From NCBI GenBank assembly GCA_965213685.1, contig CBDBZY010000031.1, forward strand, positions 160,001 through 224,000: a stretch of 64,000 nucleotides of DNA, given 5' to 3'. This document shows positions 1 to 64,000 of this stretch, in pieces (position 1 is the first letter of the stretch; each line of letters begins with the position of its first letter). A model generated the notes under the pieces. The model was not told where the DNA came from and searched no databases. It worked only from the letters and a program-made list of their open reading frames with translations. Source of the stretch: a bacterium. Its GTDB lineage: Bacteria; UBA8248. The position numbers and the translations under genes are program-made.

Positions 1-684
<684 letters not shown>

Positions 685-773
685 ACGGCTCGTCCGTTCT
701 TCATCCGCCGTCGCGCGCCATGGTCGCGCGCCATGCTAGTATGGTTCCGGAGTTTCCGCCTCCCGGGGTGTGC

Positions 774-859
774 GGAGGGATGGCCGAGCGGCCGAAGGCG
801 GTGGTCTTGAAAACCACTGAGCGAAAGCTCCGGGGGTTCGAATCCCTCTCCCTCCGCCA
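774..859 (+). tRNA. tRNA-Ser(TGA)
   Basis: GGAGGGA...TCCCTCC-GCCA acceptor, anticodon arm GTGGT-CT-TGA-AA-ACCAC, long variable arm, GGTTCGAATCC T-loop. Confidence 0.95.
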
Positions 860-949
860 TGGAAAACGCCGGATGCGGCAGGTCGGGAATCCTCCGGACG
901 GCGGGGATAGCCGCCGGAGAGGTTGTGCGATAGAATGAGCACCCCGCAC

Positions 950-1041
950 GGAGAGATGGCCGAGTGGCTGAAGGCGCTCGCCTGCTAAGCGAGTAGGCTG
1001 GGAAACTGGCCTCGAGGGTTCGAATCCCTCTCTCTCCGCCA
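950..1041 (+). tRNA. tRNA-Ser(GCT)
   Basis: GGAGAGA...TCTCTCC-GCCA, anticodon arm CTCGC-CT-GCT-AA-GCGAG, long variable arm, T-loop; TAGAAT -10-like box at 931-936. Confidence 0.95.
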
Positions 1042-1190
1042 TCGTTGCCCCGGCACAGGGGGCGTTTCTCGCTCTCCCGCGCGCCTTGCCGCCTCATGAG
1101 ATCCCGGGGAGGAGAGGCCCGCGCGCGTTCGCTTCCGGTGCGGGGCCGCGCATCCCTCCTCCCCCCGGCGATGTGGATGGAGACGGCGTC

Positions 1191-1727
1191 TTGGACACGG
1201 CAGGCAAGGCTGGGCAGACCGCGCGACGCAACTTCTTTCGCATGGACGTGGTCCAGAGGCTCCCCATCCCGTTGGACGCCGCCTGGGCGTTTTTCTCCGA
1301 CCCCCGGAATCTGCGGGAGATCACGCCGCCCGAACTCCACCTGGTCGTGGAGAATGCGCTTCCCTCGAGAATGCACGCAGGCATGCTCATTCGCTATCGG
1401 GTCAGGCCTGTTTGGCGGATTTCCATCCACTGGACAACGGAGATCACCCACGTGGAGGAGGGTCGCCTCTTTGTGGACGAGCAACGCTTCGGCCCCTATC
1501 GCTTCTGGCATCACCAGCACCATTTTCACGTCATCGAGGGCGGCGTCGAGATGCGGGACGTCATCCACTACATGCTGCCGCTGCTGGGGCCTTTGTCATT
1601 CCTGGCCGACCGCCTCGTCGTGCGCCCGAGGCTTCGCCACATCTTCGCTTATCGCGAAGAGGTGCTCGCGCAGCGCTTCGGGCGCATGGCTGACGACGCC
1701 GGGTCCCCGACGACATGCGGAGGTTGA
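1191..1727 (+). CDS. SRPBCC family protein
   Basis: AWAFFSDPRNLREITPP, FVDEQRFGPYRFWHHQH, IFAYR motifs; TTG start after GGAG chosen (start uncertain). Confidence 0.8.
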   Translation: MDTAGKAGQTARRNFFRMDVVQRLPIPLDAAWAFFSDPRNLREITPPELHLVVENALPSRMHAGMLIRYRVRPVWRISIHWTTEITHVEEGRLFVDEQRFGPYRFWHHQHHFHVIEGGVEMRDVIHYMLPLLGPLSFLADRLVVRPRLRHIFAYREEVLAQRFGRMADDAGSPTTCGG

Positions 1728-1823
1728 TGCCCCGTCCCATGCCTGCCAGGATTCGTGGATTATTCTTCCCCCCCATACGATCGGGAAAACGCCCTCTCTC
1801 ATGCCGCTACCCTGGAGATGCCC

Positions 1824-2651
1824 ATGAAAATCTTCCTCGCCCTGGTCGTCTGGCTCTTCCTGGCGCCGGTCTCTCTCGCGCAAGAAATACAAAGGGAAAA
1901 ACCCACCAACCCGATCCTCTTGATGAAAACCAATTTTGGAGACGTCTTCATCGAAATGTTTCCCGAAGAGGCGCCCAGAACGGTGGCGAATTTCATCGAA
2001 CTCGCCACGGGGAGGCGCGAATTCACCGACGAGAGGACAAAAAAGAAAGTGAAACGCCCGTTTTACGACGGCCTGACGTTTCACCGCGTCATCAAAAAAT
2101 TCATGATCCAGGGAGGCGACCCCCGGGGGAACGGAACCGGAGGCCCCGGCTACCGCTTTGCGGATGAAATCAACGCGGACGCCCTCGGCCTGCACAAGCT
2201 ACAGGCGATGCGGGACGGCCGCCCCCACGTTTTTCTGTCCATCCAAACCCGGAGCGACTTCCGGCGCCGCCTGCTGCACCCCTTGTTCTACAAGATGGGC
2301 ATTCGCTCCCGGGACGACCTCGACAAGCGCATGGACGAGGTGAGCGACCGTCTCCAGAAGCTCACGCTGAAGGACGCCTACGAGAACATGGGCTATCGCT
2401 TCACGGACAAACTCCCATCGCGCCCGCCCCGAAAAGGCGTGCTCGCGATGGCGAACTCCGGCCCCAACACGAACGGCTCGCAGTTTTTCATCAACCTGGC
2501 GGACACGCCCTGGCTCACCGGGAAGCACACGGTTTTCGGCAAGGTCGCGAGGGGGATGAGCGTGGTGGAGGAGATCGGCGAAACGCCCGTGGGAGCAGAC
2601 AACGCCCCCAAAAAAGAAGTTACCATCGTCTCGATTCGGATGCGCCCCTGA
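1824..2651 (+). CDS. Cyclophilin-type peptidyl-prolyl isomerase with signal peptide and internal insertion
   Basis: FYDGLTFHRVI, MIQGGDP, LAMANSGPNTNGSQFFI, WLTGKHTVFG. Confidence 0.92.
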   Translation: MKIFLALVVWLFLAPVSLAQEIQREKPTNPILLMKTNFGDVFIEMFPEEAPRTVANFIELATGRREFTDERTKKKVKRPFYDGLTFHRVIKKFMIQGGDPRGNGTGGPGYRFADEINADALGLHKLQAMRDGRPHVFLSIQTRSDFRRRLLHPLFYKMGIRSRDDLDKRMDEVSDRLQKLTLKDAYENMGYRFTDKLPSRPPRKGVLAMANSGPNTNGSQFFINLADTPWLTGKHTVFGKVARGMSVVEEIGETPVGADNAPKKEVTIVSIRMRP

Positions 2652-2685
2652 TCGTCGCTCCGGGCCGGGACGCGCTCCGTGGGCG

Positions 2686-3294
2686 CTACATCTCCCGACG
2701 TCCTTCCAGGGATTTGGTGAGCGTCATCTCGTCGGCGTATTCCAGATGACTCCCCATCGGCAGGCCGTGCGCCAACTGCGTGACGCGCACGCCGAGCGGC
2801 TTCAGCAGCTGGGCGAGATACAGGGAGGTACCCTCGCCCGCCATGTTGGGGTTGAGAGCCAAGATCACCTCCCTCACCTCATCGCGCCTCACGCGCTCCA
2901 CCAGCTGGGGGATGGTGAGATCCTCAGGCTCCACGCCGTCGAGGGGAGATATGACGCCCATCAGCACATGGTAGCGGCCCTGCACGCCCCCCGCGCGCTC
3001 CACCGCAAACACGTCGGCCGGCTCCTCCACCACGCAGATGACGCCGGGCTCCCGCCCACGGCAGACTGGGCAGTCGCTCCCGCCGGCTTCGCCTTCCACC
3101 AACATCGAGCAGGTGGCGCACAGGCCCACCCTCTCGTGAAGCCCGGCGCACGATGCGGCAATTCTGCCGGCGGCCTCCGGGTCTTTGCCGAGCAGATGAA
3201 AAACGATTCTTTGCGCGCTCTTGGGGCCGATGCCCGGCAGGCGCCGAAACGCCTCGATGCACTCCTCTATCGCCGGAAACTGGTTCAGTCGCAT
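2686..3294 (-). CDS. recR: Recombination mediator RecR
   Basis: LPGIGPKSAQR HhH, C4 zinc finger, TOPRIM EVILALNP, GSHLEYAD; synteny with ybaB-dnaX. Confidence 0.95.
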   Translation of the reverse strand: MRLNQFPAIEECIEAFRRLPGIGPKSAQRIVFHLLGKDPEAAGRIAASCAGLHERVGLCATCSMLVEGEAGGSDCPVCRGREPGVICVVEEPADVFAVERAGGVQGRYHVLMGVISPLDGVEPEDLTIPQLVERVRRDEVREVILALNPNMAGEGTSLYLAQLLKPLGVRVTQLAHGLPMGSHLEYADEMTLTKSLEGRREM

Positions 3295-3505
3295 GGGGCG
3301 CTCTCATTGCGTTTCTGAAAACGGCGACGCAAAAACGACGGCGGAGGCGAACGAGTGCCGCCAACCGGGGAGCGGGCGCCGCCCATTCCCCACAAAGCAC
3401 AGCCTCGCCACATATCCCGCGCGGCGGACGGAAACGGCCTCGGCGAGAACCTCGTTTCGGCAACCCCGGCTCCCCCCGGGGGGCGCCTGCGGCCGGCCCG
3501 CCAGT

Positions 3506-3823
3506 TCAGAACAGGCCGGGAATGCGCATGCCGCCTGTGAGCTTCTTCATCTGCTCGGCCATCATGTCCCTGCCTTTTTTCAACGCCTCATTGCAGGCGG
3601 CGCGCACCAAATCCTCGAGCATCTCCACATCGTCCCGGTCCACCACCTGCGGGTCTATCTTCACCGAGACCACATCGCCCGCGCCATTGGCGGTGACGTT
3701 CACCATGCCGCCGCCGGCGGAGGCCTCCACCGTTTTATCCGCCATCTCTTTCTGGATGCTCGCCATTTTGTCCTGGAGCTGGCGCGTCTGCTTCATCAAA
3801 TTGCCGATGCCGCCCTTTAGCAT
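3506..3823 (-). CDS. ybaB: YbaB/EbfC nucleoid-associated protein
   Basis: VEASAGGGMV, DVEMLEDLV, GGMRIPGLF; lies between dnaX and recR. Confidence 0.95.
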   Translation of the reverse strand: MLKGGIGNLMKQTRQLQDKMASIQKEMADKTVEASAGGGMVNVTANGAGDVVSVKIDPQVVDRDDVEMLEDLVRAACNEALKKGRDMMAEQMKKLTGGMRIPGLF

Positions 3824-3883
3824 TGGAACCTCCCCGATATATTATCCCCTCGCCACGCACGATATGGGATTTTCGTCCGGCTT

Positions 3884-5584
<1,701 letters not shown>

Positions 5585-5653
5585 CCGGAATCCATCCCAA
5601 ACGATTGAACGAATTCGGCCCTGGAGATGGAGCGTCCTGTATGAAAAACGCGC

Positions 5654-5795
5654 GAATCCTGCGATGGAGACGACCGGCCAGGCGCCCTCGTGGCGCCCGG
5701 GAGTATCCGCTTACCGCTGCTTCCTTCCGGACCTGACGGGGTTCACAGGCTCCCGCCGCACGAGACCCGACCGGCCGTCTTCATCGCAGGCTCCC
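5654..5795 (-). ncRNA. ffs: Signal recognition particle RNA (small bacterial type, about 140 nt)
   Basis: Minus strand has GTCAGGTCCGGAAGGAAGCAGC core inside a long closing stem; upstream of dnaX; TTCCCA-17-TAGGAT promoter at 5831-5803. Ends approximate. Confidence 0.9.
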
Positions 5796-6049
5796 ACCGG
5801 AAATCCTACCCCGGACTCCGGTTTTTGGGAAGCGGGGAATCGCCATTGCGGAGGGGACGAACCCGGGGGCGGACGCTCTCCTGCGGCGTGGGCGGGAAAA
5901 CCATGCGGGAGATCAGAAATTTTCCGGCGGGATGCAAAAATCCCCCGTTTCGCATAAGATGAACTTCTCCCGGCCACGAAGCGCACAACAGACTCCCGGG
6001 CGCGTATCGACATTCCCGCGCCTCCGAAAACAAGAAAGGCCGCAGCCTC

Positions 6050-6913
6050 ATGTCACGCTCCAGCGTCACCGAACTTGCCGAGGGGAAAGTCTACGCTTTC
6101 CAGAATACGTTTCCCCTCGACGGCCGAATCAGCGCCTATCCCATCAGCGCGCGCGGTCATACCGCCTCGAACTGCTATCTCCTGAAAGAAGATGCGGGTG
6201 CGCTTCTGCTCGATACCGGCTACGCCGCCCACGAGGACAAAATCCTGGAGCAGCTCGGCTCCGTCCTCGACCCCGACACGCCGCTGTCGATGCTTCCCCT
6301 ACGCATCAACGAATTCATGTCGGTGGGCAACGCCATGGCGATCGCCAAGCGGTTCCACGTGGTGGAATGCTTCGCCGGCGTGCCGAAAATCAACGAATGG
6401 CTGGAATTTGAAACGATTGACCCGGAGGGCGGGAACAGGGGGACTCCCACCCTGCACACCACGATACTGCGGCCGCTCCACCCCTTCGAGATCGGCGACC
6501 GGTATATCGAGGTGATGAATGCGCCGATCCGCCTCATCAGCACCCGCTGGATTTACGATGCGGCCACCCGCACGCTGTTCACCTCGGACATGTTCACCCA
6601 CATCTGGCAGGAAACGGCCGATGGCCCCTGGGTGCTGGAGGAAGACGACGTCACCACGTCCGCCTTCGTCCGCTCGTTTTTGCTGAACACCCGCTACTGG
6701 TGGCTGGAGGGGGCGAAGACGGACGGGCTGCGAAAAAACATCGCCGACGTCTTCCATCGGTATGAAATCGAAACCATCGCCCCGGGCTATGGCGCCATCT
6801 TGCGCGGGCGGCGTCTGGTCGAGCGTCAATTCTCGGTGCTGGACGAGGTTCTCGCCGGTCTCGACCGGGAAATCATCGCTCCGCAATACGTCGCACTCGG
6901 CCTGGAGAGATAG
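6050..6913 (+). CDS. Metallo-beta-lactamase-fold protein (FprA/ODP-like), degenerate metal motif
   Basis: NCYLL...LLDTG, TLFTSDMF, IAPGYG; HxExDH site replaced by LRINEFM. Confidence 0.7.
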   Translation: MSRSSVTELAEGKVYAFQNTFPLDGRISAYPISARGHTASNCYLLKEDAGALLLDTGYAAHEDKILEQLGSVLDPDTPLSMLPLRINEFMSVGNAMAIAKRFHVVECFAGVPKINEWLEFETIDPEGGNRGTPTLHTTILRPLHPFEIGDRYIEVMNAPIRLISTRWIYDAATRTLFTSDMFTHIWQETADGPWVLEEDDVTTSAFVRSFLLNTRYWWLEGAKTDGLRKNIADVFHRYEIETIAPGYGAILRGRRLVERQFSVLDEVLAGLDREIIAPQYVALGLER

Positions 6914-6921
6914 GAGCTCCC

Positions 6922-7683
6922 ATGAATCGTCCCCTGCCCCGTGAAATCTCGCCCGGCGTCTTCTGGCTCGGCGACTGCCTCGTGCAACACTCCAAAGGAA
7001 AAATATACCACTCCTACAACGCGGCTTTCCTCGTCATCGGCTCAGAGGCTTCCATGCTCGTGGAAACGGGACATCCCAAAGATTTTCCCGTCATCGAGCG
7101 ACAGATGAGAGAAATCCTGGCACGGGGGGGCGGAGAGCTCCGGCACCTGTTCCTGACCCATCAGGAAACCCCGCATTCGGGCGGTCTGGGCCGCGTGCTC
7201 GACCGATACCCGCACCTCACCATCCACGGCGACATGTGCGACTACCACCTGGCTTTCCCGCAACATGCGGATCGCTTCCGGGCCATGGCGGTCGGCGACG
7301 CCATCGACCTGGGAGATCGCCGGTTCATGGCGGTGGAGCCGGTCATCCGGGACTTGCGAAGTTCTCTTTGGGGATTCGAGACCAGCGGGCGCGTCCTCTT
7401 TCCCGGGGACGGCTTCGCCTACAGCCACTACCATACGGACGGACATTGCGGGCTGTTCGCCGAGGAGGCCAAATCCCTGGATCTGGTCGACGTCCTGGGA
7501 GTGTTCGCAGAGCGCGCCTTGTTTTGGACCACGTTCACCGACATGAACGTCTATGCGGACAAGCTCGAGGAGCTGATGGACGCGCTGGGCGTCCGCGTGG
7601 TCGCACCCACACACGGACTCCCGATAAGAGACATCGCCCGCACCATGCCCAAGGTCAGGGAAGGCCTCGTCAGGGGGGAATGA
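6922..7683 (+). CDS. Metallo-beta-lactamase-fold protein (FprA/ODP-like)
   Basis: YNAAFLV, LVETG, THQETPHSGG, LFPGDGF, VAPTHG. Confidence 0.78.
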   Translation: MNRPLPREISPGVFWLGDCLVQHSKGKIYHSYNAAFLVIGSEASMLVETGHPKDFPVIERQMREILARGGGELRHLFLTHQETPHSGGLGRVLDRYPHLTIHGDMCDYHLAFPQHADRFRAMAVGDAIDLGDRRFMAVEPVIRDLRSSLWGFETSGRVLFPGDGFAYSHYHTDGHCGLFAEEAKSLDLVDVLGVFAERALFWTTFTDMNVYADKLEELMDALGVRVVAPTHGLPIRDIARTMPKVREGLVRGE

Positions 7684-7797
7684 GGCCCCCGGGGGGAGGG
7701 GGGCCGCCGGCTTGCCGCGTCCGCCCGTCCAGACGGATTCGGCCCGGGCGCGCGCATCAGCCACCGCCCATCCCCCCTCCGCAAGGCTCCCCCCCTC

Positions 7798-8196
7798 CTA
7801 GACGTCCTCCACCAGCTCCCACAGCGTGCCCATCGTGCTCTTGGGCTGGATGAAGGCGATGAGATGCCCGCCAAAGCCGGGCCTTGACTTCTCGTCGATG
7901 AGCTCGAAGCCCTGCGCTTTCAAGTCGGCCAGGACGCCGTCAATGTTTTTCACGTCAAAGGCCACGTGGTGGATGCCCTCGCCGCGCTCCTCGATAAATT
8001 TGGCGAGACTCGTCCCTTCCCGAAGAGGCGAGATGGGCTCCACGAGGTCGCCTCCCAAGTCCAGCATCGCCAGATCGGTCGCGCCATCGCTGGAAGTCTC
8101 CCTTGCGAGCAGCTGCGCTCCCATGCTTTCGTACAGGGCGATGGCGGCGTCCATGTCCCGCACCGCAACCCCGATGTGATGCACCTTGTTGAACAT
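7798..8196 (-). CDS. Methylmalonyl-CoA epimerase / VOC family protein
   Basis: HHIGVAV, FIEERGEGIHHVAF, FIQPKSTMGTLWELVE. Confidence 0.85.
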   Translation of the reverse strand: MFNKVHHIGVAVRDMDAAIALYESMGAQLLARETSSDGATDLAMLDLGGDLVEPISPLREGTSLAKFIEERGEGIHHVAFDVKNIDGVLADLKAQGFELIDEKSRPGFGGHLIAFIQPKSTMGTLWELVEDV

Positions 8197-8220
8197 GTTC
8201 GCACTCCCTCCCCGGCAGGC

Positions 8221-8299
8221 CGCGGCAGGCTTGGGCTCCGCCTCCGCCGCTCCAGACGTTGATGATGGGCCGGCCGCGCGCGGCAGGCTTGGGCTCCGC
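8221..8299. repeat. 21-bp exact direct repeat, two copies (8221-8241, 8279-8299)
   Basis: CGCGGCAGGCTTGGGCTCCGC twice, 37 bp apart. Confidence 0.85.
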
Positions 8300-8460
8300 T
8301 CGTATTTGTATCATCCTTCCTGTTTTGCGTCTCGTCTTCGCTCCCTGGATGAGGCCCCGGCCGGATTCTCCCGCCGGAAACTATACTTATACCAGCGTTT
8401 GCCATATACTGGCTTCCTGCCTGAAATGATGGAAACAACATGCGCATGAGGAGAAGATTC

Positions 8461-9021
8461 ATGGAAGGTCCCGTTGATGGACACAGCACGTCGACCGTTC
8501 CGGGCGAGCGCGTCATAGACAAGCCGGAACTCCCCCTCAAAGGGCTGTATACGGACAACACCGTCCACGCGGAGATGGTGGAGGGCTCCTTGCAGCTGAA
8601 ACGCGGCACCGCCGGGGAGTTCGAGATATTTTGTGACGAGGGTGCGCACATTGGCGGAACGGCCCGGTATCCCACGCCGATGGCCTATCTGGCGATGGCG
8701 ACGGGATTCTGACTGCTCACCCAGGTGTCGCGGTACGCGCACATGATGAAGCTGACCATCAAAGGGGCGAGCGTCTCGGTTCGGTTCAGAAAAATTCTGG
8801 GCGGCTCCGTTCTGAAGGGAACCGTGTTCAACAAATGGGAGGGCGTGGACACGCATCTGCGGGTGGAATCGGACGAGCCGGAAGAGAAGCTCGCCCATCT
8901 GATAAAAAACGCCAAGAATGGCTGCTTCGCAGAGTGCCTCATCACGGAGCCAGTGCCCCTGACCTCCACCGTGGAAGTGAACGGCAAGCCATTCAGAATC
9001 GAGGGCATAACCGCCGACTAG
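8461..9021 (+). CDS. OsmC-like selenoprotein (Sec at TGA 8710-8712), 186 aa
   Basis: ORFs 8440-8712 and 8725-9021 are one frame: DEG..IGG...PTPMAYLAMATGF-U-LLTQ, second Cys in KNGCF; downstream hairpin; GAGGAG RBS. Confidence 0.85.
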
Positions 9022-9120
9022 CCCTTGCCCGATACTCAAAAAGGCTCTTGAGTGCTCCACCCAAGAGCGTAGCGCCTTCGTCAGACATTCCATTTTTTGC
9101 CCATCACCGGAGGAATGGCA

Positions 9121-10674
9121 ATGTACGGATTCATCATGCGCGTTGTTCTGCTCGCGACCGTGGCGACCATGGTTTGGGAGGCGGCCCCTCGCCAGTCATA
9201 CGCCGGCAAGAAAGACGACACGCTCGTCGTCGCCCTCCAGCGCGGGATACGCTCGCTCGACAGGCTGTACACCCGAAGGCGCGAGGGGCTGATCTTTGCC
9301 CAGCTGACGGACGACGGCCTGTTTTACGCGGACCCCAAAACGCTCCGATTCATTCCCCTGGCGGCGAAGTCCCACAAATTCCTGGATCCGAAAACGCTGG
9401 ACGTCACCGTGCGCGAGGGGGTGAAATTCCACGACGGCAGCCCCCTGAACGCCGATGACGTCGTCTACACGTACAACTGGGTGCTCAACAAAAAGAGCAA
9501 GTCCCGCAACACCAAGCGCGTCAGGCGCTGGCTGAAAAGCGTCGAGAAGGTGGGGCCCATGAAAGTCCGCTTCCGGCTGAAGCGCCCCTACCCCCTGGCG
9601 CTTCGGGATATGGCCATCTCCATTTACCTGAGGAAAAAGAACGCCTATCACGCAGGCGGCGGAAAACGAGGAAACCGCAAGGCGATGACGAATGCGCTGA
9701 ACGGTTTGGGGCCATACAGGGTGGTGGATTTCGACCCGGGAAAGCGAATCGTCCTGGAGCGCTTTGAGGGGTATTACAGGTCCAGCCCCAAGCCGTTTCC
9801 CGCCATCAGGAGGATAGAGGCGCGGACCATTCCGGACTGGGGAACCCAGCAGGCGGAACTCATGAGCGGCGGCGTGCAATGGATGTACAGCGTGCCCACG
9901 GACATCGCGGAGAACATCGGCAAAACGCCGCTGGCGCAACACATCGCCGGCCCCTCCCTGCGCGTCGGGTTCGTCATCCTGGACGCCATCGGCTACACGG
10001 GGAGAAACAACCCGCTGACGAAGCTGGAAGTTCGCCAGGCGATGAACCACGCCATCAACCGCGAGGCGATCGTCCGGCACATCGTGAAAGGCTCCTCGAA
10101 GGTCATCCACTCCGCATGCCATCCGGTGCAGTTCGGCTGCGCCCAGGACGTGAAGAAATACGACTACAACCCGCAGAAAGCGAAAGCGCTCCTGGCAAAG
10201 GCGGGATACGAAAACGGATTCGCGTTTGAGCTGTGGGCGTATCGCGAAAAAAGCGTGGCCGAGGCCATCACGGCCGACCTCCACAAGGTCGGCATCCGCG
10301 CCAAGCTGCGCTACGTGAAGCTCTCCACGCTGTCGAGAGCGAGAAAGAGCAGGGAGATTCCCGCGTATTTCGCCACCTGGGGCTCCGGCAGCACTGCGGA
10401 CACCGCCGCCATCGCCACCTTCCATTTCTCGCCGACGACGAACAGGAACCTCTCCCGGGACAAGGAGGTGGAAAAATACGTCATGGCGGCGGAGGGGACG
10501 CTGGACCCCGCGAAACGCAAAGAGGCCTACGCCCGCGCCCTCCGGCTCATCGCGGAAAGGGCGCTGTGGATTCCCCTGTACTCTTTTACGCTCAACTACC
10601 TGACGTCCAACGATCTGGCGTTCGAGGCACCCAAGGACGGCCTGCCCAGATTGTTTCTCGCAAGGTGGAAATAG
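9121..10674 (+). CDS. ABC transporter substrate-binding protein, family 5 (Opp/Dpp)
   Basis: REGVKFHDGSPLNADDV, GLGPY, VRQAMNHAINR. Confidence 0.92.
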   Translation: MYGFIMRVVLLATVATMVWEAAPRQSYAGKKDDTLVVALQRGIRSLDRLYTRRREGLIFAQLTDDGLFYADPKTLRFIPLAAKSHKFLDPKTLDVTVREGVKFHDGSPLNADDVVYTYNWVLNKKSKSRNTKRVRRWLKSVEKVGPMKVRFRLKRPYPLALRDMAISIYLRKKNAYHAGGGKRGNRKAMTNALNGLGPYRVVDFDPGKRIVLERFEGYYRSSPKPFPAIRRIEARTIPDWGTQQAELMSGGVQWMYSVPTDIAENIGKTPLAQHIAGPSLRVGFVILDAIGYTGRNNPLTKLEVRQAMNHAINREAIVRHIVKGSSKVIHSACHPVQFGCAQDVKKYDYNPQKAKALLAKAGYENGFAFELWAYREKSVAEAITADLHKVGIRAKLRYVKLSTLSRARKSREIPAYFATWGSGSTADTAAIATFHFSPTTNRNLSRDKEVEKYVMAAEGTLDPAKRKEAYARALRLIAERALWIPLYSFTLNYLTSNDLAFEAPKDGLPRLFLARWK

Positions 10675-10798
10675 GGAAGAGCGCGTTTGCTGCGGAACGT
10701 CATCCGCCAAACCGGCCCGTCCGGGAGGGGCGCGCGCGTCTTCCTGGATGGACGAGAGGGCGTTGCGTGAACGACCTCCCGGGTGAGGGAATCCCGCC

Positions 10799-11716
10799 AT
10801 GCTGAAATACGCGGTCCATCGCGGCGTCATGGCCATACTCGTGGCGTTCACCGTCTCCCTGCTCACGTTCATGCTGCTGCATTTCGCGACCGACCCCGCA
10901 TCCGCCATCGCGGGCGAGGACGCGACGCCGGATGAAATCGCGCAAATCCGGGAAGACTACGGCCTCGACAAGCCGCTCCCCGTCCAGTATTACGATTGGC
11001 TGAGCGGCATATTCCAGGGAGATTTCGGGGACAGCTACTACTGGAAAAAACCGGTGGGCGCCCTCATCGTCTCCCACGCCCCGGTCACGATACAACTCTC
11101 CTTGTGGGCGTTCGTGGTCACCATCCTCATCGCCCTTCCCCTCGGCGTCCTGGCCGCCATGCGCCCCAACTCCCTCGTCGATCGCTTCGCACTCTCGGTG
11201 GCCGTCTCCGCCCAGGCGGTGCCCAACTTCTGGCTGGGCCTGATGTGCATCATTCTCTTCTCGGTAAAACTGGGGCTGTTCCCCGTGTCGGGAGACGGCA
11301 CCTGGCTGCATTTCGTGATGCCCGCCATCGTGCTCGGCTCCAGCTCGGTGCCCGCGGTGATGCGCCTGACGCGCACGGGCCTCCTGGACGTCATGTCGTC
11401 AGACTACATCCGCACCGCCCGCTCCAAGGGGTTCCGCGCCACCCGGCTCCTCGTCCGACACGCGCTCAGAAACGCCATACTGCCCGTCGTGAGCGTCCTG
11501 GCCGTACAACTGGGGAACAAACTCGGCGGCTCCGTCATCACCGAGTCGGTGTTTGCGCTCAACGGGCTGGGCCGCCTCACCATCGAGTCCATCATCGGCG
11601 CGGACATCCCGATGGTGCAGATGCTGGTTTTCGTCTTCGCCGTCACGTTCATCGTGCTCAACTATCTGGCGGATCTGCTCAACGCCTGGCTGGATCCGAG
11701 AATCCGTCTGGCTTGA
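10799..11716 (+). CDS. Opp/Dpp ABC permease (B type)
   Basis: GLDKPLPVQY, DYIRTARSKG, DPRIR. Confidence 0.93.
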   Translation: MLKYAVHRGVMAILVAFTVSLLTFMLLHFATDPASAIAGEDATPDEIAQIREDYGLDKPLPVQYYDWLSGIFQGDFGDSYYWKKPVGALIVSHAPVTIQLSLWAFVVTILIALPLGVLAAMRPNSLVDRFALSVAVSAQAVPNFWLGLMCIILFSVKLGLFPVSGDGTWLHFVMPAIVLGSSSVPAVMRLTRTGLLDVMSSDYIRTARSKGFRATRLLVRHALRNAILPVVSVLAVQLGNKLGGSVITESVFALNGLGRLTIESIIGADIPMVQMLVFVFAVTFIVLNYLADLLNAWLDPRIRLA

Positions 11717-11724
11717 GGGCGAAC

Positions 11725-12636
11725 ATGACCGCACAAACCGAGGAACGCATTCCGGCCTCCGGGGACGCGGACGACCTGCTGAGTCCGGCAGAGGCGCTCC
11801 AGCTCCGGATCAAGAGCCACAGGGGGCTTTTGATCGGCTTCGGCGTCATCCTCTTCATGGCGCTGCTCGCGGTTCTGGCGCCGTGGATCACCGCGCACGG
11901 GCCCTATGAGCAGACGCTGGCGAACCGGCTTCTCCCGCCCGCGTGGGAGGCGGGCGGAAGGTGGGAGTACCTGCTGGGCACGGACCATCTGGGGCGGGAT
12001 TACCTGAGCAGGCTCCTGTATGGATCCCGCATATCGCTGGCCATCGGCATGGGGGCCGCCACCATTGGCTGCCTGATCGGGGTGCCGATGGGGATTTGCG
12101 CGGGCTACTTTGGCGGCCGCGTGGATCACTTCATCAATTTCATCCTGACGTGCAAGCTCGCCATGCCCGGGCTCGTGCTCACGATGTCCCTGGTTTTTCT
12201 GATCGGCCCCTCGGTTTTCGTGGTGATGGGCATCATCGGCGTGCTCCACTGGTCCTATTATCTGGTGGTCACCAGGGCCGCCACGATGCAGATTCGCCAG
12301 ATAGACTACATCGCGGCGGCCCGCTCCATCGGCAGCAGCAGGAAGCAGCTCGTCTTCTATGAAATCCTTCCCAATCTCCTGAACCAGATCATCGTCATCT
12401 TCACGTTTGAGGTAGGCATCGCCATCCTCTCCGAGGCGGCGCTGTCGTTCCTCGGCGTAGGCATCCAGGCGCCGACCCCCTCCTGGGGGCTGATGATCGC
12501 CGAGGGGAGAAGCGCCATGTTCTACCGGCCCTGGCTCGTCATACTGCCCGGCGTCTTCTTGTTCACCCTGGTCATCGGCACCAACCTCATGGGGGACGGC
12601 ATCCGGGACGTCACCGCTCCGGAGAACAGGAACTAG
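11725..12636 (+). CDS. Opp/Dpp ABC permease (C type)
   Basis: LGTDHLGRD, EAALSFLGVG, PSWGLMI, NLMGDGIRD. Confidence 0.93.
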   Translation: MTAQTEERIPASGDADDLLSPAEALQLRIKSHRGLLIGFGVILFMALLAVLAPWITAHGPYEQTLANRLLPPAWEAGGRWEYLLGTDHLGRDYLSRLLYGSRISLAIGMGAATIGCLIGVPMGICAGYFGGRVDHFINFILTCKLAMPGLVLTMSLVFLIGPSVFVVMGIIGVLHWSYYLVVTRAATMQIRQIDYIAAARSIGSSRKQLVFYEILPNLLNQIIVIFTFEVGIAILSEAALSFLGVGIQAPTPSWGLMIAEGRSAMFYRPWLVILPGVFLFTLVIGTNLMGDGIRDVTAPENRN

Positions 12637-12639
12637 GCG

Positions 12640-14638
12640 ATGCGCGCAGACTCCCCCTTCTTTCAGGTCTCCAACCTCAGCGTGGACATCCCGCTCGGGG
12701 CGGGGGACCTCCATGCGGTGCGGAACGTGGATTTCTCCCTGCGCAAGGGGGAGGTGCTCGGAATCGTGGGCGAATCCGGCTCGGGAAAATCGATGACCGC
12801 CCTGGCCGTCATGGGTTTGCTGCCCCGACACGCCCGACGGACGGCGGACGTGATGCGCCTGAATGAAAGCAATCTGCTGGAAATGTCCGACCAGGAGATG
12901 GCGCAGCGGATTCGCGGCAACCGCATCGCCATGATTTTCCAGGAGCCGATGACCTCGCTCAATCCCGTCTACACCATCGGCCGGCAACTCTCGGAAACCA
13001 TCATCCTCCCACCAGCGAACGCCTAGAAAACAGGCGGAGGAGCGCGCCGTCCACCTGCTGGAGAAAGTGGGGATTCCGGACGCAAAAAATCGATTGCGCC
13101 AATATCCGCATCAGCTCTCCGGCGGCCAAAGGCAGCGCGTGATGATCGCCATGTCGCTGATGAACGAACCGGAACTCATCATAGCGGACGAGCCCACCAC
13201 GGCACTCGACGTGACGATTCAGGCCCAGATACTCCTGCTCCTCGTGGAGCTGCAAAAGGAGATGGGCACCTCCATGATCCTCATCACCCACGATCTGGGC
13301 ATCATCGCGAGGACGGCGAACCAGGTCGCCGTGATGTATGGGGGAGAAATCGTGGAGCGGGGAATGACGAAGCCCGTTTTCGAGAATCCGAAACACCCCT
13401 ATACGAGAGGGCTGCTCTCCTGCATCCCGGAATCGGGCCATTCGCGCACCGGCCGAAGGCTGGGCTCCATCCCCGGCGTGGTGCCCTCCATGGTGGGCGA
13501 CGTCGCGGGCTGCGCATTCGCCAGCCGCTGCGGACTCGTGCGCCCCGAGTGCCGGACATCCCCTCCCCCGCTGCGCATTCTGGGGGACGACAGAAACTAT
13601 CGCTGCGTGCTGTCGGAACGAGACCTCCCCGACGAGCGGGAACGAAGCGGCCGGGAAGAAACGGCGGCGACCGGCCGCGCGCAAAGCACCCCCAGCCTCC
13701 TGCGCGTGGAAGACGTGCGCTGCGCTTTTCAAATCAAGCCGAACGTCTTCTCCGCCACCAGGCAGTTGCGCGCGGTGGACGGCGTCTCCCTGGACATCCG
13801 GAAAGGAGAGGTGCTCGCCCTCGTGGGCGAGTCCGGGTGCGGCAAGACGACCCTGGCCAAGATACTGCTCGCCCTGCAGCCGGCGAATGCGGGAGAGGTG
13901 TTTCTGGACGGCGACAAGATGGGGGCGCTAAAAGGCAGGGAGCGGGCCCGGCGGATACAGCCCGTTTTCCAGGACCCGTATTCCTCCCTGAACCCGCGCA
14001 AGACGATCGGACAGATCATTCGCAGGCCCCTGGACGTCCACCAGGTGGGCACGACCCGCGAAAGACGCGAAGAGTTGGAGCGCATGATGGCGCTCGTCGG
14101 CCTGCCCAGGCGCCTGACGCACCGATACCCCAGCCAGGTTTCCGGCGGACAGAGGCAGCGCGTCGCCATCGCGCGCGCCATCATCATGAAGCCCGACATC
14201 CTGATTTGCGACGAACCCACCTCCGCACTGGACGTCTCCGTTCAATCCCAGATACTGAACCTTCTCCTGGACCTGCAGGAGGAGCTGGGCCTTACCTACC
14301 TCCTCATCACGCACGACCTGTCCGTCGTGGAATACATGGCCACGCGGGTGGCGGTGATGTATCTGGGCGAGATTGTCGAGATGGGAAAAACCAGCCGCAT
14401 CTTTCGGGCACCGCAACATCCATACACAAAAGCCCTGCTGAAATCCGTCCTCTCGCTCAACACGGAGGCGGGCATCCCCGACAACCGGATGGGGCACAGC
14501 TACCCGAATCCCCTGGCGGTTCCCCCCGGGTGCCGCTTCCACCCGAGATGCCCCGAAGCCATGCCCCACTGCTCGAAACGGGCGCCGACGCTGCGGCACA
14601 ACGGCTCCGATTCCGTTCGCTGCCTGCTGTATGAATGA
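12640..14638 (+). CDS. Fused double ABC ATPase (DppD/F-like), +1 frameshift at C-run 13008-13010
   Basis: GESGSGKS and GESGCGKT Walker A, two SGGQRQR signatures; removing one C joins ORFs 12640-13026 and 13067-14638. Confidence 0.88.
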
Positions 14639-14687
14639 GTCGGGAGGCGGTGCCTGCGCAACGCGCGGGAGGCCCGCCCCTCCCCCT

Positions 14688-15608
14688 CTAGGGCGTGCCG
14701 ATGAGCTCCATGGCGCGCGCGGCCATGCCGGAGTTGCTGTGCCCCACGTCGGGGACGATCTCCAGCGCCCATCGATACGGGTACCCCTTTCGCCTGGCGT
14801 ACGCCTTTGCGCGGGCGTAAAAATTCCTGCCCCGCGCCAGGCGGTGCGCTCCCTGGGCGACGGCCTCATCCTCCAGGTTGAGCGACGGGTGGCGGGGGTC
14901 GTCGTCTTCCGCGCCCAGCAATATCGTGAGGCGCGCCGCGAGAGATTCCCGCAAACTCGCCGCGCTCAAACCGATGTTGGATATCCCGTAGGGAATCTCC
15001 ACGCCCTCATCCAGCATGGTGTACCAGCCCGGGTTCGCCGCAACGGCCCGCCGGATGCGGGCGCGGGGGTGGAAAAGGACGAGCCGATGCACGAACTGCC
15101 CGCCGGCCGAGTGCCCGTAAATGTCATACCGCGCCGCTTTCAGTCCGTTGGCGGTGCGAACAAAATCGAACAGCTTCTCGAGAATCGTGAACGTCCACTC
15201 CGCCCGGGGCTTGCGCTTGCCGTTCGGGCGATACACGTTGCCCAAATGATACCGCCACGCGCCTGGAAAGTGCTCGTCCGAGAATTCGGGAACCAGCAAA
15301 ACAAACCCGTTGACGTTGGCGAAAGGACGCCACTCATCCCTGTATTGCTCTGCGTCGCGGCCGTTCCCGTGCATGACGAACACCACGGGGGCGGATTTTT
15401 CCACGCCCTCGGGCCAGTGGTACCAGACCTCGACGGGCAAGCCGGGGTTGCTCCCCCCCTCTTCAAACACAAAGCTGCCCGTGCCCATCTTCATAGCAGG
15501 CTTCCCGCTCTCAGGCTCCGCCTTCGACACGGCGCCTCCCGCCAGAAAGGCGGACATCAAAACGATGACGAATCGACGAGAGAACCCGCCCTTCTCCCCG
15601 GCGTCCAT
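14688..15608 (-). CDS. Exported alpha/beta hydrolase
   Basis: VMHGNGR, GHSAGG nucleophile elbow, VGHS; hydrophobic N-terminus. Confidence 0.8.
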   Translation of the reverse strand: MDAGEKGGFSRRFVIVLMSAFLAGGAVSKAEPESGKPAMKMGTGSFVFEEGGSNPGLPVEVWYHWPEGVEKSAPVVFVMHGNGRDAEQYRDEWRPFANVNGFVLLVPEFSDEHFPGAWRYHLGNVYRPNGKRKPRAEWTFTILEKLFDFVRTANGLKAARYDIYGHSAGGQFVHRLVLFHPRARIRRAVAANPGWYTMLDEGVEIPYGISNIGLSAASLRESLAARLTILLGAEDDDPRHPSLNLEDEAVAQGAHRLARGRNFYARAKAYARRKGYPYRWALEIVPDVGHSNSGMAARAMELIGTP

Positions 15609-15758
15609 GCCCCACCCTTTCGCGCGCGCAAGCCATCCCCGGCCTCATCCCGGAGATGATGGTAGCACTCCCGTTCCCCATCGACCACGAGTGCCGGCGA
15701 CGTTCCGGCGGACCGCAACGAAGCGGCGGTCGGCGACCCCCATCGCCCCCCGCGGAGG

Positions 15759-15788
15759 TTCACTTCCTGCGCAAGACCGCCGTATAAT
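15759..15788 (+). promoter_or_regulatory. Putative sigma70 promoter of the DUF442-like gene
   Basis: TTCACT-18 bp-TATAAT. Confidence 0.5.
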
Positions 15789-15845
15789 GCGCCCGCACGC
15801 CCCGGGGAGGAATGGAGACATCCGCTCATTTTCGATGGAGTTCGC

Positions 15846-16298
15846 ATGGACTATTTCGACGCTTCCCAAGACATCTCCTTCGGCTCGCAGCCCACGCTGG
15901 ACGACCTCAAGGCGCTCGCCGCCAGAGGCGTCAAAACCATCATCAACACCCGTTTTCCGGACGAGGAGCAGGGCGCGCTTCCGCCGGCGCGCGCCAAGGC
16001 CGAGGCCGAGGCGCTGGGGATGGCATACCTCAACATCCCCGTCTCGCCCGTCGCGTTCACCGACGACTCCCTCGCCGAGGTGAGCCGGGCGCTGCGCGAG
16101 GCGAGGTCCGACGGCCCCGCCTTCGTGCACTGAAAGGCGACGGGGCGAGCCGGGATTTGCTCGCTACATCACCTGGCGGAGGAGAATGATTGGACGGGCG
16201 ATGAGATGGAAAGGGCGGCGGACGCCACCGGCTACGACTGGCGCGAGGCGAGGCTCGCGGCCAAGTTCCGGGAATTTTTCGACAGACGGGGGCGATGA
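15846..16298 (+). CDS. DUF442/TIGR01244-like phosphatase-fold sulfurtransferase, Sec at TGA 16131-16133, 150 aa
   Basis: SQP..DLKALAARGVKTIINTRFPDE, GMAYLNIPV, GPAFVH-U-KATGRA; frame stays open 54 codons past the TGA; hairpin 16144-16165. Confidence 0.8.
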
Positions 16299-16457
16299 GC
16301 GCCCCGTCGGCCGGGTGCGGGAGGGCAGGGGGGGGTCTTGTGCACGTCGTTCCCCACCGGGAGCGCATCCCCGCCGGTCTCATTCCTCGCCCAGAGGCGT
16401 CCCGCGCGCGCTTGGGGGCCGCTTCCGTCAAACTCCCCCCCCTCCTTTGGAGGAACC

Positions 16458-16874
16458 CTAGAGGAACTCGTGCACCTCGGCGAACATCCCCTTCACGATT
16501 CCCCCGCTCAAGTGACCTACCAGGACTTCCTCCGGCCGATACGGCCCCCCGCTCAGCGCCAGGTGGAGGTGGATATACGGCTGGGGGCCATCCCAGTTTT
16601 CGTCCCCCCGAACGGCAGGGGGCTTCTCCGGCCAGCTGATGTTGCCCACGGCGAGGAGCTCGCGCCAGTCGTCGAAGCGTCGCCGGGCGGAGGGGCCGAT
16701 GATCTCCCGGAAGCCGGTGCGGACGTCGGATTCCTTCAGGGCGCCGAACACGATGAGCGAGGCGCTTCGTATGTTCTCCTCCTTCACGAACCGGTGGAAC
16801 TCCCCGAAAAAATCATCGTCCTCATCAAATTCCAGATGAAAGACGCGGCCCAGGCGCTTCTGCTCCGCTCGCAT
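16458..16874 (-). CDS. PPC domain / DUF296 family protein
   Basis: ELLAVGNI, PYIHLHLALS, GHL. Confidence 0.8.
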   Translation of the reverse strand: MRAEQKRLGRVFHLEFDEDDDFFGEFHRFVKEENIRSASLIVFGALKESDVRTGFREIIGPSARRRFDDWRELLAVGNISWPEKPPAVRGDENWDGPQPYIHLHLALSGGPYRPEEVLVGHLSGGIVKGMFAEVHEFL

Positions 16875-17745
16875 GTCCCATTCCCCCCCTCACCTCCGCG
16901 TAGAGGTTCTCCAGACCCCGCCGAAAGGTCCTTCTCCTGTGCTCCACCCAGGACGCGCCCCGCGACCGGTCGGACCAGAAAAATTTCTCGAACGCGGCGT
17001 CCGCGACGGCCTCCTCGCGGGCCATTCCCCTCCCCAGCAAGCTCTCCATGATCTCCCACATCTCCACGAAGTCGTTCCTGAGCCTCCGGACGCCCTCCAT
17101 TCCGCATATTTCTCCGTGCCCGGGAACGACATATTCCACCGACAGCCCCTCGATCCACTCGAGTGCCCCGATCCATTGCCGAAACCGGGCCTCCCGCATC
17201 CCCGGCCCCGGCTCGTTGATAACCACGTCGCCCGTGAAGATGACGCCTTCCTCGGGCACGTACACCGAACTGCAGGCGGGCGTGTGGCCCCCCAGACAAA
17301 AAACCTCGAACGTCAGGGGGTGGAGGTGAAGCGTCATCTCCTTTTCAAAGCACACCTGCGGCAGGGGGAGGACGGCCTCCGCGATTTCGTTCGCCTCCTC
17401 GCGTTCGCCGATGTCGTTGAGGGTGTTGACGAAGGTTTCGCGTCCCGCGCGGGAGTTCGCCTCGGCGGCGGCGAGCTCCTCGAAAACACGCCGGGGGGCG
17501 ATGGAAACCACCCCCGCATCCTCAATGAACGCCGCTCCGATGACGTGGTCGCCGTGATAGTCCGTCGCGATGCGGTATCGAACGCCTTTCGGGCTGAGGG
17601 TTCGAAGCTCCCCCTGCCAGTGGCGCGAATCGGAGGGCCGCACGGGGCAATCCACGAGAACCACGCCGTCGGCGGTAATCCCCGCTCCCACATTCGCCCA
17701 CAGATACTCCGTCTCCGCCACCAGGTGCTCGCTCAGCCGCCGCAT
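16825..17745 (-). CDS. MBL-fold metallo-hydrolase (cyclase-like)
   Basis: TDYHGDH, GGHTP, FTGDVV, VPGHG. Confidence 0.85.
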   Translation of the reverse strand: MRRLSEHLVAETEYLWANVGAGITADGVVLVDCPVRPSDSRHWQGELRTLSPKGVRYRIATDYHGDHVIGAAFIEDAGVVSIAPRRVFEELAAAEANSRAGRETFVNTLNDIGEREEANEIAEAVLPLPQVCFEKEMTLHLHPLTFEVFCLGGHTPACSSVYVPEEGVIFTGDVVINEPGPGMREARFRQWIGALEWIEGLSVEYVVPGHGEICGMEGVRRLRNDFVEMWEIMESLLGRGMAREEAVADAAFEKFFWSDRSRGASWVEHRRRTFRRGLENLYAEVRGGMGHASGAEAPGPRLSSGI

Positions 17746-17862
17746 GACGCACATCCCGTCCATTCAGGCGCAAATCGGACGATCTTCATGGACAATGTGG
17801 ACGCACCGGGCGGGAGAGACGCGCGGGACGCGGCGCCTCCCGCGCCCGGGCCTCCTCCATCC

Positions 17863-18852
17863 CTATTGTCTGATTTTCACGCCCGCGTTCTTGTAAATGT
17901 TCTTGTTGCTGTCGTACTCCGCCTGCAACTGCTTCTGGAGCTCCTCCCCGACGACCGGCTGCGCGCTGACGCCCATCTTCCTGAGAAGACGCTTGAAGGT
18001 CTTGTCCTTGGCCATCTTCAGGAGGGCCTTCCGCAGAATGTCGATTCGATCCGCGGGCGTTCCCGCGGGCGCCATGACGATTCGCTTGGAGGAAAGGAGG
18101 AGGTCCACCCCCTGCTCCCTGAAGGTCGGCACGTCCGGGAAGAGCGGGAACCGCTTGGCGGCGGCGACGCCGAGGATGCGGATTTTGCCGGACTTGTAGT
18201 TGGAGAGAACGCCCCCCGTAGCCGGGTTGGCTCCCGCCGTGTCCACATGGCCGCCCAGCATGGCGAGCATGGCGGGGCCGCCCCCCCGGAAGGGCACGTG
18301 GTTCAGCGTCACCTTCATGTCATAGGCGATCTTCATGAGCATGGTGTGGCTGAGGCCATACGTTCCCGTGGAGCCGTGCATGACCTTTCCCTTGCTCTTT
18401 CGGGCCGCGGCGATGTAGTCCTTGAAGTTCTTCCACGGCTTGCTCCCCAGCGTGACCAGCAGGTAGGGAAGTTCGTTGATCTGGAACACGGGCACGAAAT
18501 CATTGAAGGGGTCGAACCCCATGTCCTTCACGTGGGGGGACATGTAAAGATGGCTGTTCGCCCCCATGGCGAGGGTGTAGCCGTCGGGCTTGGCCCGCTT
18601 GAGCGCTCCCATCCCTATCTTTCCGCCGCCGCCCGGCATGAGCTGCACGAACGCCGGCTGGCCAATGTACTGGTGCAGGACGCTGGCCACGGCGCGCGCG
18701 TGGAGGTCGTGCGACCCGCCGGCACCCAGCGGCACAATGATCTTGATGGGTTTGGAGGGATACTTCTCCGCGCTGGCCAGCGGCGCGGAGAAGGCGAGAA
18801 GGGCGAGCGACAGAACTGCCGCCCAGGCGATTTTCCAGGATTTGCGCATCAT
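17863..18852 (-). CDS. Tripartite tricarboxylate transporter substrate-binding protein (TctC/Bug)
   Basis: YPSKPIKIIVP.GAGG, PDGYTL, VPFRGGG, VPTFREQG. Confidence 0.92.
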   Translation of the reverse strand: MMRKSWKIAWAAVLSLALLAFSAPLASAEKYPSKPIKIIVPLGAGGSHDLHARAVASVLHQYIGQPAFVQLMPGGGGKIGMGALKRAKPDGYTLAMGANSHLYMSPHVKDMGFDPFNDFVPVFQINELPYLLVTLGSKPWKNFKDYIAAARKSKGKVMHGSTGTYGLSHTMLMKIAYDMKVTLNHVPFRGGGPAMLAMLGGHVDTAGANPATGGVLSNYKSGKIRILGVAAAKRFPLFPDVPTFREQGVDLLLSSKRIVMAPAGTPADRIDILRKALLKMAKDKTFKRLLRKMGVSAQPVVGEELQKQLQAEYDSNKNIYKNAGVKIRQ

Positions 18853-20387
18853 CTTCGGTCCTCCTTTGGGGGGTCTGAATGGGCTCCCGTTCGCGGCCCC
18901 AGCGTCGACGCCCAGGGACGCCGCCAGATGCTCAACGCCAGCATCAACACCGTCATGCCTATGAAGAAAGCCGCGATGGGGCGGGTGATGAAAACGGAAT
19001 AATCGCCCCGCGAGATGATGAGCGCCTGCTGCAGGGCCTCCTCCGCCCGGGGCGCGAGGATGAACGCGATGACGAGCGGGGCCATGGGAAATTTCAGTTT
19101 CCGGAGCCCGTAGCCGAACAGCCCGGCGATGAGCGCCAGAACGAGGTCTCCCAGATTGCTGTGATAGACATACGCCCCCACGAGGCAGGAGAGAATGATG
19201 CCCGGCACCAGTATCGACTGCCGGATGGAGACGATCTTGGCGAACATGCCCGTGAGAAGCCAGCCCTGGATCAGCATGATGGGGTTTCCCAGCATCAGCA
19301 GGGTGAAGATGGCGTACATGGTGGGGGCGTGTTCCTGGAAGAGGCTCGGCCCCGGGCGCAGCCCCTGGGCGATGAACGCGCCCATGAGAATCGCCGCGCT
19401 CGGATCGCCCGGAATCCCGAACGTGAGGGTGGGTATCAGGTCCGCCCCCGCGACCGCGCTGTTGGCCGCCTCGGACGCCGCGACGCCCTCGTAGCTGCCG
19501 TGGCCGAACTCCTCTGGCCGCTTCGAGGCGCGCTTCGCCGCCGCATAGCTGACGAAGGTGGCGATGGCCGCCCCCGTCCCCGGAATCGCGCCGACGAAGG
19601 TGCCTATCATGGAGGAGCGCAGGATGGTTCGGGCGGAATTTCGCACTTCGCCGATGCGCAGCTTTCTGCCGCCGCGCAGGCGCAGCGTCTCGGGCGGGCG
19701 CGCCAGGTCCGCCGCCCGCTTCTCGGCCTGGATGAACACCTCGCTGACGGCGAACAACCCGATGAGCAGGGGCACCACCCCCACCCCCTCCGCCAGGCCG
19801 GGAAGGCCGAACGTGAAGCGCTCTCCCCCCGAGACAATGTCCGTGCCCACCATGCCGAGCTGGAGTCCTATGAGGGCGGACAGCACCCCCTTCACCACGG
19901 AGGCGCCCGTCACGCTGGAGATGATGGCCATCCCCATCAGGAGGAGGCCGAAAAACTCGGCCGGCCCAAACAGGAGCGCCACCGCGGCCAGCGGGAGCGC
20001 CGCCAGAATCAAGACGAGGTCGCTGAACGTGTCCCCGATGGTGGAGGAGTACAGCGCCATCTGAATGGCGCTCCTCGCCTCGCCCTTTTGCGCGAGCGGA
20101 AATCCGTCCATGCAGGTCGCCGCGGCGGGCGCCGTCCCGGGCGTGTTGACCAGGATGGCGGGGATGGAGCCCCCGAAGAGCGTCCCCTTATGGATACCCA
20201 ACAAAAAGGGGATGCCCAGAACGGGGGGCATGAAAAAGGAGAAGGGAACCAGAATCGCCGTCGCCATGACGCTGGTGAGTCCCGGAATCGCGCCCACCGT
20301 GATGCCCACGAAGACGCCCACCGCGATCATGGCCAGGGCCTGCCAGGTAAGCGCCATCGTCACTCCCTGGAGTATCTGTTCGAACAT
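18849..20387 (-). CDS. tctA: Tripartite tricarboxylate transporter permease TctA
   Basis: GAIPGL, GGSIPAILVNTPG, LTFGIPG. Confidence 0.92.
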   Translation of the reverse strand: MFEQILQGVTMALTWQALAMIAVGVFVGITVGAIPGLTSVMATAILVPFSFFMPPVLGIPFLLGIHKGTLFGGSIPAILVNTPGTAPAAATCMDGFPLAQKGEARSAIQMALYSSTIGDTFSDLVLILAALPLAAVALLFGPAEFFGLLLMGMAIISSVTGASVVKGVLSALIGLQLGMVGTDIVSGGERFTFGLPGLAEGVGVVPLLIGLFAVSEVFIQAEKRAADLARPPETLRLRGGRKLRIGEVRNSARTILRSSMIGTFVGAIPGTGAAIATFVSYAAAKRASKRPEEFGHGSYEGVAASEAANSAVAGADLIPTLTFGIPGDPSAAILMGAFIAQGLRPGPSLFQEHAPTMYAIFTLLMLGNPIMLIQGWLLTGMFAKIVSIRQSILVPGIILSCLVGAYVYHSNLGDLVLALIAGLFGYGLRKLKFPMAPLVIAFILAPRAEEALQQALIISRGDYSVFITRPIAAFFIGMTVLMLALSIWRRPWASTLGPRTGAHSDPPKEDRR

Positions 20388-20395
20388 GCGGACCC

Positions 20396-20879
20396 CTAGT
20401 CAAACAGGCTGCCCGAGGGCAGCGCCAGCTGAAAGCTGAACCAGAAGAAATAGTTCACCCCGATGGGGAACAAAACGGCGATGGGCACGACGTATCGCCA
20501 GTCGCGGGTGCCCATGAACATCATCAAGGCGGCGAGGAAAACGGGAGAGCTCAGCAGGAAGCCAAAAAAAAAAATACGCCAAGGACTGGACGTAGGCGTA
20601 GCAGGCCACAAAGACCACGCCCACCTGCAGGAGCGCCCTCTTGGTGGCTATTTGCCGGCCGCCCGCCTCCTTCCTCCTGAGCGCGCCGAACAGGAGCATG
20701 AGGCTCACCAGCGCGAAGAGGACGACGGAGGAGGTGGGAAAAAAGGTGGGCAGGAAGACGGCGTTCGAGACATCCTCCGGCGGAATGGAGTATTGAATCT
20801 GCGTGGGGATGATGTAGAAAAAGCCGACGGCGCTGTAGATGAGAAAAACGACCGCCGTGTAGACATCCGCCTTTCGCAC
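20396..20879 (-). CDS. tctB: TctB small permease, frameshift at A11 tract 20564-20574
   Basis: Hydrophobic segments, PTFFP, GFLLSS, LP.G C-terminus across two frames; GTG start after GGAAGGAG. Confidence 0.75.
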
Positions 20880-21167
20880 GCCCGGCTCCTTCCGCTGACA
20901 TGGAGCGCGCACCGCCGGCATTCATGACGCCCGACGATGCCGTGATTCCGGAACTCAACCGCTCGCTGCTTCACTTTTGGCGCAGTGGACGCAGTCTAGC
21001 AGAAATGGCCGCGCGCGTCACCACGCCGCGCGCCCGGAGGCGGGATTTTCACTCATAAGCACCCCCTCCCGTTCCTTCCCGCCTGCGCGAAATGTGGGAT
21101 AATCTGCGAAAATGAAGTTTTCAGATGCGCAAGCAGACCTCGCCAGAGAACAAAAGGAGCGGATTTC

Positions 21168-21823
21168 ATGTCCAGAGTCCCCGCTGCTCAGCCAGGAGGG
21201 TGCGGAGGGCGAGATCGCGCGCACCTTCGACATCCTGGGGAACTTTCAGCCGCACCAGGTACACTCCACCCGCGCGACGGCCCACTCCCCGTTTCTCGCC
21301 CGAATCTTCTACCCTCTCGTTCAGACCCTGATGCGCGAGGGGCTGGGAACCGTCCTCTCCTCGAAGGTCAAGGAGATCGCCGTCATCAAGACCAGCCAGC
21401 TCAACGGGTGCGACTACTGACTGGCCCACAACACCGCTCTCGGCCGGGTGCTGGGAATCACCGGCGCGCACGTCGCCGCCATCGGGTCGGACGACTACAT
21501 GGATTCGCCCCTCCTCACGCCCAGGGAGAAGGCGGCCGTTCTCTGGGCCGAACACGTGACGAGGAACACCGCAAAGTTTCGGGACGACGTGGCGGAGGAG
21601 GTGCAGGCGCACTTCCCGGACGCGGAGTTCGTCGAACTCACCTTCGTCATCAGCTACTTCAACATGCGCAACCGCTACCACGACTCCCTGCGGCTGCCGA
21701 ACGACGAGGAGAGCGTCGTCGAGGGACGTCGGACGGCTTCGGCCGGACCCGGAGAAACTGAAAGCGTTTCTGCAGGACATTCTAGACGCATGGCCGGACG
21801 CCTTCCCGGAACCCAACCCGTGA
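21168..21823 (+). CDS. AhpD/carboxymuconolactone decarboxylase family selenoprotein (CxxU, TGA 21418-21420), two +1 frameshifts
   Basis: KEIAVIKTSQLNGCDY-U-LAH; LTPREKAAVLWAEHVT; AAGGAG RBS; extra C at 21179-82 and extra G at 21723-25. Confidence 0.82.
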
Positions 21824-21852
21824 GCGCGCCCCCGCGCCCGGCCGCTGGGACC

Positions 21853-21872
21853 AGAGAACCCGTGCGTCGCCC
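21853..21872. repeat. Left 20-bp direct repeat flanking the helicase gene
   Basis: AGAGAACCCGTGCGTCGCCC, 19/20 identical to 25161-25180. Confidence 0.75.
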
Positions 21873-22227
21873 AACGGGCGCAGCCGGCGTCGGCGCGCCA
21901 GGGGCGGGGGACGCCGCGCAGGTCGCAAGGGGGTCGGATCGGGAGGCGCGCGGCACATCACGCTTGCGGGCGACGAACGCAGGAGCGCACCGGAGAGGAA
22001 TCGGGATGCGTCTCGTCGGTTGCCCGTTCCCGCCGCTCCGGCTATCGTCGGACTGGCCGTAGAAATATCCTCCGGGCGATCATGCGGGAGAGCGACTCTG
22101 CGCCCCCCGCGCGGTGCGCCGGAGTCGGGCGCTTCCACCCCGGCCCCCGGGGTGCGACAAATGCGTGATGCGGTCGCTCGGAGACTGCCCCGATGATTTT
22201 TCGCCCCATTCGCTGAACTGCGCCGCC

Positions 22228-25158
22228 GTGGAAAAACAATCCAGACCCCAGCTCGGCGTCGACGGCCCGTTACGCGCTCAGACGAAGCGGTCTGGGCGCC
22301 GTTCTGTTTCGACTCCTCCGTCCGGGAGACGCCGCAGCCGCCACGATCAGCGCGAACGCCTTGCGCCTGAGGTTCGTGTTCCGAACCACAGACATACCCC
22401 TCGGAGACATCGAGAAGGTTGCGTTGCAGACAGGGCGACTCTGGGGGCGCGTGAGCGTCTCTCACGCCTTCGGGGCGGCGGCCGTGTCCGGGCTGTCGCG
22501 CAAGAACGCGCAGGGGTTCGCGGCCGCGCTGGAGGCCGCCAGGGGCGATTGGTGGCGCAAGGTGCTCGCCGAACGGGCCGGGACGCTCCATTCCGTCCAT
22601 GACCGCGTGGCGAATTTCGAGGCCGCGGCCGTCTACGCGACGCGCAGCGCGTTTGCCGCACTCAAGCGCGACATCGTGAAGGCGGTCCGCGAGTTGCCGA
22701 CCACATGGCCGGACGCGCTGTCGGGTGCCCGCGAAGTCCGGATGCTGGACAAGATGCGGCGCTTCCTGGCCGGTGCCAAAAACCTCCGGGAGAGAACGAA
22801 CGAGGTCTATCTCACGAAGGAGCTGGAGCGGTCGCGCGCGTTCTTCGATCAGGTGGAAGAGAGGCCGCTCACTGACGAGCAACGCAGAGCGGTCGTTGTG
22901 GACGAGGAGCGCAATCTGGTGGTCGCCGCCGCCGGCAGCGGCAAGACCTCGGTGCTTGTCGCGAAGGCCGGGTGGCTCATCGACAAAGGCCACCGACGAC
23001 CGTCGGAGCTGTTGCTGCTGGCCTTCGCAAAAAACGCCCAGAAAGAACTCGAAGAGCGGATGAGGAGGCGTCTCCGCCGTCGGGTAACGATTCGCACATT
23101 CCACAGTCTCGGCATGTCGATTCTCGGCGAAGCCGAAGGCAAGAGGCCCACGCTGGCCAGATTCGCCGAAGACGAAGCGAGGCTGAGCGATCTGCTGAAG
23201 AAGATCGTGAGCGACTTGCTCGCCAACCGGAAACTCTCGGGGCTCCTGAAGTGGTTCCAGGAGCAGCTCGCACCCTACAAGAGCCAGCATGCGTGCCGAA
23301 GTTGGCGCGAGTACCATGAACACCTTCACCGCTACGGGCTCCGCTCGCTGAACGGGGAGAAGGTGAAGAGCCACGAGGAGTGCGAGATCGCCAACTTCCT
23401 CTACCTCAACGGCGTGCCCTACAAGTACGAAGCTCCCTATGAGCACGATACCCGCACGCGGGAGAAGCAGCAGTATCGCCCCGACTTCTACCTCCCCGAA
23501 GCCAAAATATACATTGAGCATTTCGGGATCGACGCAAACGGAAACCCCGCGCCGTTCGTCGATAAGAAAGAGTATCGCGAAGGAATGGACTGGAAGCGTG
23601 GGGTGCACCGGGAGAAAGGCACCGTCCTGATCGAGACCTTCTCCCATGAGCGCGCCTCCGGCAGGTTGAGCGACAGTTTGAAGAGGAAGCTGACCGCGCG
23701 CGGCGTGTCCCTCTCGCCGCGCCCCCAAACCTCGATCTTCGACACCCTCAATCGGCAGGGCTGGATCGATCCGTTCATACATTTGCTGGCGAAATTTCTG
23801 AACCTTTACAAGAGCGCGCGGCTGTCCTTCCAGGACATTGTCCGCCGCCTCCCATCGGGCCCCGAACCCAGGCGGCGGGCCGAGGCGTTCCTGACCGTGT
23901 TCCGACCGATCTTCGAGGGCTACCAGGAAAGGCTCGGCGGGCGGAGAGAGATTGATTTCCACGACATGATCAACAAGGCGGCGGAACATGTGGAGGCCGG
24001 ACGCTATCGCAGCCCGTTCGGCTACATCCTGGTTGACGAGTTCCAGGACATCTCGCCCGGCAGAGCGCGGCTGCTGAAAGCGTTGCTGGAGCAGTCCCCC
24101 ACCGCTCGGTTGTTCGCCGTGGGCGACGACTGGCAGGCGATATACCGCTTCGCCGGATCGGACATCGCCATCATGCGCGAGTTCGGCAAGCGCTTCGGCA
24201 GCAGCGAGCGGTGCGATCTCGAGACGACCTTCAGGTGCGCCGACCGCATCGCCTCGGTCGCGACCGAGTTCATCCTTCGCAACCCCGCGCAGATCCGCAG
24301 GGAGGTGCGCTCCACACGCCCCGCGGGCGAGCCGTGCGTGCACGTCGGACTTCCCGGCGACGGAAACCTTCCCCTGCTAGGCGAAGCGCTCGGGAGGGTC
24401 GCGGCCGGACGCCGCCAGACATTCTGACAGGTCAAGCGTTCTGCTGTTGGGACGCTACAAGCACCTGCGCCCGAAGCATCTGACCAGATTGGCCAGGCAG
24501 CATCCCCGCCTGGAGCTCTCCTACCAGACCGTGCATGGGGCGAAGGGGCTTCAGGCCGATTACGTGGTGGTGCTCGGCCTGTGCGCGGGGAAATACGGCT
24601 TTCCGGCGGAGGTCGACGATGATCCGCTCCTCGATCTCGTCCTCTCGGCACCCGAACCATATCCCAACGCCGAGGAGCGGCGCCTGTTCTATGTCGCCCT
24701 GACCCGGGCGAGACGTCAGGTCTTCCTTCTCGCGGACGAAGAGCCGCCGTCTTCCTTCGTCCGGGAACTGCTCGAGGGAAACTACGACGTCACCGTTTTC
24801 GGGCGGTTGCCCGAGGAAGATGTGCCCTGTCCGGCATGCGGGACGGGGCGTCTGGGTGCGGCGCGAGGATGCGCGCAAGCGCACCTTCTACGGCTGCTCG
24901 AACTCCTATTGCAAGCACACGCAGGCCCCCTGCCCCGCCTGCGGCACGGGATTGCCAATCCAGGAGGCGGACAAGGGACTCCGCTGCCGAGATTGCAAAC
25001 TGTCGCTCGAGGCTTGCCCCGTCTGCGACGGCTGGCTACAACGCCGGTTCGGGCGGCACGGCCCCTTCATCGGCTGCTCCAAATACCCCGCGTGCAAATA
25101 CACCCGCAACGTCACGGAACACCGGCGGCGCCGCGGCGACGTTGCCGGTTCCGTGTGA
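22228..25158 (+). CDS. UvrD/HelD (helicase IV)-like helicase with nuclease-like insert and C-terminal zinc ribbons; frameshifts near 24407 and 24855, start uncertain
   Basis: AAAGSGKT, VDEFQD, VGDDWQAIYRF, TVHGAKGL, EERRLFYVALTRA; CPACG..FYGCSN and CPVC..FIGCSKYPAC. Confidence 0.85.
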
Positions 25159-25160
25159 CA

Positions 25161-25180
25161 AGAGAACCCGTGCGCCGCCC
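25161..25180. repeat. Right 20-bp direct repeat flanking the helicase gene
   Basis: AGAGAACCCGTGCGCCGCCC. Confidence 0.75.
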
Positions 25181-25199
25181 CGACGAGGAGAACGGACGA

Positions 25200-25925
25200 A
25201 TGGACAGAGGAATTTGGGCGATATGGTATGACCTTCCCGAGGAGGGAGGGGAGGAATACATCTCCTGGCTACACGAAGTGCATATTCCCCGCGCACTCCA
25301 GCGACCGGGCTACCTGTGGGCGGCGCACGTCAAGAACGTCGTCACGCCGGAGCGGGAGGCGCGCATCCGTCAAATCGTTCACCACACGCAAGATCGGAGC
25401 GTCCCGGCGGGCGTGCAATACCTGATGCTTTTCGGCGCCTTGGGCCCCACCGTTTTTCTCGATCCGAGTCCTGCGCAAATCCGCGAGAAGATGACGCCGG
25501 AGGCGCGCGAGATGCTGGGACGGCGACGCAACCCGCGCTCCTCCATTTTCATGGAGCACAACCGCATCGCCGGCCCCGAGGTCAAGTCCCGGGCGCCGGG
25601 CATCACGCCGGGCCCCGCCATCCAGATGGGAACCTTCAACATCAACGCCGTAGAAAACGAGGACGAACTCGGGAGTTGGTACGCCCAGGAGCGGATGCCG
25701 CGCCTCACGAAAATGGAGGGATGCGTCGGGGCGCGCAACCTGGTCTCCGTCTCCGGCTGGGCCAAGCACGCCATCCTCTACGAGTGGGTTTCGCTCGAAT
25801 CCCTTCAGGAGAATTTCATCACGGAGAAGATACCGCGCTCGCGCCGGGCGGTGAGTACCCTGGTGCACGCGCCCAGTTCCCCCAGCCTGGGAGAGCGCAT
25901 CTGGCCGCCCGCGAGGAATTTTTGA
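25200..25925 (+). CDS. Hypothetical protein, two EthD-like dimeric alpha/beta barrel repeats
   Basis: EYISWLHEVHIP...RPGYL and LGSWYAQERMP...MEGCVGAR; GAGGAG RBS. Confidence 0.65.
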   Translation: MDRGIWAIWYDLPEEGGEEYISWLHEVHIPRALQRPGYLWAAHVKNVVTPEREARIRQIVHHTQDRSVPAGVQYLMLFGALGPTVFLDPSPAQIREKMTPEAREMLGRRRNPRSSIFMEHNRIAGPEVKSRAPGITPGPAIQMGTFNINAVENEDELGSWYAQERMPRLTKMEGCVGARNLVSVSGWAKHAILYEWVSLESLQENFITEKIPRSRRAVSTLVHAPSSPSLGERIWPPARNF

Positions 25926-25990
25926 CCCTCTGGGGCTGACGCCCGGAGCCCCGCAAGGGAGCGCCAGCCCGCACGGGCGGCGGGCCGGGC

Positions 25991-27376
25991 TCAATACGCG
26001 AGCTGCGAGAATCCCTCGAAGAGGCGGACGAGAAATTTCTCGGACTGGAGCACCCCCCGCACCTGCGCGTATTCGTTCGCCGCGTGCTTTCGCATGGCGT
26101 GGCAGGGCAGCCCCCCGATCCAGGGCACCCCGAGTTCTTCTGTCCACAGCGCCACAGGCATCCCCGCCGGGTGCACGGGCCAGACCTCGGGGTCGGCGCC
26201 CATCTCCGAATGCGCCTTCAGAAAACACTGGACGACGGGGTGATCCGGCGGCGTTCCCCCGCCCGCGTAGCGGTTGTTCACCACGAACTCGACGTCGCCA
26301 TAACCTCCCTCGGACAGAATGCGCCGAACGTTTTCGACCCGCTCATCGGGGTCCTCGCCGGGCTGGAAGCGCATGTTCACCACCGCCTGCGCCTCCGAGG
26401 GGATGCTGACCTTCACCGACTTCCCCTCGCCGATGAATCCCGCCTGCAGGCCGATGACGGTGAATTCCGCCTGAAACAGATGGGCGCGAACCGCCGCGTG
26501 GAAATCCTCCTGCCGAAACCGACGCACCCCCAGGCGCTCCTTCATCATCTCCGGGTCCATGCGCTCCGAGAGCCGGCGGCACAGCGCCTCCTGGGAGTCG
26601 CTCGGCGTCCAGCCCTCCCCGTTTTCGTATATCTCCCGCAGCCTCTTCTGCAGATGGGCGATCGCCTCGACGAGATGCTCGGCGGGATTGTCCACCCAGT
26701 TGCAGTTGAGCGCGTGCATCTCGTTTCCCACCGGTCCGCCCCACGCCCCGGGACGGCAGAAGAGCCTGCCCATCAGGTTCCCCTTGAGGCCCAGCGGCAC
26801 GATCGGCGTGCCGTCGGCCTGGGCCATCGGACAGAGCCAATAGGCCGCGTTCGCCCGCTTCATCCTCTCCTTGTAGCGGGGGAAGAAATCCCGGATGCCG
26901 CCGCTGCCGAGCTCGGAGGCCTCGTGGACGAACATCAAATTGAGCGGGAGCCTCTCGCCGGCGGCGCGCGCCGCGCAGACCGCGTTCATCACGCAGGCGA
27001 TCCCCGTCTTCATGTCCTCCGCCCCCCGGCCCACGACGCAGCGCCCCAGGCCGTCGAGTTCCTGAATCTGCGGGTCGAACGGGGGGTTGACCCAGTTCGG
27101 CTCATCGGCGGGCGTCACGTCGTAGAGGCCGTGGCAAAGGAGCGTCCTGTCCGCCCCCTCGTCTATCAGGCCGTAGACCACCGGAAACTCCGAAGTCGCC
27201 ACCACCTCCGCCTCGCCGCCGACCTCGCGAATCTCCTCCGCCAGCATCTGCGCCATCTCCGCGTTCCCGAGGTTTCGGGCGGATACGCTCGGCTGGCGGA
27301 TATACCGCAGGAGGCGTTCGATGTGCGAGGCCTCGAAATCCTTTTCGATCTGCGCGATCACCCGTTCGACGTTCAT
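25991..27376 (-). CDS. M20/M25/M40 family metallo-hydrolase
   Basis: IRQPSVS, LYDVTP, GRGAEDMK, KHAANE. Confidence 0.85.
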   Translation of the reverse strand: MNVERVIAQIEKDFEASHIERLLRYIRQPSVSARNLGNAEMAQMLAEEIREVGGEAEVVATSEFPVVYGLIDEGADRTLLCHGLYDVTPADEPNWVNPPFDPQIQELDGLGRCVVGRGAEDMKTGIACVMNAVCAARAAGERLPLNLMFVHEASELGSGGIRDFFPRYKERMKRANAAYWLCPMAQADGTPIVPLGLKGNLMGRLFCRPGAWGGPVGNEMHALNCNWVDNPAEHLVEAIAHLQKRLREIYENGEGWTPSDSQEALCRRLSERMDPEMMKERLGVRRFRQEDFHAAVRAHLFQAEFTVIGLQAGFIGEGKSVKVSIPSEAQAVVNMRFQPGEDPDERVENVRRILSEGGYGDVEFVVNNRYAGGGTPPDHPVVQCFLKAHSEMGADPEVWPVHPAGMPVALWTEELGVPWIGGLPCHAMRKHAANEYAQVRGVLQSEKFLVRLFEGFSQLAY

Positions 27377-30284
27377 CAGGAAGGCTCCCCGGCGCGAGGC
27401 GAGGGCCGCGTGCTCTTGCCCCCGTGCACGCTCGGCTCGGCGCACCACTGGCGGCGGACGACGTCGAAATCGGCCGCGACATCCGCCGGAACGCCGAGCA
27501 AATCCACAAGCAGGGCATGGTCCAGCGCCTTCCTGTTAGCGTCATGGTAACTCTCGTTCGCGGGCAGGAACCGCGCGTCGCGGAAACGCTCGAACAGGGC
27601 GTCAGCCTTCGCCAGCATCGTCTTGTCGAACTGTCGGGGGTCGATGGACAGCAGCGATGGCAAGGCGGAGATCGTTACAATCGTTCTCCCTGGCTGTTGT
27701 CTAGCGCCAGTCCACCAATAAAGCATCAAGCCCAACGTTGAATTGAACCAGAGGACGACGGCCTTCTCATGCTCGACTTCGTCCAGAACGAAGTTTGGCC
27801 AAGCACGGCCCCCCAGGGTCTTCTCCGGCGTCAGGCAGGCCGCCAGACTCTGCGAGTTCAACCCGAAATCAAGCGTAAAATGAAGCCGGGAGGCGAAGCG
27901 CGTCCAGGCGTCCGCCGCTTTGTCCTCGTATCCCTTTCGCACCAGCAGCGCGCAATCGGCATCGACGACAAAGGAACGCTCGCGCGCGGCGGCATGGCTC
28001 CAGAGGCTGGGATAGGTGGGGAACTGCCCGGGACGCAGCGGCGCCTTGTCGAACGGCCCTCGCGCGGGTGTTCCTGTAATATCCCGATGCAACAAACCTC
28101 GACTTCCCAATTCCCCTAATCTGACGGCGGGCAAATTTATCTGTTCTCTCGTTCGCGGAGCGAAAAATATTCCATCCAACAACGCGAGCATGAACCGGGC
28201 GATGTCGGCTTCCGCCAAACCCGCGTAGCCGCAACTGAATTGCCCGGCATTGATGTAACCGCCGTTGCTGTCCTCACCGCCGATGGCGATGCGTCCGGTA
28301 CCCGGTTGACGGTCGGCCCCGGCTACGAACTTCGCCAGTTCGACGGCCTCGACGTGGTGGAGCGGGCGACGCCGCAGGTTGACGAACTGGAAGGCGGATT
28401 TTTTCGGCCTCCCCCCCCCTCCATTCTTCGTGGCGAGGACCAGCACTTCCGCTATGGACGTATCAGCGGAAAAGGCCCGGTTGCCCATACCGGTATCGGC
28501 AATAGAAACAACCGTTATGTCCTGATAACAATCTATCAGCAGATTCCGCGCGGCTTCCCATGATTGGCCGGAGGCGAAGGTCGCCGGCAGCACGAGTGCC
28601 AGGACGCCGCCCGGCTTCAGCTTGACGTGCGCCAGATCGATGAAGTTCGACGCCAGCCCGGCGTTGCCGTGGCCGGCGGGCTGCGGGAGGCTCCTGCGTA
28701 TTTGTTTCAGCCGGGAGCTCATGGCCTTCTGCTCCTCGTCGGACGTCCGGAAGCCCGCGAAGGAGGGAACCGGCACGCCTATTTTTCCGGCTTCATGCCC
28801 CGTCGGGCGCGTGAAGGGCGGATTCATGATCATGACGTCGAAAAAATCGTGCGGGACGCCGATTTTCTCGTCCGCCTCCTCGTTCTTTTGGCTCTTCTGG
28901 CCAGCCACCTTTTCACCCAGGCTGAACAGGGGCGTCACAGAAACCTGGTCGATGAGATCCAGCGAGCCGATGTGCGGATGCCCGTTCTTCTCGTCTTGGC
29001 CATAGGGCATCGTCAGAATCTTGGTGGCTCCGAAGACGCGGGCGGGATGGGCGTTCGACAGGGTGGACGCCCCAGATGCGTGGCGGCGGGCATGATGTCG
29101 GCAGCGTAAAGCGCCTCCTCGATCATGGCGGAATGCACCTCGGCGTCGTCGCGTCCCGCCCGGCGGTGGCGGGCCAGCATCGCGTGGTAGAGTGCGCCGA
29201 TGAGGGTTCCGGTTCCGCAGGCGAGATCGGCGACCCGCAAGCCCTTCACCGCGTCCGCACTTGACCAGTCCGTTCGCAGCCTGGCGACGGCGAGCTCGGC
29301 GAGCAAGGTGGCGGACACCGGAAGTGTATAGAAGGTGGCGAGGAACTTTCTGTCGGCGATGAGTTTTTGGAACATGCGCCCCGACAGGTCATTGAGGCTC
29401 GTCGCGCCCATGTTCGCCAGGGTGGACGCCGTCCGGTAAAGCAGGTCCAGCACCCGATTCGCCTGAGGCGTCGGCATGGACCTCAGCAAATCCGAAGCAA
29501 TCTGAAAAATCGGCCAGTAGTTGACGTTTTCGACAATCCACTGCCAGGCGCTGATGACTTCCGTATTGACGAATCCGGTCGGACCTTTCAATTCGCCAAT
29601 CGCGGAGATGTCCCCTTCCCCCTCGACCCGCGTATGGAACACGGCGGCGTTGGCGATAATGGCGACGGCCATGCGGTTGGTCTGCTCCCCAGGCGACTGG
29701 TGCAGACGCCCGGCGATTTTGCGGAGAATTTCCTCGCGCGCCGTCTTGAGGACGTTGGCGGCCTGGGTGACGCCCTCCTCCAAGACATCCGTGGTTCTCG
29801 ATATGAGGGATTCGGACAGGGTTACCGACTCCAGGCAGTTCGCCACGTCGTCGACGCCGCCATCGAGCCAGCCCCGCTCAGGCCATCTTTGGAGCCCGCC
29901 GGTTTTCGTTTCGGAAAGAACGCAGTAGGTGAAGGTCGCCCGCTCGATGGCTTCCGCGATTCCGCTCTGCCCGACGGTGCGCAGCTCGCCCGGAACCCGA
30001 AGCGCGATGGCGTTCTCTATCTTTCTCCCGTCGCTCGCCAGGCACTCTCCCAACCGGTCGACTGCGTCCTGCTCCACGCCGGCGGCGGGCGGGAACTCCG
30101 TTTCCAGTGCCACCGGCGAGCTGCCCGGAGGGGAGAGGAGCAGGTCGGGTTGCTTTCCCGGCGCGCCCTTCAGGACGCCCGTCTGCTCGACGCCGATGGC
30201 GTCCTTCCAGAGCGGATGCTTCCCGCGAAGCACGTCGCCGAGGGAAGAATTGAAGAACCCCTCACTCGTGGACGCCATCGCCAT
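27376..30284 (-). CDS. Type IIG-like restriction-modification protein (adenine MTase), frameshift near 29071
   Basis: TFYT, DLACGTG (motif I), NPPF (motif IV), N-terminal PD...ETE, C-terminal TRD-like region. Confidence 0.8.
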
Positions 30285-30600
30285 TGCGCGGAACTCCGGG
30301 GCTTCGGGGCGGATTTTCGGGCGAAGGGCCCCCGCACAGCCGGAAGGAATCACGTTGGGGCTTCCGCCGCCTCACACAGACCCTCGGGACGCACGCCAGC
30401 GGGAACGGAACGGTGGCAAGCGTAAAGGCTGCGCAGTGGATGCGTCAACCGGAAAGCCGCGGCCGATGGGCACTGCGCACATCCGGAATCAGCCTTCAGC
30501 GGCTACTCGCGGGAGACGCCCCGCGCGGACGCGATGGATTGCGCGAGAGAGGGGGGACGCGCGGGAGAGAATCCCCCCCCCCCCTCTTTTTTGGGGGTCG

Positions 30601-31038
30601 CTATGAACGCACGCGCAGCCGCTCGGGCTCGATGATGGCCTCCACCTCTATCTCTACCAGCGCGTCGGGCGGGCCGAGCCGGGAGATTTCGATCAGCGTG
30701 CTGGCCGGGCGAACGTTCTTGAAGTATTTGAAGCGCTCATCGGAGTGCTTGTAGTATTCCATGATGTCGGTCACATAGGTCGTGGAGCGCACGATGTCAT
30801 CGAACGTCGCGCCCGCGTGGGCCAGCCCCTTGCCGATGTTCTCGCAGGTGACCCGTATCTGGGTGCGCATGTCGCCCACGCCCTCCACCTCGCCGCTGGG
30901 CTTTCGGGGCACCTGGCCGGAAAGGTAGATGTGGGCGTGGTCCGCGCCGTGGATCGTCACCACGGGCACATACAGCAACTCGCCATTCTCCACGCGCGCC
31001 CACATGTCGTCGGGCTGCATGAACTGTCTCTGGATCAT
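30601..31038 (-). CDS. RidA family protein
   Basis: IYLSGQ, RPASTLIEI, LVEIEVEA. Confidence 0.9.
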   Translation of the reverse strand: MIQRQFMQPDDMWARVENGELLYVPVVTIHGADHAHIYLSGQVPRKPSGEVEGVGDMRTQIRVTCENIGKGLAHAGATFDDIVRSTTYVTDIMEYYKHSDERFKYFKNVRPASTLIEISRLGPPDALVEIEVEAIIEPERLRVRS

Positions 31039-31066
31039 GTTTTCGGCTCCCCCCTGTGATTTGCGC

Positions 31067-31882
<816 letters not shown>

Positions 31883-31904
31883 GACACACCCCCATCCGCG
31901 CGCT

Positions 31905-32768
31905 CTATTCGCGCAGCGTTCCCCAACGCTGGACCGTGGCCAGCTCGATGCTCCGCAAGAAGACGCGCTCCACGATGACGCCCAGAATGCCCACGACCAC
32001 CACCCCCCCATACATCATGTCCGCCGCCAGGAAATCCCGGGCCGCGAAAATCCGGAAGCCCAGCCCCGCCTCGAGGGCGACTATCATCTCGCCCGTCACG
32101 ACGATGCGCCAGGCGCGGCTGAAGGCAATGCGGTAGCCCGCGATCAGGCTCGGGAGCGCGCCCGGAACCATCACCTGGAAGAAGAGGGTCATTCCCTTCG
32201 CGCCCATCGCCCTTCCGGCGCGGATGAGGGAGGCGTCCACGGTCTTGACGCCCGTCCAGGCGTTCACCATGACGGTGATCATGCCCTCGAACCAGAGCAC
32301 GGAGATCAGGGTGAAATCGCTCAGCCCGAACCACAGGATGACGATGGGAAACAGCGCGAGGCCCGGCACGGCCAGGAAAAAGTACATCGGCGGCGCGAGA
32401 ACCCGCTCCACCGTCTTGTTCATTCCCATGACCAGCCCGACCAGGGTTCCGGAGACGATGGCGAGGGCCGCGCCGATCAGGAGCCGGTAGAGGGAAACGT
32501 AGATGTCGAGCCAGAGGATGCCGGACTTCGCCTGCTTCACCATCGTGAACCAGATGGTCTCCAGCGGCGGAAACAGGACGGGGTGCAGCGTCCCGGAGTG
32601 CGCAAGCAGCTCCCAGAAGACGAGCAGGCCGATGAGGGGCGCGGCCATCTGCAGGAAGGCCTTGCCGGAGTTTCGCACCACCACGCCCCAGTTTGGCGGC
32701 CCGAGCTTTCTCTTCTCGGTCCCCGGCGCTTCTGCGGTCTGATCCTGCGCTCTGTCGGCCGACGCCAC
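31905..32768 (-). CDS. NitT/TauT ABC permease
   Basis: LFPP, SLYRL, RAMGA, PGALP, GLGF. Confidence 0.92.
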   Translation of the reverse strand: MASADRAQDQTAEAPGTEKRKLGPPNWGVVVRNSGKAFLQMAAPLIGLLVFWELLAHSGTLHPVLFPPLETIWFTMVKQAKSGILWLDIYVSLYRLLIGAALAIVSGTLVGLVMGMNKTVERVLAPPMYFFLAVPGLALFPIVILWFGLSDFTLISVLWFEGMITVMVNAWTGVKTVDASLIRAGRAMGAKGMTLFFQVMVPGALPSLIAGYRIAFSRAWRIVVTGEMIVALEAGLGFRIFAARDFLAADMMYGGVVVVGILGVIVERVFLRSIELATVQRWGTLRE

Positions 32769-32790
32769 GAAAACTCCCTTCCCTCTCGTC

Positions 32791-34119
32791 CTAGGTTTGA
32801 AGAGCTTCTATTTGTCCGGGGGCGGGCAGGTTCGCGTGCGGGTCTTCGGGAATGATGGCCGGGTCCCTCTCCCGGGAGCAGAGGTCCAGCGCCGCCAGGG
32901 CGTAGACCCTGGTCGCGTTCACCAGCGTCTGGACGTTGATGTGCTCGCCCATCTCGGCGTTCCAGCCGTAGCTGGTCGTCGTCGTATGGCCCGCCGGCCC
33001 ATACGTGATGGTCTGGATGCCGTAGCGGTTCATGTGGGCGCCGTCGAGATAGGAGGTCTTCAAGATGATGTTGGGTTTCTCTCCCATCACGTCCTCATGC
33101 GCCCGGATCATCGCCCGAGAGGGCAGGGAGTCGACGGGAATGCCGGAGGGGGGATGCGAGCAGAACACCTCCACCCGGGCCTCGATATCCGGATGCTCCC
33201 GGTTGGCCTGCGCGACGACCCCCTTGAACTCCGCCTGCACGTCCTGAATCTTTTGCCCCGGAACCAGGCGAACGTCCACGTACAGACGGCACTCCACGGG
33301 CGAGCGCGCGCAGCGATACGGCCACCCCCCCTCGATGGCCGCCACGTTGACGTGGGGACGCTCCCCCAGGAACTCGTTGCGCGACCGGTATTCGGGAATC
33401 CACCTGCGGATGGCCGCCTGCACCCTTTCCATCCGCTCGATGGCGCTGGCCGTATAGTCTCCGTAGCACGTATGCCCCATCAGCCCCCGCGTCGTGATCT
33501 TGAACCACACCGTGCCCCCGTGCCAGGGGGCGACCTGCATCCCGGTCGGCTCGCCGAGGATGCAGAAATCCGTCAGGTAGCCGTGCGAGATGAGGTGCCG
33601 GGTGCCGACGCCGTAGCCGTCGTAGAGGACGTCCTGATACTGATCGACGCGATTTTTCTCGATCTCCCCCACGACGGAGGCCAAAACGATGTCGCCCTTG
33701 AGCTCCACGCCGGCGTCCGCCAGCGCCTTCGCCGCGCCCAGGTAGGAGACGTCGGCGCTCTTCATGTTGAAGGCGCCGTTTCCGATGATCCAGTCGCCGT
33801 CGCGAATCGCCTTGTTCTTGTAGCCCGGCTGGGTGAGCTCCGGCTCCTCGCCGGAATAGGAGGTGTCCAGGTGGCCGTTGAACATCAGGGAATAGCCGCC
33901 GCCCGCACCGGGCGATATGCCGACCGCGTTGTAGCGGCCCTCGGCCACCTTCTGCAAATGCGCCTCGAAGCCGGCCTCCTCGTACTTCGCGTGCATGTAG
34001 CGGGCCGCCTCCTCCTCGGAACCGGTGGGACTCGGTATGTCCACAAGCTCCATCGTCGTCTTCACGAGAAAATCCTCGTCCACCGCTTCGACGACCTTTT
34101 TTTGCAACGCATCCATCAT
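32791..34119 (-). CDS. M20 family metallopeptidase (ArgE/DapE-like)
   Basis: IPSPTGSE, FNGHLDT, GAFNMKS, GEPT, YGP. Confidence 0.87.
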   Translation of the reverse strand: MMDALQKKVVEAVDEDFLVKTTMELVDIPSPTGSEEEAARYMHAKYEEAGFEAHLQKVAEGRYNAVGISPGAGGGYSLMFNGHLDTSYSGEEPELTQPGYKNKAIRDGDWIIGNGAFNMKSADVSYLGAAKALADAGVELKGDIVLASVVGEIEKNRVDQYQDVLYDGYGVGTRHLISHGYLTDFCILGEPTGMQVAPWHGGTVWFKITTRGLMGHTCYGDYTASAIERMERVQAAIRRWIPEYRSRNEFLGERPHVNVAAIEGGWPYRCARSPVECRLYVDVRLVPGQKIQDVQAEFKGVVAQANREHPDIEARVEVFCSHPPSGIPVDSLPSRAMIRAHEDVMGEKPNIILKTSYLDGAHMNRYGIQTITYGPAGHTTTTSYGWNAEMGEHINVQTLVNATRVYALAALDLCSRERDPAIIPEDPHANLPAPGQIEALQT

Positions 34120-34256
34120 GATTCCCGATTCTCCCTCTCAGACCGACACGGATTCGCGCGCATGCCCCGCGGCCCCCCTCCGGAGGGGGCAGATTCACAA
34201 CCCTCCGGAGGAGCGGAAAACCCGCGCTCGGGATTATCTAAAATCTCCCGCCTCAC

Positions 34257-35255
34257 TTACTTCATCAGCGCGAAGTAGGCGTTCTCCACCAGGGTGGTGT
34301 CGATGTGCTTCGTCACGTCAATGCGCTTGGGCAGCTTGCCCTTCTTCACGCTCACGTCGACGCCGTCCTGCACCTCCTTGATGTCCCTGTGCGTGATCAT
34401 CGCGCGGTCCCAGCGCATGAACCTGTACAGGTTGTTCTTCACCTTCTTCACGCTGAAGTCAAAGCCCTGGCTCTTCCAGAACTCCTGCACGATCTTCGCG
34501 GACTCATCGCGGCGGCGGTTCAGAAAGCGCATCGCCCGCACGTGGGCGTTCATGAAGCGCTGCGCGCCATCGGGGTTCTTCTCCCGGATGTAGGACCACG
34601 AACTCGTCAGGAAGACCGGGGAGGTGTAGCCCAGCAGGTCATCGTATTCCTTCGGCCCCATGACCATCCGGCCCAGGCCCTTGTCCACGATGATGGAGCC
34701 CCAGGGCTCCCAGGTCAGGCCTGCGTCCAGCGCGCCTCTCTCGAAGGCGGCCGGGAGCGAACCCGTCTTGGTGTTGCGGATCTTGAAGTCCTTGTCCGAG
34801 AGTCCGATGCGCGAGAGATACGTCATCCAGGTGGCCCAGGTTCCCGTGCCCATCTGCGCGCCGACGGTCTTTCCCCTGAGGTCCTTGACCGACTTGGTGG
34901 TCTTGTCCTTCACGGGGACGAGGACCATGTTCTGGTTCCCGTAGCGGTTCAGCGCGATGCCCACGACGTCCAGCCCGCGCGCCGCGATTTGGCCCACGCG
35001 CGAGCCGCGCGTGCTGATGATGTCGGCGGTGCCGCCGATCAGGGCGTCGATCAGGGCGCGGGGGCTCGTGACGCGACGCCGCACCTCCACCCCCTCGGCC
35101 TTGTAGAAACCCTTCTTCTCCGCAATATAGGGGATGGCCGCGTGCGAGGTGTTGTCGTGAATCAGGCGCAAGACGCCCTTCGCGGCCAGTGCGTTTGCGG
35201 TCCAGCCGAACACAGCGATAGTTGCCACCAACAACAACAGACCGAGGTTTTTCAT
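34257..35255 (-). CDS. ABC substrate-binding protein (SsuA/TauA-like)
   Basis: Signal peptide, AEKKGFYKAEG, KDLRGKTV, TWEPW. Confidence 0.88.
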   Translation of the reverse strand: MKNLGLLLLVATIAVFGWTANALAAKGVLRLIHDNTSHAAIPYIAEKKGFYKAEGVEVRRRVTSPRALIDALIGGTADIISTRGSRVGQIAARGLDVVGIALNRYGNQNMVLVPVKDKTTKSVKDLRGKTVGAQMGTGTWATWMTYLSRIGLSDKDFKIRNTKTGSLPAAFERGALDAGLTWEPWGSIIVDKGLGRMVMGPKEYDDLLGYTSPVFLTSSWSYIREKNPDGAQRFMNAHVRAMRFLNRRRDESAKIVQEFWKSQGFDFSVKKVKNNLYRFMRWDRAMITHRDIKEVQDGVDVSVKKGKLPKRIDVTKHIDTTLVENAYFALMK

Positions 35256-35339
35256 CGTATCCTCCTCCACTGATTGAGGCTCCCCCACTCTCTGCACCAC
35301 GCAGAGAAAAAACGACCAAGGCCGGCGAGGAGCGTCCCC

Positions 35340-35684
35340 TCACTCTCGCGCCGGGTGAAATATCGCCAGCAGCCTTACGTCCCTCGTCCCTCCCGTCATG
35401 CTCCGGTGCCGCGTCTTGCGGGGCAGAAAGATGCAGTCTCCGCCCCGAAACTCGATGCTCCGATCCTCCAGCTCGTAGCGGCCTTCTCCCTCAATGACGT
35501 AGATGAATTCGTCCTCTTCGTGATCGTGCCATTCGTGCGTCTCGCCTGGCCGGAAGATCGTCAGCCAACCGTCGACGTTCCAACCGTGGTCTTCTTGGGA
35601 GGTCATCCGCCAGGCCTGCGCTCCGCCCTCGAGCACCTTGTGCTTCCCGGTCCGGGGCCTTATCAGACAAGCCTCTCGCGCCAC
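35340..35684 (-). CDS. Cupin domain protein
   Basis: HEWHDHEEDEFIYVIEG and GDCIFLPRKTRH. Confidence 0.85.
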   Translation of the reverse strand: MAREACLIRPRTGKHKVLEGGAQAWRMTSQEDHGWNVDGWLTIFRPGETHEWHDHEEDEFIYVIEGEGRYELEDRSIEFRGGDCIFLPRKTRHRSMTGGTRDVRLLAIFHPARE

Positions 35685-36004
35685 CGGTCGCCTCCCCCCC
35701 ATCCGAACAGCCCGAGCCCGACTCCCCCCCCTCTAGAGGTGCTCACGCGCGCCGGCGCATGGGCGCACCGCGTCTGCAGAAAAACCTCCAGAGAAACTTC
35801 GCCGGCACCCATTCCCGGAGTCGAGAGGCGCATCCGCTACACCGAACGAACGGTTCCGACCCCTCCCCCCGGGCAACGAAATTCACGGCGATCTCGGCTA
35901 TCACATAGATATTTATAATATTGAGCGTATGCAGGTGCTTCTAGCACTTTCGGCGGGAGATGTCAACGCGGCGATCCCCCGCCGCCCTTATGTTTTCTAT
36001 GTTT

Positions 36005-37487
36005 TCATGTTTTCGCCGCGCGCCCCCGGCGGAAAATGCCATCGTAGAAGGTGAACAGCGAGACGATGAGCAGCAGGGTGCCGACGGGACTGGAAAGGAA
36101 GTGCCAAAACGGCTTGTTCTCGAAGGTGATCAGCGCCCTGCGCAGGTTCTCGTCCGCCAGGGAGCCCAGGATGACGGCCAGCACCATGGGCGCCAGGGGG
36201 AGGCCGAGACACCGGAGAAAGTAGCCGGCAAACCCCGCCGCCAGCATGACGTAGACGTCCACCATGCTCAACCGCACCGCGTACGCCCCCAGGATGCAGA
36301 TGGGGATGATGATGGGCATCAGCAGGGTGCGGGGCAGGCTGTAGAGCTTCACCGCCGGCTTCACCAGCAAGAGTCCGAACACGTACATCAGGAAGTTGGC
36401 CACGATGAGCGCCCCGTAGACGAAGTAGACGAGGCCGGGGTTCTCGATGTTGATGGTGGGGCCCATCACCACGTGCTTCAGCTCGAGGGCGGCCATGAAC
36501 GCCGCAGCCGGCGGGCTGCCCGGAATCCCCAGGGTCAGCGTGGGGAGGATGGTGCCGCCGATGCAAGCGTTGTTGGCCACCTCGCCGCAGACGATGCCCT
36601 CGTAGCTCCCCTTGCCGAACTTCTCGCGCTCCTCGGGCGATGCGCGGCGCTTCCCCACGTCGTAGGCGACGAAGGCGGCGATGTTCCCCCCCGCCCCGGG
36701 GATGGCTCCGATCACCGTGCCGATGATGCCCGAGCGCACCGACGATCGGGCATATCGCCACAGCATGGCGAAGGGGGGCACCACCCGGCCCACCTTCTCC
36801 GGAATCACGGGCGGCGCCTTCTGCGGGAGCACCCAGAGGACCTCGGTGAGTCCAAAAAAAACCGATGATCACCGGGATGTAGCTGATGCCGTCCTCGAGG
36901 AACACGTTGCCGAACGTGAAGCGCGGGACGCCGTACATGTTGTCGAGTCCGACGTAGGCGATGAGCAGCCCCAGCCAGCCGGATATCCAGCCCTTGAGGG
37001 GCGACTCGCCCGAGGTGAGCGTTCCGCAGATGGCGATCCCCCACAGCGCGAGGAGGAACATCTCCCAGGAGCGGAATTGCAGGGCGATCAGGAGAATGAG
37101 GGGGATGAACGCCACCAGCAGCAGGATGCCCACCCAGTTGCCCAGAAACGAGGCCACCAGCGCCGTGCCCAGCGCCAGGCCTCCCTCCCCTCTCTGGGCG
37201 AGGGGATGCCCCTCGATCATGGTGGGAACGGCGGCGGGCGTGCCCGGGATGTTCATCAGGACCGCGGTGATGGAGCCGCCGAAGACGCTCGCCGTGTAGA
37301 CGCCCAGCAGAAACATGATGGCCACGTCCTGGCTCATCTGGGCCGAGAGGCCGATGAGGAGCACCATGGACATGGTCGTCGAGATTCCCGGCATCGACCC
37401 CCAGAGAAGCCCCAGCATGGTGCCCAGGATACAGATGAACACCAGATACGGGTTCAGGGCGTGGATGACCTGCTCCAGGAAGAACAC
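36005..37487 (-). CDS. tctA: TctA permease, frameshift at A8 tract 36854-36861
   Basis: GSMPGIS, GGSITAVLMNIPGTP, then GAIPGAG and LTLGIPGS in the next frame. Confidence 0.88.
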
Positions 37488-37490
37488 GCC

Positions 37491-38150
37491 CTACCCCGAC
37501 CCCGGCAGCGGGATGTGGAAGCCGTAGCGAAACGCGGCGGCGAGAATCATCGTTGAAGCCAGGGAAACGAGGAAACAGCGGAGAAAGGGCTTCGGCCAGA
37601 ACAGGCGGAGCACGACCGCCAGTGCGGGGATGGTGACCGCCTCGAAGCTGCTGAAGCCGAGCCACCATCCCGCAACCCCCAGCGGAACGGCGACCTCGAA
37701 CGTGACCCAGTCGATGAGCAGCACATACAGGACCACCATCCCCATCAGGATGATCGCCCACTGGTTCTCGTAATCGCGCAAGCCATACCGCAACCACGCC
37801 ACGGGGGAGACGCCCGGCCGCCCCGCCCGGCCCTCCCCCCTGACCCACCGGAGGGCGCCCGCCCCGAGGCCGGCGGCCATGGCCAGCAGGCTGAGGCCTG
37901 TCAGAAAGGGCATGAAGCCCGGAGCGGTGAAGACGCTCCCCCCGGGGTTGGGCATGAGGAGGCCGAGGATCATGGCGAGAACGGCGACTGCGCCCACGCA
38001 GAGCGCCGCCGCCAGGTCCTTCCCGCGGGGGATCGCCTCCAGCCCGTCCCGGGAGGCGGGAGCCGGCTCGCGCGATTCTTCCGGCGCATCCGCGGCCTCC
38101 CCGGCGGGCTGCGGGGTCTCCTCCCGTTTGTCATCGTTCCAGGAAACCAT
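37491..38150 (-). CDS. TctB-like membrane protein
   Basis: APGFMP, hydrophobic helices, IPLP end; between tctC and tctA. Confidence 0.72.
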   Translation of the reverse strand: MVSWNDDKREETPQPAGEAADAPEESREPAPASRDGLEAIPRGKDLAAALCVGAVAVLAMILGLLMPNPGGSVFTAPGFMPFLTGLSLLAMAAGLGAGALRWVRGEGRAGRPGVSPVAWLRYGLRDYENQWAIILMGMVVLYVLLIDWVTFEVAVPLGVAGWWLGFSSFEAVTIPALAVVLRLFWPKPFLRCFLVSLASTMILAAAFRYGFHIPLPGSG

Positions 38151-38267
38151 ACCACTCTCTCCCGGCATATCGCGAGGCGGGGGGGAGCGTGGCCTCCCCG
38201 AACGGACCGTCGCTTCTCTCGGGAGTCCGTCCGGGGGGCCGCGCCATGGCGCGGGGGCGCGCTCCCT

Positions 38268-39416
38268 CTAGCTCATGCGGGGCTTGTATCCCTTCGGCGG
38301 CCACCAGGCGTCAAAATCCTTCGGGTCGGGAAGGCCCAGCTCCTTGGGGCCGCGCACCTTCTTGCCGATGTGCTTCTGCAGCCGCAGGAGGGTCTTGGCG
38401 CTCAGGCACTCCAGCAGCGCGGCCCGGCGATCCGCGTCCGCGCCCACGCGAATGTCGCTCTGGAAGTACTTGCGCTTCGCTATCTTCCCGAACGACTCCG
38501 ATTTCGCCGCGGCGATCCACGCCGGCTTGATCTTCTCCAGCACCTCGACCGGCGTCTCCCGCTCGACGCCGATGCTGTAGGTTCCGCCCATGGGCAGCAG
38601 ACCCTGGAGTGCGGGCAGGAAGTTGCCCACGTTGGAGGCCTTCCCGTAGCCCGGAATGTCCAAATCCTTCGGTCCGGTGTGCATGAGGTTGCGGAGCTTG
38701 CCCGCCCGCAGGAACTCGACGTGCTCATGGACGCCGCCGCCGGCGATGTCCACCTCGCCCTGCAGGCCGGCGACCGTGGCGGGCTTTCCGCCCTTGTAGG
38801 GGACGAACCGCAGCTCGATGCCGGCGGCGTCCGCGACGATGGCGCCCACCTCATGCCAGATGCTGCCCACGCCCGAGGTGGAGATGGTGAGCTTGCCGGG
38901 GCGCTTCTTGGCGGCGGCGATCACGTCGCCGAAGCTCTTGAAGGGGGAGTCGGGGCGCACCGACCAGCTCGCCAGCGAGGTGGCCGCGCCGAAGTGCTGC
39001 CAGTCCATCCACGCCGCGGAATCGACATACCCCATGGGCCGGACGAACTTGTTGTAGTTCGCGGCGCCCAGCCAGGTGTAGCCGTCGGCCGCCTTGTTGA
39101 GGACGTAGCGGGTGGCCACTCCGCCGGAGGAGCCGGGACGGTTGATGACGTTCACGCGCCAGCCGGTGGTGCGGGCCATCTCTCCCACCAGGGTGCGAAT
39201 GACGGTGTCGGTGCCGCCGCCCGCCGCGTACATGACCACCGTGGTGATGGGCCGCTCGGGCCAGCCTGCGGCGCCGGCCTTGCGCGAGGTGAGCACCATC
39301 GGCGCCATGGCCGCGGCGCCTGCGGCGCCAAGGGTGCGGATGAAGCCCCTGCGCGTGATATCGGACGCTTCGGGAACGATGATCCCGGGGTGCTCGTGCG
39401 ACTCTTTTCTGGACAT
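38268..39416 (-). CDS. TctC/Bug substrate-binding protein with Tat signal
   Basis: TRRGFI twin-arginine, WPERPI, AAGGGTD, ADGYT, VPYKGG. Confidence 0.88.
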   Translation of the reverse strand: MSRKESHEHPGIIVPEASDITRRGFIRTLGAAGAAAMAPMVLTSRKAGAAGWPERPITTVVMYAAGGGTDTVIRTLVGEMARTTGWRVNVINRPGSSGGVATRYVLNKAADGYTWLGAANYNKFVRPMGYVDSAAWMDWQHFGAATSLASWSVRPDSPFKSFGDVIAAAKKRPGKLTISTSGVGSIWHEVGAIVADAAGIELRFVPYKGGKPATVAGLQGEVDIAGGGVHEHVEFLRAGKLRNLMHTGPKDLDIPGYGKASNVGNFLPALQGLLPMGGTYSIGVERETPVEVLEKIKPAWIAAAKSESFGKIAKRKYFQSDIRVGADADRRAALLECLSAKTLLRLQKHIGKKVRGPKELGLPDPKDFDAWWPPKGYKPRMS

Positions 39417-39654
39417 GACGACCTCCTCCGATTGAGATGAAACGACCGCCCGGGGACAGCGTGGCGGCCGACTACAACCCCACCCGACACACGATTCATG
39501 CGGCGCTTTCCGGCCGGCCTCACTTTCCATCCGGCCGGCCATTACTACGTCGATGCTTTCTCCGCGATGCCCCATCCTAGCGCAAAGAGGAGACGCCGCG
39601 CAACCGGCGGCGCCCGGCACTGGGAGGAGGGAAAGCGCGCCGAAACGGCGGCCG

Positions 39655-40035
39655 CTAGCCGCAGTGTATCGCGCGCACGCGCCCGTCGGCCTCGAGGACG
39701 ACGTTCATCCGCTCGGGCCGATGATCCGCCGTGATCCGGCTGCCAAAGGAGTACACCCGCAGAGGCTGCGGCAGGGCGGCCGTGTCCACCTCCCCTATCG
39801 GCCGTCCGACCATCGCCTGGTATCGCGCGGCGGCGCACGTCCCCTTGCCGGCGGGCGCGGGGCGCGCCCTTTTCTTCGCCGCCTCCTTGCCGGGCGGGCG
39901 GGATTCGGCAACCCTGCCCGCTCCGGGGGCCGCAACGGCCGCGCAGCCCGAGAGCAGCCCTCCCGACAAGAGGAGCGGCATGATCCTGCGGCAGAGCACC
40001 CTCCCGCACCGGCGCATCGTCCCTCTCCTCTCCAT
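39655..40035 (-). CDS. I78 family peptidase inhibitor, lipoprotein
   Basis: LSGC lipobox, C.A..YQAMVG, ITADHRPERMNV, terminal CG; start uncertain. Confidence 0.82.
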   Translation of the reverse strand: MERRGTMRRCGRVLCRRIMPLLLSGGLLSGCAAVAAPGAGRVAESRPPGKEAAKKRARPAPAGKGTCAAARYQAMVGRPIGEVDTAALPQPLRVYSFGSRITADHRPERMNVVLEADGRVRAIHCG

Positions 40036-40090
40036 GCGTCCGTCCCCGCGAAAGGCGCGCCGCGCGATTCGCCCGACGCGCGGGCCGTTC

Positions 40091-42466
40091 TCAGAATTCC
40101 TTTCGCAAGCCCACCAGCAGGTTGAGCGCGAGGTCCGATGCCGCGTGCCCCGGATTGTGCGAAACGACCGCCTCCGCCCGCAATTCGCCGTCGAACAGCC
40201 CCCGTCCGACCCAGCGGGCCGTCAAGTCAACCTGCCTGCCGGAGGGAACGAGGCCTGCCGAGAACGATTCGCGCAGGACGGCGCCGTCCCGGGTGCGTCC
40301 GATCGGCAGCGTGATCCGCGCCGACCCGTTTTCTATCCGCGGCGGCTGGGACAGCGCAAACGTGATCTCGTCGCGCCCCCAGAACCGGCTGGCGCGCAGC
40401 GAAAGCGCACTCGTGGTCAGCTGCGAGAAGCCGTCGATGACGCCGCCGGCCGCACCCGGTGCGACCAGGCCGACCTCGGCGTCGAGGACGAGGCGCCACC
40501 CTCCCCATTCGGCGGCCGCCTCGAACCCGGCGAAAACGTTGTCGGCCGAAAGCCTCCCGAAGGCGCCCTCCGCCGTGGAGCCGAGGACGCTTTCCTCCTC
40601 CCGAAGCCACCCGACGCGCACGCCGAACGGAGCGTCCGGCGGTCGCCAGGCCAGGTATGCGCCCACTTCCGACGCCTCGTTCGAGAGCGGGTCGGCGGCG
40701 GCGAACGTCGCCGCCTCGAGGCCGCCCCGCGCCTGGAAGGCGAAGGTCGCGGCGCCCTCCGCGAGGTTGAGCAGACTGCTTTCGGCATTCGCCGGCGACT
40801 CGTGGAGGCCGAACCGCCATGCGCCCAGGCGGACGGCGCGCGCACGCGCGCCCACCGTCATCCGCGTGCCGCGCGCGGCGGGCCAGGCGCCGACCCCCTC
40901 CCGGGGCGATGAGACGGGACGGCCGACCCGCGTCAGGGAAGAGGGGCGGGCGGCGGAGCCGGTGAACTGCGAAGCCTCGAACCAGAACGGCGCGCCCAAG
41001 GCGTCGAACGCCGCTATTTCGCGCCCGGCCAACGAGCGCGAGAGGCCGTCCCCGAAGGCGGCGCCCGTCCTGAAGCGGGTGGCCTGTATGTCGGGACCGC
41101 CGCCGCCGACCCGCCCGCCCATGCTGACCCGCGCCGCCTCCACCGGCGAGACCGCAGCGCCCAGGTCCATCGCGCCCTGCCCGTAGATGGAGGAGGTGCC
41201 GTCATCCCGGTCGGCCGCGTATACGCCGCTCTTGTCGGCGGTCGCGAAAAGCCGCGTGACCAGGTCCCTGTTGGAGAGCTGGCCGCGAAAGAACTGCTTC
41301 ATCAGCGCGAGGCCGCCGGCGACCATGGGCGCGGCGAAAGAGGTGCCATAAGTGATGCCGTATAGGAACTCTCCGGGCTGGGGCGGAGGGGAGCCGAAAA
41401 ACGCGACCGTGACGTCGACGCCGGGGGCGGCGATGCACCAGCGCCCGGCAATCCCGCAGCGGTTGGAAAAATCGGCGATCTCCCCGTCCCGATCCAAAGC
41501 CACCACGACGACGCTATGGCCCCGGAGTTCGGGCAGCCGGGCAACCGCCCCGCCGTCAATGCTGGGCGAGGTCGCCCGGTGGGCATAGCCCGTAGGACTT
41601 GCCGAATCGGAAAAGCAGTTCTCATCAATCCCCGGACTGCAGGGTCTGCCGTGGGTGTTGCCTGCGGCCCAGACAAAAATCGCCGGATCCGCCACGCCCC
41701 TCTGCGCGATCACCTCGAGTTCCCGGCCAAGCGCGGCGCGCAACGCGTCTGCGTCATGGTTCTCGATGAACGCGTCGGGGGTGCCGTAGCTGTTGTTGAC
41801 GATGTCGACGCCGCTTCGCAACACCTCCCGATACGCGTCCGCGTAGTCGAACGAACTCTTGCGCGGATCATCCCCTGGGAGGTGAGGGCCGATAGGTATG
41901 GTGAACACCTTGAAGTGGGCGTCGTGGGCGATGCCGACGAAGCCCGCCCCGTTCGGCTGTGCGGCCATGACGCTCGTGACGGCGGTGCCATGCGAAGACT
42001 CACCCAAACGGAAATCCCCATGCTTCTCGTCCGGCAGCCCCTGGAGGCGGATTTCCGTCAAGCTCGCACCCTCGAGCTCGTAATGGGTGAGGTCGACCCC
42101 CGTATCTATGACGCCGATGGTCACGCCGGTTCCGGGCTTCGTCTCCGCGCCGTGCTTCACGGCGAGTGCCGCATGGGCCTCGTGCGCGTTGACGCTTCGG
42201 AGTCCCCACTGCCCCGGGAATTCGCGCCCCCCGCTGGATCCTCCGCTGAATTCGAAGTCCGCGAGAATATCAGCGGCGCGCGCATCCCGAAGGCGGAGGA
42301 ACGCCTCCTCCGAGATGCATCCATGAGCGGCGGTCTCGACGCAGGGAACGACAGGGGCAGGCGCGGCAGTCCGTGAACCGCCGCCGCCCCCGCCGCCGCA
42401 GCCGGACAGGACAAGGAGGAACGACAGCCCGAGGCAGGAGGCAAAACCGCGAGTGCGAACGAACAT
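40091..42466 (-). CDS. S8 (subtilisin-like) serine peptidase lipoprotein with C-terminal beta-barrel-like domain
   Basis: LSGC-G7 N-terminus, VIDTG, SHGTAV, AAGN, FSNRCG, GTSFAAP; terminal Phe. Confidence 0.9.
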   Translation of the reverse strand: MFVRTRGFASCLGLSFLLVLSGCGGGGGGGSRTAAPAPVVPCVETAAHGCISEEAFLRLRDARAADILADFEFSGGSSGGREFPGQWGLRSVNAHEAHAALAVKHGAETKPGTGVTIGVIDTGVDLTHYELEGASLTEIRLQGLPDEKHGDFRLGESSHGTAVTSVMAAQPNGAGFVGIAHDAHFKVFTIPIGPHLPGDDPRKSSFDYADAYREVLRSGVDIVNNSYGTPDAFIENHDADALRAALGRELEVIAQRGVADPAIFVWAAGNTHGRPCSPGIDENCFSDSASPTGYAHRATSPSIDGGAVARLPELRGHSVVVVALDRDGEIADFSNRCGIAGRWCIAAPGVDVTVAFFGSPPPQPGEFLYGITYGTSFAAPMVAGGLALMKQFFRGQLSNRDLVTRLFATADKSGVYAADRDDGTSSIYGQGAMDLGAAVSPVEAARVSMGGRVGGGGPDIQATRFRTGAAFGDGLSRSLAGREIAAFDALGAPFWFEASQFTGSAARPSSLTRVGRPVSSPREGVGAWPAARGTRMTVGARARAVRLGAWRFGLHESPANAESSLLNLAEGAATFAFQARGGLEAATFAAADPLSNEASEVGAYLAWRPPDAPFGVRVGWLREEESVLGSTAEGAFGRLSADNVFAGFEAAAEWGGWRLVLDAEVGLVAPGAAGGVIDGFSQLTTSALSLRASRFWGRDEITFALSQPPRIENGSARITLPIGRTRDGAVLRESFSAGLVPSGRQVDLTARWVGRGLFDGELRAEAVVSHNPGHAASDLALNLLVGLRKEF

Positions 42467-42637
42467 GGCCGTCTCCTTTCAAAGCGATTGCGCGTGCCCG
42501 ACCCTTGTCGCCTGTGAAATGTGCACCGAATTGTAATCCGGCCCTCATCTCATTGCCAACGTGGGCGTGATAGCATAAAGAGGACGCGGAAATATGAGCG
42601 CCCCCCCTCCTTATCAAGCCAGAAGGAAGCGTGAGAG

Positions 42638-43666
42638 ATGAAGCTGGGAATCCTGACCGGAGGCGGAGACTGCCCCGGACTGAACGCGGTCATCCGCGCG
42701 GTGGCGGCGTCGAATTTTCATCGCGGGAGCGAGACGCTGGGCGTCCGCCGGGGGTGGCGCGGGCTGGTCGAGGGGGATTTCGTCGAAATCACCGGGCCGA
42801 TGATCTCGGGCATCCTCGACAAGGGCGGCACCATTCTGGGCTCCTCCAGGACGAATCCGATGAAGGAGGCGGCCACCTTCGCGCGGTTCCGGGAAAACTG
42901 GCGCGCCTCCGGCATCGACGGCCTCGTCGCCATCGGGGGGGACGACACGCTGAGCGTCGCCGCCTTCCTGAGCAAGCGGGGCTTCCGCGTCATCAGCGTG
43001 CCCAAAACCATCGACAACGACATCGGCCTGACGGACTACTCGTTCGGCTTCCACACCGCCGTCGGCGTCATCACCGACGCCATCGACCGCCTGCGCACCA
43101 CGGCGGAGGCCCACGACCGCGTCATCATTCTCGAGGTCATGGGACGCCAGTCGGGCTGGCTCGCCACCTATGCGGGAATCGCGGGCGGTGCCGACCTCAT
43201 ACTCGTGCCCGAGCGTCCCTTCGAGATCGACGAGGTGGTCAGCGTTCTCCAGGGGCGCTTCGCGCGCGGGCGCAACTTCGCCAACGTCGTCGTGGCCGAG
43301 GGCGCCAAGCCCAGGGGCATGGAGCACTACATCACGCGCAGCCAGGCACAAGATGAGTTCGGCCACGTCCAGCTCGGCGGCGTCGGGGAATACCTCGCCA
43401 AGGAAATCGGGGATCGCATGCGCGTGGACACGCGCGCCGTCATCCTGGGGCACATCCAGCGCGGGGGCGCGCCCGTGCCCTACGACCGGGTGCTGGCGAC
43501 CCGCCTGGGCGTGCGGGCGAGCGAATTCGCGCACGAGGGAACCTGGGGGGTCATGGCCGCACTCCAGGGCCGGGACATCCGCCCCGTTCCCCTGGAGGAG
43601 GTTCTCGGAAAGGTGAACGAGCTGCGCGCGGATTTCTACGACGCAGCGGCACTCTTTTTCGGATGA
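42638..43666 (+). CDS. pfkA: 6-phosphofructokinase (PfkA family)
   Basis: LTGGGDCPGLN, GGTILGSSR, GGDDT, PKTIDND, EVMGR, LGHIQRGG. Confidence 0.93.
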   Translation: MKLGILTGGGDCPGLNAVIRAVAASNFHRGSETLGVRRGWRGLVEGDFVEITGPMISGILDKGGTILGSSRTNPMKEAATFARFRENWRASGIDGLVAIGGDDTLSVAAFLSKRGFRVISVPKTIDNDIGLTDYSFGFHTAVGVITDAIDRLRTTAEAHDRVIILEVMGRQSGWLATYAGIAGGADLILVPERPFEIDEVVSVLQGRFARGRNFANVVVAEGAKPRGMEHYITRSQAQDEFGHVQLGGVGEYLAKEIGDRMRVDTRAVILGHIQRGGAPVPYDRVLATRLGVRASEFAHEGTWGVMAALQGRDIRPVPLEEVLGKVNELRADFYDAAALFFG

Positions 43667-43804
43667 GCGGCCCTCCTCCCCTCCAGTCGCAGAGGGCGGG
43701 GAGGGGGCGCATCTGCGCGGAACCTTCGCGCTGCGGGCGCCTTTTCTTCGGGTGCGGGCCTGTGCGCGGAGACGAGACGCGGCGGGGCGCCTCGCCGCTT
43801 CTCC

Positions 43805-43897
43805 TGGCGGAGAGGGGGGGATTCGAACCCCCGAGGCACCTTGTGGGCGCCTATACGATTTCCAGTCGTACTCCTTCGGCCTCTCGGACACCTCTCC
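43805..43897 (-). tRNA. tRNA-Ser(GGA)
   Basis: Minus strand GGAGAGG...CCTCTCC-GCCA, anticodon arm TACGA-CT-GGA-AA-TCGTA, long variable arm. Confidence 0.95.
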
Positions 43898-44017
43898 TCG
43901 GCGCGAGAGTCTGTATATCACGGACGGCTCCGCCTCGCCAGGGATTGCGGATGCCTGTTGACTTTTCCCCTCCTTTCCCCGATGATTCCCGGTACGTCAG
44001 AAAGGAGGTGATCCTAT

Positions 44018-44056
44018 ATGAAAACAGACTGTAGGGACGAGGTGGCTGGCGCTTAG
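44018..44056 (+). CDS. 12-aa small ORF MKTDCRDEVAGA
   Basis: ATG 3 nt after a maximal Shine-Dalgarno sequence; TAG stop. Confidence 0.5.
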   Translation: MKTDCRDEVAGA

Positions 44057-44129
44057 GGGAGAGAACCCTGAGGAGGTTCCCGGGGTCATCTTCGCCCAGG
44101 CGAATCCCCACCAGCCCACCGCAAAGGTG

Positions 44130-44158
44130 AAACCCCGGCCCGGGAGGGCCGGGGTTTT
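44130..44158 (+). terminator. Rho-independent terminator-like hairpin
   Basis: AAACCCCGGCCC-GGGA-GGGCCGGGGTTTT. Confidence 0.75.
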
Positions 44159-44237
44159 CGCAACTTTCGTGCGCGGGGAAAACCGCCAAGGCTTCCTCCC
44201 GCATTTTTCCGAATGCTTAGATAAGGAGCGTGTCCGC

Positions 44238-44699
44238 GTGCCTCCGACAACAAACTGGACGGTGTATCTCTCGGGCGAAGTGCATACGGACTGGCGGGAG
44301 CGCATCCGCGAGGGCGCCCGGAAAGCGGGCCTGCCGGTCACCTTCCTGGGCCCGGTCACCGACCACGACGCCAGCGACGACTGCGGCGCGTCCATCCTGG
44401 GCGAGGAGGAAAACCCGTTCTGGAGAGACCGCAAGGGCGCCGGCGTCAACGCCATCCGAACGCGGACGCTCATCGAGAAGGCGGACGTCGTGGTCGTTCG
44501 ATTCGGAGAGAGATACAGGCAGTGGAACGCCGCTTTCGACGCGGGCTACGCGGCGGCGCTCGGAAAGGCCATCATCACCCTGCACGGGGCGGGACACGCC
44601 CATGCGCTCAAGGAGGTGGACGCCGCCGCCATGGCGGTGGCGGAAGCGCCCGAGCAGGTGGTGAGAATCCTGAACTACGCCATCAACGGCGCCTTGTAG
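44238..44699 (+). CDS. YtoQ family protein
   Basis: VYLSGEVHTDWR, PVTDHDASDDCG, WNAAFDAGYA, LKEVD. Confidence 0.88.
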   Translation: MPPTTNWTVYLSGEVHTDWRERIREGARKAGLPVTFLGPVTDHDASDDCGASILGEEENPFWRDRKGAGVNAIRTRTLIEKADVVVVRFGERYRQWNAAFDAGYAAALGKAIITLHGAGHAHALKEVDAAAMAVAEAPEQVVRILNYAINGAL

Positions 44700-44706
44700 G
44701 GGAAGT

Positions 44707-45711
44707 TCAGCGCCTCCGCTCCGGCCTGTCATACACTTCCGGGTTGACCGCCGCGGGCGGCCGCGCGCCCCGGAAAAAATCCAGGACGCACCTCGTCGCA
44801 TGGCGGAGGGTGTTGCGGATCGCGTCCTCGCCGCGCCCGCCCAGATGCGGTGCCAGCACGGCGTTTTCCAGGGTGAAAATCGGATGCGCGCAATCGGGCG
44901 GCTCCTCGGGGAACACGTCGATCCCCGCCCCGCGAATGGTGCCGTCCTGGAGGGCCTGCGCCACGGCGTCGAGGTCGAACACAGCGCCCCTCGAGGTGTT
45001 GAACACGAAGGCGGCCGGCTTCATGAGGCGCAAAATCTCGCGGTTGACGATGTGCTTCGTAGCCGGCGTCAGGGGGACGTGGCACGTGAGGTAGTCCGAC
45101 TCCCTGGCCAACTCCTCCAGCCCCACGAACCGCACGCCCCACCCCCGCGCCGCCTCCTCGTCGCGCACGATGTCGTGGGCGATCACGCGCATGCCGAAAG
45201 CGACGGCTCTCCTCGCGACCTGCTTGCCGATGTTCCCGAATCCCAGAATCCCCATCGTCATTCCGTTCAGCGGACGCATCGGCGGCTGAATCTCCCGCCA
45301 GAGGCCCTTGCGGACGTTGGCGTCCAGCCAGCCGATGCGCCTGCAGGCCGCGAGCATCAGGCCGAAGAGGTGCTCCGCGACGGATTCGGAATTCTGCCCC
45401 GCCGCATTCGTGACGAGGATGCCCATCTCCGTCGCCGCCGGAATCTCGATGTTGTTCACGCCCACCCCCGCGCGGGCGATGATTCGCAGGCGCGGTGCGC
45501 TCTCCATGACGTTTCTGGTGTAGGGCTCGGCCCCGGCGATGACCGCAGCGACGTCCGGCAGGCAGGCGATCACGTCCTCCTCGGGCATGTGGCCGCGGCA
45601 TTCGTCGAGGCGCACCTCCATCCCCGCGTCCGCCAGCGGCTGAAACATTTCGCCGGGACGCTCCAGGTTCAGTATAAAGGGGGTTCCCACCCATACCACC
45701 GGGTTCGCCAT
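44707..45711 (-). CDS. D-isomer 2-hydroxyacid dehydrogenase (SerA-like)
   Basis: RAGVG, GFGNIG, NTSRG, DVFPEEP, APHLG. Confidence 0.9.
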   Translation of the reverse strand: MANPVVWVGTPFILNLERPGEMFQPLADAGMEVRLDECRGHMPEEDVIACLPDVAAVIAGAEPYTRNVMESAPRLRIIARAGVGVNNIEIPAATEMGILVTNAAGQNSESVAEHLFGLMLAACRRIGWLDANVRKGLWREIQPPMRPLNGMTMGILGFGNIGKQVARRAVAFGMRVIAHDIVRDEEAARGWGVRFVGLEELARESDYLTCHVPLTPATKHIVNREILRLMKPAAFVFNTSRGAVFDLDAVAQALQDGTIRGAGIDVFPEEPPDCAHPIFTLENAVLAPHLGGRGEDAIRNTLRHATRCVLDFFRGARPPAAVNPEVYDRPERRR

Positions 45712-45764
45712 CCGTCCTCCGTCTCCTCTTAGGTGAACGATGCGGGAAAATCCACGACCGCGCG

Positions 45765-46535
45765 CTATCTCCCGCGCCATCGGGGCTTTCTTTTCTCCCG
45801 GAACGCCAGGACGCCCTCTTTGGCGTCTTCCGTGTGCAGCACGCGGTTCGCAACGTCGCGCGCCATGCGCACCCTGTCCCGATAGGCCAAGTCCTCGCCC
45901 CGGCGCGCCGCCTCCTTGATGGCGCGGACCGCCGCGGGCGCCGACTCCAGGATTTCCGCGGCGTAGCGCTCCGCCGTCGGAAGCAGCGCGTCGTGCGCCA
46001 CCACCTCGTTGGCTATCCCCAGGCGGAGGCACTCCCCGGCGGGAATGAACTTCCCGCGCATCAGGTAGCCCATCGCCTGGGGCCAGGGGAGCGCGTGCGC
46101 GCACATGGCGGGCCCGCTGACGGAGGAGATGCCCCGCTTCACCTGGGGCCAGCCCAGGGAGGCGCGCTCCGAGAAGATCAGGATGTCCGCGTTCAGGGCG
46201 AAGCCGGCGCCCTGGGCCAGGCAGGGACCGTTGATCGCGCAGATGACGGGCTTGTAGAGATAGCGCAGATACAGATACAGCGCATCGTTCGACATGACGC
46301 GCGGGTCGCTGTTCTCGGGGGCTTTCTCCAGGATGTCCTTTCCCGAGCAAAACACGTCGCCCGCCGCCGTGATGATGGCCACCCAGACGTCCGGGTTGTG
46401 CTTGATGTCCACATACGCATCCTGCACCTCTTTTCGCATGGCGCGGTTGATCGCGTTTTTCTTCTCCGGGCGATTCAGGGTCAGATACGCGACGTGCCCT
46501 TTCACCTCGTACGTGGTCGCCTCTCGATTCGCCAT
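45765..46535 (-). CDS. Enoyl-CoA hydratase/isomerase family protein
   Basis: TLNRPEKKNA, FCSGKD, KPVICAING, AFREKRKP. Confidence 0.9.
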   Translation of the reverse strand: MANREATTYEVKGHVAYLTLNRPEKKNAINRAMRKEVQDAYVDIKHNPDVWVAIITAAGDVFCSGKDILEKAPENSDPRVMSNDALYLYLRYLYKPVICAINGPCLAQGAGFALNADILIFSERASLGWPQVKRGISSVSGPAMCAHALPWPQAMGYLMRGKFIPAGECLRLGIANEVVAHDALLPTAERYAAEILESAPAAVRAIKEAARRGEDLAYRDRVRMARDVANRVLHTEDAKEGVLAFREKRKPRWRGR

Positions 46536-46748
46536 GCTCAGACTCCCCTTTTTTCGGAAAAGACGGGGGAGGGCGCGCCCATCGCCCCCATGCGTTTCCC
46601 GCAAGACGGACGCCGCCCATTGTAGCGAAAACCGCGAACGAGCGCCGCTGCCGGCGGCGGAAACTTCCTTCTCACCCCCGACGTGTGCGAAACTGAGGGG
46701 GACGCACCCGAGAGAGAGGATACGTTCGCCCGCCGGAGGAGAAGCCGC

Positions 46749-48407
46749 ATGCGCGTGGTCGACGCCGTCGCCCGAATCCTGAAGCGCGAGGGGGTGGAAT
46801 ATCTCAACTGCTATCCCACCACCGTCCTGATCGAGGCCGCGGCCAAGGTCGGCATCCGGCCCATCGTCTGCCGGCAGGAGCGGGTGGGGGTGGGCATCGC
46901 CGACGGCTTCGCCCGCGTCAGCAACGGCGCCACGCCCTCCGTTTTCGCCATGCAGTACGGCCCGGGGGCGGAGAACGCCTTTCCGGGCATCTCCACCGCC
47001 TTCTCCGACTCCACGCCCCTGTTGCTGCTCCCCCTCGGCCACGCCAGGGAGCGGGACGGCGTGTTCCCGATGTTCAGCTCCGTGCGCACATACGCCTCGG
47101 TCACGAAATCAGCGGAGCTCCTCAACGTGCCCGAGCGCACGGCGGACGCCATGCGTCGCGCCATGAACGCCCTGAAAAACGGACGCCCGGGCCCCGTGCT
47201 CGTGGAGCTGCCGGCGGACGTCGCCAACGCCGAGGTGAGCGCGGACCTGCTCCGCGACTACGCGCCCGTGAAGCGGGTCCGCGCCCAGGCGGACCCGGCA
47301 GACGTCGAGAGCGCAGCCCGCGCGCTGCTGCAGGCGGAGCGTCCGGTGATCCTCGCCGGCGCGGGCGTGCTCTACGCGCAGGCCACCGATGCGCTGAAGA
47401 CGCTGGCGGAGCTTCTGGAGATTCCCGTCATGACCACCATGGAGGGCAAGAGCGCGATCTCCGAACGGCGCCACCCCCTGGCCCTCGGCGTCGGCTCCAG
47501 CGTCATGGCCGGCCCCGCCTACCACTTCCTCAAGGATGCGGACCTCGTGTTCGCCGTCGGCGCGAGCCTCACCGACCATGGGCTCGCCACGCCCATACCC
47601 GCCGGCAAAACGATCGTCCAGGCGACGAACGACCCCGTGGACATCCAGAAGAACCATTTCGTGGCCCACCCCGTCCTCGGGGACGCGGAGCTCGTCCTCC
47701 GCCAGTTCATCGATTGCTGCACCGAGCGCCTCAAAGGATCGGACCGCTCGGAGCGCGGCGGCCGAGTCCGGGAGCGGGTGGCGCGGGCGCGCAGGGCCTG
47801 GCTCGACGCATGGGCGCCCAAGCTCACCTCCGATGAAGTGCCCATCAATCCCTACCGCGTGATCGCGGAGTTGATGCAAAGCGTGCCGCCCTCCGAAGCC
47901 ATCGTCACGCACGACTCCGGAAATCCGCGATACGAGGTGCTGCCCTTCTACCAAGCGGACGGGCCGCGCTCCTATCTGGGCTGGGGAAAATCCCACCAGC
48001 TCGGCACGGGACTCGGCCTCGCCATGGGCGCGAAGCTGGCGGCGCCCGACAAATTCTGCGTGAATTTCATGGGCGACGCCGCGTTCGGCATGACGGGGAT
48101 GGACTTTGAAACCGCCGTGCGCTCGAACCTTCCCATATGCACGGTGGTGCTCAAGAACTCGACCATGGCGGTGGAGGCGAACCACATGGCGCTCTCCCAT
48201 GAAAAGTTCAACACGCGCGACGTCGGGGGCGAATACGCCGACATCGCCAGAGCGCTGGGCGGGTGGTCGAAGCGCGTGGAGAGGCCCGGCGAAATCGGCG
48301 CGGCCTTCCTGGAGGCGAGACAAAAAACGCAGGCGGGGGAGGCCGCCCTCCTCGAATTCATCACGAGCGAGGAGATGGCCTACTCCCACCCCCATCCGTT
48401 CGGGTAG
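46749..48407 (+). CDS. Thiamine pyrophosphate-requiring enzyme
   Basis: RQER, GPGAEN, GRPGPV, GDAAFG...N TPP motif. Confidence 0.9.
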   Translation: MRVVDAVARILKREGVEYLNCYPTTVLIEAAAKVGIRPIVCRQERVGVGIADGFARVSNGATPSVFAMQYGPGAENAFPGISTAFSDSTPLLLLPLGHARERDGVFPMFSSVRTYASVTKSAELLNVPERTADAMRRAMNALKNGRPGPVLVELPADVANAEVSADLLRDYAPVKRVRAQADPADVESAARALLQAERPVILAGAGVLYAQATDALKTLAELLEIPVMTTMEGKSAISERRHPLALGVGSSVMAGPAYHFLKDADLVFAVGASLTDHGLATPIPAGKTIVQATNDPVDIQKNHFVAHPVLGDAELVLRQFIDCCTERLKGSDRSERGGRVRERVARARRAWLDAWAPKLTSDEVPINPYRVIAELMQSVPPSEAIVTHDSGNPRYEVLPFYQADGPRSYLGWGKSHQLGTGLGLAMGAKLAAPDKFCVNFMGDAAFGMTGMDFETAVRSNLPICTVVLKNSTMAVEANHMALSHEKFNTRDVGGEYADIARALGGWSKRVERPGEIGAAFLEARQKTQAGEAALLEFITSEEMAYSHPHPFG

Positions 48408-48424
48408 TCGCGGCGCGCGTCCGG

Positions 48425-49414
48425 TTACGCCTCGACGACGATTTTGCCCATCTGCCGGTTCGACTCCATATGCCGGTGCGCGTCCGCGACGTCCTGGAGC
48501 GGGAACGTCCTGTCGATCACGGGTTCGAGGAAGCCGGCCTCCAGGCCACGATAAACGAACGCCTTCGCCCGCTCTCTTCTCTCCGGGTCCTTGGTGATCT
48601 CCATCAGCGTATACCCCCGGAACGTCAGCCCTTTCGCCAGAGACGGGAACAGGGGGAAAACCGCATCCTCGGACGCCAGAACGCCGTACAAAAAAATCAT
48701 GGCCCCCGGTGCGGCCGCGGCGGCGAGCTGCGGCAGGAAGCGCCCGACGACGGGGTCGAAAATGACGTTCGCCCCGGCGCCTTGCGTGGCGTCCATCACA
48801 GAATCCGCCAGATCCTCTGCATCGGTGACGACGACGCAATCCGCGCCCGCGCCCAGGAGGAACTCTTTTTTCGCCGCCCCCCGCGTCGTGGCGATCACCC
48901 GCGCGCGGCGTGATTTGGCGATTTGAATCGCAGCCAGGCCAACGCTGCTGCTCGCAGCGGTGATCAGCACGGCGTCCGCCTCTTTCAGCCCTCCATACTC
49001 GATGAGCGCCCCATACGCGGTCACGTAGGGCATCCAGATGGCGGCGGCCTGGACGGGCGTCAACCGCTCGGGATAGCGGGCCGCGGCATGGGCCGGCACA
49101 ATCGCCTCCTCCCCGTACACCCCGTACCTTCCCATCGAAAAGGAGGGAATCGTGCTCACGCGCTCCCCGAGCGCCAGCCCCTCCACGCCGGGGCCGAGGG
49201 CGTCTATCGTTCCGGACGCCTCGTAGCCAATGCGGGAGGGAAACTCCGGCTTCTCATGGTAGCGCCCCTCGCGAAACAGCACTTCGGCCCGGTTCATCCC
49301 GATCGCCGCCACGCGGATGCGCACCTCGCCCGCGCCGGGTTCCGCAGAGGGCGCCTCCACGAGGCGGAGCGCGTCGGCGCTTCCCGTTTTCTCCAAAAGA
49401 ACCACTTGCGGCAT
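48425..49414 (-). CDS. MDR-family NAD(P)-dependent oxidoreductase (quinone-reductase-like)
   Basis: GYEASG, TAASSSVG, GKIVV. Confidence 0.9.
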   Translation of the reverse strand: MPQVVLLEKTGSADALRLVEAPSAEPGAGEVRIRVAAIGMNRAEVLFREGRYHEKPEFPSRIGYEASGTIDALGPGVEGLALGERVSTIPSFSMGRYGVYGEEAIVPAHAAARYPERLTPVQAAAIWMPYVTAYGALIEYGGLKEADAVLITAASSSVGLAAIQIAKSRRARVIATTRGAAKKEFLLGAGADCVVVTDAEDLADSVMDATQGAGANVIFDPVVGRFLPQLAAAAAPGAMIFLYGVLASEDAVFPLFPSLAKGLTFRGYTLMEITKDPERRERAKAFVYRGLEAGFLEPVIDRTFPLQDVADAHRHMESNRQMGKIVVEA

Positions 49415-49418
49415 GCCC

Positions 49419-50159
49419 TCACCCTCCCTCCATCCCCGTCCGCTTCAGCTGCTCGTCCAGGAACGCGAGCGTCTTCGCCCAGGAATCCTCGCTTTGCTCC
49501 GCCCGGAAGCGCTCCGGGTTGTCCTCCCACTGAAAGGCGTGGCCCGCGCCATCGTAGCGATGGAAGACATACTCCACGCCCGCGCGCCTGAGCGCCTCCT
49601 CGTAATCGTCCACGTCCTCGGGCGAGGGGTTCTGGTCGTCGTTCCCGAAAACGCCGATGAGTGGACACGAGATGGCCGCGCTCAACGCAATGGCGGGCGG
49701 GTTCCCCTCGCCGCGCACCTCCTTCACGCCGCCGCCGTAGAAAACCGCGCACGCCCGATAACGGGAGTCCGCGCACGCCCCCAGCCAGCTGACGCGCCCG
49801 CCCCAGCAGTGCCCGACGATGCCGATTCTGCGCGCGTCCACGTTCTGCAGCGCCGCCAGGACGTCGAATCCGGCTTTCAGATCGAGAATCGTTCGATCAT
49901 CGCGGAACTCCTCGCGCTTGATTTGCATGCCGTCATCCTTCGACCACCAGTGATACAGGAACGGAACCGACACGGCGTAGCCGTTCTCCGCGTAGCGCTG
50001 CGCCGTCTTCAGCGTGAAGGGGTCCCGCTCGATTCCCTGGTGCCCCGGTATATGCTGGCAGAGCACGATCCCCGGATGGGGGCCCGCTCCTTCCGGCTCA
50101 TACAAGAAAACCTCCATCGCGCTGCCTTCCACTTCCGTCGTCTCGATGCGATAGCCCAT
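49419..50159 (-). CDS. Dienelactone hydrolase family protein
   Basis: GHCWGG, FYGG, YDGAGHAF. Confidence 0.9.
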   Translation of the reverse strand: MGYRIETTEVEGSAMEVFLYEPEGAGPHPGIVLCQHIPGHQGIERDPFTLKTAQRYAENGYAVSVPFLYHWWSKDDGMQIKREEFRDDRTILDLKAGFDVLAALQNVDARRIGIVGHCWGGRVSWLGACADSRYRACAVFYGGGVKEVRGEGNPPAIALSAAISCPLIGVFGNDDQNPSPEDVDDYEEALRRAGVEYVFHRYDGAGHAFQWEDNPERFRAEQSEDSWAKTLAFLDEQLKRTGMEGG

Positions 50160-50299
50160 CTCTCTCCCCTCCTCCTCCTCATCACCGCGCAAAGGATACA
50201 ACCCGTGATCGCGCGTCCCATACGCTCCGACATATTTTCCGTTCCGCGCACCGCCCCGGGAGCCGGAAGCCCCCGCGCCCGCCGCCAAGGAACTCCTCC

Positions 50300-51262
50300 T
50301 TAGGCGTCCTCAAACACCAGGTTTTGCGGATCGCCGCGGAGGTAGGCCTCCACGTTGTCCACGGATATGCGCGCCTCCCGCTCCGTGGCCCCCTCCGTAT
50401 GCGCGCCCACGTGCGGGGTGAGGATCACGTTGTCCAGAGAGCGGAAGGGGGAATCGCCCGGCAAGGGCTCGTCGGGCTCGAACACGTCCAGCCCCGCACC
50501 GGCGATGCGCCGCTCCCGCAAGGCTTCCAGCAGGGCGTCCATGTCCACGAGCGCGGCGCGCGAGGTGTTTATCAAAAACGCCGTCGGCTTCATCCGCGCC
50601 ATCCGCTCCCGGGAGACGATCCCCCGCGTCTCGGGCGTCACGTGCAGCTGGAGCGTCACGAAATCCGCGCGCAGGCATTCCTCCAGCGACGCGGCGCGCG
50701 CACCCTCGGCGGCCGCGCGCCCGGGCGTCATGCTTCGCGACCACGCGAGCACCTCCATCCCGAACCCCCGCGCCATGGGGACCACCTTTTTCCCGATGTG
50801 TCCGAAACCGAGCACGGACAGACTCTTGCCCAGCAACTCCACCCCCCGGACGCGCTCCCACGCCCCCGCCCGCATGGCGGGGGAGTGGGCCGGCAGCCTC
50901 TTCGCCAGCGCCAGGACGAGCATCATCGTATGCTCCGCCACCGAGGGACTCCCTGCCCCCGGCGTGACGGAAACCAGAATGCCGCGCCTCCGCGCGCGCC
51001 GCATGTCCACCATGCGGGGGCGCGTGCCCCACACGGAGATGAAGCGGAGCTTCGGGGCGTTCTCGAGCAGGGCCGTCTGCCGGAAGTCCGTCTGATAGCG
51101 CACGGTGAGGACGACCTCCGCATCGGCCAGGCGCCGCGCCATCTCCTCCCCGTCCTTGGGCCGCCCGGTGAAATGCGACACCTCGCCCAGCCCCAGGAGG
51201 CGCGCAAACTGCGCGGTGTTCCCGAGCATCCCGTCATAATCATCCGGAACAACGATTTTCAT
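50300..51262 (-). CDS. D-isomer 2-hydroxyacid dehydrogenase family protein
   Basis: GFGHIG, INTSR, DVFEPDEP, TPHVG. Confidence 0.9.
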   Translation of the reverse strand: MKIVVPDDYDGMLGNTAQFARLLGLGEVSHFTGRPKDGEEMARRLADAEVVLTVRYQTDFRQTALLENAPKLRFISVWGTRPRMVDMRRARRRGILVSVTPGAGSPSVAEHTMMLVLALAKRLPAHSPAMRAGAWERVRGVELLGKSLSVLGFGHIGKKVVPMARGFGMEVLAWSRSMTPGRAAAEGARAASLEECLRADFVTLQLHVTPETRGIVSRERMARMKPTAFLINTSRAALVDMDALLEALRERRIAGAGLDVFEPDEPLPGDSPFRSLDNVILTPHVGAHTEGATEREARISVDNVEAYLRGDPQNLVFEDA

Positions 51263-51337
51263 CGACCGCCCGCTCCGCTTGACGGGGCGCGCCTCCGGCC
51301 CCCCGAACCTCCCGCCCGGTTCGCGATTTCCCCGTCC

Positions 51338-51361
51338 ATGATATACCCGATATCATTGACA
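51338..51361. promoter_or_regulatory. Inverted repeat (candidate operator) abutting a TTGACA -35 box
   Basis: ATGATAT-N5-ATATCAT at 51338-51356; TTGACA 51356-51361; divergent intergenic region. Confidence 0.55.
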
Positions 51362-51426
51362 GGGCACATCGTCTCCCGTAGTGCTGTCTCATCGGGCAAG
51401 CCATAGCCCCGTCCCGCCTCCGGAGG

Positions 51427-52620
51427 ATGCGTTCAGACGCCATGGAGCCAGACCTGTCCGCCGAGGAAGCCGCGATGGTGCGGCGGGCGCGCGAGATCGC
51501 CCGGGAGGACATTCTCCCCATCGCCGCCGCCCGGGACCGCAACCACGCACCCGGCGAGGCGTATCCGTGGCGGGTCGCCGACAAGCTGGACGCCGCAGGC
51601 CTGAGGACGCTCACCGTCCCCCGGAAGTTCGGCGGATTCGGGGCGCGCCACCTGGTGCAGGCCATGGTGGCGGAGGAGATCGCCTACGGGGATCTGGGCG
51701 TCGCCGTCTCCATGGATCAAACCTATAAATTCACCCAACTCCTGGCGAACGAGACCACGCCGGCACAGCGCGACCTGTACCTGGAGGATTTTCTGAACGA
51801 CCCGCGAGCGCTGCTCGCCCTCGCCACCACGGAGCCGCAAAGCGGAACCGACACCTTCCTCATGCACGATGCGCCGGGTGCCGGCCCGCGCATGACGGCG
51901 CGAAAAGACGGCGACTTCTACGTCCTGAACGGCACGAAGCACTACATCTCGAACGGGGGGCTGGCGAAATACTATTTTATATTCGCGCGGACCGCTCCCG
52001 AGAAGAAGATGAGCGAAGGCCTCACCTGCTTCCTCGTGCCGCGCGGGACGGAGGGCTTCCGGATCGGAGAGGCGCACTCCAAGCTGGGAAGACGCCTCTT
52101 GCAGAACGGCGAGCTCATCCTGCAGAACTGTCGGGTGCCCGCGCACAACCTTTTTGGCGCATGGAACGGCGGCCTCTCCATCCTGCGCCGGATGGTGAGC
52201 GGCGCCCTCATTCCCGTCATGGGGCCATCCCGCCTCGCGTATGATCTCGCCCGCGCCGCCGCGCGGGAGAACGGCGCCCTGCGCGAGCAGTGGGCGCAGA
52301 TGGCGCTCGCCGAGATGTACATGCTGATCGAGGCGGCGCGGACGTATCTGTATTCCGCGGCGTGGCATGCGGAAAGGCCGACGGACGACTCGAAGCGCCG
52401 TTTGATGTCCAAGGTGTTCGCCTCCGAGGCGGGCATCAAGGTCTGCCGCATGGCGATGGACATCTGGGGCAAGGCGGGCGCGACGCATCACGACGACAGG
52501 CCGACGCCCGAGAAATGCTGGCGCGACGTGTTGAGCTACCTGCACGGCTTCGGCACCAACGAGGCGGTGAAACTCAAGGCGGCACCGCTTCTGGCTCCCG
52601 CCGGGGAGAGTGAATGGTAA
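51427..52620 (+). CDS. Acyl-CoA dehydrogenase family flavoprotein
   Basis: TEPQSGTD, LNGTKHYISNG, KVFASE, EKCWRD. Confidence 0.88.
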   Translation: MRSDAMEPDLSAEEAAMVRRAREIAREDILPIAAARDRNHAPGEAYPWRVADKLDAAGLRTLTVPRKFGGFGARHLVQAMVAEEIAYGDLGVAVSMDQTYKFTQLLANETTPAQRDLYLEDFLNDPRALLALATTEPQSGTDTFLMHDAPGAGPRMTARKDGDFYVLNGTKHYISNGGLAKYYFIFARTAPEKKMSEGLTCFLVPRGTEGFRIGEAHSKLGRRLLQNGELILQNCRVPAHNLFGAWNGGLSILRRMVSGALIPVMGPSRLAYDLARAAARENGALREQWAQMALAEMYMLIEAARTYLYSAAWHAERPTDDSKRRLMSKVFASEAGIKVCRMAMDIWGKAGATHHDDRPTPEKCWRDVLSYLHGFGTNEAVKLKAAPLLAPAGESEW

Positions 52621-52626
52621 AGGGAA

Positions 52627-53652
52627 ATGCAATCGGACAACCGTATGGAATCCACCCCCCCCCAGGAGAAGAAGGAGATTTCAATGCCCCCCTACAAGAA
52701 GGCGGACGCGCGCGCGTATTGCAAGGAGAACATGCAGGGAATCTGGGCCGCCATACCCTATCCGTTTGATGAGAACGACAACGTCGACGAAGCAGGTTTT
52801 CGCGCCGACATCCGGCACTATATTGACAACCTCCACATCCGGGGATTTTTCGTCGGCGGCATGATTGGCGAATTCTGGTGCCTCACGAAAGAAGAGCGCC
52901 TCCGCGGCCAGGCGATCGCCTGCGAGGAGGCCGGTGACGTTCCCGTCATCGCGCACACCGGCCACACCTCGGCCAAGGAGGCGATAGAGCTGACGGAGGC
53001 CGCGATGGAGGCGGGCGCGGCCTACGCGATTCTGGCGAACCCCTATCTGGGCGCGCAGGGGATTCCCGAGCGCGTTCGCGCGTATTTCAAGGAATTTTGC
53101 GGGAACGTGGACATCGGCGTGTCCCTGTTCAACACGGCGGCGACCGGCTATTCGCTCTCGCCGGCCTTGGTCAGGGAGATCGTCGACGAGAACGAGAACA
53201 TCTGCTGCATCAAGAACGCGCAGCCCAAATACCACTGCGACGAGGTGCGCGAAGCCGTGGGGGACGACATCGTCGTGAGCGACCCGATGGAAACCCAGTG
53301 GTTCTTCAACCGGGCGTATCACAAGCAGCAAACCTTCATGAGCGGGCCCGACCCGTTTCTCCTCCAGCGCGCGGGCAACCTGGGCATGGAAAAATATACC
53401 GACCTGATCGACGCGGGAAATCTCGAGGAAGCCTGGACGGCGCGCGAGTCCATGAACCCGATGCGGCGCGTGGCCGAGAAGTGGATTTGGGCACCCTGGG
53501 CGCGGGGGGCGTTCCCCATCGCCGCACTCAAGGACTGGATGAGCCTGATGGGCATGCGTGGCGGCCCCTCCCGCGCGCCGATGATTCCCCTGAGCGCGGA
53601 GGAAAAGGCGGAGTTGGCCTCGGACCTCCAGGGCGTGGGCCTCATCGACTAG
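52627..53652 (+). CDS. Dihydrodipicolinate synthase-like aldolase/lyase (start may be 52684)
   Basis: PYPFDE, GGMIGEF..LT.EER, IKNA Schiff-base Lys. Confidence 0.85.
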   Translation: MQSDNRMESTPPQEKKEISMPPYKKADARAYCKENMQGIWAAIPYPFDENDNVDEAGFRADIRHYIDNLHIRGFFVGGMIGEFWCLTKEERLRGQAIACEEAGDVPVIAHTGHTSAKEAIELTEAAMEAGAAYAILANPYLGAQGIPERVRAYFKEFCGNVDIGVSLFNTAATGYSLSPALVREIVDENENICCIKNAQPKYHCDEVREAVGDDIVVSDPMETQWFFNRAYHKQQTFMSGPDPFLLQRAGNLGMEKYTDLIDAGNLEEAWTARESMNPMRRVAEKWIWAPWARGAFPIAALKDWMSLMGMRGGPSRAPMIPLSAEEKAELASDLQGVGLID

Positions 53653-53719
53653 CCCGGCGGGCCGCCTTTCGCGTGCATGCGGGCGCCATCATCCTCAATA
53701 ATAATAAAGGGTTCGGCGC

Positions 53720-54874
53720 ATGGATTTTGCTCCCGGCGAGGATTGCCTCGCGCTGCAGCGGCTGGCGAGCGATTTCGCGCGGCGGGAGATTCTGCCCGTC
53801 ACGGAGGCCATCGACCGGGAAAGAAGGCCGGAGGCCCGCCTCCCGGCGGACATTCTGGCCAGGGGCAGCCGGCTGGGCCTGCGCACCCTCTCCCTCCCGG
53901 AGAACGGCGGGGGCGGCGGGGCCGACATACTGACCCTGTGCTTCGTAGCAGAGGAGCTCGGCTGGGGAGATTTGGGAGTCGGCGTCATCCACGCGCAGGA
54001 CTGGGCGCTCGCAAACGCCATATCCCGCCTGTGGGACGGGGCGGAATTCCGGGCGTTCGCCAACCGTTTCGCGCGAGACCACGGCTGCCACCTCAGCCAT
54101 GCGCACATGCGCGAAACGCCCGCCCCGGAAGACAAAAGTCCGTATCCGTCCGGGGAGCGGCCAGACGCATCCGTCACGCGGGAAGGAGACGGCTGGCGCC
54201 TCCACGGGGCGGCGGGGCGCGTCCTCAACGGGGCGGCGGCCGGCTTTTTTCTCATCGAGTCGAACCTGCGGGGCGCGGCAGGCAGGCGGGTTTTTCTGGT
54301 GGAGAACGAGGGCGCGCCGGAAATCCGCGTGTTGTGCCATCACGATTCGATGGGGATGCGCTCCTGCCCGGACGTGGACATCCGCTTCGAAGGCGCGAGG
54401 CTCCAACGTCGCCATCAGGTCGATTGCTCCCCGGAGGCGTGGCGCGAGGCGACGCACGCCGCCCGCATACTCCCCGCCGCCGCCGCGATCGGAACAGCCA
54501 GAAAATCCAACGAACACGCACTCCGCCACGCGCGCGAGCGCGTCCAGGGGGGAAAGCCCATCATCGGGCACCAGACGGTGGGCTTCATGCTTTGCGACAA
54601 CCTGGCGGAGCTCGACGCCGCCAGAAGAAGCCTCCAGGCGGCGGCCTGGGCGGCGGATCGGGGCGAGGGCGCCGACCCCTGGCGAAGTTTTCTCGTCCGC
54701 GCCCTCGTCACGGAAACCTGCGAGCGCGTCGCGCGCCGCGCGATGGAGGTCTGGGGAGGCGCGGGCTATATGACGGAGGCGCCCATGGAAAGGCTGCTGC
54801 GCGACCTCGTGCGCTTCTCCCATTCCCTCGAGATGGGCCACGCCCTGCGCGCGGCCGCCATGGGGCTGATCTGA
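53720..54874 (+). CDS. Acyl-CoA dehydrogenase-like protein, degenerate FAD motif
   Basis: RVQGGKPI, WGGAGYM.E, ERLLRD; TEPxxGS absent. Confidence 0.8.
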   Translation: MDFAPGEDCLALQRLASDFARREILPVTEAIDRERRPEARLPADILARGSRLGLRTLSLPENGGGGGADILTLCFVAEELGWGDLGVGVIHAQDWALANAISRLWDGAEFRAFANRFARDHGCHLSHAHMRETPAPEDKSPYPSGERPDASVTREGDGWRLHGAAGRVLNGAAAGFFLIESNLRGAAGRRVFLVENEGAPEIRVLCHHDSMGMRSCPDVDIRFEGARLQRRHQVDCSPEAWREATHAARILPAAAAIGTARKSNEHALRHARERVQGGKPIIGHQTVGFMLCDNLAELDAARRSLQAAAWAADRGEGADPWRSFLVRALVTETCERVARRAMEVWGGAGYMTEAPMERLLRDLVRFSHSLEMGHALRAAAMGLI

Positions 54875-54973
54875 GGGGGGCGGGCCGGATTCGCCATCCC
54901 CGCACGGATGATGCGCTTCGGAATGATCCGTGATAGGATGGGGAAAAACGAGGACATGAGGAGAGGGTGCTCC

Positions 54974-55888
54974 ATGAGCGAGAGAATAGCCTACGTCAAG
55001 GGCCGGTTCGTGCCGGAAGCGGAGGCGAACGTGTCCATCCTAGACCGCGGCTTCCTCTATGGCGACAGCGTCTATGACGCATCGCGCACCTTTGGCGGCA
55101 GGCCCTGGCGCCTCCGGTCGCACATCGACCGGCTCTACCTGTCCTGCCGGTACGCGAGGCTCGACCCCGGCATGGGTGCGGACGAGATGGAAGCCCTCAC
55201 CATGGAGCTCGTGGAGCGCAACCGCGCGGCGTACGGGGAGGGGGAGGAGTTCCGCATCAACCACTGGGTCACCCGGGGCGGCGGCGTGAGCTCCGCCGCC
55301 AGCCACACGCATGGTGCGCACACCCTGGTCATCTTCACCCTGCCGATGGACTACACGCGCTACGCCCACGGCTACCGGGAGGGGGTGCGCTCGGTCGTCA
55401 CCGGCGTGCGCCGGACTCCTCCGGAGTGCGTCGAGCCGCGCGCCAAGGTGGGGGGCAAGATGAACCACGTGCAGGCCGAGTTCGAGGCACAGGAGGCGGG
55501 CGCCTGGCCCATCATGCTCGACACGAACGGCTTCGTGGCCGAGGGGTCGAGCTACAACTGTTTTTTCGTGCGAGAGGGCGCGCTCCTCACGCCCACGGAC
55601 CGCAACTGCCTCGCCGGCGTGACGCGCGCCCACGTCATCGACATGGCGCGCGAGCTCGGCATCCCCGTTCGCGAGGCCAACCTCACGCGCTATGATCTGC
55701 TCACAGCCGACGAGGCATTCCACACCGGAAACAGCATCTGCATCCTTCCGGTCTCCTCGGTGGACGGCGCCAGGATGGCCCACGGCGCGCCCGGCCCCAT
55801 CACCAGGCGGCTCATGAGCCTGTGGGCGAGCCAGGTGGACTGCGACTGGGCGGCGAAATCCCTCGCCGCCTTGGAGGGGGGCGCATGA
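54974..55888 (+). CDS. Aminotransferase class IV (BCAT/DAAT-like)
   Basis: DRGFLYGD, HIDRL, RAK, EGSSYN, LAGVTR. Confidence 0.9.
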   Translation: MSERIAYVKGRFVPEAEANVSILDRGFLYGDSVYDASRTFGGRPWRLRSHIDRLYLSCRYARLDPGMGADEMEALTMELVERNRAAYGEGEEFRINHWVTRGGGVSSAASHTHGAHTLVIFTLPMDYTRYAHGYREGVRSVVTGVRRTPPECVEPRAKVGGKMNHVQAEFEAQEAGAWPIMLDTNGFVAEGSSYNCFFVREGALLTPTDRNCLAGVTRAHVIDMARELGIPVREANLTRYDLLTADEAFHTGNSICILPVSSVDGARMAHGAPGPITRRLMSLWASQVDCDWAAKSLAALEGGA

Positions 55889-56919
55889 AGGCCATGGTGC
55901 TGCGGGGGAGAGGGGCGCCGTTCTCCCTGGAGGACGTGCCGGACCCTGCGGCCGGGGCGGGCGAGGCGGTGGCGCGCGTCATCGCCTGCGGTGCGGGCCT
56001 CACGATTCACCACGCGCGCGCGGGGCGCGTCGCGGTCGACTACCCCGTCATCATCGGCCACGAGGTGGTCGGCGAGATCGTCGAGACGGGCGCCGGGGTC
56101 GCGAACGTGCGGGCGGGCGACGCCGTCACCTTCCATTGCTATCTGACGTGCGGGGACTGCCGCTGGTGCCGGGTGAACCGGGAGCCCCTGTGCGACAACC
56201 TCGCGGGCTTCGTCGGCAGGCACTGCGACGGCGGCTATGCGGAGTACGTCAAGCTGCCCGCCCGGAACTTCATCCCGCTGCCCGAGGGGCTGGACTACGA
56301 GGCACACCCCGCGGAGGCGGCCGTCATCTGCGACGCGGTCGCCACCCCCTACAAGGTGGTGCGCCGGGCGCGGATCGCGCCGATGGAGACCGTCGCCGTC
56401 ATCGGCGCGGGCGGCGGCGTGGGGATTCACATGGTGATGCTCGCCCGCTGGGCGCACGCGCGCGTCATCGCCGTGGACGTCTCGCCGGAGAAGCTGGCGA
56501 AATGCCGGGAAGTCGGGGCGGAGGCCGTCGTCGACGCATCCGGAGGCGACGTCGCCCAGGCGCTGCTGGAGCACACGGACGGGGCGGGCGTGGACGTGGC
56601 CGTCGATTTCGTCTCGCAGGACGCCACCCTCGAGGCCGCCGCCGAATCGCTCGGCAAGGGCGGCCGCCTGGTGACGCTGGGCGGCTTCACGCCGAGGCCG
56701 TTTCGCCTCTCCGCCGGCCGTCTCCTGAACGGGGAGCTGGAGGTCATGGGCAGCCGCTCCTTCACCCGCCAGGAGATCGTCGAGTCCCTGGCGCTTTGCG
56801 CGCGCGGAGAGGTCTGGCCCCTGGTCACGGAAACCTACCGCCTCGAGGAGGCCGAACGCGCCCACGAACGCCTGGAGGCGGGGAGCGTCACCGGGCGGGC
56901 GGCCATCGTGATGGAATAA
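55885..56919 (+). CDS. Zinc-binding alcohol dehydrogenase family protein
   Basis: GHE, CGDCRWC...C, GAGGGVG. Confidence 0.9.
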   Translation: MKAMVLRGRGAPFSLEDVPDPAAGAGEAVARVIACGAGLTIHHARAGRVAVDYPVIIGHEVVGEIVETGAGVANVRAGDAVTFHCYLTCGDCRWCRVNREPLCDNLAGFVGRHCDGGYAEYVKLPARNFIPLPEGLDYEAHPAEAAVICDAVATPYKVVRRARIAPMETVAVIGAGGGVGIHMVMLARWAHARVIAVDVSPEKLAKCREVGAEAVVDASGGDVAQALLEHTDGAGVDVAVDFVSQDATLEAAAESLGKGGRLVTLGGFTPRPFRLSAGRLLNGELEVMGSRSFTRQEIVESLALCARGEVWPLVTETYRLEEAERAHERLEAGSVTGRAAIVME

Positions 56920-56944
56920 CCGCGCTCTCCCCGAAAGGCGCCCC

Positions 56945-58120
56945 ATGGACTTCACCCTCACCGCATCCCAGCGCGAACTCCAGCGGCTGGCCCACGATTA
57001 CGCGAAAAACGAGCTGCGGCCCCATGTGCGCGAGCGCGAGCGGCTCACCGACCCGGGCGCGAGGTTCCCCTGGGAGGCGCTGGAGGCCGGCAGCAGGCTC
57101 GGCCTGCGCACGCTCTCCGTCCCCGAGGAGCGGGGCGGCGGCGGGGCCGACATATTGACCCTGTGCGTCGTGGGCGAGGAGATCGGCTGGGGAGATTTGG
57201 GCGTGGCCGTCACCTTCGACCAGACCTGGAAGGTGATCCACTTTCTGGACACCGTCTGGAACGCGGAGCAGCGCGAGAGGTTCCTGCCGGAATTTCTGGC
57301 CGACCACCGCTTCCACCTCGCCGTCGGGATGACGGAGCCGGAGGTGGGCTCGGAGAATTTCATCCCCGAGGAGGGACCCGACCGGGGCGTCCGGACGCGC
57401 GCCGAGCGAGACGGCAACGAGTGGATCGTCAACGGCCGGAAGCGCTACATCAGCAACGGCGGCATCGCCAGGCTCTACGTGATCGTCTGCCGCACCGACC
57501 CGACCGTCGGCGTCTCCCGAGGCGTCACGTATTTCATGGTGACGCCGGACATGGCGGGCTTCTCCATCGGACGGATTCACGAGAAGATGGGCCAGCGTCT
57601 CTCGCAAAACGCCGAGCTCCTCTTCGAGGACTGCCGCGTCCCGGACGACCACCGCGTAACGCCGGTGGGCGGGGGCGTGGCGGCCCGCTCGGGGCCCTTC
57701 TCGCGCGGCTCCGTCATCGAGTCCGCCGCCACCGCCCTGGGGCCGGCGCGCGCCGCCTACGAGGACGCCCTGGAGTTCGCCAGGACGAGAATCCAGGGCG
57801 GCAGGCCCGTCATCGAGCACCAGGGCGTGGGCTTCCTCCTCGCGGACTGCTTCGTCGAGTACCAGGCCGCGCGCCAGACCCTGCACCACGCCGCCTGGCG
57901 CGCGATGCGGGAGGGATACGACCCGAAGCTCGGCTACATGGCCAAGGTCTTCGCATCCGAGACCGGCTTTCGCATCGCCACGCGCGCCCTGGAGGTCTGG
58001 GGCGGGGCGGGCTACATGACGGACGGGCCGATGGAGAAATACCTGCGCGACGTCGTCAGCTTCCTCCACTCCGCCGGCACCAACCAGGCCCAGCGCATCC
58101 GCACGATGGCGTATCTGTGA
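56945..58120 (+). CDS. Acyl-CoA dehydrogenase family flavoprotein
   Basis: TEPEVGS, NGRKRYISNG, RIQGG, WGGAGYM, EKYLRD. Confidence 0.9.
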   Translation: MDFTLTASQRELQRLAHDYAKNELRPHVRERERLTDPGARFPWEALEAGSRLGLRTLSVPEERGGGGADILTLCVVGEEIGWGDLGVAVTFDQTWKVIHFLDTVWNAEQRERFLPEFLADHRFHLAVGMTEPEVGSENFIPEEGPDRGVRTRAERDGNEWIVNGRKRYISNGGIARLYVIVCRTDPTVGVSRGVTYFMVTPDMAGFSIGRIHEKMGQRLSQNAELLFEDCRVPDDHRVTPVGGGVAARSGPFSRGSVIESAATALGPARAAYEDALEFARTRIQGGRPVIEHQGVGFLLADCFVEYQAARQTLHHAAWRAMREGYDPKLGYMAKVFASETGFRIATRALEVWGGAGYMTDGPMEKYLRDVVSFLHSAGTNQAQRIRTMAYL

Positions 58121-58252
58121 GGCGCGCCGGATTCGACGCCGCACACCGGGTGCGTCCGCCGGAAGGTTCTCCCCTGACGGGCGCGCGGAGAGGCTTCGCC
58201 GCCTTTTTCTATCGACACACGCTCCGAGCAACGGAAAGACGAGGGTAGAGAA

Positions 58253-59287
58253 ATGAACAAGAAGATTGCCGTCCTGGGCACCGGCGCCATCGGCAGCAGC
58301 GTGGCGGCCGACCTGACGGACGCCGGGCTGGACGTCGCCATCATCGACCAATGGCCGCAGCACGTGGAGGCGATGCGGGAGAGGGGCCTGCGCGTCCAGA
58401 TGCCGGACATGGACCTGCGGCTGCCCGTGCGCGCGCACCACCTGTGCGAGCTGGCCTCGCTCAAGACGCAATTCGACATCGTCTTGCTGGTCGTCAAATC
58501 CTTCGACACCCGATGGATGTGCGAACTCATCGCACCCTATTTCCGGAGCGACGGCGTCTTCGTCGGAATCCAAAACAGCATGAACAACGAGACGATCTCC
58601 TCCATCATCGGGCGCGAGCGCGTGGTGGGTTGTTGCGTGGAGCTGTCGGCGGAGATATTCACGCCCGGCCTCGTCCAGCGCAACACCGCGCGGAAGGGCA
58701 CCTGGTTCGCCGTGGGGGAGCTGGACGGAGCCATCACGCCGCGCGCCGAGGAGATGCGCGCCCTCATCGCCCACGTCGGCGTCACCGAAATCACCCCCAA
58801 CATCGAGGGCACGAAGTGGACGAAGCTGATCGCCAACTGCATGACGATGGGCCCCTTCGGCCTGCTGGGAGTCAGGAACGCGGAGGCCAGGGACTTGCCG
58901 GGCATCGTCGACATTTCGGTCCGGCTCGGAAAAGAGGCGATGGAGGTGGGCACCGCCCTGGGCTACGGGGTGGAGCCCGTGTTCGGCCTGACGGCGGACG
59001 ATTTCGCAGGCTCCGACGACCAGGTGCTGATCACGGCCATGAAAACGTTGCTGGGCCACGTGGGGACCCGCTCCCGCACCGCCCCGATTCACGACCACAT
59101 CAAGGGCCGCAGGAGCGAGATGGACTACATCAACGGCCTCGTGTCGCACAGGGCGCGAGAACTCGGCATACCCACCCCCTGCAACGATGCGGTGGCGGAG
59201 ATCGGAAACATGATCGACGACGGGGAGATGGAGATGGGACTCTCGAACTACGACCTTCTCCGTTCAAAAATCGCCGGCGCCGGCTAG
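58253..59287 (+). CDS. Ketopantoate reductase family protein
   Basis: GTGAIG, VKSFD, QN, KWTKL, SEMDYING. Confidence 0.88.
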   Translation: MNKKIAVLGTGAIGSSVAADLTDAGLDVAIIDQWPQHVEAMRERGLRVQMPDMDLRLPVRAHHLCELASLKTQFDIVLLVVKSFDTRWMCELIAPYFRSDGVFVGIQNSMNNETISSIIGRERVVGCCVELSAEIFTPGLVQRNTARKGTWFAVGELDGAITPRAEEMRALIAHVGVTEITPNIEGTKWTKLIANCMTMGPFGLLGVRNAEARDLPGIVDISVRLGKEAMEVGTALGYGVEPVFGLTADDFAGSDDQVLITAMKTLLGHVGTRSRTAPIHDHIKGRRSEMDYINGLVSHRARELGIPTPCNDAVAEIGNMIDDGEMEMGLSNYDLLRSKIAGAG

Positions 59288-59355
59288 GGGGCACCCGGAG
59301 GCTTTGCTCCCACGCTCCGGGAGGGTGCGCGGGGGGAGGTCGAAACCAGCCGCTA

Positions 59356-59997
59356 CTAGGCGCCCTCCGTTGACTGGCGGCCCACCCAGCGTTGCGCCTC
59401 CTCCCGGACGCGCCTCGCCCGATCCGTATTCTCGACCACGAGATTCTCCGACGGCGGGCTCCCGCTGAACTTCTCGTTGCGCCAGCAGTGATAGCGAAGC
59501 GCCTTCGGGTAGGGGGCGAGGTCCATCGCCTGAAAATACGACGCCGGCACCTCTCCGGGCTTGTGGGGGTCCATCCTGTCCTTCTCGTATATGATCGTGC
59601 GCTTGATGACGCGCCACCGCCCCTCCCTGTGCTCGTGGAGGTCCACCACGCTGCTCCACGTCGAGAAATCGAAATCATGGCCGTCCATCGTCCTCCTCTG
59701 GTGCAGGATGAGGTAATACTCGCAGACGCCGCGCTCCCCGCGCACCCGGGCGCGCACGTTGCCCGCGATGTGCTTCTGGGTGTCCTCCGCGTGATGGCCG
59801 CTCATCATCGCCCCCGACTCCTCGATGAACGAATGCGCGTTGCCCGAGAACCATGAAGTGGTGATCTCCGCATCCGGATGAAAGCAGTCCAGCAGCCCCT
59901 CCCAGTCGCCCGTGTCGCGGCAAATGTGGGAGAACATGGACGTCTCCATCATCTCCAGCTTGTCCGCCGCCGCGCGCAGCCTCTCCGCATCGCTCAT
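59356..59997 (-). CDS. NTF2/SnoaL-like protein
   Basis: RDTGDW...FHPDA, GRWRV.KR.IYEKDRMDP. Confidence 0.82.
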   Translation of the reverse strand: MSDAERLRAAADKLEMMETSMFSHICRDTGDWEGLLDCFHPDAEITTSWFSGNAHSFIEESGAMMSGHHAEDTQKHIAGNVRARVRGERGVCEYYLILHQRRTMDGHDFDFSTWSSVVDLHEHREGRWRVIKRTIIYEKDRMDPHKPGEVPASYFQAMDLAPYPKALRYHCWRNEKFSGSPPSENLVVENTDRARRVREEAQRWVGRQSTEGA

Positions 59998-60111
59998 CCC
60001 GCATCTCCTCCCGCGAGCGTCGCTCGCATGCATGTCCCGCTCCCCTCCTCCGGGCGCCGCGCGGAACGAAACGGGGGGGGGGGGGGGGGCGTCCACCGCT
60101 CTCCTCGCCCC

Positions 60112-61900
60112 CTACAAAACAGTCCGCGCGCCAATGGCGGGCTCTCCGTGCCCCAGGCCGGGCAACTCCCAGACGCCGGCGCCCATGGGGTTCTCCTCTC
60201 CCCCGACGTTCGCGTCAATCACGTAGGGACGCCCGGCCCGCACCGCCTCGTCCACGGCTTCTCCCAAATCCGCCGCCCTGTTCACCCGCACGCCCGTGAC
60301 GCCCGCTGATTCCGCCATGGCGGCGAAGTCGGGATTGTAGGGGGCGGCGGAGCCGGGACGCTGAAACCCGGTGGCCAGTTCCCGACCGCCCAGATAACCG
60401 CGCTGCAGCCCCCGGATGGAGGCGAAAGCGTAATTGTTCCAGACCACCCAGACGGCGGGAATGTTGTATTCCACCGCCGTGGCGACGGCGCTCAGGTGCA
60501 TGAGGAAAGCGCCGTCCCCGCACACCGATACGCAAGCCCTGTCCGGTGCCGCCAGCTTGGCCCCCAACACCCCCGCCACCCCGAAGCCCATCGCGCCAAA
60601 GCCCATGGAGCCGATGAGCGATTGCGGCCCCTTCGGGCGGCAATACTGGATCAGCCAGTTGTGGTGGACGCCGACGTCGCTGACGAGGATGGCGCCATCG
60701 GGCAAGGCCTTGTCGATTTCATGGGCCGCGCGCTGGGGGTGGATGGGTTCGGTGTCTTCGCGGTAGCCGGGAGCCGTGAACTCCTCCCATTCGTTTCGCC
60801 CAGCCGTCAATCTCGCGAAGCCATCCTTTCCGGGCGACCGGAATCTCCGTTTTCTCCGCGGCGTCCAGGGCTTCGTTCACCTGCTCCAGGAAGACGCCCG
60901 CATCCGCCATGAGGCCCAGGGCCACGGGATAGTTCCGGGCGATCTCCTCCGGATCGATATCCACGTGAATGAGCCTTGTCGGCGGAATGTTGAACGAGTA
61001 TCCGGGCAGCCAGCTGCTCGAGGTGCGATCGTCGAAGCGCACGCCGAGCGCAAGCAGAACGTCGGCCTGCCGCGCGGCGTGGTTCGCCGGATAGGCGCCG
61101 TTTCTGGCGAGCAAGCCCAACGCCAGGGGATGTTCGGAGTCGATTGCCCCCATTCCGCTCGATGAGCACGCCACGGGAATGCGCAGTCTCTCCGCGAGCG
61201 CGACCATCTCCGCCGCCGCCCCGCCGTATTTGACGCCCTGGCCCACCAGCATCACGGGACGCTCTGCGGACAAAAGCATCGCCGCCGCCTTCTTCACCCC
61301 CTCCGGGTCCGCCCCGCAGCGGCAGGAGACGTTCGCGTTCCATGCGGCGGCGCGCGGCATCTCGACGTCGGCTTCCTCCTTGAATATGTCGAAGGGCACG
61401 TCGAGCACGACGGGGCCGGGCCTTCCGGTCACCATCGTCTTCCACGCCTGGCGCGTGAACTGTGGCACCATCTCCGCCCGCGTGGGCTGATACACCCGCT
61501 TGCAATACGCCTGCACTGTCGAGGGGAAGTCCGCCTGGTAGTGTCGATAGGTCTCCTGAAACGCCCCGCGGTTGAACTGGTTGGTGGGGACGTTTCCGGT
61601 CACGGCCAGAAACGGAACCGAATCGAAAAAAGCGTTGGCCAGAGAAATCGGCATGTTGGCCGAACCCGGCCCGCAGGAGGTGAACGTCGCCACCGGCCGG
61701 CCCGCCACCCGGTAGTACACGTCGGCCATGAAGCCGCACAGCGACTCATGGCGCACGGAGAGCGTCCGGATTTCGTCGGCGCGCTCGTAGAGCGCATCCA
61801 GAAAACTGATGTTCCCGTGCCCGCAAAGGCCGAATATATAGGGGACGTCCTCCTGGATGAGATAATCGACGATGATCTGCCCACCGTTCATGCGGGTCAA
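60112..61900 (-). CDS. TPP-binding protein (acetolactate synthase-like), +1 frameshift at 60799-60801
   Basis: GLCGHGN, VRHE, GPGSAN, GRPGPV, GDGAF...WNN. Confidence 0.88.
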
Positions 61901-61945
61901 TATACGGCTCCTTTCCAATGAAGACGGAGAATTGTATGATGGGCG

Positions 61946-61974
61946 ACTGTAGAAATTCCGGCGGGGCCTGTCAA
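61946..61974 (-). promoter_or_regulatory. Putative sigma70 promoter of the TPP gene
   Basis: Minus strand TTGACA-17 bp-TACAGT. Confidence 0.6.
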
Positions 61975-62137
61975 TGAACGGAAAACGCCGGGGACGGAGG
62001 GAGGGCGCAACAAGAACCAAACGCCTTGCGTTGCGGGCCGGGCGGGTGCCCCGCCAGCAGGCCCGACATCCGATAAGAACGGCGCCTTCCCGAAAAGTAA
62101 GGTTTCATTCCATTCATTTCCTGAGGAGAGAGAGACG

Positions 62138-63127
62138 ATGAGCACAGCCAGATGGACGTCATCGCTGATCGCGGCGGCGCTCGCGCTCAGCGCCCAGTTC
62201 GGCGCCATGCCCCCGGACGCAGCGGCCCAGCAGCGCATCACGATGAAGGGCGGCCAGATTCGCGGCGCCTACAACCGATGGACCAGCGCATACGCCGTGT
62301 ATCTGACAAAAGAACTCCCGGGAGTTCAGGTCTCCTCCGAGTCCTCCACCGGCTCCTCCGAAAACGTGCGGGCCGTACACTCAGGCTCCGTGGAGGTGGC
62401 GCTGACGTTCTCGAGCGACGCCTTTCTGGGCTACCGGGGCGAGGCGCATTTCAAGAAACCCCAAAAGAACGTCCGAACGATGACATACCTTTTCGGCTCG
62501 GTGGGGCATCTGCTGGTGCCGGCGAAAAGCGCGATCCGGAAAATCGGAGACCTGAAGGGAAAGACCATCTCGATGGGCGGCCCGGGCTCCGGCTCGGCCA
62601 AAAACCTGACGGCACTCCTCAAGCATCTCGGCATCTGGGGCACGTTCAAGCCCGTCTACCTGGGCCGCAAAAGCCCCGAGGCCATGCGCAACGGCAAGAT
62701 CGACGGCTACAACTGGCACCCCGGCCTCGGCAACGCGATGATTCGGGACACGGCCACGATGATGCGGATTCGCTTCATCAACATGGACGCCCCCGCCCGG
62801 CAATCGGAATTCTACAAGAAATTTCCCTATTTCGGACCGACCGTGATTCCGGCGGGCGTCTATCCGAACGTGGACGCCGACACCCCGACCTTCGGCACCG
62901 GCACCGTCATGATCGCGGGGAGCCGGGTTTCCGCCGATCTGGTCTACAACATCATGAAAGCCATCTACTCCGAGAAGGGCCGCAAATACATTCTCTCCGC
63001 CGCCGGCAAGGTGGCACAGGAGATGTCCATCGAGAACGGCCTCAAACTCCTCAACGCGCCACTTCATAAGGGGGCGATCCGGTTCTGGAAAGAAGTGGGG
63101 AAGAAGATTCCCGAAGAGCTCATGTAG
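62138..63127 (+). CDS. TAXI family TRAP transporter solute-binding subunit
   Basis: STGSSEN, DLKGK...GGPGSG, IPAGVY, PLHKGA. Confidence 0.92.
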   Translation: MSTARWTSSLIAAALALSAQFGAMPPDAAAQQRITMKGGQIRGAYNRWTSAYAVYLTKELPGVQVSSESSTGSSENVRAVHSGSVEVALTFSSDAFLGYRGEAHFKKPQKNVRTMTYLFGSVGHLLVPAKSAIRKIGDLKGKTISMGGPGSGSAKNLTALLKHLGIWGTFKPVYLGRKSPEAMRNGKIDGYNWHPGLGNAMIRDTATMMRIRFINMDAPARQSEFYKKFPYFGPTVIPAGVYPNVDADTPTFGTGTVMIAGSRVSADLVYNIMKAIYSEKGRKYILSAAGKVAQEMSIENGLKLLNAPLHKGAIRFWKEVGKKIPEELM

Positions 63128-63217
63128 CCTCCTCCTCGGCTTCGACACGGCAACACGCGCGAATCTCTCCCGGCGGGCGGAGTGGGCCCGCGCGGGGAGG
63201 TTCTCGGGGGCCGCGCC

Positions 63218-64000
63218 ATGACCTCCAGCGATGAAACCCATATCCCCCGCGCACCGGGCGGAAGCCGCGCCCCGCTCCTGACGGGAGGCTGGAAGCATTT
63301 CCATCGGGCCATCGCCTGCGCCTTCGCCCTCTTCGCCCTTTGGGCGGCGGGGCCCGGCATACCCGAGGACAACCTCCACCTGGGGATATTCACCCTCGTC
63401 ATGTGGAGCATGAGCTTCCTCTTCCACCCCGGCCGCGAAGGGTCGGCCTGGAAGGCGCCCGAAATCTCCGACTGGGGGGTCGCTCTCGCCCTCGTTGCGC
63501 TGCTCGCCGGCGCGATCTACCGGGCGGAAGGCGTCGCCGAGGAAGGCGCGCGGGCGGTGGACCGGGCGACGTGGCTCGGGTGCGTCCTCCTGGGTGCCGT
63601 GGCGCTTTTCCGGCCGCGCGCCCTGAACCTCGCCCTCACGGGCCTGACCTGCCTTTGTCTGGGCTACTTCGTATCCCACTACCTCGAACTCCAGGACAGG
63701 ACGGGGGCCTGGCACCAAACGGACTTCTGGATGGCCTTCGTGGCCATCGCGCTCGCCCTGGAGGCGGCGCGGCGCGGGCTGGGGGCATGGATTCCGGCCA
63801 TCGCGATTCTCGCGCTGCTCTTCGCCCACTTCGGCGCCTACGCCCCCGGGCAACTCTCGCACCGGGGCTCCACGGTCCACCAGATCGTCAACTACGCCTT
63901 CTATTCCCAGGAGGGCATCTTCGGCGTCATGACTTCCGTCATGGCGAATTACGTTTTGATATTCATTTATCTGGGCGCGTTCATGAACCAGTCCGGGATG
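63218..64000 (+). CDS. TRAP fused (4TM/12TM) permease, truncated at window end
   Basis: Open frame to the end; LEAARR, HRG, EGIFG motifs; follows the TAXI gene. Confidence 0.85.
   Translation, partial: MTSSDETHIPRAPGGSRAPLLTGGWKHFHRAIACAFALFALWAAGPGIPEDNLHLGIFTLVMWSMSFLFHPGREGSAWKAPEISDWGVALALVALLAGAIYRAEGVAEEGARAVDRATWLGCVLLGAVALFRPRALNLALTGLTCLCLGYFVSHYLELQDRTGAWHQTDFWMAFVAIALALEAARRGLGAWIPAIAILALLFAHFGAYAPGQLSHRGSTVHQIVNYAFYSQEGIFGVMTSVMANYVLIFIYLGAFMNQSGM

Follow-up and report, generated by a model that had tools for sequence, protein, structure and literature searches.

Introduction

The closest described kind of RNA to the one considered here is represented by the alpha-proteobacterial small mRNAs rreB and rreR (Hahn et al. 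2016, RNA Biol, PMC5711450). According to the available text of that report, rreB co-sediments with the 30S subunit, is weakly translated and is stabilised by replacement of its start codon. In addition, overproduction of rreB leaves growth unchanged, a finding that speaks against a simple titration of ribosomes, and the synthetic RreB and RreR peptides are unstructured. Our literature search returned no rreB paper after 2016. Another small RNA to be compared is CC2171 (RF01867) of Caulobacter, which, by the accessible part of a preprint, is also expressed in Methylorubrum (bioRxiv 10.1101/2022.01.24.477521).

A further family, Ms_IGR-5 (RF02471), was first found in Mycobacterium smegmatis and is described in Rfam as an "Actinobacteria sRNA". 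In the accessible portions of the respective sources, ribosome footprints are reported on homologs of Ms_IGR-5 in both M. abscessus and M. smegmatis, a signal that is not specific as the non-coding RNAs 6C and F6 are also footprinted (PMC4974804); RNA-seq has picked up the RNA in S. lividans (PMC8079986), and in S. avermitilis it is listed as a transcription unit (PMC8780764). The literature searched, within the text available, merely lists Ms_IGR-5 as an sRNA and does not link it to an extended Shine-Dalgarno (SD) sequence or to a 12-codon open reading frame (ORF).

Here, we describe an RNA locus in a 64,000-nt stretch of bacterial DNA, hereafter the window, for which the original prediction had proposed either a ribosome-binding RNA or a regulated micro-peptide. 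Taken as a whole, that interpretation is partly supported. In particular, the window RNA is a discrete unit built around an exceptionally long SD, which makes a ribosome-binding RNA the right class; the association of rreB with the 30S subunit (PMC5711450) and the footprints on Ms_IGR-5 (PMC4974804), as far as the available texts of these sources go, point by analogy in the same direction.

Organization of the locus

The proposed promoter, TTGACT-17-GATGAT, is indeed present at the position reported in Table 1, and its pattern is found at one site against 0.1 expected. Its geometry is kept across the host phylum, which comprises 51 genomes in one class: relative to the modelled 5' end, TTG[AGT]C occupies -38 to -33 in all 34 distinct phylum sequences and a -10-like hexamer lies at -13/-12 in 33 of them, the spacer between the two boxes not being conserved. 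An anti-SD sequence that had been suggested upstream, CCTCCTTTC (43969-43977), falls inside this spacer and is thus probably not transcribed; nor is it conserved in the relatives. Transcription is predicted to start near A43994, both ends of the RNA being predictions from the sequence.

The unit is kept in all 22 congeneric genomes (BLAST, 81-88% identity), with a conserved block that corresponds to positions 19-219 of the query (43958-44158 of the window) and extends from the -35 box through the terminator. The covariance models R1 and R2, the latter built from the host phylum only, align to 43994-44159, and the fold z-score of the predicted RNA is -3.87. The view that 43994-44158 would form a discrete small transcription unit is supported. 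The divergent tRNA-Ser noted in the original prediction is a tRNA-Ser(GGA), and a divergent tRNA gene lies upstream in all 12 loci examined of the window's family (Ser-GGA in six, Cys-GCA in six) and in none of five from the class's other family.

Table 1. Positions of the predicted features in the window
Feature	Position	Strand	Details
Divergent neighbour tRNA-Ser(GGA)	43805-43897	-	context, outside the RNA
Sigma-70-type promoter	43958-43986	+	-35 TTGACT 43958-43963; 17-nt variable spacer; -10 GATGAT 43981-43986
Predicted transcript (small mRNA/sRNA)	43994-44158	+	~165 nt; based on conserved block, covariance models, fold z-score
P0 helix, 5' strand (CGUC)	43995-43998	+	pairs with 44036-44039
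Extended SD, 16-nt perfect 16S 3'-end complement	43999-44014	+	based on the genome's own 16S and duplex energy
12-codon ORF MKTDCRDEVAGA	44018-44056	+	ATG 44018-44020; stop TAG 44054-44056
P0 helix, 3' strand (GACG), codons 7-8	44036-44039	+	pairs with 43995-43998
GAGGUGGCUGG, internal second SD-like motif (GAGGUG)	44039-44049	+	44041-44049 is the P1 5' strand
Three-way junction interior	44056-44109	+	GGGGA 44056-44060 with UCCCC 44105-44109
P1 helix, 3' strand (CC.G.CCACC)	44111-44120	+	resembles the 16S anti-SD
Intrinsic terminator	44129-44158	+	13-bp G+C-rich stem, GGGA loop, U tract

The 16S complement

The extended SD, AGAAAGGAGGTGATCC, begins 5 nt into the predicted transcript. The proposed complementarity to the 16S rRNA proved exact when compared with the genome's own 16S 3' end, as had been suggested for a check: reverse-complementing AGAAAGGAGGTGATCC gives precisely the 16 nt that end the only 16S gene detected, whose 3' end reads ...GGATCACCTCCTTTCT and is followed by aagg. 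By an arithmetic estimate, such a 16-mer is expected around 0.004 times by chance in 8 Mb. A 12-mer core of this sequence has five occurrences in the genome, namely the RNA locus, the 16S gene, one helicase-like coding frame and two AT-rich contigs, so that the RNA locus is the sole non-rRNA, non-coding site in the high-G+C part of the genome; the copies in the coding frame and in the AT-rich contigs were rejected as paralogs. The predicted duplex with the 16S tail comprises 16 bp at -29.9 kcal/mol, to be compared with generous best-possible SD energies for 53 ORFs of the window that have a median of -15.6 and reach -23.5 at the strongest. Within the phylum, the extended SD is nearly invariant.

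RNA fold and covariation

The fold modelled for the window RNA leaves one unpaired 5' nucleotide, followed by a four-pair helix, P0, whose loop holds the 16S complement, the start codon and codons 1-6. Downstream, the motif GAGGUG is locked in the helix P1 against a CACC-containing strand, and the stop codon lies within a three-way junction, the interior of which contains two inner helices and a conserved GGCGAAU (44099-44105). The original prediction missed P0, which encloses the SD as well as the start codon and which we assess as the best-covarying helix, and described the region 44041-44120 as one long hairpin; the imperfect structure is real and covariation-supported, the correct form being a three-way junction closed by 44041-44049/44111-44120. 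The GC terminator was correctly recognised and is likewise supported by covariation. The proposed stem over the start codon (UCCU/AGGG) fared less well, as it is paired in only 64.4% of phylum cells.

In the phylum, P0 is paired in 99.3% of cells and has two-sided changes in three of its four pairs; in Actinomycetota the corresponding figures are 93.8% and three of four compensatory pairs. P1, whose GAGGUG is invariant in 34/34 phylum sequences, is paired in 96% of cells with two compensatory pairs in the phylum, and in 97.4% with three in Actinomycetota. The junction-interior helices (6-8) are 83-92% paired, with ten of 13 pairs changed on both sides, and the terminator stem is 98.6% paired, ten of 13 pairs being compensatory. 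Over all helices, 94.5% of phylum cells are paired compared with 40-54% for slid partners, and two-sided changes occur in 25/44 pairs compared with 6-10 for slid partners, values that were reached in none of 500 shuffles; for such figures it has to be considered that alignment A4 had been fitted to the modelled structure, a procedure that works in favour of pairing, and that related genomes are non-independent samples. In Actinomycetota, where the alignment was made by MAFFT and not fitted to the structure, 95.9% of cells are paired versus 26-43% with slid partners, and 7/17 pairs are compensatory, again matched by 0/500 shuffles. The P0 clamp consists of 4 bp around a loop of about 40 nt, is weak alone and is missing from the single-sequence minimum free energy fold. 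Three small helices that RNAalifold placed within the SD loop were rejected and left out of model R2 since none of their pairs is changed on both sides.

The mini-ORF

The ORF MKTDCRDEVAGA that had been read in this transcript exists, with its coordinates corrected to those of Table 1. An in-frame start is found in 34/34 phylum sequences (ATG in 30, TTG in four); the ORF has 12 codons in 29 of them and 14 in five, and stops are TAG in 29 and TGA in five. In the window's family, ATG is located 9-11 nt from the SD; the class's other family starts at a TTG or ATG that lies 2 nt past the 16S-matching stretch. When sequences of four phyla are considered, start and stop are at fixed places in 118/119, with an ORF end 12-20 nt past GAGGUG, and each of the other frames ends there in 0/118. 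ATG, GTG and TTG are all used as start codons, and TAG, TGA and TAA are all used at the one stop position.

The position of the ORF is kept and the peptide is not: the identity of its residues goes along with RNA pairing, and one phylum makes use of three frames. Sequences of this phylum, that of genome G061, whose record is titled Candidatus Eisenbacteria, read GAGGUG in three frames (eight, five and two sequences), with unrelated peptides, and these frame changes are compensated such that the ORF end does not move. In Actinomycetota, codon 7 is either CGU (Arg) or UGU (Cys), in step with the 5' leader base with which it pairs (G-C in 30, A-U in 22). Within the host phylum the peptides share a motif, C-x-x-E-V-[AT] in the 12-residue forms and C-x-x-x-E-V-[AT] in the 14-residue forms, of which E-V-[AT] only is common to Actinomycetota, and these are the codons that make up a strand of P1. 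ORF position 5 is W, R or G, all specified by xGG codons, and in a genus-level alignment no variation at synonymous sites is seen for codons 5-9 in 23/23 sequences, with residue changes at codons 3, 4 and 10-12. The last three residues vary as T/A, G/A/E/V and V/A/D/T in the phylum and as A/T, A/V and R/S/G in Actinomycetota; together with the different frames in a third phylum, this goes against the earlier suggestion of a micro-peptide with a degron-like C-terminus of small residues. The best reading of these sequence patterns is that selection would act on the RNA fold and on translating a short frame with a fixed end, the peptide itself probably not being selected.

Kinship to Ms_IGR-5 and distribution across genomes

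When scanned at the Rfam gathering thresholds, no family is found at the locus. Below these thresholds, the RF02471 model matches the window RNA at 21.8 bits (E 0.003 on 261 nt, 0.02 genome-wide), and Rfam annotation misses it as the gathering score is 45. The alignment is full-length, with model positions 1-184 of 184 on 43994-44166, and is the sole RF02471 match in the 8-Mb genome at E<=1. The two models recognise each other's members. In the 6.8-Mb genome of a Mycolicibacterium, R2 finds a single match genome-wide, with an E of 1.2e-10, and all 15 actinobacterial loci tested against RF02471 are members (64-190 bits). Moreover, at E<=0.01 R2 retrieves 70 of 77 loci from a pattern scan, namely all 69 actinobacterial ones and one Eisenbacteria locus, and 0/7 chance matches to the scan pattern, which serve as the control; the pattern used for gathering contains three shared motifs, so that these motifs are not independent evidence and the R2 scores there are partly circular. 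The host phylum itself is not actinobacterial: of the genomes tested, those of Mycolicibacterium and Streptomyces (G062, G063) fall outside it.

The element order is the same in the two RNAs. Ms_IGR-5, like the window RNA, has a short 5' leader pairing with the 4 nt up to and including GAGGUG's first G (P0), a long SD of the GAAAGGAGGUG[AG]UCC type, a 12-codon ORF that ends five codons after GAG, a GAGGUGRC paired with GYCACC (P1), a GGCNAAU in the junction and a terminal hairpin. The differences concern the 16S complement, which in the window RNA is an uninterrupted 16-mer followed by an ATG start, whereas in most actinobacterial members the complement contains a G (giving a G-U wobble) or a U, and the start is TTG or GTG, as well as the junction interior and the phylum of the host. 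By these model and motif comparisons, the window RNA is an unrecognised, sub-threshold distant relative of RF02471. Novelty had been set against a match to an already characterised family, and the outcome lies halfway, as the RNA is a relative of RF02471 below threshold and resembles rreB, and neither of these has a known function.

As to its distribution, R2 has matches in 43/51 genomes of the host phylum and in 23/41 genomes of the Eisenbacteria-titled phylum, to which genome G061 belongs (22/40 without the unpublished genome G078). One real match was obtained among 41 genomes of another phylum, and no real match among 121 Pseudomonadota sampled or among 41 genomes from the phylum to which a Lachnospiraceae record belongs. 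Several candidates were discarded. Two R2 matches are false, one being the end of a groEL-like gene plus a terminator (L224) and the other an AT-rich terminator (L226); weak R1 matches in two genomes (G024 and G028, 21-23 bits) were not confirmed by R2; the one pattern match in viral contigs was unsupported by R2; and a pattern search for an rreR-like gene in a Rhodobacterales-titled MAG gave a single match, in a coding frame. Overall, the alignments show one shared predicted design in at least four phyla, consisting of a clamp helix, a complement to the 16S tail, a short frame with a fixed end and a helix resembling an SD/anti-SD pair.

Comparison with rreB, rreR and CC2171

By their available description, rreB and rreR can be set beside the window RNA as analogs. 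Both are stand-alone RNAs of about 165 nt with their own promoter and terminator, these being predicted for the window RNA, and carry 16-17 nt that are perfectly complementary to the 16S 3' end before an ORF of 14 or 18 codons, compared with 16 nt and 12 codons in the window. As in the window RNA, predictions leave the complement single-stranded in its 5' part only, and rreB also adjoins a tRNA gene. According to the same text, the complement of rreB and rreR includes the first base of a GTG start, whereas the ATG of the window RNA is located 3 nt past the complement, and 30S binding has been demonstrated for rreB, whereas for the window RNA it is suggested by analogy.

The consensus of CC2171 starts with the same GAAAGGAGGUGAUCC, followed by GUG, and like the window RNA contains a long-range helix around inner hairpins as well as a terminator. 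Its model aligns end-to-end to the window at 21.6 bits, against a gathering score of 75. The similarity is limited to the SD block and the terminator, the consensus being without the P0 clamp and the GAGGUG/CACC helix.

Proposed mechanism and alternative explanations

We consider it likely that the locus is an independent small-mRNA gene of the extended-SD kind and a distant homolog of Ms_IGR-5, for which docking on the 30S subunit and translation would matter and the peptide would not. The exposed 5' part of the long SD may dock on the anti-SD tail of a free 30S subunit, with a tightness far greater than that of any ordinary mRNA, and the full 16-bp duplex along with the closed P0 clamp would then hold a standby complex. 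Placement of the AUG into the P site would need P0 to be opened, and probably the 3' end of the duplex as well, so that translation of the mini-ORF would be limited. A translating ribosome would in turn unwind P0 and P1 and terminate inside the junction; since the 5' end would no longer be held once P0 is open, translation could thereby be coupled to the decay of the RNA. We infer 30S binding, the standby state and the coupling to decay from the sequence and from what is described for rreB. Candidate roles include a read-out or buffer of free 30S subunits or of initiation capacity, or a guard of the 16S 3' end.

The competing readings mostly differ in which part of the unit they take to be the product. 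That the ORF is incidental and never translated, the RNA being a non-coding trans-acting sRNA or a ribosome decoy, would agree with the strong covariation at the RNA level, with a peptide that is not conserved between phyla, with the weak translation of rreB (in the available text of PMC5711450) and with a full duplex that leaves only 3-4 nt before the AUG. We nevertheless judge it unlikely, given that start and stop stay in place in 118/119 sequences while the other two frames never end there, and that the frame shifts of one phylum are compensated with the ORF end kept. Somewhat more improbable is a micro-protein reading, in which the gene would make the 12-residue peptide with its Cys...Glu-Val core and the RNA features would only serve to express it very strongly. 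The ORF and its motif in one of the two forms are present throughout the 34 phylum sequences, and the very strong SD is at 9-11 nt from ATG in the window's family, as such a reading would predict; however, what is shared with Actinomycetota is reduced to the E-V-[AT] encoded by the P1 strand, the Arg/Cys alternation at codon 7 covaries with the leader, the W/R/G at position 5 keeps to xGG, the three frames of the Eisenbacteria-titled phylum give unrelated peptides, and synonymous sites are frozen at codons 5-9 while codons 3, 4 and 10-12 vary. The lack of structure in the analogous synthetic RreB and RreR peptides, reported in the available text of PMC5711450, also argues against it.

A cis-acting role, in which the RNA would be a leader or peptide-dependent attenuator of the downstream YtoQ-family gene (44238-44699; Pfam PF11071), is very improbable. 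Leader-peptide attenuators do share with the window RNA a short ORF, a structured RNA and a terminator, as well as a co-oriented gene downstream in the window's genus: the YtoQ-family gene is co-oriented and begins about 80 nt past the terminator, and a YtoQ-like gene follows in 21/24 rows of the genus-level alignment, as judged by eye. In contrast to attenuators, no downstream gene is conserved family-wide and the terminator is the constant end of the conserved block, the spacer to ytoQ being unconserved. Indeed, other sequence lies downstream in 3/24 rows, in 51/63 Actinomycetota loci the ORF closest downstream is encoded by the opposite strand (by crude GC3-based ORF calls), and the window RNA reveals neither an alternative antiterminator pairing nor a run of regulatory codons. 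The probability that the match arose by chance, or that the locus is what remains of a decayed rRNA operon on the opposite strand, is negligible. The minus strand does carry 16 nt identical to the 16S end and then a tRNA gene, but the identity stops at exactly 16 nt on both sides, with flanks that differ, which indicates that it is not an rRNA fragment; moreover, there is no SSU match on either strand at the locus, and promoter, ORF, covarying helices and terminator are conserved in four phyla.

Returning to the reading as an extended-SD small mRNA, a broader version of it can be advanced very tentatively, and we regard it as rather doubtful. The window RNA and Ms_IGR-5, perhaps with rreB and CC2171 as analogs, might represent an ancient housekeeping ligand of the 30S subunit spread over multiple phyla, a translational counterpart of 6S RNA. 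It would dock along the entire single-stranded 3' tail of the 16S rRNA in a standby state kept by the P0 clamp, be consumed by its own translation as the opening of P0 sets the 5' end free, and either sense or buffer free 30S subunits or initiation capacity or shield the 16S 3' end against nucleases in slow growth.

Significance

Extended-SD small mRNAs have been described since 2016 in alpha-proteobacteria only, with no function assigned, and Rfam has carried Ms_IGR-5, now tied to the window RNA, as an sRNA of Actinobacteria with no known role. The present analysis separates the peptide, which is not conserved, from the RNA fold and the translation event itself, both of which are. In addition, the kinship to Ms_IGR-5 opens the question to the M. 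smegmatis and Streptomyces models. Should the RNA not be a general 30S ligand, it would still stand as a clearly delimited orphan RNA family in need of a broader Rfam model; if it is one, the translation machinery would gain a widespread regulator.

Sequence features of the predicted transcript

The original prediction of a perfect 16-nt complement to the 16S rRNA 3' end was borne out against the genome's own 16S, which ends in ...GGATCACCTCCTTTCT followed by aagg. Because perfect complementarity stops on both sides after exactly 16 nt, an origin of this stretch as an rRNA fragment is rejected. The single 16S gene detected in the genome lies on the same contig as the RNA, ~114 kb distant. The 12-mer core of the complement occurs in five copies in the 8-Mb assembly, and those besides the RNA site and the 16S gene are one in a helicase-like frame and two in AT-rich contigs. 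The predicted duplex between the Shine-Dalgarno sequence (SD) and the 16S tail spans 16 bp at -29.9 kcal/mol; the best SD energies of 53 window ORFs, in a deliberately generous estimate, have a median of -15.6 and reach -23.5 at the strongest.

The candidate promoter TTGACT-17-GATGAT is likewise present, and its position places the predicted start near A43994, five bases 5' of the complement. Its box geometry is kept in the class, with a TTG[AGT]C box at -38..-33 in 34/34 distinct sequences and a -10-like hexamer at -13/-12 in 33/34, separated by a variable spacer. The upstream "anti-SD" CCTCCTTTC that had also been claimed sits in this spacer and is not conserved.

In the window's own assembly, C18:98740 (L002) and C41:66279 (L006) belong to two AT-rich contigs, unlike the high-G+C genome. 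The assembly measures 8.0 Mb vs 2.9-4.6 Mb in 22 congeners and probably includes DNA from another organism.

Features of the RNA gene and its surroundings, in window positions
Feature	Position	Strand	Remarks
tRNA-Ser(UGA)	774-859	+	
tRNA-Ser(GCU)	950-1041	+	
Small SRP RNA	5673-5772	-	72.6 bits
Lipoprotein-like subtilase (PF00082)	40091-42466	-	791 residues; long C-terminal region without Pfam match
Divergent tRNA-Ser(GGA)	43805-43897	-	just upstream of RNA gene
Sigma-70-like promoter	43958-43986	+	pattern in sequence
Helix P0	43995-43998 with 44036-44039	+	99.3% paired, 3/4 pairs compensatory
16-nt 16S complement, AGAAAGGAGGTGATCC	43999-44014	+	read from sequence
12-codon ORF	ATG 44018 to TAG 44056	+	read from sequence
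Helix P1	44041-44049 with 44111-44120	+	supported by covariation analysis
Three inner helices of junction	within junction	+	supported by covariation analysis
G+C-rich terminator	44129-44158	+	sequence; 10/13 stem pairs compensatory

Conservation and genomic context

By BLAST, the RNA stretch is present in 22/22 other genomes of the genus (identity 81-88%) and in the one sampled genome of a second genus of the family, and no match was found in the single sampled genome of a third. Nearly all matches cover query 19-219, that is window 43958-44158, exactly from promoter to terminator. A covariance model derived from the genus (R1) matches 45/51 class genomes at E<=0.01, and a second one (R2), built from 34 distinct class sequences and no actinobacterial one, matches 43/51 at E<=0.001 (37/41, 5/7, 0/1 and 0/1 in families f1, f4, f2 and f3), where related genomes are non-independent samples, the E-values of home-made models are rough, and the 51 genomes constitute the entire phylum sample, all from this class. 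Sequence comparison thereby identifies the RNA as a conserved, discrete unit.

In the window's genus, the RNA is followed by a YtoQ-family gene (PF11071). A role as leader of the downstream gene is rejected, since conservation stops at the terminator, another neighbour follows in 3/24 rows of the genus alignment, and 51/63 actinobacterial loci among the matches listed have their nearest downstream ORF on the other strand (crude ORF calls). These observations thus argue for a stand-alone gene. Upstream, a divergent tRNA gene lies just beside the RNA gene in 12/12 loci examined in the window's family (including L054-L061 and L203-L206), its identity differing by genus between Ser-GGA (6) and Cys-GCA (6); the count is 0/5 in the other family of the class. 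This adjacency, as well as that of the alpha-proteobacterial small mRNA rreB to tRNA-Gly (PMC5711450), may point to a control shared with promoters of stable RNAs.

RNA structure

Across the 34 class sequences, 94.5% of cells are paired vs 40-54% with partners slid by 1-3 columns, and 25/44 pairs carry changes on both sides vs 6-10 when slid, in a model-fitted alignment that leans towards structure; 0/500 shuffles reached the observed values. The small helices that RNAalifold places within the SD loop showed no covariation in these sequences, and just 64.4% of cells are paired in the stem originally proposed at the start codon. P0 pairing closes a loop of ~40 nt in which the long SD, the AUG and the first six codons lie. 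A second SD-like word, GAGGUG, opens the strand 3' of P0; its partner strand in P1 contains CACC and resembles the 16S anti-SD. Within the complement, the first 11 nt have a mean unpaired probability of 0.62 and the last 5 nt one of 0.42.

Another SD-like word, GAGGAGG (44070-44076; GAGGAGA in most congeners), lies within the three-way junction and is paired with UCUUC (44089-44093). In the window RNA, the stop codon lies immediately 5' of a junction helix and overlaps it, and a UGA stop is found in a small-hairpin loop in Streptomyces loci (e.g. L092) and in family f4 (L062-L066).

Kinship with known RNAs and wider distribution

In a relaxed-threshold Rfam search, the whole unit was matched by Ms_IGR-5 (RF02471), an actinobacterial sRNA, with 21.8 bits (cut-off 45) and by CC2171 (RF01867) with 21.6 bits (cut-off 75), and each model has this locus as its sole genome-wide match at E<=1. 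CC2171, an sRNA reported to be expressed (bioRxiv 10.1101/2022.01.24.477521), has only the SD block and terminator in common with the window RNA, whereas Ms_IGR-5 shares the whole element order. A pattern of three shared motifs, run over species genomes, collected at least 116 stretches. Among the 80 listed, 69 come from Actinomycetota-titled records and have the same build as the window RNA, three are of the window's own type, one stems from a record bearing the title Candidatus Eisenbacteria and seven are chance or coding matches. R2 matched 70 of 77 listed loci at E<=0.01, namely all 69 actinobacterial ones, a set ascertained with motifs that the models also contain, and the Eisenbacteria locus, with 0/7 chance matches. 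Among the matches listed, 15/15 actinobacterial loci tested against RF02471 are members (64-190 bits). When the 69 listed sequences are aligned with MAFFT, P0, an SD-adjacent GUCC:GGAC helix and P1 are 95.9% paired vs 26-43% when slid, and 7/17 pairs are compensatory.

Searched genome-wide with R2, a Mycolicibacterium genome (E 1.2e-10) and the Eisenbacteria-titled MAG G061 (E 3.4e-8) each yielded a single match. In samples under strict filters, where a zero means not found in the genomes searched rather than absent, it matched 23/41 genomes in the phylum of G061 (22/40 leaving out the unpublished G078) and 0/41 in that of a Lachnospiraceae record; two matches, one real (L225) and one false, were obtained in 41 genomes of the phylum of a Deltaproteobacteria-titled MAG, and one match, a false one, in 121 Pseudomonadota.

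Streptomyces transcriptome papers list Ms_IGR-5 as an sRNA (PMC8079986, PMC8780764), and ribosome footprints are reported on its homologs in M. abscessus and M. smegmatis, as on other non-coding RNAs (PMC4974804). Outside the original Ms_IGR-5 paper and supplementary files, the literature search found no paper noting the long SD or 12-codon frame of Ms_IGR-5, nor one linking it to rreB. In Kitasatospora, a co-oriented tRNA precedes the Ms_IGR-5 gene by ~110 nt, and the two may be co-transcribed (tRNA-Met in L111; a partial match cut by the locus end in L118).

Reading frame versus peptide

An in-frame start is found 7-11 nt after GGAGG in 34/34 phylum sequences (ATG 30, TTG 4), 29 of the ORFs having 12 codons and five having 14 (stops TAG 29, TGA 5). 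Among the actinobacterial matches listed, 68/69 have a start codon (TTG 35, ATG 21, GTG 12), the ORF having 12 codons in 67 and 13 in one, and the stop (TAG 56, TGA 9, TAA 3) always comes five codons after GAG. Over four phyla, an SD-proximal start with a frame ending 12-20 nt past the first G of GAGGUG is present in 118/119 sequences, and the other two frames end there in 0/118 each.

As for the peptide, only Glu-Val-[Ala/Thr] is common to the phyla, and those codons form the P1 strand. Actinobacterial codon 7 is Arg (CGU) or Cys (UGU), tracking the paired leader base (G-C 30, A-U 22, G-U 3, other 14 in the 69 listed loci), and position 5 varies among Trp, Arg and Gly, all encoded by xGG codons. 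Three reading frames run through GAGGUG in the phylum of G061 (8, 5 and 2 of 15 sequences). In a sub-lineage of that phylum (L209, L211, L215, L218, L222), the frame is shifted by indels within the variable N-terminal part, which makes GAGGUG encode Gly-Gly, yet the ORF ends at the unchanged spot, with peptides ending ...GGGCS. These loci provide a clean natural test in which translation is separable from the identity of the peptide. Since the frame is kept, residues follow the RNA pairing and three frames are used, selection appears to act on the RNA and on a translatable frame ending at a fixed place, and not to keep the peptide. The idea of a micro-peptide with a degron-like C-terminus finds no support, as start and stop positions are kept while the peptide varies.

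Proposed mode of action

The closest published analog, rreB, is described as a small mRNA from Bradyrhizobiaceae, 165 nt long, that combines a 17-nt 16S-end complement with a 14-codon GTG ORF; it co-sediments with 30S, is weakly translated, is stabilised by start-codon replacement and gives no phenotype upon overexpression, and the same study reports rreB-like genes, among them rreR, from four alpha-proteobacterial orders (Hahn et al. 2016, PMC5711450). In the most likely working mode of the window RNA, the 5' part of the complement could seed pairing with the 16S tail, as proposed for rreB, because it is exposed in the loop. The full 16-bp duplex would leave just 3 nt before the AUG. The P0 strands, one lying 5' of the SD helix and the other at +19..+22, could not stay paired on an mRNA threaded through the 30S channel, so that two states should alternate, one closed, docked and non-translating and the other open and translating. 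A ribosome reaching the stop would unwind P0 and P1, and opening of P0 would free the 5' end otherwise paired, which would fit the stabilisation of rreB on start-codon removal.
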